NCBI GenBank assembly: GCA_963777505.1
Contig: CAVZQN010000011.1
Coordinates: 96,001-160,000 of the forward strand
Length of the DNA: 64,000 nucleotides
DNA from: an uncultured bacterium
Lineage (GTDB): Bacteria > Acidobacteriota > HRBIN11 > JAKEFK01
Reading direction: 5' to 3'
Positions 1 through 64,000 of the stretch are shown here, piece after piece (position 1 is the stretch's first letter; each line of letters begins with the position of its first letter). The notes beneath the pieces are model-generated. The model did not search any database. It saw only the letters and a program-made list of their open reading frames with translations, and was not told where the DNA came from. Position numbers and translations under genes: made by a program.

Positions 1-36
1 GCCCTCTTGGCGAAAGCCGGAGGGCTCTTTTTTTTG
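1..36 (+). terminator. Rho-independent terminator of a gene upstream of the window
   Basis: GC-rich hairpin GCCCTC-TTGGC-GAAA-GCCGG-AGGGC followed by a T8 run. Confidence 0.7.
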
Positions 37-103
37 CCATAAAAGAAATCCAATTTTTCGTTCCTATCATATTTTTTGGAACGAAAGATTCGGACTTCCC
101 GCC

Positions 104-1523
104 TTATGGAAAGATTCCTAATTCCAGGTACGATACCGCAACTTTATTGATTGCATTAACAAATGCTGCAGTACGCAGATTCGGAATGGTTTTGCTCTTG
201 ACCTTAATATCGCGGATCTGATGGTAGGCTGCTAACATCGTTTCTTCCAAACCTGAATTTACCAGATCCTCTTCATCAGCTCCCTTCGCTAGAAGTTTCT
301 TTTCTTCATCTGAAATCTTGGTACCTGTGGTTTTTTCAATGGCTCCCAGCAGCCTGGTTGCGGCTCATTTCATCAAACCGTTTTCCCATCCTTCCGAAGC
401 GTACATGTGACAGATTTTTCAGCCATTCAAAATAAGAAACTGTAACGCCACCTGCATTCAAATACAGATCCGGCACAATCAGAACTTTTTTCTCTTTAAG
501 GATCTGATCGGCTTCAAATGTTGTTGGGCCATTCGCGCCTTCGGCAATGATCCGTGCTTGAATTCTTGGTGCATTTTGAGCCGTGATTACATTTTCTAAC
601 GCAGCAGGAATCAGAATATCGCAAGGCTGTTCGAGCGCGTCTTTACTGTTTGGAATATTTGTGGCGCCTGGATAATTTAAGATTGAGCCAGTCTCTTTGC
701 GATGTTGTACAACCTTTTCAAGATCCAGGCCTTTTTCGTTGTAAATCGCGCCTTCATATTCAGCAAGTCCAACTAGAACGGAGCCGGCTTCCTGAAAGAA
801 CTTGGAGCAGTAATAGCCGACATTTCCAAGTCCCTGTACAATTACTTTTTTACCAGTGAGCCCTGGATCCATTCCAAGAGCTGTCATGTCCTCTTTGATG
901 GAGATACATTCACGAATTCCGAAAAATATTCCACGCCCTGTAGCTTCTTTTCTGCCACGAATTCCGCCTTGAGTGATCGGCTTTCCTGTGACGCAGCCAA
1001 GTGCATCGATATGTCCTGGATGAAATGAAGCATACGTATCAGCAATCCACGCCATTTCGCGCGGACCGGTTCCATAGTCAGGCGCCGGAACATCGATACC
1101 TGGACCAATAAAGTGTTTTTTTACGAGTTCTGCCGTGTAACGCCGTGTAATCCGTTCAAGTTGTTCATCCGAATACTTTTTAGGATTGATTTTGATGGCG
1201 CCTTTAGCTCCGCCAAAAGGAACATCAACAATTGCACATTTGTAAGTCATCAAAGATGCAAGCGCTTTCACTTCATCTTCATCAACAAGTTCCGCAAATC
1301 GAATGCCGCCTTTAACGGGAAGCTTATGGTGGCTATGTTCAACACGCCATGCATAAATAACTTCGTAGGTATCCCCCATTCTGACAGGGAATTTAAAGTG
1401 ATAAACGCTATTGCAAATTTTGATTTGATCCAGAAGTCCACGCGGATAATTTAGATGTGGAGCAGCGTTTTCAAAATAACGATCGACAGTGTCCAGGAAG
1501 GAAGAATTGGATGCATCAGACAT
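104..1523 (-). CDS. gdhA: Glu/Leu/Phe/Val dehydrogenase (glutamate dehydrogenase), frameshifted near 355
   Basis: Motifs [41 protein letters not shown]. The C-terminus (...[16 protein letters not shown]...YLELGIFP*) continues in another frame to TAA at 104-106. Confidence 0.9.
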
Positions 1524-1580
1524 TTCATTTCTCCTCTGAAATTGATCATACTCGAGCCTCGACTATTTGCAAAGCTTTAC

Positions 1581-1683
1581 GGAGCGCAGGCTTCCAGCCT
1601 GCATTACGGGTCGCGGACTTCCAGTCCGCTCATGCAGGCAAGGATGCCTGCGGCCCTTAATGCGGACAAGATGTCCGCGCTCC
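1581..1683. repeat. Cluster of four REP-like palindromes (GGAGCGCAGGCTTCCAGCCTGC type)
   Basis: Two hairpin units followed by two inverted units; the outer ends GGAGCGC...GCGCTCC are complementary. Confidence 0.75.
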
Positions 1684-1702
1684 GATATGTTATATTACAT
1701 CC

Positions 1703-2086
1703 ATGAAGGGAGCAGGTGGGACTCCGGGGGGCGTCAAAGTTTTCGTCGTCGGCACGATTATGGCCGTAATCGGCGGTTATCTTCTACTAAACCAGGTACG
1801 CGTACACTCCGGATTCTGGCGCTTCTTCAGCTACGGGAATTTTGGAATTGCGTTGCTTCCATTCCTGTTTGGAGTTGGTTTCCTCTTCTTCAATGGAAGG
1901 TCGATTCCCGGATGGATTCTCACAGTTGTGGGACTCTTGATTATTTTTACAGGCATCATTGCGAATCTGGAGATCTACTTTATTCCAACCAGTTTATTCA
2001 ATACGTTGCTGATGCTTGTGCTGCTTGTTGGAGGGATCGCCCTGGTTTTTCGATCGCTTCAATCTCAGGATAAATCGCAAACCTAA
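1703..2086 (+). CDS. Small membrane protein (about 4 TM), hypothetical
   Basis: 127-aa ORF with four hydrophobic Gly-rich segments; TG-n-TATATT lies 6 nt upstream of the ATG. Confidence 0.75.
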   Translation: MKGAGGTPGGVKVFVVGTIMAVIGGYLLLNQVRVHSGFWRFFSYGNFGIALLPFLFGVGFLFFNGRSIPGWILTVVGLLIIFTGIIANLEIYFIPTSLFNTLLMLVLLVGGIALVFRSLQSQDKSQT

Positions 2087-2877
2087 TCGAGCAATTTCAA
2101 TTCTTCTTTAAAAAATTCAGGGCTTGGCGAACTTAGTGTCTCCAGTGGTTCGAAGCGGATCCGAAATTTGCGATCTGCACTCTCTTTAACTTTTGAAAAT
2201 TTCATGCTTCCAACAGGTTGCCAATCGATCCAATCAAAGCTTCCTTTCTCTTTATCTTCCAATTCGAAATCCCAATGATCCATCAATTTTGTGGTTTTGT
2301 TGATGTGCGCCCAGTATTGATCGCCTGGAGTTTCGCCGACTTTATTAAAAGAAAGATGCAAAATATCGCGTCCATTTTTTTCGCCATCATATTTTAGATT
2401 GACGCCGCTATCCATAAGTTTAAGAGGCATAATCAGCCAGTAGGTATCATTGATCCAGCGGCTAAAGGCCCAATCGAGTGCCTTTTGTAGTTTTTCACCT
2501 TCAAGTTTTTGTCCATCTTCCCACGCAGCACCCGTTTTATTTGTAAGATTCACCCATGCAACCTGCACTTTTCCTTCACGAGTTTTGCCTTCGACATGAT
2601 CACGATTATTTTTGCGATCCCATAAATGCTTCACTGCTCTGGTTTCTTGACCTTCCGGTGCAACTACGAAATTAAAGCGGATTGCGGCTGTATTCTTCCA
2701 GGCGTCCATTCCGCCCATCGCTTTAATGGTTTCTTCTGCCAGTTTTACGGCTTTTGGATCTTTGTTATCCTGCGCAATTGCTTTATCAAAGTAAACCAGC
2801 ATGACGATCATTAAAACGAAAAACAAAACAAAAAGAGGCCAATTGATTTTTTTTGAATATCGAATGTCTTCAATCAT
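2083..2877 (-). CDS. Exported hypothetical protein (beta-rich; LolA-like/DUF6503-like)
   Basis: N-terminal hydrophobic signal with AIA-Q site; AMGGMDAW, WINDTYWLIMPLKL and TPGDQYW motifs. Confidence 0.7.
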   Translation of the reverse strand: MIEDIRYSKKINWPLFVLFFVLMIVMLVYFDKAIAQDNKDPKAVKLAEETIKAMGGMDAWKNTAAIRFNFVVAPEGQETRAVKHLWDRKNNRDHVEGKTREGKVQVAWVNLTNKTGAAWEDGQKLEGEKLQKALDWAFSRWINDTYWLIMPLKLMDSGVNLKYDGEKNGRDILHLSFNKVGETPGDQYWAHINKTTKLMDHWDFELEDKEKGSFDWIDWQPVGSMKFSKVKESADRKFRIRFEPLETLSSPSPEFFKEELKLLD

Positions 2878-2904
2878 GAGAATTCCTCCGGGACATGCGC
2901 GATT

Positions 2905-3477
2905 TTATTGCGTATTGGATTGCAATAAATCGAGCAAAGTTTTAACGATGCGGCCGGTGAGCCCCCAAATTGTATGGGAACGCCATTCGTAATAGTAAAC
3001 GGGGTACAGTTTTTGATCAATCACCCTTTCTTCCTGACGAAAAATTGCCGGATCTCTTAACTCACGCAATGGTACTTCCAGTAACTCTGCAACTTCTTCC
3101 GGATTTGCCCGAAACTCAGTTGCCGGAGACAACATTCCTATATACGGAACCACGAGAAAAGAACTACTGACCGTGCGCCAGTGTTCGAGCCGTCCTAAAA
3201 TTTCAACCCGTTCCGCCGGTACATCAACTTCTTCCTTCAATTCCCTTAAGGCTGTTGCCATCAAATCTGTGTCAATCGATTCCATGGTTCCGCCTGGAAA
3301 TGAGATTTCGCTGCTGTGATGCTGAAGATTTTCACTCCTGTGTGTGAACAGCAGATGCCATTCTCCATTCCGTTCAAAAAATGGAACAAGTACAGCTGCT
3401 AATGCACGACCTGGATCAGACAATTCTCCTGGAGGTTCTTGAATCAATTTCTGTCGCAAAAGTGAAGGCAATTCCAT
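2905..3477 (-). CDS. Nudix hydrolase, CoA pyrophosphatase family
   Basis: AAVLVP, LLFTHRS, ISFPGG...ALRELKEE Nudix box and IWGLTG. Start moved to the ATG at 3477 because the longer ORF runs through intergenic palindromes. Confidence 0.85.
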   Translation of the reverse strand: MELPSLLRQKLIQEPPGELSDPGRALAAVLVPFFERNGEWHLLFTHRSENLQHHSSEISFPGGTMESIDTDLMATALRELKEEVDVPAERVEILGRLEHWRTVSSSFLVVPYIGMLSPATEFRANPEEVAELLEVPLRELRDPAIFRQEERVIDQKLYPVYYYEWRSHTIWGLTGRIVKTLLDLLQSNTQ

Positions 3478-3489
3478 ATTGATTTGTTG

Positions 3490-3588
3490 AAGGCCCGGCC
3501 TTGCGGTAGTGGGGAGCGAAGGCCGGGCCTTTACACGTTCAATTTTGAGGCCGGGCTTTCGAACCCCACAGCCGCAAAGCCCGGCCTC
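3490..3588. repeat. Pair of inverted REP-like palindromes (AGGCCCGGCCTT family)
   Basis: AAGGCCCGGCCTT-n16-AAGGCCGGGCCTT (3490-3531) and GAGGCCGGGCTTT...AAAGCCCGGCCTC (3547-3588). Confidence 0.75.
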
Positions 3589-3609
3589 GATTAAGATTAC
3601 TATAGGAAT

Positions 3610-4618
3610 GTGATGAACATAACGCAAAAGCTCAAGCAGAAAGCTCTGGAGATCGGATTTTCGCGTGTTGGTATCTGTTCTGTCGGACCCGGAGACGAAG
3701 TAGGAAATTTACGCGATTGGATTTCCAAAGGCTTTCACGGGCAGATGAAGTATATGGAAAATTCCAAACGCATCTCACCACGCGAAGTCTTGCCATGGCT
3801 GTAATACTATGATAGTAGTACTATTAAATTACCGATGGACCGAGGGCGCGGATCAATCCCAGGAAGGCATGATCAGCAAATATGCATGGGCAACGGATTA
3901 TCATCGCGTTATGCTGCCGATGCTAGAGCAGCTTTCGGATTTTCTGCTGGAATTGGCTCCGCAAGCGGTGACAAAGGCGTATGTAGACACTGGCCCAATC
4001 TCAGAAAAATATTGGGCCCAGAAAGCTGGAGTCGGCTGGATTGGAAAACATACAAACGTTTTGAATCAAGAGGGCAGCTCCTGGTTTTTTATAGGCGTGA
4101 TTTTAACCGATCTTCAACTTGAACCGGATGCTCCGGCTGAAGATCACTGCGGAACCTGTGAACGTTGTATTGAGGCATGTCCGACGCGTGCGATCGTTGC
4201 GCCATATGTTCTTGATTCCCGTCTTTGCATTTCTTATCTAACAATTGAACTTCGTGAATCAATTCCTGTTGAATTGCGTTCTTTAATCGGACACCGGATT
4301 TTTGGCTGTGATGATTGTCAGGATGTTTGTCCCTGGAATCGATTTGCGTATGCTGGTGACCCGCGCTTTAATCCGCGTCCGGAAATCCTTGCTGCGACTT
4401 TAACTGAATATTTACGGATGTCACCCGAAGAGTTTCGGGATCGTTTTCAAGGAACAAATGTTTTGCGCGCAAAATATCGAGGTTTTATTCGAAATTGTCT
4501 TGTAGCAGCAGGAAATTCAAAGCGTCCTGAACTTCGAAATGAAATTGCGAAACATTTGGAATCGCAGGATGAAATGATACGTGAGCATGCGGAATGGGCG
4601 ATTGCCCAGTTGCTTTAA
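3610..4618 (+). CDS. queG: tRNA epoxyqueuosine(34) reductase, frameshifted near 3800
   Basis: N-terminal part (GFHGQMKYM) in 3610-3804; the remainder has ISKYAW..DYH, VDTGP, CGTCERCIEACPT and GCDDCQDVCPWN Fe-S motifs. Confidence 0.9.
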
Positions 4619-4636
4619 CCGCTGAGTCTCAGAGTG

Positions 4637-4960
4637 TTAATTGCCGGAGCGTTGTTCAAGATCAGGGTTGGCATTCTGAAAGAAGGCGCGCATCTGTTGA
4701 ACAAGAGCTTCATTTTTTATGCCTTGATGCTCTGCAGGATACCGGTCCAGATAGACACATGCGGTTCCGCAAACTTTATCGGCACCTTTTCTATTGCCTC
4801 GCTGTAGATGTGCAAGCGCCACAGCGCATTGAATCAAACCTTTATAAAAGTCCTTATCTTCGCCTACAGTCTCCAGCCAGAGCTGTTCTAAGACTTCATG
4901 CGCCTCATAAAACTCTTTTCTATTGAACAACGAAATAAACTCTTCTAATTCTGGTTCCAT
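4637..4960 (-). CDS. DUF309 family protein
   Basis: LFN..EFYEAHEVLEQLW and KGLIQCAVALAH signature. Confidence 0.8.
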   Translation of the reverse strand: MEPELEEFISLFNRKEFYEAHEVLEQLWLETVGEDKDFYKGLIQCAVALAHLQRGNRKGADKVCGTACVYLDRYPAEHQGIKNEALVQQMRAFFQNANPDLEQRSGN

Positions 4961-5009
4961 GGTAAGTTCTTAGTATAGTAATAGAAGTCGGTTTTTACTG
5001 GAATAAAGA

Positions 5010-7115
5010 GTGACAGACGAAGCCAAACCTCAAAGTTCCGATCAAGTCCGTTCATTTTGGCTTTATCCGCAATGGTGGAAACGAAGGCGCAGTTTTGATA
5101 CACGTCCTGTACTGTTATTGCTTGCTGCACTTGTTGGGGGTCTTGGCGGTCTTGCAGCAGTCCTGTTCAAAGATTTATCCAACACTGTGCAAGATGTGAT
5201 TATCGGATCGCAGCCTTCTTTCCTTGAAGCTTGTCTACGGCTGCCATGGTATTTGCGTTTACTGATTCCGACTGCCGGAGGATTACTCGCTGGTGGTGTC
5301 CTGTATCTTTTGCCAAAGGAAGGAAAGGGACATGGAATTTCAGAAGTTATGGAAGCGGTCAGTATTAGAGGGGGAGTGCTCAGTTTTCGCGTTGCAATCA
5401 TCCGTTCCTTTTCATCTTTGATGAGCATTGCAACAGGTGCATCGATCGGACGCGAAGGTCCCATTGTTCAGATTGCTGCAATGCTTGGTTCAAAAACCGG
5501 ACAATTCTTCCGCATCCAAAAAGAAAACATTAGCATTCTTGTCGGCTGTGGTGTTGCCGCAGGAATCGCTGCAGCGTATAACGTTCCGATTGCTGCATCG
5601 TTCTTTGTAATGGAAATTATCATTGGCAACTTCGCGATTGAAATTTTTGCACCACTTGTCGTTTCATCGATTGTTGCAACTCTTGTATACCGCCGCATTT
5701 TCGGAAATGAACCAGTTTATGGCACGCCTCATTTCAGTCTCGTGTCAGAATGGGAGCTCATTGCCTATGTTGTTTTAGGAATTCTTGCTGGAATCGCTGC
5801 AGCACTTCTGAGGGAATCATTAAAGCTTTCCGAACGTGAATTCGGCAGACGAAATGTTCCACTCATCGTGAAAAGCGGACTCGGTGGTTTGTTGATCGGC
5901 ATCATTGGCTTAGGCTGGCCGCATGTTTGGGGGAATGGTTATAACGCGATTAACACAATGCTTTTAAGCCAGATGGGTTTCAGTCTAATGCTTCTGCTTT
6001 TTTACCTGAAAATTATGGCAACAAGTATCAGCGTTGGATCGGGAGCATCTGGCGGTGTTTTTACACCGACTCAATTTATCGGAGCAGCGCTGGGGGGCTT
6101 TGTTGGATTTGCAGCGCATGAAGCTTTTCCAAATCATGTTGCGTTTTCAAGCGCGTATGCCCTTGTTGGTATGGGTTGTTTGATGGCCGGCACTACATAT
6201 GCGCCCATTATGTCGATTCTTATGGTTTTTGAAATGACGTTGGATTACGAAATTATTCTGCCGCTCATGCTGTCCTGCATCGTAAGCAGCATGGTGGCTC
6301 GTCAATTTCACCGGGATTCGATTTACACAGAAAAACTTCGCAAAAAAGGGATCCGTTTTGATCTTACGTTTGAAGAAAATGCGATGCGTGGAATCCGAGT
6401 GGAAGATATCTTGCGCAAGGAAGTTCCATTCATTCCAGGGAAAAAACATTTGAATGATGTTCTGAATCATTTCTTGCGATCTAGGACAAATCTTCTTTAT
6501 GTTGTAAATGACGATGGACGTTTGATTGGTTCAATCGATCTTCATGATCTGAAAGAGTTTTTTAATGAGAAGGATTTGTATTCTTTTGTAAATGCCCAAG
6601 ATGTTGCAACCCCCGTTACAGCAGTTTTTCCGGGGCAATCTTTAATCGATGTGATGGATACGCTCTACTTAACAGACGCGGATCAGATTCCTGTTGTGGA
6701 TAACAAAGACGACAATAAATTTTTAGGTGTGATCACCCGGCGTGACATTATCGGCGCTTATAACCGCGAAGTGTTGAAGAAAAAAATCCTGGCCACAAAG
6801 TTCATTACTCGTAAAAAGGAAAAAGAAGGTATCGACTACGTTGAAATGCCAGCCGGTTACAGGCTTGGTAAGATTGCAGTCCCTGAAGAACTGGAAAACA
6901 AGACTTTAGGCGAAGTAAATTTCCGCACGAAATATCATTTTCAAGTGCTTGCTCTGCTCCGCCAGTCTGGGGATGGAAAGAGCCAGCGGTTAATCGCCGA
7001 GCCACAATTAAGGTTGAACCGCGGAGATGAAATGATCGTCATTGGTACCGAGGACGATTTCGAACGCTTTCAGAAGAAAGAGATTAGTGTACTTTGTGTC
7101 TTTGTGGTGAAATAA
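5010..7115 (+). CDS. ClC chloride channel/antiporter with a CBS pair and C-terminal TrkA-C domain
   Basis: GHGISEV, GREGP and GGVFTP ClC motifs; CBS repeats; TrkA-C-like LNRGDEMIVIG. Confidence 0.9.
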   Translation: MTDEAKPQSSDQVRSFWLYPQWWKRRRSFDTRPVLLLLAALVGGLGGLAAVLFKDLSNTVQDVIIGSQPSFLEACLRLPWYLRLLIPTAGGLLAGGVLYLLPKEGKGHGISEVMEAVSIRGGVLSFRVAIIRSFSSLMSIATGASIGREGPIVQIAAMLGSKTGQFFRIQKENISILVGCGVAAGIAAAYNVPIAASFFVMEIIIGNFAIEIFAPLVVSSIVATLVYRRIFGNEPVYGTPHFSLVSEWELIAYVVLGILAGIAAALLRESLKLSEREFGRRNVPLIVKSGLGGLLIGIIGLGWPHVWGNGYNAINTMLLSQMGFSLMLLLFYLKIMATSISVGSGASGGVFTPTQFIGAALGGFVGFAAHEAFPNHVAFSSAYALVGMGCLMAGTTYAPIMSILMVFEMTLDYEIILPLMLSCIVSSMVARQFHRDSIYTEKLRKKGIRFDLTFEENAMRGIRVEDILRKEVPFIPGKKHLNDVLNHFLRSRTNLLYVVNDDGRLIGSIDLHDLKEFFNEKDLYSFVNAQDVATPVTAVFPGQSLIDVMDTLYLTDADQIPVVDNKDDNKFLGVITRRDIIGAYNREVLKKKILATKFITRKKEKEGIDYVEMPAGYRLGKIAVPEELENKTLGEVNFRTKYHFQVLALLRQSGDGKSQRLIAEPQLRLNRGDEMIVIGTEDDFERFQKKEISVLCVFVVK

Positions 7116-7125
7116 TTTGCAGAAC

Positions 7126-7686
7126 ATGAAAAAGAAACAACTTCCGGTTAAGCAAACAAAACCGACGAAAAAGATCAAACTGGAGATCAATACGGATCGG
7201 CTTGAAGAAAGTGTTCGTCAAGCCGTTGATAAAGTTCAGTATTGGTATGGCCAGGGAATGATCCACAAGGTGAGACTCAAGTATCGCGGGAAGGCAATTC
7301 TTCCGGATATTCCGCTTTCGTATTTTATGCTTGTTCAAGTTGCTACTTTTTTTCTTACCGGTGTCGTGCGAGCTCTTGCAATCTCACTTGGAACACGAGT
7401 TTTTTTCGAAGTTGAATTAATTAATGATGCAGAAGAGCTGTTTAAGCGAGCGAAGGAAATTTATCTCGATGGTGAGCTCGATGATGCAGAAGCCCTTTTG
7501 GAAGACGTTCTAAAACTTGATAAACACTATGCAGAAGCTCATCTTTATCTTGGCATTATTAGCAAAATTAAACAGGATCGTGCGAAAGCATCACGTCACT
7601 TCTTGCAAGCACAGAAATTGGATCCGACAGGCAAGACTGGTACAGAAGCTGGCAAGAATTTAAAGAAGTTGATGCCGCCTGAGTGA
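7126..7686 (+). CDS. DUF4342-like N-terminal domain + TPR protein
   Basis: KVRLKYRGKAILPDIPL followed by a hydrophobic helix; C-terminal TPRs (AEAHLYLGII...A..HF..A.KLDP). Confidence 0.65.
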   Translation: MKKKQLPVKQTKPTKKIKLEINTDRLEESVRQAVDKVQYWYGQGMIHKVRLKYRGKAILPDIPLSYFMLVQVATFFLTGVVRALAISLGTRVFFEVELINDAEELFKRAKEIYLDGELDDAEALLEDVLKLDKHYAEAHLYLGIISKIKQDRAKASRHFLQAQKLDPTGKTGTEAGKNLKKLMPPE

Positions 7687-7696
7687 AGGTATTTGA

Positions 7697-8677
7697 ATGA
7701 AAGTTCTGGTTACCGGGGGGGCTGGATACATCGGCAGCGTTGTTGTTGAAGAGTTGATTCAAGAAAAGCACGAGCCGGTAGTATTCGATAATCTTTCCGA
7801 AGGACATCGCGAAGCAGTCCCATCTCAAATTCCGCTCATTCAGGGCGATTTGCGCGATGGCAAGCAACTGCGAGAGGTATTGAAGGATCAGAAGATTGAG
7901 GCAGTCATTCACATGGCAGCTTCTGCGCTTGTTGGGGAATCTGTTTCGAAGCCGCGAGAGTATTACGATAACAATCTTCAGGCAGGCCTGTCTCTTTTAA
8001 ATGCGATGTTGGATACGGGCGTTCAACGTATCGTGTTTTCTTCGACCGCTGCGGTTTATGGGGAACCTGCCCATACTCCGATTTTGGAATCAGAACCAAC
8101 TTACCCTGAAAATCCGTACGGTGAAACAAAATTGGCCATGGAAAAAGCTTTGCGTTGGTACGGTGATGCATATGGATTTCAATTTGCGGTGCTTCGATAC
8201 TTTAATGCGGCAGGTGCGACAGAAAGATGCGGCGAAATACATAATCCGGAGACGCACTTAATTCCAATCGTGTTACAGGCTGCAACAGGAAAACGGCCGT
8301 TCGTTGAAATTTATGGTGACAATTGGCCGACGCGAGACGGTAGTTGTGTTCGTGATTACATTCATGTTACAGATCTCGCCCGAGCGCATATTCTCGCCAT
8401 GGCGAAATTCGATCAAGGCAATCGAATTTATAATCTCGGTTGTGGCGGTGATGGTTACACTGTCAGAGAAGTTATTCAGGCTGCGCGTGAAGTTACCGGC
8501 CGGGATATAGAGGCGCGAATCGCACGCCGGCGTCCGGGAGATCCGGCCACTCTCATCGCAAGTTCTGCAAAAATTCAACGAGAATTAGGCTGGAAACCCA
8601 GCTTTCAAAGTCTAAAGGCGATTCTTGGCTCGGCATGGGATTGGCTCCAACGCCACCCCAACGGATACGCCAGTTAG
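7697..8677 (+). CDS. galE: UDP-glucose 4-epimerase
   Basis: TGGAGYIGS, FSSTAAVYG, YGETK, LRYFNAAGA, RDYIHV, RRPGDP. Confidence 0.95.
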   Translation: MKVLVTGGAGYIGSVVVEELIQEKHEPVVFDNLSEGHREAVPSQIPLIQGDLRDGKQLREVLKDQKIEAVIHMAASALVGESVSKPREYYDNNLQAGLSLLNAMLDTGVQRIVFSSTAAVYGEPAHTPILESEPTYPENPYGETKLAMEKALRWYGDAYGFQFAVLRYFNAAGATERCGEIHNPETHLIPIVLQAATGKRPFVEIYGDNWPTRDGSCVRDYIHVTDLARAHILAMAKFDQGNRIYNLGCGGDGYTVREVIQAAREVTGRDIEARIARRRPGDPATLIASSAKIQRELGWKPSFQSLKAILGSAWDWLQRHPNGYAS

Positions 8678-8714
8678 TCTTTACGCTTTTGTGGTTTATA
8701 ATTCCATGTTTTAG

Positions 8715-10226
8715 GTGAGATATATGTCACAAAATGTTCGCTTACAATTAAGTGCTTTACCGCCCGCTAAAGAAGAGTCGGATGCGCTTGTCGTTTTTGT
8801 TCCCCAGGGGGAAGTAACATCATCAGAGTTTAAAGACTTGGATAAACAGCTTGGCGGCGCCCTTTCAAAAGTTTTAAAACAGGAAAAGTTTCAGGGAAAG
8901 ATCGGAGATCAAATTCTGTATCATTCTCCAAATACTTTGAAGGCACGGCGGGTTGTAGTTGCCGGCTTAGGGAAGAAAGAAAATTTTTCTGAAGAGAGTT
9001 TTCGCCGTGCTTCGGCAACCGCCGCAATCGCTGCTAGAAATGCGGCTTGTTCTAAAGTTTCATACATAATGCCTTCAAAGACAAAGATCGCGGAAGAAAA
9101 AGTTGTTCGTGCCATTGCTGAAGGCGCCATTTTAGGTAGCTATCGATATACGAAATACAAAACGCGTGAAGAAGATCTTGATCGCGCAAAAGTCATAAAT
9201 ACAGTAAGTATCCTCGCTTCAAAAAAAGCTTCATTTCAAAAAGCGCTTGATATTGCAAAGTTAATGACGGATGCCACCTGTTTTGCTCGCGACCTTGTAA
9301 ATGAACCACCGAATACTCTGCATCCTGCAGCGCTTGAAGAAATTGCGCGGAAAGCTGCGCAGGAAGGCAAACTGAAATTTCGCGTACTGCAGGCCCCTGA
9401 ATTGAAGAAGCTTGGAGCAGGCGCAATCCTTGGTGTTGGAAGTGGATCTTCAGTGCCGCCACGGCTGATTGAAATTTCCTATAGCAGCGGCAAAAAAGGT
9501 GCGCGAAAAATTGCACTCGTTGGAAAAGGAATAACTTTTGACAGTGGTGGACTTTCACTGAAGCCTTCAAAATCTATGGAGACCATGAAGTGTGATATGG
9601 CCGGTGCTGCTGCTGTCCTTGCAACGATGCGCACATTATCTGTGCTTCGGCCGAAATTTGATGTCATCGGTATTCTTTGTGCCGCTGAAAACATGCCCAG
9701 CGGATCTGCCATACGGCCTGGTGATGTTTTGCGAGCGATGAATGGCAAAACAATCGAGGTCATCAATACCGATGCGGAAGGACGATTGGTGCTTGCTGAC
9801 GGCATCTCATGGGCAGTTAGACAAGGCGCAACCGAAATCATTGATTTAGCCACATTGACTGGCGCTTGCATCATCGGACTGGGACCATATGTTGCTGGAG
9901 CGATGACCAATGATCTTCCTTTAACAAAACGCGTAATTGAAGCAGGACGTCTAGCCGGCGAACCGATCTGGCAGCTTCCAGTTTTGGAAGAATATGAGTA
10001 CATGATAAAAAGCGAGATCGCTGATATTAAAAACCTCGCCCCAAACAGTGAAGCCGGTGCAATTCAAGGTGCACTATTTTTGAAAGAATTTATAGGAAAT
10101 GCAAAATGGGTCCATTTAGATATTGCTGGACCAGCATGGCTCGAAAAAGATTTTTTCCATACGCCTAAGAATGGGACAGGTTTCGGCGTACGCACTCTTT
10201 TGCAATTCTTAACCGAATCCAAGTAG
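8715..10226 (+). CDS. pepA: Leucyl aminopeptidase (M17)
   Basis: VGKGITFDSGG, MKCDMAGAA, NTDAEGRL, DLATLTGA, HLDIAG. Confidence 0.95.
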   Translation: MRYMSQNVRLQLSALPPAKEESDALVVFVPQGEVTSSEFKDLDKQLGGALSKVLKQEKFQGKIGDQILYHSPNTLKARRVVVAGLGKKENFSEESFRRASATAAIAARNAACSKVSYIMPSKTKIAEEKVVRAIAEGAILGSYRYTKYKTREEDLDRAKVINTVSILASKKASFQKALDIAKLMTDATCFARDLVNEPPNTLHPAALEEIARKAAQEGKLKFRVLQAPELKKLGAGAILGVGSGSSVPPRLIEISYSSGKKGARKIALVGKGITFDSGGLSLKPSKSMETMKCDMAGAAAVLATMRTLSVLRPKFDVIGILCAAENMPSGSAIRPGDVLRAMNGKTIEVINTDAEGRLVLADGISWAVRQGATEIIDLATLTGACIIGLGPYVAGAMTNDLPLTKRVIEAGRLAGEPIWQLPVLEEYEYMIKSEIADIKNLAPNSEAGAIQGALFLKEFIGNAKWVHLDIAGPAWLEKDFFHTPKNGTGFGVRTLLQFLTESK

Positions 10227-10247
10227 GGATGGGTCTAAGGCCCGCCC
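10223..10247 (+). repeat. Single GTAG-type REP half-element overlapping the pepA stop codon
   Basis: GTAGGGATGGGTCTAAGGCCCGCCC resembles the element at 55884. Confidence 0.55.
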
Positions 10248-10266
10248 GGAGCTGAATAGGAACCAT

Positions 10267-11262
10267 ATGTATAACATCACTTTAATTCCCGGAGACGGTA
10301 TCGGCCCCGAAATTTCTGAAGCTGTGCGGCGTGTTATTGAAGCTGTGGGGATAAAAGTTAATTGGGAAGTCTATGAAGCAGGGGCAAGTGCACAAGTAAA
10401 ATATGGCACAGTTTTGCCCGGTGAAGTTCTGGATTCAATCATCCGAAACAAAGTTGCATTAAAAGGTCCACTTACAACTCCTATCGGTGAAGGTTTTCAA
10501 AGTATCAATGTTACGTTACGCAAAACGTTAACGCTGTATGCAAACGTTCGTCCGATTCAGAATATTCCAGGTGTTAAAGCAAAGTATGAAAATGTCGACA
10601 TAATTATTGTTCGCGAAAACACCGAAGATTTGTATGCCGGACTAGAACATATAGTCATTCCAGGCGTTGTTGAAAGTTTGAAAATCATTACAGAGGCAGC
10701 CTCTACGCGGATCGCGCGGTATGCGTTTGAATTAGCCCGCAAGCAGCATCGCAAGAAAATTGTTGCGATCCATAAAGCCAACATTATGAAACTTTCTGAT
10801 GGCTTGTTTTTGGAAAGTATACGAAAAGTGCGGCGCGAATATCCGGAAATCGATTATGCCGAAATGATCGTAGATAATTGCGCAATGCAGATGGTTCTCA
10901 ATCCGCGTCAATTCGATGTAATGCTGTTACCAAATCTCTACGGAGATATCATTTCTGACTTAGGAGCAGGTTTAATAGGCGGATTGGGTCTTGCACCGAG
11001 CGGAAATATCGGCGAGCATGCTGCGCTATTTGAAGCGGTTCATGGAAGCGCACCTGATATTGCAGGGAAAAATATTGCCAATCCAACTGCATTAATGCTC
11101 TCTTCCGCATTGATGCTTCAGCATATCGGTGAACTGGAAGCTGCGACTCGAATCTTTAATGCTATAACAAGCGTTTTCGGTGAACAGAAAATTTTTACTC
11201 CTGATCTTGGCGGCACTGCAACAACTCAAAGCTTTACGGATGCTGTAATCAGCGCTCTCTAA
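10267..11262 (+). CDS. NAD-dependent isocitrate/isopropylmalate dehydrogenase family protein (IDH3-like)
   Basis: IPGDGIGPEI, RENTEDLY, HKANIMK, PNLYGDIISD, FEAVHGSAPDIAG. Confidence 0.9.
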   Translation: MYNITLIPGDGIGPEISEAVRRVIEAVGIKVNWEVYEAGASAQVKYGTVLPGEVLDSIIRNKVALKGPLTTPIGEGFQSINVTLRKTLTLYANVRPIQNIPGVKAKYENVDIIIVRENTEDLYAGLEHIVIPGVVESLKIITEAASTRIARYAFELARKQHRKKIVAIHKANIMKLSDGLFLESIRKVRREYPEIDYAEMIVDNCAMQMVLNPRQFDVMLLPNLYGDIISDLGAGLIGGLGLAPSGNIGEHAALFEAVHGSAPDIAGKNIANPTALMLSSALMLQHIGELEAATRIFNAITSVFGEQKIFTPDLGGTATTQSFTDAVISAL

Positions 11263-11264
11263 TC

Positions 11265-12572
11265 ATGTACGAAGATTACGAAAAAATACTCACACGACAT
11301 ATTGATGATTTGAGCCAGCCTCATATCGATGGTTACGAAAGAAACGGCGGGTATCAGGCATGGAAAAGAATTGTGACTGAAATGACGCCGGATCAAATTA
11401 CCGAAGAGGTAAAGAAGTCATCACTGCGTGGACGCGGCGGCGCAGGTTTTCCTACCGGACAAAAATGGAGTTTTGTACCAAAAAATACAGGTAAGCCAAC
11501 CTATCTATGCTGCAATGCAGATGAGAGTGAACCACTCACCTTTAAAGACAGGTTGATTATTGAAAAGGATCCACATCAGTTAATCGAAGGAATTTGCATC
11601 GCATCGTATGCACTGGGATGTGATAATGCATTCATCTATATCCGTGGGGAATTCGGATATGGTGCTCAGCAGCTCGATATTGCAATTCGTCAGGCGCGAG
11701 CAAAAAAATATCTTGGTAACAATCTTTTTGGAAAGAATGTAAATCTGAACATTACACTTTTCCGCGGCGCCGGAGCGTACATCTGCGGCGAAGAAACTGC
11801 GTTGATGGAATCATTGGAAGGAAAACGCGGGCAACCTCGCTTGAAACCTCCATTTCCTGCAGTCGTTGGACTATACGGATGTCCAACTGTTATCAATAAT
11901 GTTGAAACCCTCGCCAATCTTCCACATATCATCAATCGCGGTTCGGATTGGTATACGACACTGGGTCCGAAAAATAATCATGGACCTAAATTGTTTTGCC
12001 TCAGTGGATCAGTGGTAAAGCCCGGCGTTTATGAATATCCGATGGGGATGTCGCTTCGTGAAATGATCGACAAAGCCGGTGGTGTCACACCAGGACATAC
12101 GATTAAGGGAGTTATTCCCGGAGGCTCATCCGTTCCAGTCTTGCCTCCATCACTTCTTGATACATCAATGGATTTTGATTCACTTGTGAAAGCCGGCAGT
12201 ATGTTGGGTTCTGCTGGAATTCTTGTCATGGATGAAACGATGTGCATTGTGCGGCTAGCAATGATAACCGCACGTTTTTATGCGCATGAAACTTGCGGAC
12301 AATGTTCACAATGCCGCGAAGGCACACACTGGCTTTATCGGATTTTGCATCGCATCGAAGAAGGCGAAGGCTTGATGACAGATTTGGATGTTCTCACCAA
12401 CGCAAGCGAAAACATGATGGGACGAACAATCTGTGTACTATCTGATGCTGCTGCGATGCCTACACTCGGATTCTTAAAGCATTTTCGCGATGAATTCGAG
12501 CAGCATATTCGCGAGAAACGCTGTCCCCTTCCACGCATCCGCCAATTCGCGCAAGCACTAACTACTGTCTAG
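11265..12572 (+). CDS. nuoF: NADH-quinone oxidoreductase subunit F
   Basis: LRGRGGAGFPTG, NADESEP, GAGAYICGEETAL, ETCGQCSQCREG Fe-S motif. Confidence 0.95.
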   Translation: MYEDYEKILTRHIDDLSQPHIDGYERNGGYQAWKRIVTEMTPDQITEEVKKSSLRGRGGAGFPTGQKWSFVPKNTGKPTYLCCNADESEPLTFKDRLIIEKDPHQLIEGICIASYALGCDNAFIYIRGEFGYGAQQLDIAIRQARAKKYLGNNLFGKNVNLNITLFRGAGAYICGEETALMESLEGKRGQPRLKPPFPAVVGLYGCPTVINNVETLANLPHIINRGSDWYTTLGPKNNHGPKLFCLSGSVVKPGVYEYPMGMSLREMIDKAGGVTPGHTIKGVIPGGSSVPVLPPSLLDTSMDFDSLVKAGSMLGSAGILVMDETMCIVRLAMITARFYAHETCGQCSQCREGTHWLYRILHRIEEGEGLMTDLDVLTNASENMMGRTICVLSDAAAMPTLGFLKHFRDEFEQHIREKRCPLPRIRQFAQALTTV

Positions 12573-12589
12573 GAACTTTGCGTCTGCGG

Positions 12590-12633
12590 TTGCCTTACTA
12601 TCTTGTAAGGAAGTATACTTAATGGTAAGGAAG
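12590..12633 (+). promoter_or_regulatory. Sigma70 promoter with an overlapping operator for the TA module
   Basis: TTGCCT(12590)-N18-TATACT(12614); inverted repeat CCTTAC-N6-GTAAGG (12593-12610); GTAAGGAAG repeated at 12605 and 12625. Confidence 0.65.
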
Positions 12634-12635
12634 CA

Positions 12636-12880
12636 ATGCAAGAACAACACTAACGAGTAAAGGTCAAATTACACTCCCGAAAGATATCAGGCAGAAGCTT
12701 GAATTGGAGGCGGGCGATCAAATTGATTTTATTATCATGCCTGATGGCGATGTGTTCCTAAGACCTGCAAAATACGACATTCTGAAATTGGAAGGATCGC
12801 TTCAAAGCAAAAAAAGAAAACCGGTTACGATTGAGCAAATGAATGTTGCCGTCCGGGAGAGGATGAAGAAGTTTCGATGA
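12636..12880 (+). CDS. AbrB/MazE/SpoVT-family antitoxin (VapB-like); absent from the ORF track because of a 1-nt indel just after the ATG
   Basis: Reading frame RTTLTSKGQITLPKDIRQKLELEAGDQIDF...PVTIEQMN...KKFR*; its stop overlaps the toxin start (ATGA). Confidence 0.85.
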
Positions 12881-13265
12881 TAGGGCTGGATACGAATGTC
12901 ATAATCCGGTTTTTAGTTATGGATGATCCCACGCAAGCCAAGAAGGCATCGACACTGGTTCGAACGGCTCTTAAGAATCAAGAGGAATTGTTTATCGATT
13001 CCGTTGTTCTTTGTGAAATGGTTTGGGTACTTGAGGGAGCTATGAATTTGCGAAAGATGAAATCGCGGATGTATTGGAAAAAATAATGACTGAGCTGATC
13101 GCAATACAAGATCGTGATGAAGCCTGGCTGCATTGAATGACTATCGGCAAGGGCGGGCTGACTTTTCGATTATTACATTGGCAGGATCAACAAAAATTCC
13201 GGAGCGATTACACCGTGACTTTTGATCAGGAATTAAAAGAAAGCGACCTTTTTGTTCTGTTATGA
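12877..13265 (+). CDS. vapC: VapC PIN-domain toxin, with several indels in the 3' half
   Basis: MIGLDTNVIIRFL, VLCEMVWVL; downstream frames give YRQGRADF..YYIG and TVTFDQ.L. Confidence 0.8.
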
Positions 13266-13282
13266 ACTTTGCGCCTCTGCGG

Positions 13283-13809
13283 TTAAGGAATAGAACGGCA
13301 CCGCACCCGTTTTTTCTCAGGGTCCACACAAAAACACCAGCATCGACATCCTCTTTTGTTGGATCCAATACCATAGCAATGTGATGCTTATCATTGAAAT
13401 AATGCTCATCAATAAATTGGTCCGCAGAAGATAAAAACACTCCATAACCAGGATGTGTATGAAACCAACCGACAACTTTTTTGTCAGGAAACTGCGCAGT
13501 TAGATCATCGTGTATTTGTGCTTGCGCCTCATTGTTAAATTCGAATGATGCGCGGCGCGAAACACCTTTACGAGCCGGAATAAAATCATGAATCTCAACA
13601 AACCATCTTCGTGAAGCTCGCGCGATCCGTCCTACAAGCACTCCTCCCAATTCATAGCTTGTATCAGATGATGCATATTCGCGGATTCGATCCAGAGCAT
13701 TTTGGACGATGTAAACGACCAGCAGTTTCATCGGGTATTCGCGATCCACTTTTGATGGAAGCCGGCTTCGTTCTGTCTTTTGTTTTATTCGCCGGATCTT
13801 GATTTCCAT
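13283..13809 (-). CDS. JAB/MPN (Mov34) metallo-isopeptidase (deubiquitinase-like)
   Basis: ELGGVLVG and GWFHTHPGYGVFLSSAD (JAMM E...HxH-x7-S-x2-D). The true stop is probably TAA at 13283; the ORF-track extension to 13141 overlaps vapC. Confidence 0.9.
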
Positions 13810-14324
13810 TACTTCGCTTCCTTGCTGTCTTTATGAAGAATCTTAATAACCACTTTTCCAGCCTTATCACGAATCGGACGCGAATCGAGAGGAAACATGT
13901 GCAAATTAAAACGTGCCCATTCCGCCGCTTTTTTATCTAATGGCGATTGAAGATTGTATTTAACATAACGTGCCATATCAGCAAGCTCTGATACAAATTC
14001 GGCTAATGACCAGCTTGGCGCCCACTGTCCGCTGTGACAAACAGCTTGTAACTTAATGTTCGGATGAAAGATCGGACTTAACCACGTCACATCTGGCGGT
14101 TGAGATGGATATTGCGCGCCTAATACAATTTGACACTTGTGTTCTTGAATAATCGCTGGCTTTCCCGATCCATCAGACATAATTCCTGGACAAATAAAAC
14201 GGATCTGATATTGATTCGGGGGATTTCCTGATGCCGAAAAATCGATGATCGATGATTCAGTTTTCAGACGCAGCATCTCTTCAAAATCATTTTTCATCCG
14301 GATCTGTCTGCGATTCATTTTCAT
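13809..14324 (-). CDS. Ubiquitin-conjugating enzyme E2 (UBC fold)
   Basis: YPSQPP.V.WLSPIFHPNI....VC (HPN motif and catalytic Cys), WAPSWSL, YNLQSPLDKKAAEW; stop overlaps the JAB start (TAATG). Confidence 0.9.
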   Translation of the reverse strand: MKMNRRQIRMKNDFEEMLRLKTESSIIDFSASGNPPNQYQIRFICPGIMSDGSGKPAIIQEHKCQIVLGAQYPSQPPDVTWLSPIFHPNIKLQAVCHSGQWAPSWSLAEFVSELADMARYVKYNLQSPLDKKAAEWARFNLHMFPLDSRPIRDKAGKVVIKILHKDSKEAK

Positions 14325-14369
14325 TTCGTGAAGTAAAACGCCAATTATTTTGTTTGGTGTCTTTATCTT

Positions 14370-14651
14370 TTAGCGGTTGAGTTTTCCGGCAACAAACGTG
14401 GACGTCAACAAAAGTAAATCTCCGTTCTTTGTTGCGTATTCACCAAGTGTTTTGTTTTGCTTTAACTCCTGGCTGGTTCGTTTGTTTGAAAGCTGGTACG
14501 AGATCCGATTACCATCCGGTCCGACAAGAGGAAGCCCAAGTTGTTGCACCAACTGAGGCAACAAATCATCCAGCTTTGCGTCATCCGGCAATTCGACTTC
14601 GTATTCTTGATTTGTATCGGCGCGAACAACTGTAACGGTTATTTGTGACAT
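14370..14651 (-). CDS. Ubiquitin-like protein (EsaB/YukD beta-grasp) with C-terminal ...FVAG-KLNR
   Basis: Beta-grasp pattern ITVTVV..EYEVELP..LDDLLPQLVQQL..KTLGEY..KNGDLLLL; lies between the E1 and E2 genes. Confidence 0.85.
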   Translation of the reverse strand: MSQITVTVVRADTNQEYEVELPDDAKLDDLLPQLVQQLGLPLVGPDGNRISYQLSNKRTSQELKQNKTLGEYATKNGDLLLLTSTFVAGKLNR

Positions 14652-14691
14652 AGACGTTCAATGTATCATTTTTTACCGAAGAGTCACAGAG

Positions 14692-15828
14692 TTAATCCAA
14701 GACAAAAAATATTCGATCATTTTGAGTCTCAGCACAATAGATATGCTCCGATGGAAATCCCAATTCCCGAAAACTCTTGTTTCCCCAGCTTTCTGTACCT
14801 TCATAGGCAACAGCAATCTGAGGTTTGAAAACGCCTCCGCAATCGCAAAACGCCGAACCATTGTATAAGGATTGCGTTCCTGTAAATTCTTCATTTTTAC
14901 CGCATTGAATACACATTAAAGATGTCAGCAAATTTCGATCAAAGTCCCAGATCAATCGATCGGCATTCCATTCTTGTTTTGCAGCTTGAAGAACAGTTTG
15001 AATAGGATCACTTTGACGCACTCTCAATTGTTTTATTTCCCCAATCGGATCTGCGGATGCATGCAGTCCACAGTCTTCTGAAATTTCCAATGCTATGTCA
15101 AAGAAAACATCGCTTAAACCGTAAAGGCCAAGCCTTTTACCTGCGGGAACCTGCAATCCATGCAACTGCCTGACTCCAATCTGTACCTGAAGTGCTCCAA
15201 TAATGGATGCAATGGTTGGAGCAGTTGGTACATGTTGCTTAATTTCCGGATCCGTACTTTTTAGACATGAGATCCGTTTTTGAAGTTCCGCTCGATCGAC
15301 TCCGCTCAGAGTGCACTCATAACATGCCGTCGCCGGCGGCATAAATACCGAAACGGATCCATTTAGAGTGTCCAGGCCCCCGTCGATGAAAGGTTTTTTC
15401 AGAAAATATGCATATCGATTCATTGCATATCTCGCTTCACGATTGTCCAAACAGCCCAGGATTAAATCCATTTGCGATAAGAATCCGAATCCGAGATCGT
15501 AACGAACATCAATTCTTAACGGAACAAACGATGAATCGGGATTCATTTCAGAGGCACGAGCGGCAAGAACATCCGTTTTCCATTTTCCAACGTCATCGGC
15601 TCTAAAGAGTGCTGAGCGTGTCAGGTTTGTGGTCTCTATGCGGTCAAAGTCGACAATCCAAACTTTGCCAATTCCAAGCAGCGCAAGGTTTTTGACGACT
15701 TCATTTCCAAGAGCTCCAGCACCGACAACCAGAACGCGTGCGTGCTTTAGTTTTTCCTGATCCCACCAGCGAATTAATTTGAGCCGCTGATATCGATCCG
15801 TTTCAGGATCCGTTAGACGCAGCGTCAT
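14692..15828 (-). CDS. Ubiquitin-activating E1-like enzyme (ThiF/UBA3-like) with a C-terminal Zn/Ub-fold-like extension
   Basis: DRYQR, VVGAGALGNEVVKNLALLG, DFDRIETTNLTR, CLDNREAR, ACYECT...RISC (candidate catalytic Cys), CGLH, CIQC...CDC. Confidence 0.9.
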   Translation of the reverse strand: MTLRLTDPETDRYQRLKLIRWWDQEKLKHARVLVVGAGALGNEVVKNLALLGIGKVWIVDFDRIETTNLTRSALFRADDVGKWKTDVLAARASEMNPDSSFVPLRIDVRYDLGFGFLSQMDLILGCLDNREARYAMNRYAYFLKKPFIDGGLDTLNGSVSVFMPPATACYECTLSGVDRAELQKRISCLKSTDPEIKQHVPTAPTIASIIGALQVQIGVRQLHGLQVPAGKRLGLYGLSDVFFDIALEISEDCGLHASADPIGEIKQLRVRQSDPIQTVLQAAKQEWNADRLIWDFDRNLLTSLMCIQCGKNEEFTGTQSLYNGSAFCDCGGVFKPQIAVAYEGTESWGNKSFRELGFPSEHIYCAETQNDRIFFVLD

Positions 15829-16631
15829 AGCTGTGATTCTACCTGCTTTCGGACTTCATGTATTTCAGCTTCCATCGCTGAAAAACGTTGCTTAATTTTT
15901 TCCAAAGTAGCAGTTAGCTCATCCTCGCGCATACGAAAGTAGGTGTGATAATCGCGGCAGCATTCGTGCAGATCATGATCAATTTGAAACAGAAAATCGG
16001 AAAAAAGAATTCGGCCTGCAGGATTCCGTTTGTAAAAACTTTCAACAATTCTGTGGCCAATGAGTACAGTCTCAACCCATTTCAAACGCATGGCTGGACT
16101 TTGCAGTAATTTTGATACTGCGCGAACTTCCGATTGCGTAGAAGGAGACAAGAAAAAGGGAAGTGGTGCACCGGATTTAAATAGAGATGGTTTCGGTTTT
16201 CGAGTCAGCTTTTTTTTCTCATCTGGCTTAGTTTGAATCTCTGCCTCAACTTTTTCTGCAAGCAATACTTCCTTCCAATGCTGCAAAATAGAAGGATCGG
16301 TTTGCTCAATCATGGTCCAGGGTAGAGAGTGAAAAGCTTTCAGGTAGTCGTAATCCTTTCTTCCTGTCAGCGCTTGAAGTATGGACGCTACTTCTCCTAG
16401 ACGTCCCTCTGGAATTGAAAGGATCTTCAAATACGCAAGAGTCGGTTTTATCGCGGAAACTTCTCCAAGACACTGAGGGCAGTACCAATGATGTGCATGA
16501 TAACGATTGTGACAACTCTTGCAAGCAAATACTTGTATTTCACGGACTTCAATTGGAGGAGGTTCAACGGGCGATGTGCGGTTTGTAGAACGGCGTTTAA
16601 TGCGGACTTTAATACGATTCAAAAAACTCAT
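15825..16631 (-). CDS. Hypothetical protein: Zn-ribbon/RING-like motif, L7/L12-CTD-like segment and helical C-terminus
   Basis: ATG at 16631, 7 nt after the macrodomain stop; CKSCHNRYHAHHWYCPQC; stop overlaps the E1 start (ATGA). Confidence 0.75.
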   Translation of the reverse strand: MSFLNRIKVRIKRRSTNRTSPVEPPPIEVREIQVFACKSCHNRYHAHHWYCPQCLGEVSAIKPTLAYLKILSIPEGRLGEVASILQALTGRKDYDYLKAFHSLPWTMIEQTDPSILQHWKEVLLAEKVEAEIQTKPDEKKKLTRKPKPSLFKSGAPLPFFLSPSTQSEVRAVSKLLQSPAMRLKWVETVLIGHRIVESFYKRNPAGRILFSDFLFQIDHDLHECCRDYHTYFRMREDELTATLEKIKQRFSAMEAEIHEVRKQVESQL

Positions 16632-16638
16632 CGATATT

Positions 16639-17175
16639 TTACGAAGCTGCCTTAAAAATCCGCATTGCAGTTGTATTAAAAATTTTCTCGGCGGACTCAT
16701 CGAACAAACAAAATCGTATTTCTTGAAGCTTCGTTTCACCCTCACAATATTGATGAACGACTTGCAGCATAATTTCTGCACAGCGTTCCATAGGATAGCC
16801 GAATATTCCTGTGCTGATTGCTGGAAAACTAATAGTATGAATTGCTTCACTATCGGCTAAACGTAAGCTGTTTGAAGTGGCATTCCGAAGTTTTTCATCT
16901 TCATCCCCTTCGCCCATTCTTGGTCCAACCGCATGAATGATGTAAGGTGCTTTTAAATCTCCTCCGGTGGTTATGGCAGCACTCCCAACAGGAACGAATC
17001 CGACCCTGTCTGATTCATCCTGAATGATTTTACCCCCTTTACGAACAATGGCGGCTGCAACACCTCCGCCATGCTGAAGTTGAGAATTTGCAGCATTAAC
17101 GATGGCTCCAGTGTCTTCTTCAGTGATATCTGCACGCTTTACTATAATTGTAGTATTACCAGCCTGATAATTCAC
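16639..17175 (-). CDS. Macrodomain protein (MacroD/YmdB-like ADP-ribose hydrolase)
   Basis: ADIT, AIVNAAN, GGGVAAAI, IIHAVGP, ISFPAISTGIFGYP. Confidence 0.92.
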   Translation of the reverse strand: MNYQAGNTTIIVKRADITEEDTGAIVNAANSQLQHGGGVAAAIVRKGGKIIQDESDRVGFVPVGSAAITTGGDLKAPYIIHAVGPRMGEGDEDEKLRNATSNSLRLADSEAIHTISFPAISTGIFGYPMERCAEIMLQVVHQYCEGETKLQEIRFCLFDESAEKIFNTTAMRIFKAAS

Positions 17176-17195
17176 GAAAAAAAACCACCTTTCCC

Positions 17196-17858
17196 TTATC
17201 CTAACATAACTCTTTTTTTGCTCTTTTGTAGGTCTTTTGGGGCAATAAGTTGATCCAGCCGCAATCGGATCCGTTCAAGAGCCGTAACAGGAGTTTCCTG
17301 CAGATCCAACGATATGGCAGATTCAGGAATTTGAATTTTAGGATGATCGGATGTGCCTTTCTTTTTATTCAGGATAATGAAATTGGCTCCGTTCAGGATT
17401 TGTTCAGCATTATCTTTCCAACGCGATGGTGGAATGTTGTTTGCTGCAACATAAAACATCAGATCGGGTTTGCATATCGATGTAACTGTGCTTCCTTCCA
17501 TGATGGTCAAGGCATTTTTGGGAAGGTGTTCAATGAGATGTTGAAACGCTTCAGCAAGATATGATTTTCTGGAAATGATCCAAACCACTTCCTTTGCGCC
17601 TGCCGCAGCAAGTCGTTGCGTGTTTTTTCCTGATTGCATCAAAACTGCAGGATCGCGAACAATACGGAAGCGATCGGATAAATCGCAAACTGTACATGGT
17701 GCCCCGCGTGGACACGGAGATGGAATATCGGTGGTGGTTGTAAACTTTACCGCATACACGGGAATATTCTGGTCAGCGAAGTATCGGATTAATTGCTCCG
17801 CGAGCAAAGTTTTTCCAGCGCGGCTCGTTGCACCCGCAACGCTGATGATCCGAATGTC
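17196..17858 (-). CDS. MobB-like P-loop NTPase with a Cys cluster; start uncertain
   Basis: The frame upstream of the ORF-track start reads IRIISVAGATSRAGKTL (Walker A); CPRGAPCTVC; GKNTQRLAAAGA; IMEGS. Confidence 0.7.
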   Translation of the reverse strand, partial: DIRIISVAGATSRAGKTLLAEQLIRYFADQNIPVYAVKFTTTTDIPSPCPRGAPCTVCDLSDRFRIVRDPAVLMQSGKNTQRLAAAGAKEVVWIISRKSYLAEAFQHLIEHLPKNALTIMEGSTVTSICKPDLMFYVAANNIPPSRWKDNAEQILNGANFIILNKKKGTSDHPKIQIPESAISLDLQETPVTALERIRLRLDQLIAPKDLQKSKKRVMLG

Positions 17859-17923
17859 TTTGCGATTGTAGAGTTATTAGCTCATGGCGTTACCGGGGTG
17901 TCGATTTGAGTTCTTAGAGATAC

Positions 17924-17998
17924 TGCCGAGGAGCTGGCGCAGCAGAGGTGCGGGCTGTAATTGTTTCATAATGCTTCTACCCTCAGCTTCGCTCGGCA
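17924..17998. repeat. Degenerate inverted repeat (REP-like)
   Basis: TGCCGAGGAGCTG ... CAGCTTCGCTCGGCA. Confidence 0.45.
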
Positions 17999-18289
17999 CT
18001 ATTGCTCAGCAATAAATCTGAACCGTTGTCCTGATTCAGCGCCATGAATACTCTTTAACAATCCTTTCAATATGTTTCCACCGATCTGTTTTGCATGTCC
18101 TAGATCAAGGGGAACTTCCTGCGAATCTACAAAGAGCCGCAAGTCATTTTCTTCCAACAAGAATTCGATACGCTTTCCATCAGCGGCCTTTAAGGACTTC
18201 GCTAATGCAAGAATAATGTTTCCAGTCAGGTTTGACATAAATGGATTCAATTTTACCGGCTTGTCGTCAACAGAAATGGAAACATTCAT
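17999..18289 (-). CDS. Small protein with two tandem copies of a MobB-C-terminal-like module
   Basis: Internal repeat ISVDDKPVKLNPFMSNLTGNIILALAKSL / LFVDSQEVPLDLGHAKQIGGNILKGLLKSI. Confidence 0.65.
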   Translation of the reverse strand: MNVSISVDDKPVKLNPFMSNLTGNIILALAKSLKAADGKRIEFLLEENDLRLFVDSQEVPLDLGHAKQIGGNILKGLLKSIHGAESGQRFRFIAEQ

Positions 18290-18372
18290 TCTTTGATTTT
18301 ATATCACTTGTGATTGAACAACGAGGCAGAGAATGCCCCGCTAACACGTCCGGTTTTCTGTTGGGCCCTGAT

Positions 18373-19671
18373 TCAGTTAAAACATGAGGAGCGATTAGAA
18401 TGAATTTCGGAATTTTTCTCTGAAGATATTACTGAAATCTCAACCGATTCCAGCTTTTGCAGATTCTTGAGCACTTCTGCCCAATCATCCGGATCCTCAT
18501 ACGTTAAACCATTTGCTTTTTTGTTACTAAAAAAATTCAAGATATCTTTTCTTAATTTCACGGTAAGACCTTCAAAATTCTTTCCGGCGAGCCTTTCGAC
18601 TAATTCTGCGTATGTTTTATCTGCGAGTTGATATTCACCAAATTGCGTTAGCTCTCCTGTATCGAGATTTCTGTTTTCCAATTCTAAGGTTCCATTTCTT
18701 ACTTGTTTCAGCAGAGTGCGATAACGCTTTACAGTGATGGCAAAACTTTCTAGAAACATCTTTTCTACTTCGGGTGTAGGTATTTTAACCGCGAGAGCTT
18801 TCAATGGGCCAATTTTAGGAACAATCTTGATAAAGAAGGTCAGGACCCTGGTACACAAACCAGGTTTTTTATATTCTTTTCCCCATTCTTTTTCGAAATC
18901 TTTCCGCGGCATGAAATAAAAGAATTCTGACTTCTTGATTCCGGGTCTGAGTTTCTGGATGTCATCCTCTTTTGATTTCCACGCGACCTTAGTCAATTCT
19001 GGAATTAAATCCCTGATTGCAAATCGAAAGGTGCCTTCAGCAAGATCAAAATTCGTCACAATATCTTTTAGCTCTAACGTATAAACTTCTGAAAATGATC
19101 TTTCGAGCAATTCTTCGCTCAGATTAAAACCGATAAAGTCATGGTACGACTCAGGTGCGTAATTGCCTGAAGCTACTTGAAGAACATCGAAACCGAATTC
19201 GGCTCTGATATGTGCGGAGGGCTTTTCGTCAAAAGTAATGATATCTCCATGCTTTTTTCGAAGTTTGGGAAATAGGACCGGCACAGCACGGTTTGTGGCC
19301 AGAGCATGACCAGAGGAGTCGGATGGATAATGTGAAAGAATCCCGAGAGCAAAAGCGTATTCATTCAAATTTTGTGATTTTCGAATCATTGTCTCTATGA
19401 ATTCCCCTGTTCTGACGTAATGAATCAAATCCGAAAACATTTTGTTTCCGAAAGGGTAATACCCCATATCCTGGATTAATGACCCTCCGTATGCATAGCT
19501 TCTTGCTTCCTGGAGTTGATCTGAAGTTGAACCCGGGTATCGCAGCAGTAGTAGAGGCTCTAAAGAGTCTTCCCAGACCGAATCGATGAGTGCCTCATGG
19601 GTGAGAACGGAATAGGCGAAGCCTCCGGAATGGCAGAGAAGTAACACACCTAGACCAAGGATAAGTTTCAC
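18373..19671 (-). CDS. Zinc-dependent phospholipase C family protein, secreted
   Basis: Signal peptide; YSVLTHEA, GSLIQDMGYYP, SDLIHY, LSHYPSD..GH, HIRAEFGFD. Confidence 0.8.
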   Translation of the reverse strand: MKLILGLGVLLLCHSGGFAYSVLTHEALIDSVWEDSLEPLLLLRYPGSTSDQLQEARSYAYGGSLIQDMGYYPFGNKMFSDLIHYVRTGEFIETMIRKSQNLNEYAFALGILSHYPSDSSGHALATNRAVPVLFPKLRKKHGDIITFDEKPSAHIRAEFGFDVLQVASGNYAPESYHDFIGFNLSEELLERSFSEVYTLELKDIVTNFDLAEGTFRFAIRDLIPELTKVAWKSKEDDIQKLRPGIKKSEFFYFMPRKDFEKEWGKEYKKPGLCTRVLTFFIKIVPKIGPLKALAVKIPTPEVEKMFLESFAITVKRYRTLLKQVRNGTLELENRNLDTGELTQFGEYQLADKTYAELVERLAGKNFEGLTVKLRKDILNFFSNKKANGLTYEDPDDWAEVLKNLQKLESVEISVISSEKNSEIHSNRSSCFN

Positions 19672-19722
19672 AACAGGAAACTATTCTGAAACATCCGGAA
19701 ATCAAGCACCCGAAACTGTAAC

Positions 19723-19760
19723 CTTTCAAAAATGTAATGTTGCCGGAAGAGGTTTGTAAT
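19723..19760 (+). promoter_or_regulatory. Putative CusR/CopR-type response regulator binding site
   Basis: CTTTCAAAAATGTAAT (19723-19738) plus a second TGTAAT 22 bp downstream, upstream of a gene linked to an OmpR-family two-component system. Confidence 0.4.
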
Positions 19761-19805
19761 GGTTGATGAATTATGTTTGGAGAGTTAGTTGAAGGAGAAA
19801 ACACC

Positions 19806-20513
19806 ATGAAAATAGTTGCCTTAGTTTTAGTGCTTTTCTTATTTGTTCCAGTGATTCTATTTGCACACTCTCCAGGATTTACGCAACAATTCTTTACTGA
19901 GCGATGTAATTTTTCTTCCACAGGAAGAAATCCTTATTTTATTCTTGAACCTGGATATGAATTAGTCCTTGAAGGTGACGATGAAGGTGAAGAAGTGAGG
20001 GTAGTGATTACAGTTCTGGATGAGACCAAAGTAGTAAATGGTGTCGAGACGAGAGTCGTTCGGGAAAGAGAAACGATCGATGGCGAGCTTGTTGAAATAT
20101 CAAGGAATTATTTTGCGATATGCAGACCGTCGAACAGTGTGTTTTATTTTGGTGAGGATGTAAATATATATGAGAACGGCGTAATCGTTTCCCACGAAGG
20201 TGCCTGGCTTGCAGGAGTCAATGAAGCCAGAGAAGGTATGATTATGCCAGGTACTGTCTTGATTGGAGCCCGGTATTTTCAAGAAATTGCGCCGGAAATA
20301 GCATTGGATAGAGCGGAAGTTGTTAAGCTAGATGCAACGGTGGAGACTCCTTTCAGAACTTTTACAAATGCTTTATTTACAAGGGAAACAACACCACTTG
20401 AACCGGGCAGTACTTCACTTAAGTATTACGCTCCCGGAATAGGTCTTATAAAGGATGGCCCCGTTGAACTTGTAAGGATTAACACTTCAACCGCTGAGTT
20501 CTATGGTGACTAA
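19806..20513 (+). CDS. Exported hypothetical protein
   Basis: SD GAAGGAG, signal peptide MKIVALVLVLFLFVPVILFA; NPYFILEPG, VFYFGEDV, KYYAPGIGLI. Confidence 0.75.
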   Translation: MKIVALVLVLFLFVPVILFAHSPGFTQQFFTERCNFSSTGRNPYFILEPGYELVLEGDDEGEEVRVVITVLDETKVVNGVETRVVRERETIDGELVEISRNYFAICRPSNSVFYFGEDVNIYENGVIVSHEGAWLAGVNEAREGMIMPGTVLIGARYFQEIAPEIALDRAEVVKLDATVETPFRTFTNALFTRETTPLEPGSTSLKYYAPGIGLIKDGPVELVRINTSTAEFYGD

Positions 20514-20560
20514 TTTTGATCGCAATGGCGTTAATTTTTCTGATTAGGTCGTATTAATCC

Positions 20561-21235
20561 ATGAGAATTTTGGTAGTGGAGGATGATGAAAAGATTGCAT
20601 TGTTCATAGTGAAAGGTTTACAGCAGGCCGGCATGGTTGTTGATCGAGTTTCCGATGGACTTGAGGGATTCAACTATGCAACATCCGGAAATTACGATGC
20701 CGCTGTAGTTGATATCATGCTTCCACAAATGGATGGATTAAATATGATCCGCCGGATGCGAGAGAAGAAAATTAAAACACCTGTCATCATTCTTAGCGCA
20801 AGACGTTCGGTTGATGACAGAGTCACTGGACTGCAATCTGGTGGAGACGACTATCTTGTAAAGCCTTTTGCGTTTTCTGAATTACTCGCACGTGTGCAAG
20901 CTTTGATTCGGCGTAGCAGTAATGTTCCGGAGACGCATGCGCTTTCTGTTGGTGATTTGAATTTGGATCTGCTGACTCGCGAAGTGAAACGTGGTAAGAC
21001 TAACATTGAACTTCAGCCTCGCGAATATTCATTGCTTGAATATTTGATGCGAAACTCCGGCCGCGTAGTCTCGAAAACCATGATCCTGGAACAGGTTTGG
21101 GATTACAGTTTTGATCCTCAAACAAATGTGGTGGACGTTCTTGTATGCCGGCTCAGAAATAAAATTGACAAGGATTTCGATGAAAAGTTGATTCATACAA
21201 TCCGGGGCGTTGGATATGTCCTTAAGAAATCTTAG
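20561..21235 (+). CDS. OmpR-family response regulator (CusR/CzcR-like)
   Basis: MRILVVEDD, DIMLP, DDYLVKPF, winged helix TNVVDV...IHTIRGVGY. Confidence 0.92.
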   Translation: MRILVVEDDEKIALFIVKGLQQAGMVVDRVSDGLEGFNYATSGNYDAAVVDIMLPQMDGLNMIRRMREKKIKTPVIILSARRSVDDRVTGLQSGGDDYLVKPFAFSELLARVQALIRRSSNVPETHALSVGDLNLDLLTREVKRGKTNIELQPREYSLLEYLMRNSGRVVSKTMILEQVWDYSFDPQTNVVDVLVCRLRNKIDKDFDEKLIHTIRGVGYVLKKS

Positions 21236-22637
21236 CCGTGCTTCGAAGAAAATCGGATTCCAGATTTCTATTCGTTACACCACAATATTAATTCTCTGCG
21301 CGCTTCTCATGTTTCTTGCATCTCACTTTACTCTTTCCGCAATTTTTGCTGATAAAGATAAAAAGTCGATTCAGCATACGATTGGTGTACTTTCAAAGAT
21401 CTATGAGAGAGAGGGACTGGATGCTGTCAAAAATGAAGTAGCCCGGACAAGAAAGGAAGATCTTCGTAAGAATTTTTTTGTTCGAGTTGCGTCACGCGAT
21501 AATTCTACATTGTATTCAACGGATCCTGCCGAGTTCGAAGATTTTGATGTTGAGACTGCTGTGAGCGAGGCAATTCCTGTGAATGGATGGGTCACGTTGA
21601 CAGAAAAAACTCCTGTAGATGAGATTGAGATTCTGAAGAAGTCAGAAATTCTTGAAATTGCGACCAGAAAAATGGCCGATGGATCCTTTCTTCAGGTAGG
21701 AAAAACTTCGGAATACAGGGAAGATTTTATGGGAAGCTTTCGGTGGATTCTGGCGCTTGCGATGATTCCGCTTGTTCTGGGTGCCAGTGCGTTGCTGTCC
21801 TTCCGAACTCTTCGTCCGGTTCAGTCATTGATTTCAACGCTTAAGGAAATTGAACGCGGGAAAATGGAAACACGTGTTCCTGTGACAGGTAGCGGAGATG
21901 AACTTGATGAACTCGCGAAACTTTTTAACAACATGCTGGAACGCATAGAGACTCTGATCTTAGGAATGCGAAGTTCGCTCGATAATGTAGCGCATGATTT
22001 AAGAACGCCGATTACACGATTTCGTGCGATCGCAGAATCTGCATTGCAGTCGGACCAGAACGGTAATTCTCACAGGGAAGCTTTGGCCGATTGTCTCGAA
22101 GAATCGGAAAGAATTGTCGCGATGCTGGACACCTTAATGGATATTTCCGAAGCCGAAACAGGATCGATGAGGCTCAATCTTGAAGTGATCGATGTCTTAA
22201 AGCTGATGCAGGAAACGGTAGATCTCTATCGATACGTCGCGGAGGATAAACAAATTTCAATCAACGTCAGTTGTGATGAACAGATCAAAATTAAAGCTGA
22301 CCGTAATCGCATGCGTCAGGTTCTTGCCAACCTGCTGGACAATGCAATTAAGTACACCGATGCGTACGGCAAAATCGAGTTGAGTGCTCAATCAATTTCT
22401 GGTGAGATCGTTATTCTTATCAAGGATACCGGTACAGGAATTCTAGTTGAAGAACTTCCCAGAATTTGGGAGCGTCTTTATCGCAGCGATGCAAGCCGTT
22501 CAAAACGAGGGCTTGGCTTAGGGCTCAGTCTTGTACGCGCGGTTGTTCATACCCATGGTGGACGTGTTGAAGCTCATAGCGAAGGCTTGGGATCTGGTTC
22601 AATGTTTATGATCAGCTTCCCAGAAGTCATTTTGTAG
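21210..22637 (+). CDS. HAMP sensor histidine kinase
   Basis: Two TM segments, HAMP, H-box VAHDLRTP, NLLDNAIKY, DTGTG, GLGLGL. Confidence 0.92.
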   Translation: MDMSLRNLSRASKKIGFQISIRYTTILILCALLMFLASHFTLSAIFADKDKKSIQHTIGVLSKIYEREGLDAVKNEVARTRKEDLRKNFFVRVASRDNSTLYSTDPAEFEDFDVETAVSEAIPVNGWVTLTEKTPVDEIEILKKSEILEIATRKMADGSFLQVGKTSEYREDFMGSFRWILALAMIPLVLGASALLSFRTLRPVQSLISTLKEIERGKMETRVPVTGSGDELDELAKLFNNMLERIETLILGMRSSLDNVAHDLRTPITRFRAIAESALQSDQNGNSHREALADCLEESERIVAMLDTLMDISEAETGSMRLNLEVIDVLKLMQETVDLYRYVAEDKQISINVSCDEQIKIKADRNRMRQVLANLLDNAIKYTDAYGKIELSAQSISGEIVILIKDTGTGILVEELPRIWERLYRSDASRSKRGLGLGLSLVRAVVHTHGGRVEAHSEGLGSGSMFMISFPEVIL

Positions 22638-22738
22638 TAAGGCACGCAGCGGAGCGCATGCGACGCAGTGCCGTCAAACCATTTTATAGGAACGGTACTG
22701 CCTCATCCGCCTTCGGCGGATTCGCCTGCGTACCTAAC
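22637..22738. repeat. Intergenic inverted-repeat element between convergent genes
   Basis: GTAAGGCACGCAG...CTGCGTACCTAAC with an internal ATCCGCC-TTCG-GCGGAT hairpin. Confidence 0.55.
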
Positions 22739-25700
22739 TACAAACTTTTTAGTTCGCGCAAGTCTGCCGCATATCTTCGTGACAGGCCAGGATTCAGGCG
22801 AAGCGCTTCCTGAAACGATTCTTCAGCGGATCGAGCGATGGTTCGTTTTTCCGATTCTGTGCGGGATGCTTTTGCTTTAAGAACCAAAAGTTTGCCTTTG
22901 AGAATATGGCCATTCGCTGCGCGTGGATTTTCAGCAAGCATTGTCTCTGTACTCTTCAGTCCGCGCTGTATTTCTTCCAGAGCCAGCTTTTGTTGGCCTT
23001 GAGCAATTTTCCAGCGCTGCTGAAGCGGCTTCGATTTCTGCTTTCGCGGCATGAACCTCCGGCATTGTCGGAGCGAGTTCATCCGCTTTCTTTAGCGCCT
23101 CACGTGCACCTTCAAGATAGGATGACGGATCACGTTTGCTTGCGGTTTCGTATTCAGCTTGAATCGAATACGCGTTCGCTTGTCTGATAAATCCATCAAC
23201 ATTTTGAGGGTTTACTTCGGTCCCTTTTTTTAAGTGTTTTATCGCATCATTCAAGAACGACGTCGGATCGGCACCTTTATCAATTTCACACAACGCTTGA
23301 AGTTTGTAAGTTTCGCCAAGAGTATTGTAGGCAAGAAAAAAATTAGAATTAAGTTCGATGGATTTATTTAAGCCGGCTCTTGATAATTCAATGAGTGGCT
23401 TTGGATCATTGCCTTTCTCGTATTCGGCTTGCGCTTTTTCAAAATAGATTTCGCCTAAATTGCTGTAGCCGGTTTCATAGCGTGGATCGAGCCGAACCGC
23501 TTCCTTAAATTCATGAATGGCTTCATCTTGAAGCTTGCTAGTGTCTCTTCCCATTTGTTTTTCGTAAGAAGCTTTTTGTGCGAGCGATGTTGCGAGATTA
23601 TTATGAAAGCCTGCATTGGCAAGATCCAAATTCAAGGCTTGCCTATAAGTCTCAATCGCTTGATCAAACGACGGGCCTGCATCCTGTCCGGTTTCCATTT
23701 TGTATGCGCCGAGCCTTGTATAAGCCACCGCCATATTGTTATACGCCGCAAAACGAACCCATTCCCATTTCAAGTGAACTTTTTGCAGCTTGAATGGCTT
23801 CATTGAAATAAAATGTTGGATCGAGTCCGCGGCCCATTTGATACATTCCCCAATTGCTCATCAGTGCACATTTGGCAATATACGCTTCGGGTCTGTCTGG
23901 ATTTACCTTGAGCGAATTGTTACAAGCTTCAACTGACTTTTTCAGTATTTGTTCGTCAGGAACACCAGTCGAATAGATCATCAACGTAGTCCAATCGTAT
24001 CCAAGCGCGCATAGGCTTCCGTAACCAAGAGCATAACTTGAGCCTTTCCGAAGTGCTTCATGATATGCAGTCTCAGCTTTTTCATAATGATCGATTGCTT
24101 TTTTCGTATCCCCGACTTCACGGCTTTCATTTGCCATAGCCCGCAAAATATCTGCTTCAAGTTTTTTTGCTTCGAAAAACCATGGCTGCCGCTGAAATGC
24201 GATTTGAGTTTTTTGCAGCGCCTCCGAATAGCGCTTATCAAGAAAACAAATTAAGCCTTCAACAAACTCAGGCGCTTCAATCGCAGAACTTCCTTCATTG
24301 ATTAACTGGAGCGCCGGTTGTTTGAATTCTTTATCGATTTCGGCTTTCTTCTGCTCTTTTGCTTGTTTATCAGGAATTCGATTCGCGCGGTCTATTTCTC
24401 TCGGATACATCAGACCCAATGTGAGTCCAAGTGCAAACGCAACGCGGGGAATACGATACTCGCTCCATGCTTTTTCAAGATGTGTTCTTGCTTCCGGATA
24501 GCGGTACAACGCCATGTAACCTCGACCCATCGCAAAGTTGCCAGGACCTTCGGCTGCACCTCCTGCTTCTTGAATGCGTTTTTCAATTGCGCTCAATCGT
24601 TGTTCAACAACAGCTTCTTCTTTGCGAATATCATGAAGCGGTTCGGTGTAGGCATGGCGGGCTGTATCTTCCATGTATCTGATTTCTTGCTCAAATTCAT
24701 TCGCGAGTTTTGCTTGTGATTGCGCTCGCAGCCAGGTCCATGCTGCAAACAATGCGATTGTGATAACGGCTACAAACGCTGCAGCAAGCAAGCCTGAAAT
24801 GATTGGATATTTCTTAACGCGTTTATACGCACGATGGCTCCAAGTTACCGGACGTGCGAGGATTGGTTCGCCTTCCAAAAATCGATTGAGATCTTGAGCT
24901 AGAGCTGCTGCGGTTTCATATCGTCTTGATGGTTCCTTTTGAAGACACTTCTGTACAATCGTTTCAAGTTCAACAGGAATTTGCGGATTATGATAGCGAA
25001 CCGGTTTTGCTTCTTCGTTGATTACCTTTACAAGAACATCAAGGGAGTTGTCGCCTTCAAAAGGAGGTTTACCTGCCAAAAATTCGTAAAGCGTTGCTCC
25101 AAGCGCATGAATATCGCATCGTGCATCCAGTATCCGAACATCTCCACGGGCTTGTTCCGGTGCCATATACCATGCGGTACCCATCACCATCCCCGTGGAT
25201 GTCATTCCAGGCGTAGTTAATTCCCGCGCGAGACCAAAGTCAGTAACGTACGGAACCAGCTCACCCGAGTCTGTAGGTGCTACTAATATGTTCGTAGGTT
25301 TAATGTCGCGGTGAATAACACCCATCTGATGAGCTGCGTGAACTGCTTCGGAAACATAAATCATGATTTGAACTTTTTGTTTAAGAGATAATCGCGATAC
25401 ATTCTCCACCATCGTCTTTCCGGTAACGAGCTGCATGGCAATGTACTGCTTGCCGTAAATTTCTCCGACTTCATAGACTTTGCAAATGTGGGGATGTTCC
25501 ATTCGACCCTGGACGCGCGCTTCAAGCAAGAATCTCTTACTCCAGATGGGGATCATTAACGTGTAGAAACTTCAATGCCACCTGGCGCTGTAGTTCAAGA
25601 TCTATAGCCTTATAAACTGTTCCCATTCCGCCACGGCCAATCAATTCAACGATTTGATACCGTTTAACAAGAACATCGCCAGGATTGAATTCTTCAGTAT

Positions 25701-25935
25701 GGACTCCCGGTCCGATTCCTTGAGTTGCATCCGGAGCGGCGCCTTTTGTGAGAATTCCTTGCTTTGAATTTTCTGTCGCAAGCAATTCATTGATCTCTGT
25801 ACGCAATTCGACATCAGAGCCGCATGCTTCTTTTAAATAAGTTTCACGTTCAGATGGATCTTTTTCTCTTGCTTCGTGGAAGATTTCCCAAAGACGATCC
25901 CAGCGTTCTTGATTGCTGTTCTCTGAAGAACTCAT
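22738..25935 (-). CDS. Membrane Ser/Thr protein kinase with TPR repeats, split into 4 ORFs by indels near 25545, 23770 and 23000
   Basis: [37 protein letters not shown], a TM helix and TPRs; N-terminal RWDRLWEIF...ACGSDVELR typical of ECF-linked kinases. Confidence 0.88.
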
Positions 25936-26516
25936 TTTGATCCGCTATTTTTCTGCATTTCGCGGTATAGCCATGCGCGAGCTGCGGCCCATTGTCGATC
26001 AATCGTACGTGGCGCAATATTTAACATCTCTGCCGTTTCTTGAACGGTTAAACCAACGAAAAAACGCAATTTAAGAACATCACTCATTTCTTTATCATGC
26101 TTTTCTAGACGGCTTAAAGCTTCATCCAGCACAAGAAGTTCTTCGTCTTTGGGCTCTTGAATCATTAGAGTTTCGTCCAGATCGATTCTTTGCATGTTGC
26201 CTTGTCTTTTATTACGGCTTTTTCGTCTTGCATGTTCAATAAGGATCCGCCGCATGGCTTCTGCTGCGGCAGTAAAGAAATGAGCTTTATTTTGGAAACG
26301 GGATCCTTCATCCGCCATTAAGCGGATGTAAGCTTCATGAACGAGTGCGGTTGCCTGGAGTGTATGACCGGGTGACTCTCGCGCCATTTGACTCCGCGCC
26401 ATCTTTCGCAATTCATTGTAAACAAGTGTAAACAAATCCTGAGATGCTTCGATGTCGCCTTTATTGATGAGATCAAGAATCCTGGTGATTTTGTGAGACG
26501 CGGACGACCTTTCCAT
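25932..26516 (-). CDS. ECF sigma factor (TIGR02999-like, kinase-associated)
   Basis: [44 protein letters not shown]...W..ARAWL; overlaps the kinase start (ATGA). Confidence 0.9.
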
Positions 26517-26574
26517 CTACTTCCCCTGATTCAAATATTATGGCATGAATGAGTAGCGAAACTTACAGATGGTG

Positions 26575-26647
26575 GTAGGGGCGACCCTTGTGGTCGCCCT
26601 ATATCCGTGAACAGGATTCGCAGGGCGGCCACAAGGGCCGCCCCTAC
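26575..26647. repeat. GTAG-type REP doublet
   Basis: GTAGGGGCGACCCTTGTGGTCGCCC ... GGGCGGCCACAAGGGCCGCCCCTAC. Confidence 0.85.
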
Positions 26648-28324
26648 TAAAACGTTATACGGATGTTTGCCCCGGGCTGATCGGTGAGAATATCTAACTT
26701 TCCGTCAATTTGTCTTACAAGTAAGTTAATCAACTTCCAACCAAGCGTTTTTGATTTTTCCAGCAGCTCTGTCGGCGGCAATCCGCAGCCATAATCACGC
26801 GCTAGCAATTCGATCTGGCCGTCTTGTCTAGATAGAGATAATTCCAGAATTCCGTTAGTGACATCGTTATATGCGTATTTAAGCGAATTTGTCAGAATTT
26901 CGTTGAGGATCAAACCAATCGGAACCGCTTTACTCAACTCAACCGTGATTGCATCGCCATGGAAGATGAATTCAATTTTCTTGCTACGGCCGCAAGTGTG
27001 AATAATTTCAGTTGCAAGAACTTTAATATAGGAAGTCAGATTCAACCCACCAGACTCATGTTCGGCGAATAGATTTTCATGAATCAGATGCCATCGCTTT
27101 AATACGCCTTCTGCTTTCTTCAAGTATATTGATCGCTTCAGATTCGACTAAATGTTGTGATTGAAGGCCTAATAAGCTGATGATGACTTGAAGATTGTTC
27201 TTGACGCGATGATGAATCTCTTGCAGGAGTATTTCCTTTTCTAGAAGGGAAGATCGTATTTTTTCTTCAGCCTGTTTCCGTAAAGTGATGTCCGTTGAAA
27301 TTCCGCAAATCGCATATGGTTTTCCTTGCTTATCAAATAAGGGAACCTTGACCGAAATGTATGTGTGCGGACCATCTATCTGAGAGTTCGATTCTTCAAA
27401 TTCTATGGGAGTGAGGCGCTCCAAGACTATTGCATTGTTTTCAGCAAAAGTTTTGGCAACATCATTTGGAAACAATTCGTAGAGCGATTTTCCAATAAGT
27501 TCTTTTTTTGTTTTACCCAAAAGTGTTTCAAAACTCTGATTCGCAAGCAATATCTTGTTGGATGTATCAACGATATAAACAAGAGCGGTTGTATTATCGA
27601 GAACTGCATGGAGCCGGTCGTCAAGTACCTCTAAAGCTTCCTCGGCGTGTCTCCGGTTCGTTATGTCGGTGATTGTCAAAACGAATCCATTTTCTCGTCC
27701 ACTAATATCCTGTACATCATTAAGAGCCATGTGGAAACAGCGGCTCTCGATGTGAAAATCTTGAGAACTTCTTTTTGGTGAGAAGTCCAATGATTTTCTC
27801 TGCAACAAGTCATTAATATCCGGTGCTTTAAGGTCTTCCTCTTTAAGTTGAAGCATATTTTCAAATGCTTTGTTGTATCTAAGGACTTCTTTTTCTAAAC
27901 CAAGCAGGCAAATGCCATCACCAATTGAATCAAAAGTTGTTTGCCATTGAACTTCCGCCTTTTTTGCGCGTAAGAAAGCATTGATCGTGGAGGTGAGTAC
28001 TGCCGGTTCGACAGGGTGGATCAAATAAGCATCTGCGGATCCTGCTGCCAAAGTTGTTGCAGGGTAGTCATTTTGGCTCGCGGTTATGCGAAGAATTGGG
28101 ATTGATGACGTTTCGGGATCATTTTTTAATCTCCGGCAAACTTCCAACCCGCTGATATCCGGAAGTGTGAAATTTAACAAAACCAAATCAGGATGGTTCC
28201 GTGCAAGATCCAGCGCCGTTTCACCATTCGTCGCTTCCCAAACGTCAAAACCAGAACGCTTTAACGCATTGCCGATGTTGTCCCTTGAAGTCTCGTTTGC
28301 ATCTACATTCAAGATTAATGGCAT
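26647..28324 (-). CDS. REC-PAS-PAS HisKA_2 histidine kinase, frameshifted near 27090
   Basis: Receiver, PAS domains, LLQEIHHRVKNNLQ H-box; the second ORF carries LNEILTNSLKYA, DYGCG and TLGWKLI. Confidence 0.85.
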
Positions 28325-28499
28325 TTGTTCCGAAACTCCTCAGAGACATGATTTTCTCTACTTATAACCTCGGCTCAGAGGCGGTGTTTTTCAAGAGCAA
28401 TCTCACTTTTTATGGTCGAAAGGCGTGTTTTTTATCGGTTTGACGCATGTATCTGTAGTGGAAATGAAGTTGAGCTTGTACAGAAGGAGGTACAAAACA

Positions 28500-29330
28500 A
28501 TGGAATCACTAACGTTACCTGGTAAAAAACATCTTAGGAATTCACAAGTCCGATCGCCTTGAAAACATGATCAGAGTTGCAATTGATAAGAAATTAGCAG
28601 GAAATGCGGGGGTGGCGGGCCATCTTTATGATGTATTCGCACCGATCTCTTCCGGAACATTCAGTAATTTCGCAAATGGATTGTCGCCATTTGGTTTTGT
28701 GCGGCTACCGTTTCAATCAGACAAACATGAATCAGCATATCGCTGCATTGTTGGAACGTTACGGCAGCCGAAGTGATCTCATTAATAGTCTGGCAGTATC
28801 TCTAGGAAACAGTGCAGTGATTCCAAATTTGAACCTGGATCAACAACTTGGCCAGATTTCTCAGCAACTGTTGGGGTCGTTGCAGGTTCTGATTCAAGAT
28901 AAATTGAATGCCATGAACCCAGCGATGAATGTTCCGATGATGAAAAAGAAGAAGAAGAAAAAAGGTCTTGGCGGCAAGCTGAAGAAAATGAAAAAAGGAT
29001 TCAAGAAGATTCGGCAAGATGGCAAAAGGGATCACGAAAATGGGCAAAAGCTTATTTAAAGGTGTACTCAAAGGAGTTGGAGGAATCTTTAAAGGCGGAC
29101 TGCTAACGGGACTTACCGGATTTTTTCAACTTGGTGGCGGACTCTTTGGCGGTCTTGCCGGCGGCCCAATCGGCTCAAAAATGCTCGGTCAGATTGCGGG
29201 GAAAAAAGGTGGCGCTAAGTTTTTTCAGATCTTCGGACAGATGAGCAAAATGTTTGGCGTCATTGGAAATATTCACAACGGCATGAACCAGTTCAATCTT
29301 CAAAACCTTTCCAAAATGATCCGCATATAA
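28500..29330 (+). CDS. Lys/Gly-rich low-complexity orphan protein, reconstructed across about 3 indels
   Basis: Strong SD AGGAGG at 28485; ORFs 28567, 28604 and 29019 join into one plausible product ending ...NLQNLSKMIRI*. Confidence 0.55.
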
Positions 29331-29339
29331 AATCGCGAT

Positions 29340-31443
29340 TCAATCCTGATGGGGCGGGTTTTCCTTCAGCCCGCCTTCATTTAATAAAATCTCTTTCGCA
29401 GACTGCACTGCATCTTGAGTCCCAATCAAAGCCAGGATATCACCTTCACGAAGTTTCTCGCTCCCACCCGGTACAACAACGCCTACAGTTTGCCTGATGA
29501 TTGTAATTACGGTTGCTCCAGTGAGGCTATGAAGATTTAACTCCGCCAGGGTCTTTCCTACTGAACTGGATGATGAATTCAATTCGACTTGATGAATCGA
29601 TCCTAATCCCGGCAGCAGTTCCTGAAGTTGTCCAACCACATCTGTTTTCTTATCTGTGATGGTTTCTTCAGAGCGCAAGGATCTGATTCTGGATTGTTTT
29701 GCCAGAGTTTCTAAAATGATCTCTCCGCCTGCCCGCACATGACCCTGCAAATTGGAAGCTCTTTGCCAAAAAACAAGACCAGCGATAACAGCAATTCCTA
29801 AAACTAAAATTGCTGTTGCTATTGCTGGAAGAAATGGTTGTGTGGCCGAAAGAATTACAATTGTAAGAACAAATACCATTCCATACTCAAGCGTTATAGC
29901 CATCAGACTGCGTGGTGCTTCTGCCATATCAACTTTGTCGGTTTGCGCAGCAGGAAGGGCTTGCTCAGCCAAAAACAATCCTAACGCTCGAGCTGCTCTG
30001 ATCATTCCGATCAGGAAAGGGGCAGCAATCATGACATGCAAATGCAATCACAACCCATTTACTGTAAGACGGGTTAACGTTGATCAGTTTTTCAACAAGT
30101 TCGGTTAGTGGAGTCATACCAATTGAAGTTCCAATAATGACAAGAATGATAAAAAGCGTGTCGACCAATACAATGAGAATCAGCCTTCGGCGTTTCGAAG
30201 GGTTATGACTCCGCGTTCGCAGCTTTTCAATCCAGGATGCATAGAGTGTAACGAATGTCTGAATGGGTTGAGGTAGATGTTGATCAACGGAGGATGCAAT
30301 TTTGACAGACATTCGGATTAGCGCAGGCGTAATGAAAGTTGTAATCACTGATACTGCAATCGCCACCGGAAAGAGAAACTCGCGAATTGCACCGAGTGCG
30401 AGTCCGGCGCTTGCAATGATGAAAGAGAATTCACCGATTTGTGCCATGCTAAAACCAGCTTGAACCGAAGTGCGGACATCGTTTCCGGTCAGAAAAGCGC
30501 CGACGCTTACACTGAGAATTTTTCCGATCACAACTATGCCGGTTAATACAAGAATCGGAATCCAATATCGAAGTATGAGTGAAGGATCTACAAGCATTCC
30601 AATGGAAATAAAAAAGATTGCCGCGAAAAGATCTCTCACCGGTGCTAATAAATGTTCGAGTGTCTTTTCTTGCCCCGATTCTGCGACCAGTGCGCCCGCA
30701 AGAAATGATCCGAGAGCTACTGAATAGCCGACCTTTTGCGCAAGAAAAGCAAAACCCATGCAGACGCCTACTCCGAAAATAAGCAGCGTTTCTGCATCAT
30801 TTAGTTTTACGATTGAGCGTACGGAACGAGGCACCACAAAAAATCCGATCAAAACAAGCGCTGCAAGAAATGCGATGAGTTGTAAAGCTGTTCTAGGCAA
30901 AACTGTTGTAGCCGATTCGCTTGCGCCAGAAAACGCCGTGAGAATTGCGATGAGAAGCACCGCGACAAGGTCTTCAAAAATTAATACTCCAATAACAAGT
31001 TCTTTGACTCTTTGTCCGACGCCTTGTTCCGAAAAGGCCTTTGCAATAATCATCGTACTGGAGATCGCAAGCATGGCTCCTGTATAGAACGACTCACTGG
31101 CAGACCATCCGAAAGCCTGGCCAATCAAATAGCCGAGCCAAATCATCAGCGCAATTTGAATTAACGCGATAATCCCTGAAGTCGAAGCAAGGCGAAGCAT
31201 CTTTCGAAAACTAAACTCCAGGCCGATCGCAAACATGACGAAGATCACACCCAATTCTGAAAGAGCATGAATGCGGTCCATATCGGCAAAGAGTGGAATC
31301 GGAACAGATGGACCGACAATCGCACCTGCTATCAGGTAGCCAAGCACGACTGGCTGTCGCAGTTTTTTGCAGATTACAGTCGTGATCGCGGCAACTAAAA
31401 ATACAAGCGCCAGATCTTCGACGAAACCCCGAGCATGTTCCAT
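29340..31443 (-). CDS. CPA2 cation:proton antiporter with C-terminal TrkA-C domain, frameshifted near 30045
   Basis: LGYLIAG, ELGVIFVMFAIGLE, FEDL, RDLFAAIFF, QIGEFSF; TrkA-C GKTLAELNL...LREGDILALIG. Confidence 0.88.
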
Positions 31444-31522
31444 AATGTTTTCAATTGTCTGATGCAGTTATTCTGAAAAAAATCGAGAGTCGATTGGATG
31501 ATAAGTTAAAAATCGAGAATCT

Positions 31523-32293
31523 TCACGTGATTATTTTATGAATGAAATTCACCATTGCATCATATGTAAGACTTTGTTGTTCTCTATGGGGCGTATGCTT
31601 ACAATCTTCAAGAACTAACGTTTCAACATTTCCTGAACATTGAGCTGCAATCGCTTCAACCTGCCGCAACGTTCCGAAGTTATCTTGCTTTCCTTGTATA
31701 ACAAGGACAGGGCAGTTCACGTTCGGTAAATATTCTTCAATGTTCCAGGATCGAAAAGCAGGATCGAGCCAAACTCTATTCCAACCCCAAAATGCATTGT
31801 CCACATTCTTGCCATGATAACGTTCAAGACGTGATCTGAGTGTGCCGTTCCGGTATTCTTCACCAGACTCGAAAATACTCTGTACTGTAATGTCTTCAAC
31901 AAATACATGAGGCGCTTCCAGGATCAACGCTGGAACTTTGTTTTGGTGATTCGTCGCTGTATAGATAAGCGAAATTGAACCTCCATCACTATGGCCAATT
32001 AAAATCGGATTGCTAATTTTGGCCGCGTCAAGAATTTCTGGCAGGATCGTTAGTGCTTCATCATGCATGAAGCGAACTGGCCGTGGAAGGCTAATAGGAT
32101 CGGAAAGACCGTATCCATATCTGCTGTAAACGAATGCTTTGCAGCCGGTGGCTTCAGCGATTCTGGCTGGAAAATCTCGCCATAATGAAAGACAGCCGAT
32201 TCCATCATGAAGGAAGACAAGTGTGGCGTCAGTCTGGTTTTCGCCAAACCATGCATACTCAATCTTGCCATGCGTTAAATTCAAATGAGGCAT
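31523..32293 (-). CDS. Alpha/beta hydrolase
   Basis: FLHDGIG, GHSDGG nucleophile elbow, IQGKQD, HTPH. Confidence 0.88.
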   Translation of the reverse strand: MPHLNLTHGKIEYAWFGENQTDATLVFLHDGIGCLSLWRDFPARIAEATGCKAFVYSRYGYGLSDPISLPRPVRFMHDEALTILPEILDAAKISNPILIGHSDGGSISLIYTATNHQNKVPALILEAPHVFVEDITVQSIFESGEEYRNGTLRSRLERYHGKNVDNAFWGWNRVWLDPAFRSWNIEEYLPNVNCPVLVIQGKQDNFGTLRQVEAIAAQCSGNVETLVLEDCKHTPHREQQSLTYDAMVNFIHKIIT

Positions 32294-32329
32294 AGCAATA
32301 GTGTATGCTCACTTGCCGTGTTTTAGGTT

Positions 32330-32935
32330 CTAAGAGTTTTTGAGGCAAATAGGGAAGTTGACCTGCAACCCTGATTTTGAATTACCAGACACCGGGCGAA
32401 CTAAACTCGCGTCTGTAATGATTGGATCTTTCTCAAAAGTCTTTTGCGGATTCCCTTGAAAGAATGGATCCGAATCGAAATAGAGTTGTGTGATCAAGCT
32501 TTGATTGGAAGGCGAACTAATTTTGTAGTGGATGTGTTGGGCACGACCGCCATAATTTCCCGGCAAGAATGTTTCGAAAGTATATTGGCCATCGCTATTC
32601 GCCCGAATGCTAGCGCGATATAGATAGCCATCCATATCGTAATCGCCTGAAGGATCGGTATGCCAGACTTCAACGATTGCATCCTTGATTGCTTTTCCTC
32701 CAATGTCTGTAACTTTGCCTGAAACAACCAGTGGTATGCCTTTCTGTGATTGCTCGCGCAGCAATTCGCGGAAAGGAGCGCCTTGTTTGTAAAAAGGACC
32801 CGCGGTAGCGGCAGGCGTTGGACAAGATTCTGCCCATGCGATTACATTAAACAACGGAGAGACTGCAACAACCGAAACTAGATTGGCACTCTGTTTTATA
32901 AATTCACGACGCGTTTTCATTTGATAAACATTCAC
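32330..32935 (-). CDS. Tat-exported intradiol ring-cleavage dioxygenase-like protein
   Basis: TRREFI Tat motif; GPFY, EVWHTDPSGDY, PGNY..RAQHIH, LITQLYF. Confidence 0.85.
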   Translation of the reverse strand: MNVYQMKTRREFIKQSANLVSVVAVSPLFNVIAWAESCPTPAATAGPFYKQGAPFRELLREQSQKGIPLVVSGKVTDIGGKAIKDAIVEVWHTDPSGDYDMDGYLYRASIRANSDGQYTFETFLPGNYGGRAQHIHYKISSPSNQSLITQLYFDSDPFFQGNPQKTFEKDPIITDASLVRPVSGNSKSGLQVNFPICLKNS

Positions 32936-33059
32936 CTAAGTGTGTAGTTAATTCTACTACAACTGTAGGAAATTGTCAAAATCCAGAACGGAAATCTGCT
33001 TCACAATTTGAATGCTATATGTTTTTAATAATAGTCGAAATAGAAAAGGAGTGTAACTC

Positions 33060-33614
33060 TTGGAAATTTTGCATCAGCCCTTGCCCTGGTATGTGGGAGG
33101 TATTTTGATTGGCCTCATGGTTCCGGCGCTTCTTATTTTTGGGAACAAACAATTCGGAATTTCATCTTCCATGCGGCATCTATGCGCTGCGACCATTCCG
33201 GGAAACATCAAGTATTTCAAATACGATTGGAAAAAGGAATCCTGGAACTTATTTCTGGTATTGGGATTGGTGATCGGAGGTTTTATTGCAGCAACGTTCA
33301 TGTCCAATCCAAACGATATTGCGATTTCAGAAGCGACTAAAGCCGATTTAATGAAATTAGGTCTGACAGATTTTTCTTCTTACATCCCCCGCGAAGTTTT
33401 TGCATGGAAGCAACTAATGACACTGCCCGGGTTTCTCTTGATCATAGTTGGCGGTTTCTTGGTCGGTTTCGGAACAAGATATGCGAACGGATGCACTTCC
33501 GGTCATTGCATTATGGGCACATCACTGCTGAATGCCGGTTCACTCGTGTCCACCGTATGTTTCTTCATCGGTGGGCTTGTGATGACCTGGTTAATATATC
33601 CGCTGATTTTTTAA
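33060..33614 (+). CDS. YeeE/YedE sulfur-compound transporter subunit
   Basis: GISSS, GFGTRYANGCTSGH. Confidence 0.88.
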   Translation: MEILHQPLPWYVGGILIGLMVPALLIFGNKQFGISSSMRHLCAATIPGNIKYFKYDWKKESWNLFLVLGLVIGGFIAATFMSNPNDIAISEATKADLMKLGLTDFSSYIPREVFAWKQLMTLPGFLLIIVGGFLVGFGTRYANGCTSGHCIMGTSLLNAGSLVSTVCFFIGGLVMTWLIYPLIF

Positions 33615-33623
33615 AGCAGAAGA

Positions 33624-34034
33624 ATGAAAAACTTATTGTTTCTTTTTTTCGGAATCTATTTCGGAATCGTTCTGGTGAAAAGCGAGGCAGCTTCGTGGTT
33701 TCGCATTCAGGAGATGTTCCGTTTTCAATCGATTCACATGTATGGAATCATGGGAATCGCAGTTGCAATCGGTGCACTTTCGGTTTTCTTAATCAGAAGA
33801 CTGAAAATAAGATCAATAAATAATGAAATCATCAACCTTACAGGTAAGCCTTTCACCAAAGGGAATGTTATTGGCGGAATCATTTTTGGCCTTGGTTGGG
33901 CCATGACCGGTACATGTCCCGGACCGCTTTATACTCTTGTGGGGGGCGGCTATTTAATCATCATTCCCGTATTATTAAGCGCAATTTTTGGCGCCTATGT
34001 TTACGGGCTGCTCCGCGAGAAGTTGCCGCACTGA
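33624..34034 (+). CDS. YeeE/YedE family partner subunit
   Basis: RIQEMFRF, FGLGWAMTGTCPGP. Confidence 0.85.
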   Translation: MKNLLFLFFGIYFGIVLVKSEAASWFRIQEMFRFQSIHMYGIMGIAVAIGALSVFLIRRLKIRSINNEIINLTGKPFTKGNVIGGIIFGLGWAMTGTCPGPLYTLVGGGYLIIIPVLLSAIFGAYVYGLLREKLPH

Positions 34035-34041
34035 GTCAGTG

Positions 34042-34071
34042 TTGCAAAAATTCAAGACAAAGGCTTACAAT
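34042..34071 (+). promoter_or_regulatory. Sigma70 promoter for tRNA-Leu
   Basis: TTGCAA-N18-TACAAT ending 24 nt upstream of the tRNA. Confidence 0.5.
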
Positions 34072-34095
34072 ACTGGTTCTCTTTCTGCTCCAAAA

Positions 34096-34181
34096 GCCGG
34101 AGTGGCGGAACTGGCAGACGCACCGGACTCAAAATCCGGCGCTCAGTGATGAGCGTATCGGTTCGACTCCGATCTCCGGCA
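34096..34181 (+). tRNA. tRNA-Leu(CAA), CCA not encoded
   Basis: Acceptor stem GCCGGAG/CTCCGGC, D-arm TGGCGGAACTGGCAGACGC, anticodon arm CCGGA-CTCAAAA-TCCGG, long variable arm, GGTTCGACTCC. Confidence 0.95.
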
Positions 34182-34248
34182 CAACACTGCCTTACAAGCT
34201 GCAGCCACGATTCAGAAACCCGTTTTCTTGGTGTGAATGCCAGATAAA

Positions 34249-34653
34249 TTAATAGAACAATTTATTGTCCGCATTCTTCCCGCCGGAAAAACATTTTTCT
34301 ACAGCTTTAATGAGGTGTGCATCTTCAAATGGTTTTGACAGAAACAGGCAAGGTTCTTTAAGTAAGACCCTTCTAATCTCTTGTTCTTGCTTATTGGATA
34401 GAAAAATAACTTCCGTAGTTGGACTGATAGCCAAAATAGTATTAGCAACATTCACGCCTTGCATTTCCCACTGTATGTGAGGCTCAATCAGTAATATCTG
34501 TGGCGGTGTACTTACGGCAATTTCAACTGCTTCTGTCGATGTGAGGGCTAAATCTACGAAGTAACCTTCTTTAATCAAGGTAATTGTTATGGCATCTGCA
34601 AGAGTGAAGTCTGGTTCTACAATTAAAATGCGCAGAATACTTTTAATTGGCAT
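34249..34653 (-). CDS. Single-domain response regulator, copy 1 (Glu at the phosphoacceptor position)
   Basis: RILIVEPD...ILLIEPH...VIFLS...FLSKPF. Confidence 0.8.
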   Translation of the reverse strand: MPIKSILRILIVEPDFTLADAITITLIKEGYFVDLALTSTEAVEIAVSTPPQILLIEPHIQWEMQGVNVANTILAISPTTEVIFLSNKQEQEIRRVLLKEPCLFLSKPFEDAHLIKAVEKCFSGGKNADNKLFY

Positions 34654-34700
34654 TGTATCCCTCTTCGGCGAAGGATTAACTTAGTACACCAGCAAATTTT

Positions 34701-34882
34701 TTAGCCCAAATCACCCCTAGTCTTTCTTAGTTCTTCCCCAACGAACTCTTTTCCGCAGCACACGCAATAAAAAAAGATACTGATTCTCTACCAGATTGAA
34801 TCGTTCCTTTAAGACGCGTTTGACCACCACAACCTGGACATATCCGGTGGTCGCCCATTTCAATGGCATGTTTATGCCTCAT
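34701..34882 (-). CDS. CPxCG zinc-finger microprotein, copy 1 (indel in the T7 run near 34770)
   Basis: SD AGGGG; ICPGCGGQ...GTIQSGRESVSF; adding one T restores FYCVCCGKEFVGEELRK, matching the paralog at 38147. Confidence 0.7.
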
Positions 34883-35144
34883 CGTCCCCTGATTGGCGCT
34901 CGTTACTATCAGGAAATTGCTTCTAAAGTTGCAATGGATCGCGTTGAAATGCAGAGTGATAGTCATTCCTTAAAACTCCTGCTGGAGACCTTAGTAATTG
35001 TTTGAAAACCGAGGAAACTACACCTCTGGAACCCGGTGTAAAAGAATTCAAAATCTATGCGAAAGGAAGTGGCATAATCCAGGATGGATCTCTACTACTA
35101 ACAAAATACGGACGCGTTACTCTAAAAAAGCTGTACAAGGATTG

Positions 35145-37910
35145 ATGTTAAACATGCTTTCGCGGATTTCCATTCGCCCAGGTCTCTTCTTTTATATATT
35201 CATTGGAATCCTCTCTACGTCAATCTGGTTTGCGACTGATGCCTTCGGGCAAAGTCGAACAACCAGTGGCCTCACCGGAATTGTGGAAGATGAGAGCAGC
35301 GATGCAGCGGTTCCAGGCGCGATCGTTAAGATCGAAAGCCCTGACCTGATTGGAGGTGCTCGAACCGCAACCACAGATGAGAATGGGCGATTTAGATTCT
35401 TGGAATTACCACCAGGCATCTACAAGATCACCGTTACCCTGAACGGATACAAAACCGTACAAATCGAAGGCGTGAGACTTTCGGCTGGCATGACAGCAGA
35501 CATTCCAATCGATACGACACTCTACGTAGGTGAAGAGACGGTGATCGTTGAAGCCGGACCGAAAGAAATAGATCCGACGTCTTCCTCTCAGCAAACAGTG
35601 TTTCAGGAGGAATATCTCAAAAACATTCCTAACGACAGAGACACTTCCCACATTATGGATCTTGCACCCGGAATCAATATTGAGTCAGCGTTTGGTGGTG
35701 CTGAAGAATCCGGGATTGCATATCAAATGGATGGTGTGGACATTTCAGATCCTCAAGACGGATCACCATGGTCTTTTTTCAATTATAGTCTGATTGACGA
35801 AGTCGAATTAATCGCCCTTGGTGCACCTGCCGAGTATGGAGAATTCACCGGAGTCGTTTTTAACACAATTACCAAGTCCGGAGGAAATCAGTTCTCTGGT
35901 TCCGCAGAATTTTATTACAGCGACAAGAACCTTACTGCAAAGAATTCCGAATTTCTGGGTCTATTCCCGACAATCGAAAAGCATCAAGAAGAAAACGTTC
36001 AGCTGGGTGGTCCCATCAAGAAAGACAAGCTATGGTATTTCGTTTCAGCGCAATACGTAAAGGATTTATCAAGTGAAGGCGGGCCGATCGAAACACAGAA
36101 AGATCCGAGAGTCTTTCTAAAGCTGACATTTCAAGCTGACACTAAAAATACAATTGAAGGCTGGCTGGAATGGGATCATACGAAAGTCATTGGCAGGGAT
36201 GCAGACGCTTTTACTCCATTAGAAGCAACAACGGGAGAAGACAATCCGGAATTAGTCGGCAATTTTAGATGGAAATCTCAATTGTCGAATGATTCTGTTT
36301 TTACTCTTGCATGGGGTGGTTATTCCGGACATCGTCATTTTGATCCACACGGTGGCTTTTCAACTCCAGGTCATGAGGATGCACAAACAGGAAGAGCGTC
36401 TGTAAATGCGCGCCAGTTCGGCATCGTTGAAAGAAATCGTAATCAAATTAACGCCTTTCTTTCGCAAAACGTAAGTAACCTGATCACTGGCTATCACTCT
36501 TTTAAATTCGGAACCGAGATTGAGCGCTCGGTCGTCCACGATCGTTATGGCTTCCCAGGTGACGCGTTTTTTGTAGACAATGAGGGACCTGAGGAAGATC
36601 CAAGTACGGAAGAAGATGACTTCTTTACGCTAGCCTTTTTGGGAAATGGTTATGATGCCAATGGAACGAACCAACGCGTGTCTTTATATGCCCAAGATTC
36701 ATGGCAAATTACTCCAAGTTTTACGCTCAACCCCGGAATTCGATTAGATATAAACCGTGGCAAAGTTTCTGGAGGAGATACAGTTTTTAAAACATCTGGG
36801 TTAGCGCCGCGTATTGGATTCGCCTGGGATCTTGGGGATGACGGAGAGTCAATACTCAAAGCTCATTACGGACGATACTATGAAGCTCTTTATGCTGGCT
36901 ACTACTACTACATGGATCCCGGTGCATTCCATCCGCTTACTGTTAATAGAACCTTTAACGCAAGCGGATTCACCGAAACAATACTTTCAAATCCGGGCCA
37001 GAAGTACGCAATGGACCCGAATATCAAACATCCTTATTTGGATCAGTATATTTTTGGACTCGAGCAACAAATTCCATACGGGATCGTTCTTAGCGGCACC
37101 CTTGTATACAGGAAAAACAAGAATTTCATTGAGACAGTTAGCCGTGATGGTGTGTTCGTTCCTGTACCCGGAGTGATTCCTGACACAGGGCAACAGGTTA
37201 CACTCTTCGACCATCTGAATCCCAACTCGGATGTTCTGATTTACACAAATCCGCAGGGATTGCACCGCAAATATCGTGCAGTCATTCTTACAGCCAACAA
37301 AAGATTTCGAGACAACTGGCAACTCCTGGCATCCTATGTTTATTCAAAAACCCGCGGCAATATCGATAATTTGGGTTTCGATGAATTCGGAACCGGCGGG
37401 AATGTTCCGTTCTTCGATGGTCACTTTCTTGACACTCCTAACTCTTTTGTGAATGCCCAGGGAACATTAACTCACGATCAAACCCAGCAATTGAAATTTC
37501 AAGGAACCTACGTATTTCCTTCAACTAATTTATCGCTTTCGGCTAATTACACATACTACTCAGGCGATACATGGACACCACGCAACGACTGTTTATTGAC
37601 CGACGATGGGAACGGAATACTCGGAGATGGAATATTGGACTGTCATGAATTTCCACAAGGACCAGTTACATATTTATCGGAGCCTCGTGGCAACCGGCGG
37701 CTTCCGGCACGAAATGAAATTGATCTGCGTATTGCGTGGGAACCTGATTTTGGAAAACAGTATCAGCTAGGTCTGTATCTCGATATTTTCAATCTCACAA
37801 ATCAAACGCGGCCAACTGAAGTTGAACCTCAGGTTGGTGAGGAATTCGGAGAGCCCGTAAATCTTAATTTTCCGCGTAATGCTCGGCTAGGCCTGAGCTT
37901 CTCCTGGTAA
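35145..37910 (+). CDS. TonB-dependent receptor with N-terminal carboxypeptidase regulatory-like domain (Oar-like)
   Basis: Signal peptide; VPGAIV...TDENGRFRF..LPPG.Y; plug GAPAEYG..TKSGGN; LGGPIKKDKLW; terminal PRNARLGLSFSW. Confidence 0.9.
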   Translation: MLNMLSRISIRPGLFFYIFIGILSTSIWFATDAFGQSRTTSGLTGIVEDESSDAAVPGAIVKIESPDLIGGARTATTDENGRFRFLELPPGIYKITVTLNGYKTVQIEGVRLSAGMTADIPIDTTLYVGEETVIVEAGPKEIDPTSSSQQTVFQEEYLKNIPNDRDTSHIMDLAPGINIESAFGGAEESGIAYQMDGVDISDPQDGSPWSFFNYSLIDEVELIALGAPAEYGEFTGVVFNTITKSGGNQFSGSAEFYYSDKNLTAKNSEFLGLFPTIEKHQEENVQLGGPIKKDKLWYFVSAQYVKDLSSEGGPIETQKDPRVFLKLTFQADTKNTIEGWLEWDHTKVIGRDADAFTPLEATTGEDNPELVGNFRWKSQLSNDSVFTLAWGGYSGHRHFDPHGGFSTPGHEDAQTGRASVNARQFGIVERNRNQINAFLSQNVSNLITGYHSFKFGTEIERSVVHDRYGFPGDAFFVDNEGPEEDPSTEEDDFFTLAFLGNGYDANGTNQRVSLYAQDSWQITPSFTLNPGIRLDINRGKVSGGDTVFKTSGLAPRIGFAWDLGDDGESILKAHYGRYYEALYAGYYYYMDPGAFHPLTVNRTFNASGFTETILSNPGQKYAMDPNIKHPYLDQYIFGLEQQIPYGIVLSGTLVYRKNKNFIETVSRDGVFVPVPGVIPDTGQQVTLFDHLNPNSDVLIYTNPQGLHRKYRAVILTANKRFRDNWQLLASYVYSKTRGNIDNLGFDEFGTGGNVPFFDGHFLDTPNSFVNAQGTLTHDQTQQLKFQGTYVFPSTNLSLSANYTYYSGDTWTPRNDCLLTDDGNGILGDGILDCHEFPQGPVTYLSEPRGNRRLPARNEIDLRIAWEPDFGKQYQLGLYLDIFNLTNQTRPTEVEPQVGEEFGEPVNLNFPRNARLGLSFSW

Positions 37911-37954
37911 TCACCTTCATTCTAAAACTGTCTCCGTCACACACCGATGCAAAT

Positions 37955-38019
37955 TTTTCAACACGAAGGCGCCAAGGTCTTTCGTGCTTATTTGTGCCTT
38001 CGTGACTTCGTGTTGAAAA
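37955..38019. repeat. Inverted repeat (ACACGAAG family), possible terminator
   Basis: TTTTCAACACGAAG ... CTTCGTGTTGAAAA. Confidence 0.6.
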
Positions 38020-38146
38020 GAGCTACAGCCTTAAGGCTTCCAACTTATGACGACATCCAAATTACGACATGCAGTACAAATCGTCGTTGTTCGTGCATAG
38101 ATTCAAAGTGAGTATCAGTGAGGGATAAAACGACCGTGAGGTGTAA

Positions 38147-38335
38147 GTGTCAGATGATTCCAAGCCATCAAAAGACTCTCGATCTTCATCAACTAAAGCT
38201 CAGTGTCCCCACTGCGGTGATTCCGTTTACCCGCTAGGAACAATTAAGACTGGTAGAGAATCGGTGAGCATCTATCGATGTAATGGTTGCAAGAAAGAAT
38301 TTGTGGGTGAGGAACTGAGAAAGAAATCAAAGTAA
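38147..38335 (+). CDS. CPxCG zinc-finger microprotein, copy 2
   Basis: SD GAGGTG; CPHCG...GTIKTGRESVSIYRCNGCKKEFVGEELRK. Confidence 0.75.
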   Translation: MSDDSKPSKDSRSSSTKAQCPHCGDSVYPLGTIKTGRESVSIYRCNGCKKEFVGEELRKKSK

Positions 38336-38363
38336 GTATCTTTCTCAACATGAGAGGAAAACA

Positions 38364-38774
38364 CTGCCAATTAAAAGTAGCGCTCGCATTTTAATTGTAG
38401 AATCTGATTTCGCTATTGCGCAATCTCTTACAGTATTACTCTTAAAGCATGGCTTCTATATCGAACATGCCGACACGCCTACAGAAGCAGTGAACATGGC
38501 GATAAATAGTAGACCAAACTTGTTGATCATCGACCCTCATCTAGCCGGCGAGATGCAAGGAGTCGATGTAGCGAATACCATTCTGTCCTTGAGTCCAACA
38601 ACCGAAATCATATTTCTATCCACATGGAAGTCAGAAGAAGTAAAAAAAGTCATCATTAAAAAGCCATGTGAATTTTTTTCAAAACCATATGATGATGGAG
38701 AAATGATTGAAGCGGTAAACAAGTGTCTTGCGACCACTCACTCGAAGAGCTCCAATCAGGAATTGTTCTATTAG
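38364..38774 (+). CDS. Single-domain response regulator, copy 2 (CTG start, canonical Asp)
   Basis: SD GAGAGG, then CTG-PIKSSARILIVESD, in frame with ORF 38490; LLIIDPH; FFSKPY; paralogous to 34249-34653. Confidence 0.8.
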   Translation: MPIKSSARILIVESDFAIAQSLTVLLLKHGFYIEHADTPTEAVNMAINSRPNLLIIDPHLAGEMQGVDVANTILSLSPTTEIIFLSTWKSEEVKKVIIKKPCEFFSKPYDDGEMIEAVNKCLATTHSKSSNQELFY

Positions 38775-38790
38775 AAAGAGACTTAAACGA

Positions 38791-39081
38791 CTACTCGCCA
38801 GCAGCCGCTTTGATTTTGCAGGAACAATGAGGAACGCACGATCCGCATTCTGTGCAGATTCCATGGTCACGTTCGCAAAGACAATTTAACGCATCTTCAC
38901 GATAGCCACAGCACCAACAATGGTCACTGATTACTGTAGCTTTGCCGCATTCACAATCGGCAGGATGACCCACATATCGAACACCGTTAAAGTAAGCGTG
39001 TCCAATTGTATCAATCCGAGCTTCGCCTTCTGCATCGCGCAGTGCAGTATGAAGGTCTTTCAAATAAAGATCATCTTTCAT
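38791..39081 (-). CDS. Cys-rich small protein (multiple Zn/metal sites)
   Basis: CECG...HCWCCG...CLCERDHGICTECGSCVPHCSC. Confidence 0.65.
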   Translation of the reverse strand: MKDDLYLKDLHTALRDAEGEARIDTIGHAYFNGVRYVGHPADCECGKATVISDHCWCCGYREDALNCLCERDHGICTECGSCVPHCSCKIKAAAGE

Positions 39082-39111
39082 CTACAGCCATACTACATTA
39101 ATTCCGTGTGA

Positions 39112-39291
39112 TTAGTTTCTTGGGGCTACTGAAATTGCATACTTTGCGGGATCCAAATCAAATTGGTCTTTACATACGATGGAACAGAAATAATATGTAG
39201 CTCCTTGATATCCGCTGTTGCCGGCCGCATTCTCTTCAGTGACTTCCATTCCACAAATCGGATCAACGTGAACATTGTCGTTATCAGCCAT
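39112..39291 (-). CDS. YHS/TRASH domain metal-binding microprotein (59 aa, not in the ORF track)
   Basis: SD GGAGG; MADNDNVHVDPICGMEV...YQGATYYFCSIVCKDQFDLDPAKY. Confidence 0.85.
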   Translation of the reverse strand: MADNDNVHVDPICGMEVTEENAAGNSGYQGATYYFCSIVCKDQFDLDPAKYAISVAPRN

Positions 39292-39407
39292 TGCAGCACC
39301 TCCAGGAAATGTGCTGCATCAAAGGTAATCTTGAATCAATGAATTTCAATGCGTGACATCGATTTGACATTAATAATTCTGATCCGAAATTTTAAGCAGA
39401 AGAAACT

Positions 39408-41717
39408 ATGGACCGAATCAAACATAATCTGATACGACTTCGACCTCGTCCGGATACGCTCTATGTCAGCCAGAATCGCACCGTTCTGGCAACTGAAAGG
39501 GATGGTTTTATCGATGAGGGCAGAGAACAGGGATTGTTTGTTCATCAAACGCGACTTCTTTCTCGCTACCGTATTCTCATCAATGGCAAAAGGCCAGTAC
39601 CCGTTGCACTTTCAAACGTAGAACAACATTCGTGGCTTGGCTATTACATTCTTCTTCCTCCCGATCTGAAAGCAGGAAAGCCTGATGAAGGAAGTGGTTT
39701 GCTTGAAGAAATGACTCAAAACGCGCTTGAGATGAGAATCTCAAGATTTGTGAGCGACGGTATTCATGAAGACATCGATCTGACAAATTTCACTCAACAA
39801 CCAACTTCATTCCAACTGACATTAGAAGTCGATGCTGATTTTGCAGATGTTGCCGAAACGAGAGGGCATCGCAAACAATTTGGAGAAATAACCAAACGTT
39901 GGATCCAGGGAAGTGATCATAAATGGCAGCTTGAACTGGACTACATTGCTAGAAACGAAAAAAGCAATGAAGGATTTGTAGAGATTCACAGAGGTTTAAC
40001 TTTCCAAATTGATCGATCTGACTCGCCTCCAATTTATGATATTGATTCGATCACTTTTTCAGTTGAACTCAATCCGCATCAAACATGGCATGCCTGCATC
40101 GATATGATTCCATACATAGATGGTGAACAATTCACAAAACCTCATAACTGCGGTTCCTTAAAGCTCACACACGAATATGATGTACGCCGTCTCATGTTCT
40201 TTTCTGAAGCTACACGCTTTTCAACATTGGAAAGTCAAACACTTTCGTCAGTTGTCATCGGTGCATTGGAGCAGGCAAAAAAGGATCTTGTTGCACTTCG
40301 TCTTTATGATCTCGATTTGCATGATCATGCCTGGATCACAGCCGCCGGGTTGCCGATTTATGTTGCATTATTTGGCCGCGATACGTTGACTGCTTCAATG
40401 CAAAGCGCTCTTGCAAGCACTTCTATGATGCGAGGCACACTCCGCGTCATTGCTGATTTGCAGGGCAAGGAAGTGAATGATTGGCGAGATGAACAGCCTG
40501 GTCGCATGTTACACGAAGCGCATACCGGGCCGCTGGCAATGTTGAATTACAACCCTAGAAGAAGATATTACGGATCGGTAACAACGTCAGGTTTTTATCC
40601 TGTCATCGTTTCCGAATTGTGGCATTGGACGGGTGACAAAGATTTAGTTGCCCCGCTCCTGAAGCCAGCAATGGATGCTTTGAAATGGTTAGATCAATAT
40701 GCGGACATCGATGGTGATGGTTTTTATGAATATCAAACGCATTCTATTCAAGGCGTAAAAAATCAGGGGTGGAAAGATTCTGGAGACGCAATCGTTTATG
40801 AAGATGGAAGTCAGGTCAATCCTCCAATTGCTACCTGCGAAGAACAAGCATTCGCTTTTTTAGCAAAGCTTCATCTTTCGGAAGTGTTGTGGTGGTTTGA
40901 TGAAAGAGAACTGGCAAGGCGCCTTTATCACGAAGCACAAGAATTGAAGAAACGTTTCAATGATTCATTTTGGATGGAAGAGGAAGGTTTTTTCGCGATG
41001 GCGCTCGATCCTGATAAACGGCAAGTAAAATCGATCGGATCCAACGCAGGCCATTGTCTTGCAGCGGGCATTGTGCATGAAGATTTTGTAGCACGAACCG
41101 CTCAGCGATTCGTTGCAGAGGACTTATTTACAGGCTGGGGTATCCGCACACTCTCTTCCCAGCATCCTGCGTATAACCCATACAGTTACCACAGAGGATC
41201 AGTTTGGCCAGTCGAACACGGCACTTTCGCAGTCGGCTTCGCGCGTTATGGATTACATGATTCGCTTCATCTGATTTGTAATGCCCAATTCAATGCAGCG
41301 TCTCTGTTTGATTTTTATCGCTTGCCGGAATTATTCAGCGGACATCAACTGGATGAAGATCATCCTTTTCCTGCAATGTATCCACAAGCCAACTCTCCGC
41401 AAGCATGGTCCGCTTCTACGATCTTTTATTTTGTTCAAGCGATGCTTGGACTCTATCCTTATGCTCCTTTGAAAATTCTGCTTGTTGATCCCTATCTTCC
41501 ATCATGGCTTCCTGAAATAACGCTGCATGACCTTCAGGTGGGAAATGCAAAGGTTTCAATCCGATTCTTTAGGAAAGAAAAAGGGAAGAGCGACTATGAG
41601 ATTCTGCAAAAAAAGGGAACGCTTCATGTTTTCAGGCAACCAAGTCCATGGTCATTGACAGCAAGGTTTGCTGAAAGATTGAAGGATGCTTTAACAAGTT
41701 TGCTTCCAGGAAAATAA
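39408..41717 (+). CDS. Amylo-alpha-1,6-glucosidase / glycogen-debranching family protein
   Basis: AAGLP.Y..LFGRD, DEQPGRMLHE, NQGWKDSGD, YHRGSVWP, RLPELF, PQAWS. Confidence 0.88.
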   Translation: MDRIKHNLIRLRPRPDTLYVSQNRTVLATERDGFIDEGREQGLFVHQTRLLSRYRILINGKRPVPVALSNVEQHSWLGYYILLPPDLKAGKPDEGSGLLEEMTQNALEMRISRFVSDGIHEDIDLTNFTQQPTSFQLTLEVDADFADVAETRGHRKQFGEITKRWIQGSDHKWQLELDYIARNEKSNEGFVEIHRGLTFQIDRSDSPPIYDIDSITFSVELNPHQTWHACIDMIPYIDGEQFTKPHNCGSLKLTHEYDVRRLMFFSEATRFSTLESQTLSSVVIGALEQAKKDLVALRLYDLDLHDHAWITAAGLPIYVALFGRDTLTASMQSALASTSMMRGTLRVIADLQGKEVNDWRDEQPGRMLHEAHTGPLAMLNYNPRRRYYGSVTTSGFYPVIVSELWHWTGDKDLVAPLLKPAMDALKWLDQYADIDGDGFYEYQTHSIQGVKNQGWKDSGDAIVYEDGSQVNPPIATCEEQAFAFLAKLHLSEVLWWFDERELARRLYHEAQELKKRFNDSFWMEEEGFFAMALDPDKRQVKSIGSNAGHCLAAGIVHEDFVARTAQRFVAEDLFTGWGIRTLSSQHPAYNPYSYHRGSVWPVEHGTFAVGFARYGLHDSLHLICNAQFNAASLFDFYRLPELFSGHQLDEDHPFPAMYPQANSPQAWSASTIFYFVQAMLGLYPYAPLKILLVDPYLPSWLPEITLHDLQVGNAKVSIRFFRKEKGKSDYEILQKKGTLHVFRQPSPWSLTARFAERLKDALTSLLPGK

Positions 41718-41730
41718 AGGAGAATGCAAA

Positions 41731-41766
41731 ACCGCAGAGTCACGGAGAACTCTGTGACTCTGCGGT
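41731..41766. terminator. Hairpin between convergent genes (ACCGCAGAG repeat family)
   Basis: ACCGCAGAGTCAC-GGAGAACTCT-GTGACTCTGCGGT. Confidence 0.55.
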
Positions 41767-41770
41767 GAGC

Positions 41771-43492
41771 CTAGTACTTCCAGCTTTTTAGATCGGCTCC
41801 GGCGGGCGCAGATTGCTCGATGCGCTTCAAAATTTTGGGCAGATACATTGTGTTGTAACGGAGCCGTGAAATGTAATTCGGATTTTCGTGATCTCCATTC
41901 CAGCAATGTTCTGCGCGATCTCCATAATCCACTTCACCTGCATAATATGGATCTTTCGTTTTCTCCAGGAAGTCTTCCATCAGATAAACTGCATTATTCA
42001 AATAATAGTTATCCATGTCGCCGCAGTAGATGAAAAGTTTCCCCGTCAATTTCGGACCGAGTGTTTTCCAATCTCGCTCCAAAATGTAGCGCAGGTCATA
42101 CTTTTCTTGCCAGTATTTTGCGACATCAGGATCGATTTCGCCGGTGAGTTTATTGAAAATCGGCTTCGGATACCCGTCTTTGCCTTGTGGTGAATAAACG
42201 GCTTCCCAAATATCAAATTGCTGTCCGGATCTGCTTTTTGTTCCAAGGGCGAGTTCGCGATGATTCATTTGCTCTACGGTTGCATCAAGCTGACCAAGAT
42301 AATTACGATGCCCCGGCCGCATCAGTGTTTTGAATTGACTATCATAGCGGTACGCATTTTTGTTTTTGTAGATATCGATTGTTGTATAGGCGCGAAAGTC
42401 GATAGGATCGGGACACGCAACGAATGCTCCATTGTATTCGTCTGGATAAAACATCTGAACTGCGAGAGCTTCCCAGCCACCAGTTGAGCCACCATATACA
42501 AAACGTGCCCAGGGTTGTCCGATTGCACGAAATGTTTTTTCAATATGTGGAATCAATTCATAGGTGATTGCATCTCCATACGGACCAATGTTTGCAGAGT
42601 TCACAGCATAGGAATCATCGTAGTAAGGATTTGCATGTTGAATCTCCAACACAAGATAGCGCGGATGATCCTTGCTAATCCATTGTTTGTAAAAGTTGTG
42701 AGCCTCCTCTTGCTGAATCTTGTTGTAACCATGAAGATTGAAGCGTTCACTGAAATCTGGTTTTAGATTGGGATCAGGAGGTTCTGTGCGAAATCCGCCA
42801 ATATCCGCCGGGAAGTGGCCATGAAAAATCATGAGCGGGTAACGTGCTTCTGGATGTTCATCAAAACCTTCCGGTACCAACACGTGAGCTCCAAGGTAAA
42901 CGGGACGCCCCCAGAACTCTGATAGTTTCTCGCTCTTGATTTTCAGATGCCTTATATATTTCGTATCCTTCGGTTCTTCAATCGGTGGAATTTTTTGATC
43001 CATCACAATTCTGATGCTTTCTGTCTTGCCGGGATCGATCCGGATTTTCACGGGCTTACTATGAAAATTGCCAGGTTTTGTGTTCCATTGCTGACCTTCT
43101 CCCATTTCGGGCGGGAGCTTTACTGAATGTCCTGACTTTAAATTGAATGTCTCATAACGGTTGATGAGGGCTTGTACAAAATATTCTCCGGCCGGAACAT
43201 TTTTTAAACTTTGAATAGGATATCCAAAAGCAGTTGAATCGATTATTTTGTCTGCTCCTGGTTGCATCCCATCGACATCGATTCCGTACACAAGCTGAGT
43301 ATCAAGAGCGTCCGTAATTTGCATTCGTGGTTCTTCGGAGGCATCTACGGAAAGCATTAAAAGCAGTCTCCCATCCAAAGGTTTGTCGCTCAATTCCTTA
43401 GAAAAAGAAACAGCGAATTGCAGTTGAGATTCAGCTTGAAGGTTGACGCAAATCGCAAATAGAAATACTAAGCATGTACAGGTCAGCTTCAT
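41771..43492 (-). CDS. Secreted putative esterase (alpha/beta hydrolase)
   Basis: Signal peptide; YGGSTGGW nucleophile motif; SYAVNSANIGPYG; GDMDNYYL. Confidence 0.75.
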   Translation of the reverse strand: MKLTCTCLVFLFAICVNLQAESQLQFAVSFSKELSDKPLDGRLLLMLSVDASEEPRMQITDALDTQLVYGIDVDGMQPGADKIIDSTAFGYPIQSLKNVPAGEYFVQALINRYETFNLKSGHSVKLPPEMGEGQQWNTKPGNFHSKPVKIRIDPGKTESIRIVMDQKIPPIEEPKDTKYIRHLKIKSEKLSEFWGRPVYLGAHVLVPEGFDEHPEARYPLMIFHGHFPADIGGFRTEPPDPNLKPDFSERFNLHGYNKIQQEEAHNFYKQWISKDHPRYLVLEIQHANPYYDDSYAVNSANIGPYGDAITYELIPHIEKTFRAIGQPWARFVYGGSTGGWEALAVQMFYPDEYNGAFVACPDPIDFRAYTTIDIYKNKNAYRYDSQFKTLMRPGHRNYLGQLDATVEQMNHRELALGTKSRSGQQFDIWEAVYSPQGKDGYPKPIFNKLTGEIDPDVAKYWQEKYDLRYILERDWKTLGPKLTGKLFIYCGDMDNYYLNNAVYLMEDFLEKTKDPYYAGEVDYGDRAEHCWNGDHENPNYISRLRYNTMYLPKILKRIEQSAPAGADLKSWKY

Positions 43493-43514
43493 GGATGCTC
43501 CTTCGTAATTTCTG

Positions 43515-43587
43515 GTAGGGGCGGGCTTTATGCCCGCCCGTCAAGATACTAACGGAAGCGAAGGGCGGCCACAAGGGCCGCCCCTAC
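43515..43587. repeat. GTAG-type REP doublet
   Basis: GTAGGGGCGGGCTTTATGCCCGCCC ... GGGCGGCCACAAGGGCCGCCCCTAC. Confidence 0.85.
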
Positions 43588-43603
43588 AGAGTTCCTTATC
43601 TAT

Positions 43604-44104
43604 TTATGGTGTTACGGTTCCGTTTGAGTTTACGCTAAAGGAAAGTCCTGGTTCAGTTCCGTTTCCAGGAGTGCCAACAACATTTGTGAGACGTACAGCA
43701 TTTGCAAAAATATTCGTAGTAACTGCACCATTAGGATCCGAATCGCATTCATTTGGATCGTTGACTCGGAAAGATAAAACCTGATCAACAGGAACATCAG
43801 AATATGAAAATTCCCAACGATCGGCGCCCTGCGCATTTAAGTTAGATGCGGCAAAGCCTCGCCAGCTTGCATGAATGTGTGTATTGCCAACAGCGCGTAC
43901 ACAAACTGGGAATCGATCGGCTACAGATTGATCCAAAGCAGTTGGCGCTTGATATACGATTGTGACATTTACCATTGTTGGTTGATTAGATGTGGAGTCT
44001 TCGCGGCAACTGAATAGGCCTAATGCAAGAATTAAATAAAGCCTTTTGTTATTGAGCTTTCCCCAGAGTGTCCTTGATTTCTTGAAGAATTGAATCAACG
44101 GCAA
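43604..44104 (-). CDS. Putative lipoprotein; true start probably near 44050
   Basis: [14 protein letters not shown] lipobox; beta-rich body with two Cys; lies directly after proS. Confidence 0.6.
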
Positions 44105-45758
44105 CCTCTTTTGTCTGCCGATCTTTGCGTGAAAATAATTCTACGCGTCCTTCTTTCAATTTATTTCCTATTGTAACTCTATATGGAATGCCGATTAGAT
44201 CAGCATCCTTAAACTTTACTCCTGGACGTTCTTCGCGGTCATCAAGCAGGACATCGAATCCCGCCGAAAGAAGTTGTTCAAACAAATTGAGTGCCGTTGT
44301 TTTTTGGGCTTCATCATTGAGATTCGCCGGTGTCACAATAATCTGGAAAGGGGCTATTGAAAGCGGCCATTTGATTCCAACTTCATCATTAAATAGTTCA
44401 ACAGCAGCTGCCAAAATTCTTCCAAGTCCAATACCATAACTTCCCATGATGATTGGCACTTCTTTTCCTTCTGCATTCAGGACCTTCGCTCCAAGTGCTT
44501 CGCTGTATCGAGTCCCTAGTTTGAAGATGTGACCAATTTCGATTGCGCGATCAACGCGCAAGATCCCATCACAGTTGGGACATCCTTCGCCAGAAGCGAC
44601 AGTTCTCAGATCTATCCATTTTGCTGCTGCGATGTCACGTTCCATTGAGACACCGCGAAGATGGAAGTCATCCTTGTTTGCGCCGGTTGTCATATTGGTT
44701 CGGCCGCGAAGCGAATGATCTGCGTAAATCGGGACATGCTTCAAACCGACCGCACCTAACGAACCAGGAAGCGCTCCAAGTAATTCACGAATTTCTTCAG
44801 GACGCGCAGCGCGTACTTCAACTGCTCCTGCTGCAGCTGCGAGTTTTGTTTCATTTAAAGGATGATCACCGCGCAATAGCGCAAGCACAATTTGTCCATC
44901 CGCAACGTAAACGAGTGTCTTAATCTGACGGTTAGCGGCAGCACCGCCTTTAAAAACTGTGAGATCTTCAATGGTTCGTACACCAGGCGTTGGAAATTCT
45001 TCAGGACTATCGGGACCATTTTCATCAACAATTTCAGGCAGACGCGAAGTTGCCTTTTCAGTATTTGCCGCATATTTACACTTCGGACACGTTGCAATCC
45101 AATCTTCACCTGCATCGGAATAAACCATGAATTCTGTTGATTGACTTCCTCCCATTGCTCCAGAGGAAGCTTCCACCATCACATATTCAAGGCCGCATCG
45201 ATCATAGATTCTGCAATAGGCATCACGATGCGATTCAAAGGAGCGATCCAGACCTTCTTGTGTTGCATCAAATGAATAAGAATCCTTCATGATAAATTCG
45301 CGTACCCGCAAAATTCCTGACTTCGGACGAGCTTCATCACGAAACTTTGTTTGAATTTGATACCAGATTTGAGGTAATTGTTTGTAGGATCGCACTTCAT
45401 CGCGGGCAATTTGAGTAAATACTTCTTCATGCGTCATACCCAAACATAGATCCGATCCTTTTCGGTCTTTTAACCGGAACATGTTTTCACCCATGATTTC
45501 CCAGCGTCCTGATTCTTTCCATAATTCTGCAGGATTTAATGCAGGAAGAAGGAATTCCTGTGCGCCAATTTCATTCATACCATTGCGCACAATCTGTGTG
45601 ATTTTCAAAAGGACACGATGAGCAAGGGGCAAATAGGAATAAACACCCGCTGTTAGCTGACGCACATATCCGGCACGCAGCAAAAGTCTATGGCTCACAG
45701 CTTCAGCTGCAACAGGGTCTTCTCTCAGGGTAGGGATGAATAATTGTGTCCAACGCAT
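44049..45758 (-). CDS. proS: Proline--tRNA ligase with INS editing domain
   Basis: [64 protein letters not shown]. Confidence 0.96.
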
Positions 45759-45862
45759 AACCAAGGAATGATGAATTGCAGCAGTCGTATTGTCAAGTTA
45801 GCGTTTTGTACAGCCGGCATCTTGCCGGCTCCTAAAAAACAAACCGCAGAGGCGCAAAGTGC

Positions 45863-46066
45863 CTATTCCTTGTCTTTTTCTTCCTTTTCTTTTTTAATGG
45901 TTTCTGCGTCGACAGATTTTTTCTCATGTGACGGTTCAGCAGGCCATTTTCCTCCTTGTTTTGCAACTTCGCGTTCCTTAATCAACTCAGATGATTCTTT
46001 CACTATACCCGCCGACGTAACCTTTCGATCTTTTTCAGACATTTGTACTCCTTGTGCAGTCTTCAA
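45863..46066 (-). CDS. Small charged hypothetical protein
   Basis: 67-aa Lys/Glu-rich ORF; AAGGAG SD before the internal MSEKD start. Confidence 0.5.
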   Translation of the reverse strand: MKTAQGVQMSEKDRKVTSAGIVKESSELIKEREVAKQGGKWPAEPSHEKKSVDAETIKKEKEEKDKE

Positions 46067-46077
46067 ATATATATTCT

Positions 46078-47313
46078 CTATTGCGTCTTTGCGGTTGAGC
46101 TAAAGATTAATTTACCCCCACGCACAGTATGCCGTACATCTGCAAAAGCCTTCACATTTTTCGCTGGATCTTGAGCGAGAACAACAACATCAGCATCCAT
46201 GCCTGGAGCAATTTTCCCGCGTTGGTTTGATTCATTGAAACGTGCAGCTGGTTCTGTTGTTAGTGATGCCAGAATTTGATTCCAGGTTAACCCGGCCGCT
46301 GACATAAATTCATATTCCTGGGCCGGATTGTAATCCGGCATATATCCGACATCAGTTCCGAAAAGGATTTGACCTCCAGCTGCAGAAAAATCGCCCACTT
46401 CTTTTAAAATGAATTTGAAGTATTCCGGTCCGCTGAAAAGTTTTAACGTTGGTATCATCGACATATTGTTTTCTTTCATTCGTTTTGCATGTTCAAGAGT
46501 CCATCCGCGATCATCATCCAGTGCGTGAGCGATTACATCCACTTTAGCGGCAAGTGCAACTTCAAGTCCGGCAACATTTGAAGCGTGAGCAAAAACAAGT
46601 TTTCCCTGATCATGTGCTTTTTTCGCAGCGGCTGTGGCACTATCAATCTGCATGGGTAAAACTTCACCCCGTTTGACCCAGGAACCTGTAAATAGTTTGA
46701 TGATGTCTGCGCCTGCCTTGATACGCTGATCGGCTAATTCAGATGCTTCGGCTGGAGTTGCCGGTGTGGAAAGCTGCGCAAGAATCTGCGGTGGAAGATC
46801 TTTCAAATAATATGGAATGCCATTCAATGGATAAAAGGCACCTCCCGCTGTCAGAATTCGCGGCCCTGAGATTTCGTTTGATTGAATCCGTTTTCGGAGA
46901 GCGTTCGTGTTTTCTAACGCAGATGCTGTATCCACAACCGTAGTGAAGCCATATCGCGTCAACATTTCTTGCAATTGTTGATTCAATTTTCCCGCCGGTT
47001 GCTTTGCTGCATCCGCCCACTTGTCTTCAGTAAAGTGAACATGACTGTTTTGAAACCCAGCCGTAATGAACATTCCGGTGCAATCAATGGATGTTGCACC
47101 TTCCGGCAATTTGATTTGATCTTTTGAACCGACCGATAAGATTTTCCCTCCTTCAATGACAATTACAGCGTTTGAAATCGGTTTATCAGTTGGAGATGGA
47201 TAGATCGTTCCGCCACTGAGTACAAGTGTGTTTGAAGGATTGGAATTAATGTTGTATGCGAATAATAGCAATAGAAACGTGTAAAACTTAATGCTTTTTA
47301 ACCGCAAAGACAC
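46078..47313 (-). CDS. Amidohydrolase family protein, exported
   Basis: AGFQNSHVH, GADIIK, FAHA, IAH, FGTDVG, GKIAPGMDADVV. Confidence 0.85.
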   Translation of the reverse strand: MSLRLKSIKFYTFLLLLFAYNINSNPSNTLVLSGGTIYPSPTDKPISNAVIVIEGGKILSVGSKDQIKLPEGATSIDCTGMFITAGFQNSHVHFTEDKWADAAKQPAGKLNQQLQEMLTRYGFTTVVDTASALENTNALRKRIQSNEISGPRILTAGGAFYPLNGIPYYLKDLPPQILAQLSTPATPAEASELADQRIKAGADIIKLFTGSWVKRGEVLPMQIDSATAAAKKAHDQGKLVFAHASNVAGLEVALAAKVDVIAHALDDDRGWTLEHAKRMKENNMSMIPTLKLFSGPEYFKFILKEVGDFSAAGGQILFGTDVGYMPDYNPAQEYEFMSAAGLTWNQILASLTTEPAARFNESNQRGKIAPGMDADVVVLAQDPAKNVKAFADVRHTVRGGKLIFSSTAKTQ

Positions 47314-47322
47314 AAAGCCATC

Positions 47323-50253
47323 CTAACGCGAAGGGATTGTAACTATCAGTTCTGTACCCTTTTCTTGACTGCTATTTATTTCAAAAATTCCATTAAGTTG
47401 CGATACGCGTTCGCGCATTCCAAGCAATCCGAAATGACCACTTGGTGCAGGAGAACTTACATCAAATCCAACTCCATCATCTTTAATCTTGATCCGAACT
47501 TCATTCGCACCATAGACCAATTCGACAAATACTGATTTAGCCTTGCTGTGTTTGACGCAATTCGAAATTGCTTCCTGCCCGATTCGAAGTAAATTTTCTT
47601 CTAACCCATCTGCCAATTTGCGCGGCGTTCCGGAAATTTTTACATCAGCAGTTAGGGGTGAGTTTGATGTAATTTTTTTCACTTCTTCTGACAGCGCTGC
47701 TGGCAGGGCGGAACTTTCTAATGCTTGAGGTCTCAGCGCCCAAACTGTTCGCCGAGCTTCATTCAAACTTTCCTTCGCTAAAGTTTGCACTCGTTTCAAG
47801 TGTTGATTTGATTGCATAGGGATTCCTGCTTCTTCTGCTGCCTCCAATTGCAACAAAATTCCTGTGAATCCCTGAGCAAGTGTGTCATGAATCTCGCGTG
47901 CCATTCGCGAACGCTCAGCAAGCACCGCTGAAAATTCAGCGCGCACTTTTCTTAATCGCATCCTGTACAAAGCCCACGCGAGAGCCATCGCTGCGGCAAC
48001 GCATAGTGCAAAAAACCAACCAGTTTGGTAAAAGAATGGCTTCAACTTAAATGGAAGGACAGCGCCAGATTCATTCCAGATTCCATCGTTATTGGAGGCT
48101 ACGACTTTAAAACGATAATTACCAGGCGGAATATTCGTGTAATATGCCACACGCCTGTTCATCGCGGTTACCCATGAACGGTCAAAACCTTCCAGCATGT
48201 ATTTAAATTGCACTTTATCAGGAACGACATAGCTCAGTGCAGCATAATGAAATTCAAATTTTTCCTGACCCGGTGGAAGAACGGTTAAATTCTTGACACG
48301 ATCTGTAGCTTCTTTTCCATCTGCAATCATTTTTTCAATATACGTTGGAGGTGGAACTTTATTTCGCTTCATACTTGAAGGATCTACCACTGCAGCACCA
48401 CGGATTGTTGGAAACCAGAGTTTACCATCCGCCGATTTCCATGCACCAGGTTGATACCCACCATTGCATTCGCTATTTCTGATTCCATCAGAGGTACCAT
48501 AGGATCGATACGGAATTGCAGAAATTTTGTTCGCAGTAAAATCGTTCAGGTCGCTTTTGCTAACGCTGAACAGACCTCGATTGCTCGACATCCATAAATT
48601 TCCATTGTCGTCATCCAGAATCTGGTGAATCAAATCGTCAAACAATCCGTTCTGACGTTTGTAATATGCAAATTTTCCATTCTGGAAACGATTGAGTCCA
48701 CCGCCGCGAGTGCCGATCCACAAAACTCCATCACGATCCATGTACATTGATAAAATTTGATCGTGAGATAAACCTTGCTTTGTTGTGTATGCGGTGAATT
48801 TTCCATCTTTGAAATGATTCAATCCACTCCCTTCAGTTGCGATCCATAAGCTTCCATCTTTGTCTTGCAAAATCGCATGAATTAGTCTGCTTGATGTTGT
48901 ATCGCCGATTGGATAAAGCTTGAACTCGCCATCTTTGAAATAGGTTAAGCCCGATCCTTCAACTCCCAGCCAAATACCGCCATCACGATCTTCTAAAATC
49001 GACCAGATATAGTTTGAACCGAGTCCATCCTTGTCCGTATACGTTTTGCATTTGCCATCTTTGCATTGATTCAATCCGTATCCGCCTGTTCCTGCCCAGA
49101 GATTCCCTTTGCTGTCTTCAAAAACACACCAGACGTTGTCACTTGAAAGGCCGTTTTTTGTTGTGATACTCAGAAATTTTCCATCTCGTTGTCTTTTGAT
49201 GACTCCGCCTTCAGTGCCAAACCAGATATCTTGATTTTGGTTTCCATAGATGGACCAAATTTTATCGTGCGCCATTCCTTCTTCAATTCCATACGTAACA
49301 AAATTTCCGTCATTCAGTCTGTTGATACCGCCACCTGTTGTTCCAACCCAAAGACTTCCTTCCGGATCTTCATGTAAGGCCCAGATAAAATCGCTTGAAA
49401 GTCCTTGCTGTTTTGTAAACGCTGAAAACTTTCCTTGATCGTAGCGATACAACCCAACCCCGTTTGTTCCGATCCATAAATTTCCATCCCGGTCTTCCAG
49501 CATTGCTGGAACAGCGTGATCTGCCAAACCTTTATGTACGGCCTTGCCATTTTCCAGCAAATACACGCCGTTGATTGTGCCTATCCAAATATTTTTCTGG
49601 CTATCTTCTAAGAGGGAGAGTATTCCGCGCAATTCTGTATGTGCTGTCAGCTTCTCGTCTTTGAAGCGATTCAAGCCCCTCATGGTTCCGAACCAGAGAT
49701 CGCCACTGTCATCCATCAGAATTGAGGAAACTGCGTTGTTTAGAAGTCCGTTGTCGGTGTTGAAATGTTGAATGTTTCCATTTTTGGAGCTTTGGATTCG
49801 ATATAATCCTCCGCCATAAGTGCCGATCCAAAAGTCGCCTTTTTTGTCCCGAATCATTGGCCAAATGTTTCCATCCATTTTGTTTTGTTCAAACGGCTGA
49901 AATTTACCGTTCTTATAATGGATAATTCCACCGCCATACGTTCCGATCCAGAGTGTGCCTTCCGGATCTTCCATCAGACTTTGAACATAATTTTGTTGAA
50001 AAGCCGGTGTGTTGTATTTGTCGAAAATTGTAAATTTTATACCGTCAAAACGAACCAATCCTTCTTCTGTTCCAAACCACAAATACCCATCCCTGGTCTG
50101 TTCGATGCTCACTGCTGAACTTTGAGGCAAACCATCTTCGACTTGCCAGGTGTCACGAACGTATTGTGAAATTGCTTTGTTTGGATTAAGAGCAAAAGAA
50201 CTGTTGGCTAGCATCAAGATCCCTGCGCTTATGACGAGCAAATGGTATCTCAT
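47323..50253 (-). CDS. Beta-propeller (Reg_prop) + YYY sensor histidine kinase, HisKA_3 type
   Basis: Repeated D..G.LW.GT.GGL units; YTNIPPGNYRF; TM; ERSRMAREIHDTLAQ; QEAISNCVKH; DDGVGF. Confidence 0.9.
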   Translation of the reverse strand: MRYHLLVISAGILMLANSSFALNPNKAISQYVRDTWQVEDGLPQSSAVSIEQTRDGYLWFGTEEGLVRFDGIKFTIFDKYNTPAFQQNYVQSLMEDPEGTLWIGTYGGGIIHYKNGKFQPFEQNKMDGNIWPMIRDKKGDFWIGTYGGGLYRIQSSKNGNIQHFNTDNGLLNNAVSSILMDDSGDLWFGTMRGLNRFKDEKLTAHTELRGILSLLEDSQKNIWIGTINGVYLLENGKAVHKGLADHAVPAMLEDRDGNLWIGTNGVGLYRYDQGKFSAFTKQQGLSSDFIWALHEDPEGSLWVGTTGGGINRLNDGNFVTYGIEEGMAHDKIWSIYGNQNQDIWFGTEGGVIKRQRDGKFLSITTKNGLSSDNVWCVFEDSKGNLWAGTGGYGLNQCKDGKCKTYTDKDGLGSNYIWSILEDRDGGIWLGVEGSGLTYFKDGEFKLYPIGDTTSSRLIHAILQDKDGSLWIATEGSGLNHFKDGKFTAYTTKQGLSHDQILSMYMDRDGVLWIGTRGGGLNRFQNGKFAYYKRQNGLFDDLIHQILDDDNGNLWMSSNRGLFSVSKSDLNDFTANKISAIPYRSYGTSDGIRNSECNGGYQPGAWKSADGKLWFPTIRGAAVVDPSSMKRNKVPPPTYIEKMIADGKEATDRVKNLTVLPPGQEKFEFHYAALSYVVPDKVQFKYMLEGFDRSWVTAMNRRVAYYTNIPPGNYRFKVVASNNDGIWNESGAVLPFKLKPFFYQTGWFFALCVAAAMALAWALYRMRLRKVRAEFSAVLAERSRMAREIHDTLAQGFTGILLQLEAAEEAGIPMQSNQHLKRVQTLAKESLNEARRTVWALRPQALESSALPAALSEEVKKITSNSPLTADVKISGTPRKLADGLEENLLRIGQEAISNCVKHSKAKSVFVELVYGANEVRIKIKDDGVGFDVSSPAPSGHFGLLGMRERVSQLNGIFEINSSQEKGTELIVTIPSR

Positions 50254-50315
50254 GACTCAGTATCTCTGTGGTGAAGAATATATGATGTTAAAATATTGGA
50301 AAAGGGGGGCACTTT

Positions 50316-50888
50316 ATGTTACCAGCCAATCAGCATCACTTCGAATTCAGGAAAAAGTTTTGGAAACTCGTTGGCGGTTCTTTTCGAGTTCTGGATGCAA
50401 CGGGCAATCTTTTATTTTACAGCGAACAAAAGGCGTTCAAGCTGCGTGAAGACATCCGCGTCTATGCCGATGAATCTAAGACTAACGAAGTGTTATCCAT
50501 CAAAACACAACAAATCATCGATATTTCACCCACGTTTGATGTCGTGGATTCGAGAGATGGAAAAATTGGATCATTGCAACGCAAAGGTTTGAAGTCAATT
50601 ATTCGTGATCAATGGGATTTCATCGATGTTAACGGAACGATTATTGGAAAGCTGGAAGAAGATTCAACGCTCAATGCGATCTTGCGCAGATTCCTTACAA
50701 ATTTAATTCCTCAGCGGTACGACCTGTTTTTAGGTGGAGAGAAAGTAGGTGAATTCAGACAGCAGTTCAATCCATTTATCTACCGGGCAAATATGGATCT
50801 AAGCCCTGATTCAAGTGGCAAATTGGATCGCAGGCTTGCTGTTGCAGCCGGAATTCTGCTGCTGGCTGTTGAGGGAAGGCAAAACTAA
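50316..50888 (+). CDS. LURP-one/scramblase (tubby-C-like) protein
   Basis: QKAFKLREDI, IIDISPTFDV, RKGLKSI, LDRRLAVAAGILL. Confidence 0.7.
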   Translation: MLPANQHHFEFRKKFWKLVGGSFRVLDATGNLLFYSEQKAFKLREDIRVYADESKTNEVLSIKTQQIIDISPTFDVVDSRDGKIGSLQRKGLKSIIRDQWDFIDVNGTIIGKLEEDSTLNAILRRFLTNLIPQRYDLFLGGEKVGEFRQQFNPFIYRANMDLSPDSSGKLDRRLAVAAGILLLAVEGRQN

Positions 50889-50958
50889 TATCGTCGAGCT
50901 AACGTTTGTTAGCATTGACAGATCGGCATTCCGGATCAAATTTCTCTTTAGCAATGCT

Positions 50959-52000
50959 CATGGCGAAAAAGACGTTCACCGAAAATTTATCCGAAAGCTG
51001 GACTCAACAGCGCGAAGATTTACTCAAGCGTAAGTTTGCTGAATTCGGCCTCAAGCTTGAAGGTACCCACGTCCAGCAACTTGTGGAGCAACTTTATCAG
51101 GAGCTTGAATCCAGGGGGATACATTTTCGCCCGTCTGTCTATTTAGCAGACGAATGGGGTTGTCCTGAAGCCATTCCAATTATCGGTATCCCGTTCTATT
51201 TGGTAGATGAAAGACTGCTGCGGCTTGAAGATGAAATCATGGAAGGGATCGAAGCTGAATCTGATAAAGATATTTCAAGCTATCTACGTCATGAAGCCGG
51301 ACATACTTTTAACTACGCATACAAATTGTACGAGACAGAAGAATGGCATCATCTTTTTGGTCCATATTCGCGTCCTTATCGCGAAAATTACAAACCCAAT
51401 CCATTTTCGCGCAATTATGTGAGACATCTTCCAGGATGGTATGCGCAGAAACATCCGGATGAAGATTTTGCTGAGACATTTGCAGTTTGGCTAAATCCTC
51501 ATTCGCATTGGCAGGAGGTTTACAAAGACTGGGGTGCTTATAAAAAGCTGGAATATGTCGATCGTATGGCAGCAAAATGGGGTTCTCAACCGCCACTTGT
51601 TACTTCGGAAGATTACGATGTTGAAGAAGATTTAAGTGGATCTGTTGCTGAACATTACGAAGAATTCAAACCAGACTTCGTGGAAATGCCGGCTTATTTT
51701 GATGGCGATCTGAAGGATATTTTCGAACGCACCGAAACGCCTGGGAAAGAAAATCAATCAATACCGGCCCATCTTTTTCTGGCTGAACACAGCAGACAAA
51801 TTGTTGCGAATATTAATTATTGGACTGGACTCAATGACAGTTTAGTGCGTTCCTTAATGCGTCACTTTATTGAACGCTGCAGAGATCTCAACCTTTGGGC
51901 TGATCCAGATAGAAAATTGAAAACACTCACTGAAATTACTGCGTATGCAACGACTCTTTGCATGAATAAGTTATACAAAGGGGATTTCATTATTAAATGA
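50959..52000 (+). CDS. Putative zinc-binding metallopeptidase (zincin)
   Basis: LRHEAGH (HExxH) and YAQKHPDEDFAETFAVWL. Confidence 0.8.
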
Positions 52001-52015
52001 CACCTAGGAGAGGAC

Positions 52016-53041
52016 TTGAGGAAATTAAAAATTACGATTCTATTTGATGCCACCGAACAAGACGACAAAATTGAAGCAGAAGCAGAAGGCGAGAAGGTTA
52101 CTTTAGTCAGTGAACAGGTCAGAAAGATTTTGTTGTCATTCGGACATGAAGTCCGATTTCTCGCAGCGCGTACAGATATCCGCGAACTTGCAGGCCATCT
52201 CACAAAGGATGATAGCGATCTCATCTTCAACCTGTGCGAATCACTGGGCGGAATCAGTCAACACGAACAACATGTCGCTGCACTTATGGAAGTTTTGGGC
52301 AAACGATTTACAGGTGCAGGTGCATTCGGACTGGCGTTAGCTCAAGATAAAGGTTTAAGCAAAAAACTGTTTCATTTTCACGGCTTACCATATCCGAAAT
52401 TTTCAACCATGGATGCAGGCCAGGTAGAGTGGTCAGACGATCTAAGTTTTCCGTTGTTTGTAAAACCTCTCAACGAAGATGCCTCCATCGGTATTGACAG
52501 CAATGCAGTTGTTCAGAATGTGAAGGAATTGATGGAGCGAATTTCCTACATTCAGACTGAATTCAAGGCTCCTGCGCTCATTGAGGAATATATAGAAGGG
52601 CGCGAAATTTATATCGGTATTTTAGGGAACGAAAAGCCCGAACCTCTTCCAATCCTGGAATGGGATTTCTCCAAAGTACCGAAAGGCGTTCCAAGGATTG
52701 CTTCAAGTGAAGCAAAGTGGGATGAAGATCCTGATTTTAAGGATGCTCCGCAAATTTTCCCAACGGATCTTCCCGAAGCAGTGGCTAAAGAACTTCAAGA
52801 GGCTGCCGTCAATGCCTTTAAGATTCTAAAATTAAGGGATTATGGAAGAATCGATATGCGAATCAGGCGCAGCTCAAAAAAAGAAAGTAAGGCGATTGAA
52901 GGCTGGGAATATTTCATCATTGAAGCAAATCCGAATCCATATCTGGATCAGAAATCAGAATTCGCTATGGCCGCTGCAAAATATGACCTCAAATATCCAC
53001 AGTTGATCGAAAGAATCATCGAACTTGCAATGGAACGGTAA
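52016..53041 (+). CDS. D-Ala-D-Ala-ligase-like ATP-grasp enzyme
   Basis: IFNLCE, DKGLSK, PLFVKP..EDASIGI, EEYIEGRE, YGRIDMR, IEANPNP. Confidence 0.85.
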   Translation: MRKLKITILFDATEQDDKIEAEAEGEKVTLVSEQVRKILLSFGHEVRFLAARTDIRELAGHLTKDDSDLIFNLCESLGGISQHEQHVAALMEVLGKRFTGAGAFGLALAQDKGLSKKLFHFHGLPYPKFSTMDAGQVEWSDDLSFPLFVKPLNEDASIGIDSNAVVQNVKELMERISYIQTEFKAPALIEEYIEGREIYIGILGNEKPEPLPILEWDFSKVPKGVPRIASSEAKWDEDPDFKDAPQIFPTDLPEAVAKELQEAAVNAFKILKLRDYGRIDMRIRRSSKKESKAIEGWEYFIIEANPNPYLDQKSEFAMAAAKYDLKYPQLIERIIELAMER

Positions 53042-53105
53042 CTTCGTAAATTCTTAACCACGAAGTGACATGTGATCGCGAAGCTGTCAAACAGAAATTT
53101 ATGAA

Positions 53106-53262
53106 ATAGCCCCCAGCGTAAGCTGGGGGGCAATTGCGATGTTCAATGATTTAGCCCGCCGAAGGCGGGCGTAAGAGTCTTGATGCTAACTGGTCTTTCG
53201 CCCGCTCAAAGCGAGCTGGTTCTTTTCCGATCTTTTTACCCCCGGCTGACGCCGGGGGCTAT
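53106..53262. repeat. MITE/REP-like composite palindromic element
   Basis: Terminal ATAGCCCCC...GGGGGCTAT with internal hairpins GCCCGCCGAAGGCGGGC and CGCCCGCTCAAAGCGAGC. Confidence 0.7.
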
Positions 53263-53328
53263 GATTTTCAAAGCATTTCACAAAGAATTACGGAGTAATA
53301 ATTTAAGAATACCCTTCGTGGTTAAAAA

Positions 53329-54408
53329 TTAATTTGTCGCTGAAACAACTTCTGGAGCGGGTTTCGCTGGCTCTTTCAAGTGACGCGGAACGATTTGGAT
53401 CAGTGTTATTGCTAATACAGTCGTAATTGGACCAAAAAACAGACCAGAAGGCCCAAAGGCCAATAACCCACCGAGAACACTTATTAAACCAAGCAGGGGA
53501 TGAAGTTCGGTTTTTCCTTTTAACACCCACGGTTTAACAACATTGTCCGATAATCCTGCGAGTACAAATGCCACAGTCATTCCGATGGCTGAGCCGATCT
53601 TTCCGTTTGCAAGCAAATACAGAATTCCACCGATGCTTGTTGGTGCGCATCCTACAAGAGGTATGAATGAAAAGATTGCAGTTAAAAAACCGAAGAGGTG
53701 TGGCCTTGGTATTCCAAAGATCCAGTATGCAAGTCCAATGATTGTTCCTTGAACAATTCCTGCAATTAGAGTACCAAGCACCACCGCTTTGGAAATTTTT
53801 TCAACGTTGTTAAAAATTGTTTTTGTGTCTAAGGATGAAAACGGAAGATTTGCTCGCAAAAAGGCAACAAATCGAGGTCCATCTACAAGTCCGAAATAAA
53901 ACGCAATTAAGAAAAAAACAACGGCCAGAACTTTTCGCGGTACAGATGCAGCAAGCGATGTGAGGAATTTCGTAGCTGAAGTTGCAAACTGAAAAACGAA
54001 AAATTTAGTACGTTCAATAAATTCTTTTTCAGTTGTTGGCCGAACCCGATTGATAGCCTGATATACATTCGAAAATACAGGGATATCTAAAATTCCTGAA
54101 GATTTATCTTCATGCTTCGAAATTTGATTTAAAGTTGTTACGAGATGCGATGCATCTTTATATACAAAAATTCCAAGAAGAATGAGAGGCAATAAAACGC
54201 AGATCAGAACGATAAAGGTTGAGAGTGCAGCAGGGAGATGGCTACTATTATTCGATTTTTTTCTAAGCCAGAGATATGCAGGTCGGAATACAAGGGAAAT
54301 GATCAGGCCGAGTGTAACTGGAATGAGAAATCTGTGAATTACAAATCCGAATAAAACTAAGACGATTCCTAGAATTACGAGCTGTCCAATAGATCTGTAT
54401 TGTTTCAT
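53329..54408 (-). CDS. AI-2E family transporter
   Basis: Multiple TM segments; FIPLVG, DNVVKP, HPLLGLISVLGGL..FG..GLFFGP. Confidence 0.88.
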   Translation of the reverse strand: MKQYRSIGQLVILGIVLVLFGFVIHRFLIPVTLGLIISLVFRPAYLWLRKKSNNSSHLPAALSTFIVLICVLLPLILLGIFVYKDASHLVTTLNQISKHEDKSSGILDIPVFSNVYQAINRVRPTTEKEFIERTKFFVFQFATSATKFLTSLAASVPRKVLAVVFFLIAFYFGLVDGPRFVAFLRANLPFSSLDTKTIFNNVEKISKAVVLGTLIAGIVQGTIIGLAYWIFGIPRPHLFGFLTAIFSFIPLVGCAPTSIGGILYLLANGKIGSAIGMTVAFVLAGLSDNVVKPWVLKGKTELHPLLGLISVLGGLLAFGPSGLFFGPITTVLAITLIQIVPRHLKEPAKPAPEVVSATN

Positions 54409-54429
54409 TTTTCAATGACGCTTAGCGCT

Positions 54430-54506
54430 GTAGGGGCGACCCTTGTGGTCGCCACGGGCCCTGCAGCAAAATATCTGCTTTGGGCGGCCACAAGGACCGC
54501 CCCCTA
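54430..54506. repeat. GTAG-type REP doublet
   Basis: GTAGGGGCGACCCTTGTGGTCGCC ... GGGCGGCCACAAGGACCGCCCCTAC. Confidence 0.85.
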
Positions 54507-54590
54507 CCAGGTTTTCCCTCTCGTCTAATCTATGATCATTGCACAAAGAACAAGCGACCTATTTTAGCTAACAAAGGAAAAGGTATAGGG

Positions 54591-55868
54591 ATGCCACTTA
54601 AGAAAGGAACCAAAATATTCTTAGCTCTTCTGGGATTGGCAATTGTCGTAGTGATTCTTTTCTACGATTTTGCCTCCGACAAGGCTCTTGAAAAGGAAAT
54701 CATATGCAGCTATGGCGTCAATGATCCGGAATTTGTGCATGTGATGAACTACTTCTTGGGGCCCAGTATTCAGGATGGTGGAAAAGTTGAAACTCTTTTG
54801 AATGGAGATGAAGTTTTTCCTGCGATGCTTAAAGCCATCGACGAAGCAAAGAAATCAATAACTTTCGAAACCTACATATATTGGTCTGGCAAAGTTGGCC
54901 GTCAATTTACAGATGCACTCTGTAGAAAAGCAAAAGAAGGCTTGAAAGTTCATGTGCTTTTGGATTGGGTAGGCAGCGGAAAAATGGACAAAGAGTTACT
55001 GCAGAAAATGGAATCTTCAGGCATTCAAGTTGGCCGTTATCATGAAGTGAGCTGGTATTCATTACAAAAACTCAACAATCGGACCCATCGAAAAATAATG
55101 ATTGTTGATGGCAAGATCGGATTTACGGGTGGTCTTGGGGTCGCAGATCATTGGCTTGGAAATGCCAGTTCAAAGGAAGAATGGAGGGATACTCATTATC
55201 GTTTTGAAGGGCCTTCAGTATCTCAAATGCAATCAGTATTCAATGAAAACTGGATTGAACTTCGTGGAGAACTTTTGCATGGTCCCGATTACTTTCCACC
55301 AGTTGAAAATGCCGGAGAGCAGAAGACTCAGGTGTTCAAAAGCTCGCCAGAGGATGGCAGCGAAAGTGCACGTCTGATGTATCTTCTTTCGATTGCTGCG
55401 GCCCGAAAAAATATTCTAATGAGTAATGCCTATTTCGTTCCTGATGATCTTTCGGTCAAACACCTGATCTCTGCTGCAAAGCGTGGAGTTAAAATTCAGA
55501 TTATTGCTCCGGGTGAAGTAACGGATACAAAGCTTGTGCGACACGCTTCACGTTCAAGATGGGGGGACCTATTGAAAGCGGGTGTTGAGTTTTATGAGTA
55601 TCAGCCCACAATGTTTCATTGCAAAGTAATGACTGTTGATGATATTTGGTCTACTGTTGGCTCAACAAATTTCGATAACCGATCATTTCGATTAAATGAT
55701 GAAGTAAATCTTAATGTGTATGATTCAGATTTTGCGATGGAGCAAAACAGAATTTTCAAAGAGGATCTTTCGAAATCGCGCAAAGTTACATATGAACAAT
55801 GGAAGAACCGTCCATTCATGGAGAAGTTTAAAGAATGGGCCGCAGGTTTGCTCCGCCACCAGCTCTAA
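54591..55868 (+). CDS. cls: Cardiolipin synthase (phospholipase D family)
   Basis: Two HKD motifs (RTHRKIMIVD, FHCKVMTVD), GSTNFDNRSF, N-terminal TM. Confidence 0.88.
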   Translation: MPLKKGTKIFLALLGLAIVVVILFYDFASDKALEKEIICSYGVNDPEFVHVMNYFLGPSIQDGGKVETLLNGDEVFPAMLKAIDEAKKSITFETYIYWSGKVGRQFTDALCRKAKEGLKVHVLLDWVGSGKMDKELLQKMESSGIQVGRYHEVSWYSLQKLNNRTHRKIMIVDGKIGFTGGLGVADHWLGNASSKEEWRDTHYRFEGPSVSQMQSVFNENWIELRGELLHGPDYFPPVENAGEQKTQVFKSSPEDGSESARLMYLLSIAAARKNILMSNAYFVPDDLSVKHLISAAKRGVKIQIIAPGEVTDTKLVRHASRSRWGDLLKAGVEFYEYQPTMFHCKVMTVDDIWSTVGSTNFDNRSFRLNDEVNLNVYDSDFAMEQNRIFKEDLSKSRKVTYEQWKNRPFMEKFKEWAAGLLRHQL

Positions 55869-55883
55869 CCTCTCTGCGTCTAA

Positions 55884-55957
55884 GTAGGGGCGGTCTAAGA
55901 CCCGCCCGCCGAGAATTTCGCACAAGTAAAACGGGCGGGTCTAAGACCCGCCCCTAC
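55884..55957. repeat. GTAG-type REP doublet between convergent cls and addA
   Basis: GTAGGGGCGGTCTAAGACCCGCCC ... GGGCGGGTCTAAGACCCGCCCCTAC. Confidence 0.85.
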
Positions 55958-58900
55958 AGATCTAACAGTTTTCCTGAACGCAGCAGAGCACAATCGTGAA
56001 GCATGACTCATATTCAATGCTTTCCCGTAAAGTTCCATCTGCTTTGCGTATGTTTGAAGCGATTCAGGCTCTACATCGTTAACTGTTTTATAATCCACTA
56101 AATAATGTTTCCCTGATTTGTCTTTTGCTAACAGATCGATCGTTCCTGTAAGCACTTTGTTTTGATCCTGATCAAAAACGCATAGAGGCACTTCGCGGCC
56201 AAGAATCTCAAGGGACGCAATCCATTTCGCTGCATCGGAACGGAAGAATTTTTCCAGAATTTTTTCAGCTTCTTCTTCAGCGACTTCTAGATCGAATGCC
56301 GAATGTGCATCACTCAATTTCGATTTTTCTATCTCCAACAGGAAACGGAAATTGTTCGATGATTGAAAATCGATCCGTTCAAGAACGCCATGACAGAGAA
56401 GTCCGACTATGCGAGCATGCATGGAAACGTATTCAAATTCGGTTTCAGCTTCTTCCTCAGATTCTGAGGCCCGGCCTTCGATCCCTGCATCCGCAAGGCC
56501 GGGCCTCAAGGCTTCAGTTGTAATTGAATTAAGAAGTGGCAGAGTGAAACGAGTCCGAATGGATTCAATTTCCTCCCAGCCTTTCACAATCGGTTTTAAG
56601 TTCATTTTCTCACGTTGAGGATTCAGCAAACTGGAAGGCAGCCACGGTTCTCCTTTTTGCAGTGTGATATCCACATCGGGATGGATTATTTCTAAAAAGG
56701 CCATGATGTTTTTGCCGCCGGTATTTTTGGGATCATCTCCTGCGATCGTAAAACAAAGTTCATGTTTCGCGCGAGTTGCGGCTACATAAAGCACTCGTTT
56801 TTCTTCGTCACCCAATTCAAGGTCAACGTCACCAATTTTCGATTTTTGTTTCCGCTTGACTGTGGAACGATTTGAATATTGGTCTCGTAAATAATTGGCT
56901 TCTGTAAACCCGCCGATTTTTAGAGATGCACTATCGGTTCTCCAATTTTGTTTAATGTCCGTTCTGTCCACATAGTTTCCGCCGCCATAATCAGTTAGCG
57001 CAACATATGTAATTGGAAAGTCGAGTCCTTTTGCTCTGTGAATACTGAGAATACGAACAGCATCCACACCTTCATCAGCGACTGCTTCCTGTCCGAGATC
57101 TTTCAATTCACGCGAATAACGTTCGAGTTGTTTTACAAAACTATAAGTGCTGATTAACGGATCCAGATCGGCTTCGAGAGCTTGTTTGTGGATCTTCAGT
57201 ATATTGAGCGGCGAAATATCCCTGCGGTGCGCTCCATATGAAATCGCTGCAAGTGAAAGGATTGGAAAGCGAGTCAGGACTTCATCGACGAGTTTTCCCG
57301 GATTTAGTTCGGGCATTTTCTGCCTGATTTCGTAGATCGAATTCAGGAAGCTTAAAACTGTTTGAAGCCGGCCTTCGGGTGCATCTTTAAGAGTGGTGGA
57401 AAGTGCTGATTGAATTGTTGGAAATTGTTCTTCTGGTTTTGTTTTCGTTTTTAATGTTGAAAAGAAGAGTGCAAGTTCAAGATCAGAAAAACCGAATAAA
57501 GGAGATCGCAGCGTTGCAGCCATTGCAATTGAATCCATGTCATCCACAATCCACTTCAGTAAATTCACAAAATCAATGACTTCTTGCGATTGGAAGAAGA
57601 ATTTTTCTCCTTCAATGACTACAGGAATACCTCGCGCACTGAGTGCATCGACATAAAGGTGAGCATTTGGCAGTCTTCGTAGGAGGATTGCGGTGCCGCG
57701 ATACCGATCTCCTTCGGCCGCATCGTCCGCGCGTTGCTTAATTTCATTGGCTAACCAGTTAGCCTCGCTTAATATTCGCAGATGAAGCGCATCATTTTCG
57801 TCGGTTTCGATTTTTACCAGACGCACACAATCATTGATGTCATGGCCTTCACAATGATCATTCATTGTTGTTGATGATTCAGGATCGAGTGACGGAAATA
57901 ATCGTTCCGCAAGTGCGTTTGTAAACTCAACAAGATTTTTGCACGATCTCCAGTTGCCAGTAAGAGCTGTAACTTCGACTGCTTCTTCGCCAAGGATGGC
58001 TTTGATTGTGCTGTAGGCGCCAGGATCGGCATTTCGAAATCCGTAAATGGATTGTTTAGGATCCCCGACCACAAATAACTTTCTTGGCTGCAACTTTAAA
58101 TGAAACGTGCCTGCAGCAAGATCATGTAACCGGAAATCAGATTCAACGTTATCCTGCTCGCACAAATATAAAAATATTTCGTACTGGACCGGATCTGTAT
58201 CTTGCATCTCATCCACAAGCACGATTTTGTATCGTTCTTTCAATCTCCGGCGCACATCCGTATGATCTCGAAGCAAGTTTCGCGTATCAAGAATCAGATC
58301 GTCGTATCTTAAATAACCAAGGGTTTTATATTCATCCAGTAAATTGATAACAAAATCGCGCGTTAAAGAATGAATGGCTTCATAGACATCATCATTCCTG
58401 TAATTCAAAGCGTCTTTAATTGCATTTTTCCATGATGTGTCTTTCACCGTGGATGGGACTGAAAGCATTAAATTTAGAGTCCGCCGGTTCAAAGGTACAT
58501 CTTTCAACGCACTTAAAAATGCAGATTCCCAATTGCGGTTTTGATTGATTTCCCATGCAAGTGGAGTTTGAATCAGCTCAAACAACCAATCCGTGGAATC
58601 ATCATCAGGTTTTTGAAAAGTGAACCTTCGGCTGGTCAAATGTTCGGCAAGCAATTTTAGATTTTGTATCCCAAAGACTTCGATCAGTCTTGGATAGGGT
58701 TCACGTTGCCCACGAAGAACGCCTGATAGAAAACGATCCCAATGTGCTTCAAACAGTTCATCAAAATGGGATTGGTCGGCATCCACTTCAAAAAGAGGAG
58801 TCAAGCCGATGCGGCTTCCATAGCGTTTTAATATTTGAGTGCAAAATGCATGAATGGTTCCAATGAATCCTTGATTTACTTCTTCGAAGCGTTTGGCATC

Positions 58901-59098
58901 CATTTGGCCGCTGGCTACAAGTTCCGCCATGCGTGTACGCAACCGTTCGACCATTTCAGTTGCGGCTTTTTCAGTAAAAGTAACTGCGCAAATATTTTTC
59001 AAAGCCACTCCATCAGAAACTTGCTTCAGGATGTGGCTTGTCAGTTCAAATGTCTTGCCCGTGCCGGCATTTGCTTCAATAAATGTCGCAATACTCAT
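55954..59098 (-). CDS. addA: AddA/RecB-like UvrD helicase-nuclease; probable indel near 55995
   Basis: ANAGTGKT, TFTEKAA, TIHAFC, VDEMQDT, VGDPKQSIY, SIHRAKGLDF, LYVAATRA, GTIDLL...VDYKT; an alternative frame ends LLRSGKLLDL* at 55954. Confidence 0.88.
56465..56508. repeat. Palindromic repeat inside the addA coding sequence
   Basis: TGAGGCCCGGCCTT-n16-AAGGCCGGGCCTCA, same family as 3490-3588. Confidence 0.8.
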
Positions 59099-62000
59099 TG
59101 TTCTTCCACAGAAGCCATTCTTCGCCGTAGTAATGTTGCTGCATGGGTTCTACGGCAGAGTTGTGTATATGAACAGTACTTGCAATCAGAAAAAGGTCCG
59201 CTTGGATCTTTTAAAATTCGAAATTGTCCTTTGAGTAATTCAATTCCGCAATTTTGCGTTTTCAGGAATTGATTTTCCTTTGTATATGTCTCTGCCGGTG
59301 TGGATTTTCCCCCAAAAACGCGAAGCGCTTTCTCCATACTTTCGGAAGGAAGATTCAGCCTGATTAGTTCACGCTCCGTATTTCGTGGATCACCAAATTG
59401 CTCGAACATATTTAAGCGGAAATAACGGAATGGAAGGAATTCTCCTGAAGTGACTTCATGCATTGCAGGATACAAACAAAATTGGAGTTCGCCATTGCTA
59501 TGCATCATATTTTCAGTGTTTGCTGTCCGGCTGCTTCCCCATTTCAGATCTGAAATCAATCCATTCTGCTTGCCTGTTTTGTAAGTAATCAGATCGAGAA
59601 TGCCTGAAATGATCACTGGAAAGCCATATGAGTTTGTTTTAGCTCCAACGAGTTCAACAGTCTCTTTATTATCAAGCCCTGGAGTCAGCGCAAGTTTCAG
59701 ATCAAATCCTTCCGCCTGTAAATATTTCAAAAGATTCTCAGCACCTCTTTGAAATTTCTTGACATATAAATTCAGAATTAATGGTGGAAATATGTCACTG
59801 TACTTTTGCCGTAAATCCTCAGCAGCTTTACGCACAGCTTCTTCGATAGAAATTGTGGATTTCTTCAGTTCCTTGATCGATTCTTTTACAACCGTTTCAG
59901 CCAAAATTCCTTTTGTTAACGGATCCAGATCCTGTTCTTCGTTATCTATTTCCTTGGGACTTTCTTCAAGTCCGAGAACAGCGGTTCCAAAGAATTGAAA
60001 CGGACAAATCATAAAGGTCTTTAATTTTGAGTAGCTTAAACGGAGATGGTCGGCATTCCGTTGCTGCAATAAAGAACGCCAGACATCTTCCTGTTTTTCG
60101 AGGCATCCATCTACATTTAAAGCTTCATTCAAATCGTATGAATTCATTCTGCGAGCAAACTGAAGTGTTTGTTTTGCAAATTCTGCAGGCAGCTGATGCG
60201 TATGAAGTAAGACTTCTTCAGGCGCAAACCATTCAGCAAGTGCGGAACATTCTGCGAATGTCGGTAATACTTCGGGACGGGCTATCTTTTTCTCAAAGAG
60301 TTTTGCTTCGAGCTGTTTTGGTATAACACGGACCGCTGGATTGTTTTCCGATGTTTTACCTGTAAGTAGACGCAGCGATTCGTCCAGATACGCTGAGCAT
60401 GTTTGTTTTCGGCCTTGAGCATCCGCGCGTTGGTATGACAGAAATAAATGCTGCTTCGCGGATCGTAATGCGATTGAATAAAGAAGCAGCTCTTCTTCGC
60501 CGCCTTCTTTTAGAGGAAATAAGCGTGAATTAGGGGATCGTTGGATTCTAACCGGTGAAGGCCCTACACCGGTTATATCACGAAGAACTTCGCGGGCCTT
60601 ATCCGGAAGAAATGGATCTTCAAACTGCCGTCGCGGAAAAATTTCACGATTCAAGTGCAGCAAGAATACATAATCCGCATTCAGGCCGCGGACCTGCATG
60701 ATGTCACCAATTTGTACGCCTTGAGTTTGATGCTGATTTGTATCAATCGTAGTTTGTTTTAAATAAAGTTCGAGTACATGTGAAAATTCTGAAATTGTAA
60801 TTTCAAGCGAATCAAGAAGAGAATATTCTGACAACTTGTTAAGCAAATCTAAAACGGGCTGGAATGCAGGGTTCACTGATGCGACGTTTTCCTTCTGCAT
60901 TCGCACAGCTTCTGTTTCTTCAAATAGAAGCGCGAGTTGACCTGCTTTCTTTTTCTTTTTAATGGGATGTTGGACTGCAGGAATTTGGGGTGGTTCATTC
61001 CGGTTTTGAACAGAAAGTGAATTCAACGCCGTTATTAATGACTTCGCAAAAGCAGGCAAAGACGCCTTCTCAGGAATTTGACTGAGAAGCTGCCTCAAGC
61101 TCATCAGTGATCGTGCAGTGTTATGCCATGCGAGGCGTTTATCTTCATTCTCCTGAACTTCTTCTTCAAGCAAAGACGGCAGAGGTTGATCATTTAAAAG
61201 TGGTTTTAAGCGGTCCCAATCATCCCAGTTCCTTATGTACAGCCGTTCCATCAAATCTTTTACGTTGCGGATATCTTTGTAACCGGTCCGCATAACGAAA
61301 GGTGAAGAAAGAAATTCAAAAAGTGTTGCTGCATTGAGTCGTGATTGACGCGCTCGAAGAACCAGTGAAGAAAATCTTGCATAAGGATCATGCGCAAGTG
61401 TTGTTCCACGAACGAGGTTTGAAGGAATCTGATTTTCTTCAAAAACGCGGATAAGTGGAAGCGGATCTTCGAGAGCTCGAGTCATTACAAGAATCTGATC
61501 GAATGAAGCTCCATGATTCCTGACAAGATCAAGAATCTTTTTGGCTACGGCCCATGCTTCATCATACGGCCCGGCAGCGCTGAAAAAATCAACGCGTGCG
61601 AGTTCTTTATGCTTCAGAGTTCCATCCTGAAACAAAGCAGAATCAAGATCAACGCTTGCCAGCGGCACGCGCTTTTCGTGGCAAAGAATTTCGCCCCCGA
61701 AGCGTGACGTAAGTGAGTAGAGCCGGTCAAAGAAAGGCTGAGCGTACTGAGCCGGATGTTCGACAGTGGTGTCTTGTACCTGAAAAGGAAAAAAGATCCG
61801 AGCGCGGTTGTTGTTTTCAACTGTACCTCGAATGATTTCTTCTAAAACATCGGACTGTGTTTGCGTTGCGTCATAAAATCCATAAACAAAAACAGAGGAA
61901 ATCCTTTTTGATTTCGCCCATGCTGCTGCGGCTGAATGTGCATTGGCGGCAGATGTCTGAAGGTTTAGAATTCGATGTTCTTGTAGAAACGTTTCAAAGC

Positions 62001-62502
62001 GCGAATAGATTCGCTGAAGAGCTCCGAGTTCTTGAAAATCAAGATGGATTGCAATTGATGGATCCTGCCTCGCTTCTTCGAGGGCTTCTCGTAAAAGTTC
62101 AGCATTCAATCCGCCATCGATCAAATCGCGGATTGACTGGTAGAGCGCCTGACAAATACGAAAGGAACGGAATGGCTCTAGCTTGTGATTTACCGCAATG
62201 CTGTAGAGAGCAAAAGGGAAAAAGATAGAATCAGATACGAGAGCCTTTTGTGACTGCATCGTATCGAGCACAATTTTGATTGCAAGATGATTGATTGACA
62301 TCAAATTCAAACCGTAAAAACCGGTTGAATTTTCCGTAGCATACGCTCGTAAAAGCGCTGCTCGCATCGCACGAGTCGGAACGATCACCAGAACCTGATC
62401 ACGAACTGGATCGCTCCTCTTTTCGAGCGCCTCTCGAATCTGCTTAATCACCCGATCTTGCAATGTGGGATAAAGCTCACCACACTCCAGTGAAACACCC
62501 AT
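59095..62502 (-). CDS. addB: AddB-like inactive helicase + PD-(D/E)xK nuclease with Fe-S cysteines
   Basis: VYGFYD, RGLNADYVFL, LSYSKL...CPFQFF, GILD...SDLK, CKYCSYTQLCR; overlaps the addA start. Confidence 0.85.
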   Translation of the reverse strand: MGVSLECGELYPTLQDRVIKQIREALEKRSDPVRDQVLVIVPTRAMRAALLRAYATENSTGFYGLNLMSINHLAIKIVLDTMQSQKALVSDSIFFPFALYSIAVNHKLEPFRSFRICQALYQSIRDLIDGGLNAELLREALEEARQDPSIAIHLDFQELGALQRIYSRFETFLQEHRILNLQTSAANAHSAAAAWAKSKRISSVFVYGFYDATQTQSDVLEEIIRGTVENNNRARIFFPFQVQDTTVEHPAQYAQPFFDRLYSLTSRFGGEILCHEKRVPLASVDLDSALFQDGTLKHKELARVDFFSAAGPYDEAWAVAKKILDLVRNHGASFDQILVMTRALEDPLPLIRVFEENQIPSNLVRGTTLAHDPYARFSSLVLRARQSRLNAATLFEFLSSPFVMRTGYKDIRNVKDLMERLYIRNWDDWDRLKPLLNDQPLPSLLEEEVQENEDKRLAWHNTARSLMSLRQLLSQIPEKASLPAFAKSLITALNSLSVQNRNEPPQIPAVQHPIKKKKKAGQLALLFEETEAVRMQKENVASVNPAFQPVLDLLNKLSEYSLLDSLEITISEFSHVLELYLKQTTIDTNQHQTQGVQIGDIMQVRGLNADYVFLLHLNREIFPRRQFEDPFLPDKAREVLRDITGVGPSPVRIQRSPNSRLFPLKEGGEEELLLYSIALRSAKQHLFLSYQRADAQGRKQTCSAYLDESLRLLTGKTSENNPAVRVIPKQLEAKLFEKKIARPEVLPTFAECSALAEWFAPEEVLLHTHQLPAEFAKQTLQFARRMNSYDLNEALNVDGCLEKQEDVWRSLLQQRNADHLRLSYSKLKTFMICPFQFFGTAVLGLEESPKEIDNEEQDLDPLTKGILAETVVKESIKELKKSTISIEEAVRKAAEDLRQKYSDIFPPLILNLYVKKFQRGAENLLKYLQAEGFDLKLALTPGLDNKETVELVGAKTNSYGFPVIISGILDLITYKTGKQNGLISDLKWGSSRTANTENMMHSNGELQFCLYPAMHEVTSGEFLPFRYFRLNMFEQFGDPRNTERELIRLNLPSESMEKALRVFGGKSTPAETYTKENQFLKTQNCGIELLKGQFRILKDPSGPFSDCKYCSYTQLCRRTHAATLLRRRMASVEEQ

Positions 62503-62567
62503 ATCTTATGTTTATTATACGTGATAGGGGCGGTGGATTAGTGAAAAAACAATTGTGGCTGTACGCA

Positions 62568-62709
62568 AAGGAAAGGGAGCAGGGGTGCAGGGGAGAAAGG
62601 GAGAATTGAAAGGAAGAGTATTTGTAGCTGCGCAATACGCATCGCATAGCTACAATGACTTCTGTTCTGCACTCACCCCTGCTCCCCAGCTCCCTTTCTC
62701 CCTTTCCTT
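62568..62709. repeat. Short tandem 8-mer repeats in inverted arrangement (STRR-like)
   Basis: GGGAGCAG-GGGTGCAG-GGGAGAAA-GGGAGAA and downstream complement CACCCCTGCTCCCCAGCTCCCTTTCTCCC. Confidence 0.65.
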
Positions 62710-62757
62710 ATCCAAAACCATCGAGCTAAAATCAAGTTAAGCATGAAGGAGTGAACA

Positions 62758-63324
62758 ATGAACGAACGCCCGTTATTTATTCCTGTGATTCTAGGAACGC
62801 CTCGGCAGGGAAGGCAGAGTGAACATGTCGCGCGGTTCATTCATTCGGAGGTTCAAAAGCGTAAAGGAGTTGAATCGGAACTCATCGACATACGTGAAAT
62901 GAACTTAACTACGCGTGATGCAGGAGAAGCGATTAAAGATCCAAAGTTTTCTGAATCAATGACGCGAGCTGATGGAATCGTTATTGTGACGCCCGAATAC
63001 AATCATGGTTATCCGGGCATGTTAAAACATGTACTTGATAGTTGTTTGAAGGAATATGTCCACAAAGCGGTAGCTATTTGTGGAGTTTCGGCTGGAGGCT
63101 TCGGTGGAACGCGTGTCGTTGAAAATATGCTTCCAGTGATGCGTGAACTGGGCCTTGTCACGATTTTTTGGGATGGAAATTTTTCATCAGTTCAAAATGT
63201 TTTTGATGACAAGGGGAATCTCAAAGATGAATCATATATAAAAAGAGCCGGTAAATTCCTGAAAGAGTTAATCTGGATGTCCACAGTACTTAGATATGGC
63301 CGCGAAAATATAACGATAGAATAG
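62758..63324 (+). CDS. NADPH-dependent FMN reductase
   Basis: ILGTPRQGRQS, TPEYNHGYPGMLK, SAGGFGG. Confidence 0.88.
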   Translation: MNERPLFIPVILGTPRQGRQSEHVARFIHSEVQKRKGVESELIDIREMNLTTRDAGEAIKDPKFSESMTRADGIVIVTPEYNHGYPGMLKHVLDSCLKEYVHKAVAICGVSAGGFGGTRVVENMLPVMRELGLVTIFWDGNFSSVQNVFDDKGNLKDESYIKRAGKFLKELIWMSTVLRYGRENITIE

Positions 63325-63336
63325 GAGCGAAGAAAA

Positions 63337-63489
63337 ATGGCAGCCCCAAATCCTTTAATGTGTAAAAAATGCAACATTCCGATGAATCATCATGCAGAAA
63401 AACAAGATCAAAGCACCGGTGAGGTTTTGGAAATTCATACATGTCCTGGGTGCGGGTCAATCGATAGCCGCGTTCAGAAGCCGGAGTAA
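63337..63489 (+). CDS. Zinc-finger microprotein (50 aa, not in the ORF track)
   Basis: SD AGGAG; MAAPNPLMCKKCNIPMNHHAEK...EIHTCPGCGSIDSRVQKPE*. Confidence 0.75.
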   Translation: MAAPNPLMCKKCNIPMNHHAEKQDQSTGEVLEIHTCPGCGSIDSRVQKPE

Positions 63490-63497
63490 CACCGTCT

Positions 63498-64000
63498 TTG
63501 TTAAAATTATCGAAATCAGACCAGGCGTATCTTCAGAAGTTTTACAAGATCTTTGCTACAGCCGAGCAAGCAGAAACCTATTTGAAAGATTGTTCAGGCA
63601 GGGTTCAGGTGGTAATGTCATGGCTCAAGGAACTTCAACCACAAATAAAGTCATTGCTTGAACTTGGATCCAATCCATATTTCCAGACTTTGCTGATTCA
63701 AAAGTACTTCTCATTCGATCTCCATCTTGCAAATTATTTTGGAGATTCCTCTCGTAATGGCTTGCAAGTCGATTCTGTTAATGTCGATGGAAAGATTCAT
63801 GAATTCAAATATCAGCATTTTAATATTGAATGCGAACGGTTTCCTTATCCGGATTCAACATTTGATGCTGTTCTTTTTTGCGAGATTATTGAACACTTGC
63901 TGCTGAGTGCAGATGCTCCGATCGCTGAAATTGGCCGCATTTTAAAGCCTGGAGGATACCATGATTATTTCGACTCCAAATGTGGTGAGGCTTGCTAATT
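63498..64000 (+). CDS. Class I SAM-dependent methyltransferase (partial; probable indel near 63960)
   Basis: LLELGSNP, FPYPDSTFDAVLFCEIIEHL, RILKPGG. Confidence 0.8.

What the first reader, a model, noticed from the sequence alone, without database searches (positions are those of the whole stretch)
13780..16631. Recurring basic beta-strand motif at protein termini: possible charge-reversed SIM-like Ubl-docking code
Seen: JAB starts MEIKIRRIKQK, E2 ends GKVVIKILHK, the Zn-finger protein starts NRIKVRIKRR, and E1 starts MTLRL. All lie outside the catalytic folds. The predicted second strand and helix of the Ubl are strongly acidic (QEYEVELPDDAKLDD). Established: SUMO-interacting motifs are short V/I-rich strands with acidic flanks that pair with a basic groove at SUMO strand beta2. 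Inference: the same docking mode may operate here with opposite charges, recruiting each component to the Ubl.
Basis: inference. Interest (0 to 1): 0.72.

Follow-up and report, generated by a model that had tools for sequence, protein, structure and literature searches.

The report
Shared docking tails in bacterial ubiquitin operon
The enzymes of a bacterial ubiquitin-like operon all carry the same short charged strand at a free end, and its charge switches together with one face of the ubiquitin-like protein in related operons, which suggests a SUMO-style docking code that exists outside eukaryotes.

Summary
On the minus strand lies an operon: P-loop protein, Macro, zinc-ribbon protein, E1, Ubl, E2, JAB. 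The JAB N-terminus, the E2 C-terminal tail, the zinc-ribbon N-terminus and, more weakly, the E1 N-terminus carry an alternating aliphatic/basic strand. It is conserved in dozens of homologues. AlphaFold2 places the E2 and JAB copies outside the folds. In distant operons the motif changes its sequence in step between proteins. A sister operon family from metagenomes carries acidic, SIM-like tails on E2, E1 and JAB, and there the Ubl strand-2/helix-1 segment is basic instead of acidic. In an unbiased scan of 778 windows in the four shared proteins, that Ubl segment shows the largest compensating charge flip. I therefore read the tails as short linear docking motifs. Their most likely receptor is the Ubl beta2/alpha1 face, so this is a SIM-like mode in either polarity. 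Binding itself is not shown: the one co-folding job gave no verdict. An acidic strand in E1 is a rival receptor. My literature searches found no description of such a motif.

The parts
13141..13809 (-). JAB/MPN (Rpn11-like) peptidase gene. The ORF is 222 aa, but residues after about 164 deviate from a 99%-identical 183-aa homologue.
   Evidence: Pfam PF01398 3.4e-10 over residues 32-137. Closest solved chains are Rpn11 and the C. subterraneum Rpn11-like protein. The HxH...S..D motif is visible in the sequence. Comparison with P0001.
13783..13806 (-). JAB N-terminal strand motif, residues 2-9 (EIKIRRIK).
   Evidence: Conserved as x-I-[KR]-[IV]-[KR]-P in 78 of 89 hits by the strict pattern. pLDDT below 50 and coiled in the AF2 model.
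13809..14324 (-). E2 (UBC-fold) gene with HPN...C active-site motif. Its stop overlaps the JAB start by one base.
   Evidence: Pfam PF00179 1.4e-9. Profile hits to eukaryotic E2 structures. AF2 mean pLDDT 89.8.
13830..13856 (-). E2 C-terminal strand motif, residues 157-165 (KVVIKILHK).
   Evidence: The family consensus follows the core end FPLDxRPIRDK as xx[KR]hVI[KR]h[KR]. The 14 residues after the core end carry net charge +2 to +4 in 42 of 43 homologues. No secondary structure and pLDDT 76 to 43.
14370..14651 (-). Ubl precursor of 93 aa. The mature end is predicted at ..TSTFVAG, followed by KLNR.
   Evidence: Pfam YukD 2.8e-12 over residues 4-82. All 69 homologues share ..TSTFVAG followed by a variable extension.
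14565..14618 (-). Ubl acidic segment, residues 12-29 (DTNQEYEVELPDDAKLDD). It is the proposed receptor face (strand 2 plus the start of helix 1).
   Evidence: Net charge -5 to -7 in 69 of 69 homologues. Rank 1 and 2 of 778 windows for the compensating charge flip against the acidic-tail family.
14692..15828 (-). E1 (ThiF/MoeB-type adenylating enzyme with a Cys-rich C-terminal part). Its ATGA overlaps the stop of the upstream gene.
   Evidence: Pfam PF00899 6.5e-51 over residues 16-227. NCBIfam hits all lie below their cut-offs.
15811..15828 (-). E1 N-terminal motif, residues 1-6 (MTLRLT).
   Evidence: MT[LI]R[LI][TS] in 7 of 7 family genomes. It aligns with the acidic LTFLDD and hh[IV]DDxD motifs of acidic-type E1s.
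15825..16631 (-). Zinc-ribbon protein of 268 aa that belongs to no described family.
   Evidence: No Pfam, PADLOC or NCBIfam hit. 27 relatives among 1.84 billion representatives. C-x2-C-x10-CPQC is invariant.
16590..16619 (-). Zinc-ribbon protein N-terminal strand motif, residues 5-14 (NRIKVRIKRR).
   Evidence: The strand is present in 21 of 22 rows of alignment A4 and is followed by a linker of variable length.
16639..17175 (-). Macro-domain protein, conserved upstream member of the operon. It carries no tail motif.
   Evidence: Pfam PF01661 1.2e-37. Present next to ZnF-E1 in relatives.
17196..17873 (-). P-loop (GATSRAGKT) protein of unknown family, first gene of the operon. It carries no conserved tail motif.
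   Evidence: Homologues in L027, L028 and L032. No family hit.

Best explanation
The terminal strands are short linear docking motifs that the E1, E2, JAB peptidase and zinc-ribbon protein of one Ubl cascade share. Each is a flexible, amphipathic strand of 5-7 residues with aliphatic residues alternating with K/R.

I infer that it adds as an extra strand to the exposed edge of Ubl strand 2. Its aliphatic face would sit in the groove between strand 2 and helix 1. Its basic face would pair with E16/E18/E20 and D23/D24/D28/D29. This is the SUMO-SIM mode with the charges reversed.

The catalytic domains would hold the opposite face and the C-terminal tail of the Ubl. The tails would add affinity and specificity, and perhaps let the enzymes recognise Ubl already attached to a target.

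Shown: the motif exists, is conserved, lies outside the folds, co-varies between proteins of one operon, and has the opposite charge to the Ubl segment across families.

Inferred: the receptor, the strand pairing and the functional effect.
For: 1. Conservation. The motif is kept in JAB, E2 and ZnF homologues down to 35-55% identity. It persists in genus g2, where the operon is split in two.
2. Free ends. The E2 tail and JAB residues 1-9 have low pLDDT and no secondary structure.
3. Same motif in different proteins of one operon, changing together. In family f48 the E2 tail reads HTFVIKRV or HTFVIKQV and the JAB N-terminus reads MTFVIKKV or MTFVIKNV. In L034 two proteins end in ITFKP.
4. Natural charge swap, from 80 metagenome loci. 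65 of 79 E2 ORFs end in [DEQ][DEQ]hhFh[DE]; 12 more are near variants and 2 are unlike. 15 of 20 JABs carry the full pattern with the following h[KRQ]Y, and 17 of 20 its D/E-hhF-D/E core. 16 of 25 E1s carry hxF[LI]D[DEG] and 20 of 25 carry hh[IV]D[DE]xDRY. In these operons the Ubl segment has net charge +1 to +2 (65 ORFs), against -5 to -7 in 69 of 69 relatives of the window Ubl. Tail charges are quantified.
5. Unbiased scan. Of 778 nine-residue windows in Ubl, E2, E1 and JAB, the largest flip of the sign expected for a receptor is Ubl DTNQEYEVE versus TGAKSVKAV (+5.94). The second is the adjacent Ubl window. The tails themselves appear among the largest flips of the opposite sign.
6. Further lineages, counted by hand from the sequences printed. 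9 of 10 scorable lineages have opposite signs for the Ubl segment and the E2 tail. Within one subgroup, L038 scores -5/+3 and L035 scores +1/-2. Family f48 has the Ubl KEVEVTVSDD in 5 of 5 genomes with basic tails.
7. The tails resemble the Ubl's own strand 1 (VTFLD versus LTFLD; ITFRN versus TFVIK). This is expected if both pair with strand 2. It is my inference.
Against: - No binding or structural evidence exists.
- The two large families amount to one evolutionary contrast. The hand tally is small, several entries have a charge of only 1, the L035-L155 lineages are related to each other, and L039 is not complementary (-2/-1).
- The f48 Ubl lies about 540 kb from the E2-JAB pair, so their pairing is assumed.
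- Other surfaces flip too: the JAB hairpin RIARASRRW versus KLDEAAGTP (-5.41), the JAB Ins-1-like loop, and the E1 strand DIALEISED versus STKLPFKDD (+3.83; only 4 basic-type E1s). The Ubl flip could therefore answer to catalytic-domain contacts rather than to the tails.
- The acidic-type JAB keeps a basic h-K-h-R-x-P stretch just after its acidic motif. Part of the JAB extension is thus ancestral and does not swap.
- The window E2 motif (VVIKILHK) and the E1 motif (TLRLT) are imperfect copies.
Confidence: 0.5

Rival explanations
1. The tails are docking motifs, but the receptor is another component of the cascade. The most likely one is the acidic amphipathic strand just after the adenylation domain of E1 (..DVFFDIALEISED..) or the C-terminal domain of E1. 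The tails would then assemble E2, JAB and the zinc-ribbon protein on an E1 hub.
For: The E1 window DIALEISED versus STKLPFKDD ranks 4th of 778 for the receptor-type flip (+3.83). In eukaryotes E1s recruit E2s through a C-terminal ubiquitin-fold domain (recalled). The C-terminus of E1 here has a beta-grasp-like ending that is shared across lineages.
Against: The flip is smaller than in the Ubl. In the acidic-tail family the E1 segment is about neutral (+0.33), not basic. E1 carries a tail motif of its own, which fits a common external receptor better. Only 4 basic-type E1 sequences were available.
Confidence: 0.2
2. There is no specific strand docking. The tails are charged, disordered appendages that follow a general electrostatic co-adaptation between the enzymes and the Ubl (long-range steering), or they bind something outside the operon such as nucleic acid, membrane or targets.
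For: Catalytic-core surfaces of JAB flip charge in the same direction as the tails. Basic amphipathic strands often bind acidic lipids or nucleic acids (general knowledge).
Against: The hydrophobic positions alternate strictly and are conserved. Near-identical sequences occur in two proteins of one operon (TFVIK[KR]V; ITFKP). This points to a shaped site rather than bulk charge. The acidic-tail family would not bind nucleic acid or acidic membranes.
Confidence: 0.12
3. The strands are intramolecular structural elements of each protein: an extra edge strand of the MPN, UBC and zinc-ribbon folds.
For: Residues 11-30 of the JAB extension are modelled with pLDDT 82-93 against the MPN domain. The zinc-ribbon protein has a second, similar strand (IEVREIQVF) that leads into the ribbon.
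Against: JAB residues 1-9 and the E2 tail have low confidence and no strand assignment. In the acidic family the motifs sit at the end of low-complexity linkers of 40-100 residues. The linker after the ZnF motif varies in length.
Confidence: 0.05
4. Chance, or a nucleotide-level bias (A/T-rich codons near gene starts, ribosome-binding sequence in the overlap), produces K/I-rich ends with no function for the protein.
For: The genes overlap or abut. Lys and Ile codons are A/T-rich, and such codons are common at 5' ends (general knowledge).
Against: One copy is at a C-terminus. K/R and I/V/L interchange freely while the pattern is kept over 35-90% identity. The acidic family shows the same architecture with D/E. 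The background rate is 42 of 4471 ORFs.
Confidence: 0.03

Closest known systems
SUMO-interacting motifs (SIMs) binding the beta2/alpha1 groove of SUMO
   Same: A short aliphatic strand in a disordered extension, flanked by charges complementary to the Ubl strand-2/helix-1 face. SIMs occur on E1 (SAE2), on proteases (SENPs) and on E3s, and SIM binding is compatible with catalytic-domain binding (passages of PMC12687455). The acidic-tail sister family (..DEEIVFLD, DDIVFDE; Ubl ..KSVKAVI..) even has the SUMO polarity.
   Different: The system is prokaryotic. The Ubl matches Pfam YukD and only weakly matches the C. subterraneum ubiquitin; it is not SUMO. In the window the polarity is reversed (basic motif, acidic face). 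The E2 itself carries the motif. Binding is not demonstrated. The review states that none of the prokaryotic systems found so far shares the SIM-binding groove.
Caldiarchaeum subterraneum-type 'eukaryote-like' ubiquitin operons (Ub, E1, E2, small RING finger protein, Rpn11-like JAMM). Related operons are reported in Actinobacteria, Planctomycetes and Acidobacteria.
   Same: The operon holds a ThiF-type E1, a UBC-fold E2 that matches eukaryotic E2s, an Rpn11-like JAMM, and a Ubl precursor with a C-terminal extension after the terminal glycine. Related bacterial operons are mentioned in passages of PMC4197634. The archaeal cascade and Rpn11 processing are characterised in PMC5654768 (outline and abstract) and PMC6043591 (passages).
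   Different: No RING finger was detected; there is instead a four-Cys zinc-ribbon protein of no described family. The Ubl ends in AG, not GG. Macro and P-loop genes are added. In the solved archaeal Rpn11-like chain 6fjv_A the match begins at chain residue 12, against residue 34 here. That construct therefore has no comparable N-terminal extension. None of the passages I read in these papers mentions a terminal motif.
Bacterial antiphage ubiquitination-like systems (type II CBASS Cap2/Cap3, Bil, Bub)
   Same: E1, E2, JAB or another peptidase and a Ubl are encoded together in bacteria (abstract of PMC11601596; search listings).
   Different: PADLOC models gave only partial E1 matches (the best was 1.3e-20 over residues 15-146; BilD 1.5e-7) and generic JAB matches. 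E2, Ubl and ZnF gave none. E1 and E2 are separate proteins, and the E2 matches the eukaryotic UQ_con family.

Membership tests
SIM-type docking (works-like test) | Short core of 3-4 aliphatic residues in an extended, disordered segment outside folded domains | tested here: met
   Sequences. Low pLDDT and no secondary structure for the E2 tail and JAB residues 1-9. Variable linker after the ZnF motif.
SIM-type docking (works-like test) | Charges flanking or alternating with the core are complementary to the Ubl strand-2/helix-1 face | tested here: met
   Ubl segment -5 to -7 with tails +2 to +4 in the window's family. Ubl +1 to +2 with tails about -3 to -4 in the sister family. Rank 1 of 778 in the flip scan. 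9 of 10 lineages by hand tally.
SIM-type docking (works-like test) | The motif binds as an added beta-strand next to strand 2 of the Ubl | not testable with these tools
   One co-folding job was run and gave no verdict. This needs NMR, ITC or a structure.
SUMO/SIM system proper (membership) | The modifier is a SUMO-family protein of eukaryotes | tested here: not met
   The Ubl matches Pfam YukD. Its only PDB sequence matches are weak ones to the archaeal ubiquitin-like protein (E 0.016-0.063). The genome is bacterial (titles).
Caldiarchaeum-type eukaryote-like ubiquitin operon | ThiF-type E1, UBC-fold E2 with HPN...C, Rpn11-like JAMM with HxH...S..D, and a beta-grasp Ubl precursor, encoded together | tested here: met
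   Pfam matches. PDB matches to Rpn11 and eukaryotic E2s. Motifs visible. Overlapping genes.
Caldiarchaeum-type eukaryote-like ubiquitin operon | Small RING-finger E3 in the operon | tested here: not met
   The only zinc protein has four conserved Cys (C-x2-C-x10-C-x2-C) and no Pfam match. Atlas leads point to zinc ribbons and an L7/L12-like domain at scores 0.77-0.80, which are leads only.
Bil / Bub / type II CBASS defence systems | Proteins match the system-specific PADLOC models (E1-E2 fusion or BilA-D set) | tested here: not met
   Only partial E1 and generic JAB matches. No hit for E2, Ubl or ZnF.

The most novel reading that the evidence does not exclude
Recognition of the Ubl strand-2/helix-1 groove by short strands on E1, E2, protease and accessory proteins is not a SUMO invention. 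It is an old, pre-eukaryotic or repeatedly evolved feature of E1-E2-JAMM cascades. In bacteria it works as a programmable electrostatic address code: basic tails with an acidic Ubl, acidic tails with a basic Ubl, each family with its own core sequence that mimics Ubl strand 1. The code keeps each cascade matched to its own Ubl and holds the whole enzyme set on the modifier.
Probability: 0.3. Interest if true: 0.85.

Novelty: new variant of a known kind. Interest (0 to 1): 0.68.

Why it matters
A 2025 review of SUMO-enzyme contacts says that none of the prokaryotic ubiquitin-like systems found so far shares the SIM-binding groove, and that such systems could show how SUMO and ubiquitin signalling diverged (passages of PMC12687455).

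Here two sister operon families appear to use a SIM-like strand on E1, E2 and the JAMM peptidase, one in the SUMO polarity and one reversed. If this is confirmed, three things follow:
- A small bacterial model for SIM-type recognition becomes available.
- Non-covalent 'reader' motifs are placed among the ancestral features of E1-E2-DUB cascades.
- A simple rule, charge plus core sequence, would predict which enzymes serve which Ubl in genomes with several cascades.

The idea is directly testable with four peptides and one 89-residue protein.

Tried and rejected
- Co-folding. Complex prediction was run on the mature Ubl (residues 1-89, alignment A3) with residues 1-30 of the zinc-ribbon protein (alignment A4). 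The scores were 0.19 and 0.20, under the mark of 0.32, and the controls were not run. The result is no verdict, neither for nor against binding.
- Other motif bearers. A genome-wide look for further proteins with the strict motif at an end gave 7 ORFs. The four I checked are ordinary proteins in which the match lies within or next to a folded or membrane part: a YcaO protein with a wHTH domain, a penicillin-binding protein, a kinase with a PDZ domain, and one protein with no family. They give no sign of extra 'readers'.
- Macro and P-loop proteins. They do not carry a conserved tail. The RIRLRL near the C-terminus of the window's P-loop protein is absent from its homologues.
- E3-like gene in the acidic-tail operons. 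The genes between E1 and JAB there look to me, by recalled family features, like inserted Uma2-type endonuclease genes and have no motif. I ran no family search on them.
- Wider sampling. The second phylum search with an E2 profile added only two genomes. The class search around G081 added four.
- PADLOC and NCBIfam gave no system-level name. The Atlas gave only weak leads for the zinc-ribbon protein.
- Chance statistics with a pattern widened after the fact to include the E2 copy (third pattern) are not a fair test, and I do not use them.
- Literature. Five searches and passages of four papers turned up no description of these terminal motifs. Supplementary files were not opened, and subscription papers are not covered. 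An earlier description, for instance in comparative-genomics work on prokaryotic RING and Ub operons, therefore cannot be excluded.

Full report
**What is there.** Positions 13141-17873 of the window carry, on the minus strand, seven tightly packed genes. In order of transcription they are:
- a P-loop protein (GATSRAGKT; no family hit)
- a Macro-domain protein (PF01661, 1.2e-37)
- a 268-aa zinc-ribbon protein with no family hit
- a ThiF-type E1 (PF00899, 6.5e-51)
- a 93-aa Ubl (PF08817 YukD, 2.8e-12)
- a UBC-fold E2 (PF00179, 1.4e-9)
- a JAB/MPN peptidase (PF01398, 3.4e-10)

The ZnF stop overlaps the E1 start (ATGA), and the E2 stop overlaps the JAB start by one base. The nearest solved relatives are Rpn11, the Rpn11-like protein and ubiquitin-like protein of Caldiarchaeum subterraneum, and eukaryotic E2s. 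Defence-system models gave only partial E1 and generic JAB matches. The operon is therefore a bacterial relative of the 'eukaryote-like' archaeal ubiquitin operons. A 2014 review notes that related operons occur in Actinobacteria, Planctomycetes and Acidobacteria (passages). The closest public contigs are soil MAGs, one of them labelled Acidobacteriota. An E2 relative was found in 6 of 6 other genomes of the same family and in 23 of 401 genomes sampled from the phylum.

**The observation.**
- JAB: MEIKIRRIKQK at residues 1-11
- E2: GKVVIKILHK at residues 156-165, followed by six more residues
- ZnF: MSFLNRIKVRIKRR from the ATG at 16631
- E1: MTLRLT
- Ubl: QEYEVELPDDAKLDD at residues 15-29

The pattern [IV][KR][IV][KR] within 20 residues of an end occurs in 42 of 4471 crude ORFs of the genome. 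Two of the five operon proteins match it as they stand.

**Conservation.**
- JAB: among 89 homologues, 78 have h[KR]h[KR] in the first 30 residues. The misses are four with one polar substitution in the same strand, three fragments or mis-started ORFs, and four distant proteins. The whole 26-residue extension reads x-I-[KR]-[IV]-[KR]-P-[IV]-x-x-K-x-E-K-x-[KR]-L-P-x-[KR]...Y-P.
- E2: among 52 homologues, 32 match strictly in the last 30 residues. Nine more basic-type proteins keep the strand with a polar substitution (for example VVIKVTPR, TIRVSPK). One has the strand further from its end, one is a fragment, and nine belong to other subfamilies.
- ZnF: it has only 27 relatives among 1.84 billion cluster representatives. 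In alignment A4, 21 of 22 rows carry K-h-K-h-R-h-R near the start, followed by a linker of variable length and the invariant C-x2-C-x10-CPQCLG ribbon.
- E1: it starts MT[LI]R[LI][TS] in 7 of 7 genomes of the family.
- Genus g2: the operon is split there into Macro-ZnF-E1 and Ubl-E2-JAB at different places, and all motifs are kept.

**Outside the folds.** AlphaFold2 with family alignments gives a confident UBC core for E2 (mean pLDDT 89.8). The mean pLDDT of residue blocks 151-160, 161-170 and 171 is 76, 63 and 43, with no secondary structure after residue 139. For JAB I modelled P0001, which is identical to the window protein over residues 1-163. Residues 1-9 are below pLDDT 50 and coiled, while residues 11-30 are at 82-93 and so seem to pack on the MPN domain. 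The shared strand is thus a free end in both models.

**Co-variation between proteins of one operon.** In distant operons of the phylum the motif has another sequence, but that sequence is again shared:
- In family f48 the E2 tail reads ..HTFVIKRV.. or ..HTFVIKQV.., and the JAB starts MTFVIKKV or MTFVIKNV.
- In L034 a Ubl-E2 fusion ends ..VRITFKPIDRV, and a neighbouring 228-aa protein ends ..RAITFKPVPP...
- The L038 E2 ends ..TVQVRIRPLK...

Two unrelated folds carrying nearly the same heptapeptide at a free end is what a common docking site predicts.

**A natural charge swap.** Some E2 hits at 42-44% identity end in ..DEEIVFLD. A metagenome scan with these gave 80 loci with the gene order Ubl-E2-E1-JAB.
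- E2: 65 of 79 ORFs end in [DEQ][DEQ]hhFh[DE]. Twelve more are near variants and two are unlike. Many have a second alternating acidic strand upstream (..ILDLEVD..).
- JAB: 15 of 20 carry the full pattern [DEG][DE]hhF[DE][DE]h[KRQ]Y near the start. 17 of 20 carry its [DE]hhF[DE][DE] core.
- E1: 16 of 25 carry hxF[LI]D[DEG], and 20 of 25 carry hh[IV]D[DE]xDRY directly before the first helix of the adenylation domain.
- These E1 motifs align with MT[LI]R[LI]T.PE.DRY of the window's family. This brings the weak E1 motif into the set.
- The Ubl reads ..IQVTFLDQTGAKSVKAVIAFSVPVSRILP.. in these loci.
- The segment that is DTNQEYEVELPDDAKLDD in the window has net charge -5 to -7 in 69 of 69 relatives of the window Ubl. 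It has +1 to +2 in 65 Ubl ORFs of the acidic-tail family.
- The tail charges run the other way. E2 tails are +2 to +4 (42 of 43) against a mean of -3.1 (79 ORFs, range -5 to +3). JAB strands are +1 to +5 (77 of 83) against -4 (17 of 20).

**An unbiased test of the receptor.** I aligned the two families for each of the four shared proteins and scored every nine-residue window present in both. There were 778 windows, each scored by the difference in mean net charge. The largest flip of the sign expected for a receptor of the tails is Ubl DTNQEYEVE versus TGAKSVKAV (-3.96 against +1.98). The second is the adjacent Ubl window YEVELPDDA versus VKAVIAFSV, and two more Ubl windows over helix 1 are in the top 11. 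Other high windows are a JAB strand near the C-terminus (+4.11), an E1 strand DIALEISED versus STKLPFKDD (+3.83) and an E2 loop (+3.66). Among the largest flips of the opposite sign are the JAB N-terminus (-3.96) and the E2 tail (-3.11), as expected. The JAB hairpin RIARASRRW versus KLDEAAGTP (-5.41) and the loop PARKGVSRR (-3.39) also appear there. The catalytic core of JAB has adapted too, however, and E1 offers a second candidate site.

**Other lineages.** The first figure is the Ubl segment equivalent to window residues 12-29. The second is the E2 tail around its hydrophobic strand.

| Lineage | Ubl segment | E2 tail | Note |
|---|---|---|---|
| Window family | -7 | +2 | |
| Acidic-tail family | +2 | -3 | |
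| f48 | -5 | +2 | Ubl KEVEVTVSDD in 5 of 5 genomes, encoded next to a second E1 far from E2-JAB |
| L036 | +2 | -1 | JAB start MDWQELESLQPE scores -4 |
| L034 | -1 | +2 | |
| L158 | -3 | +1 | |
| L038 | -5 | +3 | |
| L035 | +1 | -2 | |
| L155 | -1 | +2 | |
| L039 | -2 | -1 | Not complementary |

L037 and L044 have no recognisable tail strand. Nine of ten scorable lineages therefore have opposite signs. Several values are small, however, and L035, L038, L039 and L155 are related to one another. The contrast between L038 and L035 within that one subgroup is the most telling.

**Mechanism proposed.** The Ubl segment has the canonical beta-grasp pattern: strand 1 (..ITVTVVRA), a turn, strand 2 (EYEVEL), then P-D-D and helix 1. 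This assignment is inferred; I made no model of the Ubl. In beta-grasp modifiers strand 2 is an edge strand, and SUMO binds SIMs there as an added strand (passages of PMC12687455). In EYEVEL the acidic and hydrophobic residues alternate. In IKVRIK and IRIKP the basic and aliphatic residues alternate. The two can pair as neighbouring strands, with salt bridges on one face and aliphatic contacts in the groove on the other. The tails also resemble the Ubl's own strand 1 (VTFLD against LTFLD; ITFRN against TFVIK). This fits a strand that flanks strand 2 on its free side. According to the same review, the SUMO E1 subunit SAE2 and the SENP proteases carry SIMs on flexible extensions, and SIM binding is compatible with binding by the catalytic domains. 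The layout here is parallel to that: the motif sits on E1, E2, the JAMM peptidase and an accessory protein. I put the probability of the Ubl face as receptor at about 0.5. I put the probability that the tails are real docking motifs of some kind at about 0.85.

**What speaks against it.**
- Nothing here shows binding.
- The acidic-type JAB keeps a basic V-K-Y-R-E-P stretch right after its acidic motif. Part of the JAB extension is therefore ancestral and does not swap.
- The E1 acidic strand and the adapted JAB core allow other readings.
- The two big families are one evolutionary contrast.

**Novelty.** The operon type is known. I found no description of a shared terminal motif, its co-variation or the charge swap with the Ubl face in five full-text searches or in the passages I read. 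The 2025 review states that none of the prokaryotic systems discovered so far shares the SIM-binding groove. Supplements and subscription journals were not covered. I rate this a new variant of a known kind of interaction, in a known kind of operon, supported by comparative sequence evidence only.

Noticed in passing
window 13141-13340 (minus), around the C and A runs near 13316-13332: The window JAB ORF (222 aa) departs after residue 164 from a 99%-identical 183-aa homologue. The homologue-like ending (..EKTGAVPFYSL..) is readable in another frame after a stop. This looks like a frameshift at homopolymer runs: either an assembly error or a real lesion in the C-terminus of JAB.
   Followed up: partly
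window 17196-17873 (minus): The first operon gene encodes a P-loop protein (..ISVAGATSRAGKT..) with no family hit. The open frame holding the P-loop has no ATG, GTG or TTG upstream of it, so the start codon is unusual or the 5' end is damaged. Homologues start M-K-F-I-S-V-A-G.
   Followed up: partly
window 15825-16631 (minus): The zinc-ribbon protein has only 27 relatives among 1.84 billion cluster representatives. Its middle part gave weak Atlas leads (scores 0.77-0.80) to zinc ribbons and to ribosomal L7/L12-like domains. Its role (E3, adaptor or reader) is open.
   Followed up: partly
L029-L031 and L163, L164, L166 (genus g2); L027 3884-4713; L032 5830-7508: In one genus the operon is split into Macro-ZnF-E1 and Ubl-E2-JAB at separate places. 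In two other genomes 0.8-1.7 kb lie between E1 and Ubl. The tails are kept in all of them.
   Followed up: partly
L034 (G064) 1044-6771: This is a different architecture. It has a Cys/His-rich protein, E1, a protein whose N-terminus looks TIR-like to me (no family search run) with Ubl-like C-terminal domains, a 228-aa protein, a Ubl-E2 fusion with ..ESIAG at the junction, and a long JAB. Two of the proteins end in ITFKP.
   Followed up: no
L048, L049, L055-L057, L061, L063 between E1 and JAB: The acidic-tail operons carry one to three tandem genes between E1 and JAB. They have a ..PELV[IV]E[IV].. motif that I recall from Uma2-family endonucleases. I ran no family search on them.
   Followed up: no
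P0210, P0216, P0225: Some close Ubl homologues continue after ..TSTFVAG into a domain of about 60 residues with Pfam PF24192. They are Ubl precursors fused to a further domain.
   Followed up: no
window 12704-13086 (plus): Just downstream of the operon lies a small pair of ORFs that, from recall, look like an AbrB/SpoVT-type antitoxin and a PIN-domain toxin. The second ORF is short (69 aa) and may be truncated. I ran no family search on them.
   Followed up: no

What the first reader, a model, noticed from the sequence alone, without database searches (positions are those of the whole stretch)
14370..14395. Ubl is encoded as a pro-protein: ...TFVAG|KLNR
Seen: the beta-grasp domain ends in a single Gly (VAG) followed by a 4-residue tail, KLNR. 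Established: E1 enzymes adenylate a free C-terminal Gly, and JAB peptidases mature Ubl precursors. Inference: the co-encoded JAB must remove KLNR before conjugation, giving a licensing step and a mono-Gly (AG) rather than GG remnant.
Basis: partly seen in the sequence, partly recalled or inferred. Interest (0 to 1): 0.7.

Follow-up and report, generated by a model that had tools for sequence, protein, structure and literature searches.

The report
Bacterial ubiquitin-like protein made as precursor
A small ubiquitin-like protein in a bacterial E1/E2/peptidase gene cluster is encoded with four extra residues after its reactive glycine, an ordinary precursor arrangement already demonstrated in related archaeal and bacterial systems.

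Summary
A 93-aa beta-grasp protein (window 14370-14651, minus strand) ends ...LLLTSTFVAG-KLNR-stop. It sits in a cluster ordered E1, Ubl, E2, Rpn11-like JAB peptidase.

In 68 of 69 homologs the TSTFVAG end is kept. What follows the Gly is 0-75 residues of unrelated sequence. Among close relatives the DNA stops being alignable exactly after the Gly codon.

The catalytic residues of JAB, E2 and E1 are invariant. A complex model threads Ubl residues 83-91 across the JAB metal site, scoring 0.81 against 0.20 for the best control.

The most likely reading is a pro-Ubl trimmed by the co-encoded JAB at Gly89|Lys90, leaving an Ala-Gly end. This is inferred, not shown.

A regulatory "licensing" step is not supported. 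The tails look like unselected read-through into the spacer. Tail-less homologs exist (5 of 68; 4 of 21 genome loci) and still keep the JAB.

The mechanism is already demonstrated. Caldiarchaeum Rpn11 removes a 9-aa tail from pro-ubiquitin. BilC cuts BilA after Ala-Gly.

Verdict: a new, uncharacterised member of a known kind, of modest interest.

The parts
14370..14651 (-). Ubl precursor gene, 93 aa, beta-grasp (Pfam YukD family), ends LLLTSTFVAG|KLNR
14385..14390 (-). Codons for Ala88-Gly89, the conserved C-terminal end of the predicted mature Ubl
   Evidence: A88 and G89 are nearly invariant in 70 aligned sequences. 'AG' is found at 122 of 126 domain ends among cluster representatives.
14370..14384 (-). 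Four-codon tail KLNR plus stop TAA; predicted pro-peptide, unconserved
   Evidence: Residues 91-93 average pLDDT 46.
13141..13809 (-). JAB/JAMM peptidase, Rpn11-like, 222-aa ORF. The core with E53, H117, H119, S127, D130 is intact. The last ~55 aa are unconserved and probably frameshifted.
13809..14324 (-). E2 (UQ_con) with H87-P88-N89 and C96. The true start is probably the second ATG, because relatives begin MNR..
14692..15828 (-). E1 (single ThiF adenylation domain, 378 aa) with a GxGxxG motif, four zinc Cys and invariant C188
15825..16631 (-). 268-aa protein overlapping the E1 start by 4 nt. It has an N-terminal CxxC...CxxC zinc ribbon and a helical rest. Function unknown, not a RING by ligand count. 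Found only in the Acidobacteriota relatives.
16639..17175 (-). Macro domain protein directly upstream, syntenic in the same bacterial family. A link to the Ubl system is not shown.

Best explanation
The gene encodes a ubiquitin-like modifier as a short precursor. The co-encoded Rpn11-like JAB metallopeptidase binds the beta-grasp body and lays the C-terminal strand (residues 83-91) across its zinc site. It hydrolyses the Gly89-Lys90 bond and releases KLNR. Only then does the free Gly89 carboxylate fit the E1, which adenylates it, takes it as a thioester (probably on Cys188) and passes it to Cys96 of the E2 for attachment to targets. This leaves an Ala-Gly end. The tail itself carries no information. 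Selection ends at the Gly codon and translation simply runs to the first in-frame stop of the spacer. This is tolerated because the JAB trims whatever follows the Gly. The JAB's conserved job is therefore double: maturation where a tail exists, and removal of the Ubl from conjugates. Shown here: the sequence, the conservation pattern, intact catalytic motifs and a passing complex model. Inferred: cleavage, the identity of the protease, E1/E2 chemistry and the targets.
For: Operon anatomy: E1, Ubl, E2 and JAB lie on one strand. The same order is seen in Acidobacteriota, Planctomycetota and Myxococcales records.

Cleavage-site signature: TSTFVAG is kept in 68 of 69 homologs. Tails are 0-75 aa, median 9, with no shared sequence. 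In seven genomes of one bacterial family the Ubl is 91-100% identical up to Gly, and the tails are KLNR, N, EARSYPF.., FQRRRGLA, VHHGV.., SFQC and LAFH. The DNA is unalignable from the first base after the Gly codon, while synonymous changes abound before it.

Wider family: 122 of 126 domain ends among the 150 listed cluster representatives read AG.

Enzymes intact: JAB E53/H117/H119/S127/D130 are invariant in 16 of 16. E2 HPN and C96 are invariant in 19 of 19. E1 GxGxxG, C188 and four zinc Cys are invariant in 18 of 18.

Complex model JAB(27-172)+Ubl: score 0.81, best of 3 controls 0.20. That mark was reached by 58 of 80 solved complexes and 2 of 110 mismatched pairs. The runs agree in at least 92% of contacts, and partner pLDDT is at least 89. 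The interface includes JAB 53, 117, 119, 127-130 and Ubl 83-91. Like complexes are solved, so the pass may reflect likeness.

Precedent: Caldiarchaeum pro-ubiquitin is refractory to E1 until Rpn11 removes 9 aa (PMC5654768, passages; PMC6043591, passages). BilC cuts BilA between Gly97 and Ala98, leaving an Ala-Gly remnant (10.1101/2023.09.26.559546, passages).
Against: No experiment on this system, and no RNA or protein data. The 3' end of this genome's JAB gene departs from all 15 relatives and reads in two other frames for the conserved last strand. This copy may therefore be impaired, or the assembly may be locally faulty. One related locus with room downstream of E2 (L023) has a tailed Ubl (RT) but no adjacent JAB. 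The genome holds a second Prok-JAB gene on another contig, so another peptidase cannot be excluded. The complex model could score from memory of solved JAMM-Ub complexes. E1 is not adjacent to the Ubl in the loci of G003 (L011), G006 (L010/L016) and L031.
Confidence: 0.78

Rival explanations
1. The tail is a regulated licensing device. Cells hold the Ubl inactive, and JAB cleavage is a controlled switch that starts conjugation.
For: A tail is present in most homologs: 63 of 68 proteins and 17 of 21 genome loci. Untrimmed pro-ubiquitin is inert to E1 in Caldiarchaeum.
Against: The tail has no conserved length or sequence. The DNA behaves like spacer directly after the Gly codon. Tail-less forms occur with a JAB still present (L021, L024, L027). 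JAB and Ubl lie in one cluster, so they are presumably made together. Median tail length is 9, against about 14 expected for a random first stop at 3/64 per codon. This is a rough comparison on related sequences.
Confidence: 0.1
2. The tail is an assembly artefact: an indel near the stop created KLNR, and the real gene ends at Gly.
For: About 1 kb away the assembly shows several apparent frameshifts: the JAB 3' end and the adjacent PIN gene. Indel errors in this record are therefore plausible.
Against: A 266-nt contig from a public run covers 14324-14589 without gaps. The two other frames after the Gly codon also give tails, not an immediate stop. E1, Ubl and E2 align end to end with relatives. 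Nearly all relatives have tails anyway.
Confidence: 0.04
3. The Ubl is trimmed, but by another peptidase (the second JAB of the genome or a general carboxypeptidase). The operon JAB only removes the Ubl from conjugates.
For: A second Prok-JAB match exists on contig C4. L023 has a tailed Ubl and no adjacent JAB. The JAB 3' end in this genome looks damaged.
Against: A JAB is found in 16 of the 17 related loci that have room downstream of E2. The complex model places the Gly89-Lys90 region at its metal site. In both studied relatives the operon JAMM does both jobs.
Confidence: 0.07
4. The protein is a non-conjugated YukD-type adaptor and its C-terminus is irrelevant.
For: Its best Pfam family is YukD. 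Bacillus YukD is reported not to be conjugated (PMC1779556, passage citing van den Ent and Lowe 2005).
Against: It is embedded between an E1 and an E2 with intact catalytic residues, next to a JAB. The Ala-Gly end is nearly invariant. No type VII secretion gene was seen among the neighbours scanned. The top structural match is Caldiarchaeum ubiquitin.
Confidence: 0.03

Closest known systems
Caldiarchaeum subterraneum ubiquitin operon (CsUb, E1, E2, small RING protein, CsRpn11)
   Same: It has separate Ub-like, single-chain E1, UBC-type E2 and Rpn11-like JAMM genes. The modifier is made with a short C-terminal pro-peptide that the JAMM removes and without whose removal E1 does not act. The Ubl model's best structural match is CsUb: 6fno_D, E 1.4e-6, TM 0.70. 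The JAB profile hits CsRpn11 at E 3.7e-16 and yeast Rpn11 at 3.9e-19.
   Different: The mature end here is Ala-Gly, not Gly-Gly. The Ubl falls in Pfam YukD and is only about 22% identical to CsUb in the structural alignment. No RING E3 was found; the adjacent zinc-ribbon protein has only four invariant Cys. The host is bacterial.
Type II BilABCD (Ensifer aridi) anti-phage ubiquitination system
   Same: It is a bacterial Ubl + E2 + JAB + E1 operon. The JAB pre-processes the Ubl at a single conserved Gly preceded by Ala. Homologs carry up to nine residues after the Gly, and an Ala-Gly remnant is left on lysines. BilA (8tyx_A) ranks 7th among structural matches.
   Different: PADLOC Bil models do not recognise these proteins: BilA E 0.015, BilB and BilC none, BilD only a partial 1.5e-7 hit. 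BilC does not appear among PDB hits of the JAB profile at E <= 1. The E1 here has one adenylation domain, not an inactive plus an active one. The locus is syntenic and vertically conserved within a bacterial family next to housekeeping genes, unlike a typical defence island.
Eukaryotic ubiquitin/SUMO/NEDD8 precursors
   Same: They are translated with C-terminal extensions or as fusions and matured by a dedicated protease before E1 activation (stated in PMC5654768). The E1, E2 and JAB here are most similar in sequence to eukaryotic UBA7/UBA1, UBC enzymes and Rpn11.
   Different: Maturation in eukaryotes is by cysteine-protease DUBs/ULPs, while Rpn11 is confined to the proteasome (PMC6043591). 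The eukaryotic end is Gly-Gly.
YukD (Bacillus subtilis), Pfam PF08817
   Same: The Pfam hit is above the curated cut-off and the fold is a beta-grasp.
   Different: Characterised YukD belongs to ESAT-6/type VII secretion clusters and is reported not to be conjugated (PMC1779556). Here the context is E1/E2/JAB and the end is a conserved Ala-Gly.

Membership tests
Prokaryotic eukaryote-like ubiquitin operon (Caldiarchaeum type) | Beta-grasp modifier with a conserved C-terminal Gly, made as a precursor | tested here: met
   The end is Ala-Gly rather than Gly-Gly.
Prokaryotic eukaryote-like ubiquitin operon (Caldiarchaeum type) | Rpn11-like JAMM peptidase with E...HxHx7SxxD | tested here: met
   Motif residues are invariant in 16 of 16. 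The best PDB sequence hits are Rpn11, CsRpn11 and CSN5.
Prokaryotic eukaryote-like ubiquitin operon (Caldiarchaeum type) | UBC-type E2 with HPN and catalytic Cys; E1 with nucleotide motif and Cys | tested here: met
Prokaryotic eukaryote-like ubiquitin operon (Caldiarchaeum type) | Small RING-finger E3 in the cluster | tested here: not met
   The adjacent 268-aa protein has only four invariant Cys and no Pfam RING hit. It was not found outside Acidobacteriota. Its structure model is too poor to search: pLDDT 64.8.
Bil (bacterial ISG15-like) systems | Proteins recognised by the BilA-D profiles | tested here: not met
   PADLOC: BilA E 0.015, BilB none, BilC none, BilD partial 1.5e-7. PADLOC dates from 2023 and may not represent type II Bil.
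Bil (bacterial ISG15-like) systems | E1 with an N-terminal inactive and a C-terminal active adenylation domain | tested here: not met
   A single ThiF match at residues 16-227 of 378. The defining architecture is taken from the abstract passages.
Bub (6E/DUF6527) operons | DUF6527 serine protease and Ubl-E2 or E2-E1 fusions | tested here: not met
   The genes are separate, and there is no DUF6527 hit among seven cluster proteins scanned.
Type II CBASS (Cap2/Cap3) | E2-E1 fusion acting on a CD-NTase | tested here: not met
   E1 and E2 are separate genes. PADLOC 'E1-E2' models match only the adenylation part of the E1. A CD-NTase was not searched for specifically.
YukD, PF08817 | Profile match above the curated cut-off | tested here: met
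   47.7 bits against 27
YukD, PF08817 | Type VII/ESAT-6 secretion gene neighbourhood | tested here: not met
   The neighbours are E1, E2, JAB, a macro domain protein, NuoF-like, IDH and a peptidase. This rests on ORF inspection and seven Pfam scans only.

The most novel reading that the evidence does not exclude
This four-gene cassette is a vertically kept, non-defence bacterial ubiquitin system. Its modifier is under ubiquitin-grade constraint, and its gene has no selected stop codon: the JAB acts as the functional 'terminator' of the protein. That freedom has let the family repeatedly capture C-terminal partners, giving natural Ubl-X fusion genes (DUF7417, zinc ribbons, TPR-like regions, a 143-aa domain) and tandem poly-Ubl genes. 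This would be a bacterial parallel to eukaryotic ubiquitin-fusion and polyubiquitin genes.
Probability: 0.25. Interest if true: 0.6.

Novelty: new member of a known kind. Interest (0 to 1): 0.3.

Why it matters
The mechanism is textbook for ubiquitin-like modifiers and has been shown for the two nearest prokaryotic systems, so the finding does not change understanding. Its value is as annotation: it marks Gly89 as the reactive end and Ala-Gly as the remnant to search for in proteomics. It also points to an uncharacterised bacterial cassette in Acidobacteriota and Planctomycetota records. The enzymes of this cassette resemble eukaryotic E1, E2 and Rpn11 more than they resemble Bil or CBASS proteins, and its modifier is more conserved than neighbouring housekeeping genes. 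That cassette could be a useful bacterial model for the origin of ubiquitin signalling.

Tried and rejected
- Sequencing runs: no listed run holds more than 0.18 of the sampled words, and no RNA holder is listed. Of four runs laid, only one contig (X1) bridges the stop, X3 gave nothing, and all records are contigs, so no depth or expression statement is possible.
- The Ubl profile against PDB sequences gave only one chance-level hit at E 0.55.
- Burroughs et al. 2011 (PMC5938088) is cited by PMC4197634 for related operons in Actinobacteria, Planctomycetes and Acidobacteria, but it is not held. I could not see whether it already describes this Ubl family or its Ala-Gly end. Supplementary tables of the Bil/Bub papers were not consulted.
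- The structure model of the 268-aa zinc-ribbon protein reached only pLDDT 64.8 from 4 sequences, so no fold search was run on it.
- A search for a fifth conserved gene (an E3 or a target) across 21 loci found only the four core genes. A Ser/Thr-kinase-like ORF lies downstream of the JAB in 9 Planctomycetota loci. Antisense and spurious ORF clusters in that output were ignored.
- An earlier BLAST clustering suggested a JAB in 19 loci. A JAB profile search corrected this to 16.
- Two literature searches failed on a too-short term and were re-sent.

Full report
**Observation.** On the minus strand, 14370-14372 is the stop codon. 14373-14384 encodes KLNR, 14385-14387 encodes Gly89, and Ala88, Val87 and Phe86 precede it. 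The ORF 14370-14651 gives a 93-aa protein ending LLLTSTFVAGKLNR. It matches Pfam YukD (PF08817, E 2.8e-12, 47.7 bits against a cut-off of 27). An AlphaFold2 model built on 70 sequences has mean pLDDT 84.5 and the beta-grasp order strand-strand-helix-strand-strand, with the last three residues at mean pLDDT 46. Its best Foldseek match in the PDB is Caldiarchaeum subterraneum ubiquitin in complex with its Rpn11 homolog (6fno_D, E 1.4e-6, TM 0.70). SUMO1, ubiquitin variants and the bacterial BilA (8tyx_A, rank 7) follow.

**Surroundings.** The gene lies in a same-strand cluster:
- a macro domain protein (16639-17175);
- a 268-aa zinc-ribbon protein (15825-16631, overlapping the next start by 4 nt);
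- an E1 with one ThiF domain (14692-15828);
- the Ubl;
- an E2 of the UQ_con family (13809-14324);
- a JAB peptidase (13141-13809).

By sequence against PDB chains, the enzymes resemble eukaryotic and archaeal ones. The E1 is closest to the active adenylation domains of UBA7 and UBA1 (E 2.5e-30). The E2 is closest to eukaryotic UBC enzymes. The JAB is closest to yeast Rpn11 and the Caldiarchaeum Rpn11 homolog. With a 16-sequence JAB profile the order is Rpn11 (3.9e-19), human PSMD14, CsRpn11 (3.7e-16), then CSN5, and no Bil or CBASS peptidase appears at E <= 1. PADLOC does not recognise the set as Bil: BilA E 0.015, BilB and BilC none, BilD a partial 1.5e-7 hit.

**Is the Gly invariant and the tail variable?** Yes.
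- A search of 5.8 billion proteins gave 69 homologs at E <= 0.001 among 73 candidates. Sixty-eight carry TST[FV][VIL]AG, and the remaining one is a 53-aa fragment.
- Counting the window as well (69 rows), the sequence after Gly is 0 to 75 residues long, with median 9 and mean 16. Five rows have no tail. The first residue after Gly is R 14, A 9, K 8, S 8, G 7, L 6, N 5 and others 7, so Gly-Gly is not conserved.
- In seven genomes of one bacterial family the Ubl is found in all of them (6 of 6 relatives, against 0 of 34 other genomes of the class and phylum with this query). It is 91-100% identical up to Gly. The tails are KLNR, N, EARSYPFREFRAFRA, FQRRRGLA, VHHGVTENTEKERNILAP, SFQC and LAFH.
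- At the DNA level, many synonymous differences precede the Gly codon, and nothing is alignable from the next base on. Selection therefore ends exactly at Gly89, and the stop is simply the first one met in the spacer.
- In a profile-free scan of 1.84 billion cluster representatives, 355 proteins match at E <= 0.001. Among the 150 listed, 126 domain matches reach the profile end. Of these, 122 read AG, 1 reads GG, 2 read otherwise and 1 runs off the protein. After the last domain, 24 of 121 have no tail, 33 have 1-20 residues, 28 have 21-60 and 36 have more than 60.
- These sequences are related to each other and partly overlap with the genome loci below, so the counts are not independent events.

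**Enzymes and model.**
- JAB: the JAMM residues E53, H117, H119, S127 and D130 are invariant in 16 of 16 sequences.
- E2: H87-P88-N89 and C96 are invariant in 19 of 19.
- E1: the glycine-rich nucleotide motif, four zinc cysteines and C188 are invariant in 18 of 18. That C188 is the catalytic cysteine is my inference from its position.
- Complex: a prediction of JAB residues 27-172 with the full Ubl scored 0.81 against 0.20 for the best of 3 controls. That mark was reached by 58 of 80 solved complexes and 2 of 110 mismatched pairs. The runs agree in at least 92% of contacts, and partner pLDDT is at least 89. The confident interface includes JAB 53, 117, 119 and 127-130 and Ubl 83-91. The strand that carries the Gly89-Lys90 bond thus lies on the metal site, and JAB 87-100 pairs with Ubl 83-88. 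Similar JAMM-ubiquitin complexes are solved, so the pass shows likeness and supports binding but does not prove it.

**Comparison with what is known.** In Caldiarchaeum the ubiquitin gene carries nine residues after Gly-Gly. The Rpn11 homolog removes them, and the full-length form is refractory to E1 while the cleaved or truncated form is activated (PMC5654768, passages; PMC6043591, passages and one section). In Ensifer aridi BilABCD, the JAB BilC cuts BilA between Gly97 and Ala98. Type II BilA homologs have up to nine residues after the conserved Gly, and conjugates carry an Ala-Gly remnant (10.1101/2023.09.26.559546, passages). A review states that related uncharacterised operons occur in Actinobacteria, Planctomycetes and Acidobacteria, citing Burroughs et al. 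2011 (PMC4197634, passages). I could not read that source. Gong et al. list the bacterial families so far studied as CBASS type II, Bil I/II and Bub I/II (10.1101/2024.11.21.623966, two sections). The present cassette fits none of them by the tests in the membership table. My searches found no experimental paper on it, within the limits of the held library.

**Against a 'licensing' step.** Tails are unconstrained. Four of 21 genome loci with a complete Ubl end have none (L020, L021, L024, L027). The three of these whose contig reaches beyond E2 keep a JAB with an intact motif. Overall a JAB is present in 16 of 17 loci with room downstream of E2, and L023 is the exception although its Ubl carries a two-residue tail. 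The JAB is therefore conserved for more than maturation, presumably for deconjugation as in the studied systems. The tail looks tolerated rather than used.

**Distribution and constraint.** The order E1-Ubl-E2-JAB recurs in records titled Acidobacteriota, Planctomycetota and Myxococcales. Within the window's family the cluster is syntenic, next to NuoF-like, isocitrate dehydrogenase and aminopeptidase genes. The Ubl is the best-conserved gene:
- Against one relative (L009): Ubl 91%, E2 73%, E1 68%, JAB 60%, NuoF-like 78%, IDH 80%.
- Across phyla: Ubl 64-70%, E2 46-55%, E1 44-47%, JAB 34-45%.

No fifth gene is shared across phyla.

**Reliability of the record.** The JAB ORF of the window departs from all relatives after about residue 165. 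The conserved last strand is readable only in the two other frames. The convergent PIN gene next to it is broken over several frames compared with its relative. So the stretch around 12.9-13.35 kb is either decayed or poorly assembled. About 1 kb away, E1, Ubl and E2 align end to end with relatives. One public contig bridges the Ubl stop without gaps. Neither alternative frame would put a stop directly after Gly.

**Verdict.** The precursor reading is well supported by comparison and modelling. The protease assignment is probable, and the regulatory gloss is unsupported. The mechanism is known, and this is a new, uncharacterised member of a known kind.

Noticed in passing
window 13141-13330 (minus strand): The 3' end of the JAB gene differs from 15 relatives. 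After ...VFVWT the window frame runs on for about 55 unconserved residues. The conserved ending (..EK.R.RVPFY.L) appears piecewise in the two other frames, around an A6 run. This is either an assembly indel error or real decay.
   Followed up: partly
window 12877-13300 (plus strand): The PIN (VapC-like) gene after the AbrB-type antitoxin gene (12704-12880) is only 69 aa in frame. Its continuation, compared with the intact relative in L013, is spread over several frames. This second multiply frameshifted gene directly abuts the JAB 3' end.
   Followed up: partly
proteins P0042, P0048, P0057, P0089-P0091, P0093, P0106, P0107, P0113, P0094, P0099; locus L033:2079-2780: In the wider family the Ubl is fused, directly after Ala-Gly, to other domains. 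These include DUF7417 (PF24192, E about 1e-22), small zinc ribbons, a weak TPR-like hit, and a 143-aa region in an Eisenbacteria record that has no adjacent E1/E2/JAB. They resemble eukaryotic ubiquitin-fusion genes.
   Followed up: partly
proteins P0112, P0130, P0147: These proteins have two to eight tandem copies of the Ubl domain. In P0112 and P0130 each copy that reaches the profile end finishes in Ala-Gly. They are head-to-tail poly-Ubl genes.
   Followed up: no
L008:7545-8374; L009:8701-10379: In two relatives an extra stretch separates E1 and Ubl: about 0.8 kb with a 244-aa hydrophobic ORF in one, and about 1.7 kb with a 526-aa ORF in the other. In the loci of G003, G006 and L031, no E1 was found within about 6 kb upstream of the Ubl.
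   Followed up: no
L018, L019, L021, L024-L028, L030, downstream of JAB: A Ser/Thr-protein-kinase-like ORF follows the JAB in 9 Planctomycetota loci. It was not found in the Acidobacteriota loci.
   Followed up: no
window 15825-17807 (minus strand): A macro domain protein, a 203-aa protein and the 268-aa zinc-ribbon protein are syntenic with the cassette in the Acidobacteriota relatives. The zinc-ribbon gene overlaps the E1 start. Whether ADP-ribose chemistry is linked to the Ubl system is unknown.
   Followed up: partly
window 14370-14651 compared with neighbours: The Ubl is more conserved between genera (91%) than the adjacent NuoF-like (78%) and isocitrate dehydrogenase (80%) genes.
   Followed up: yes
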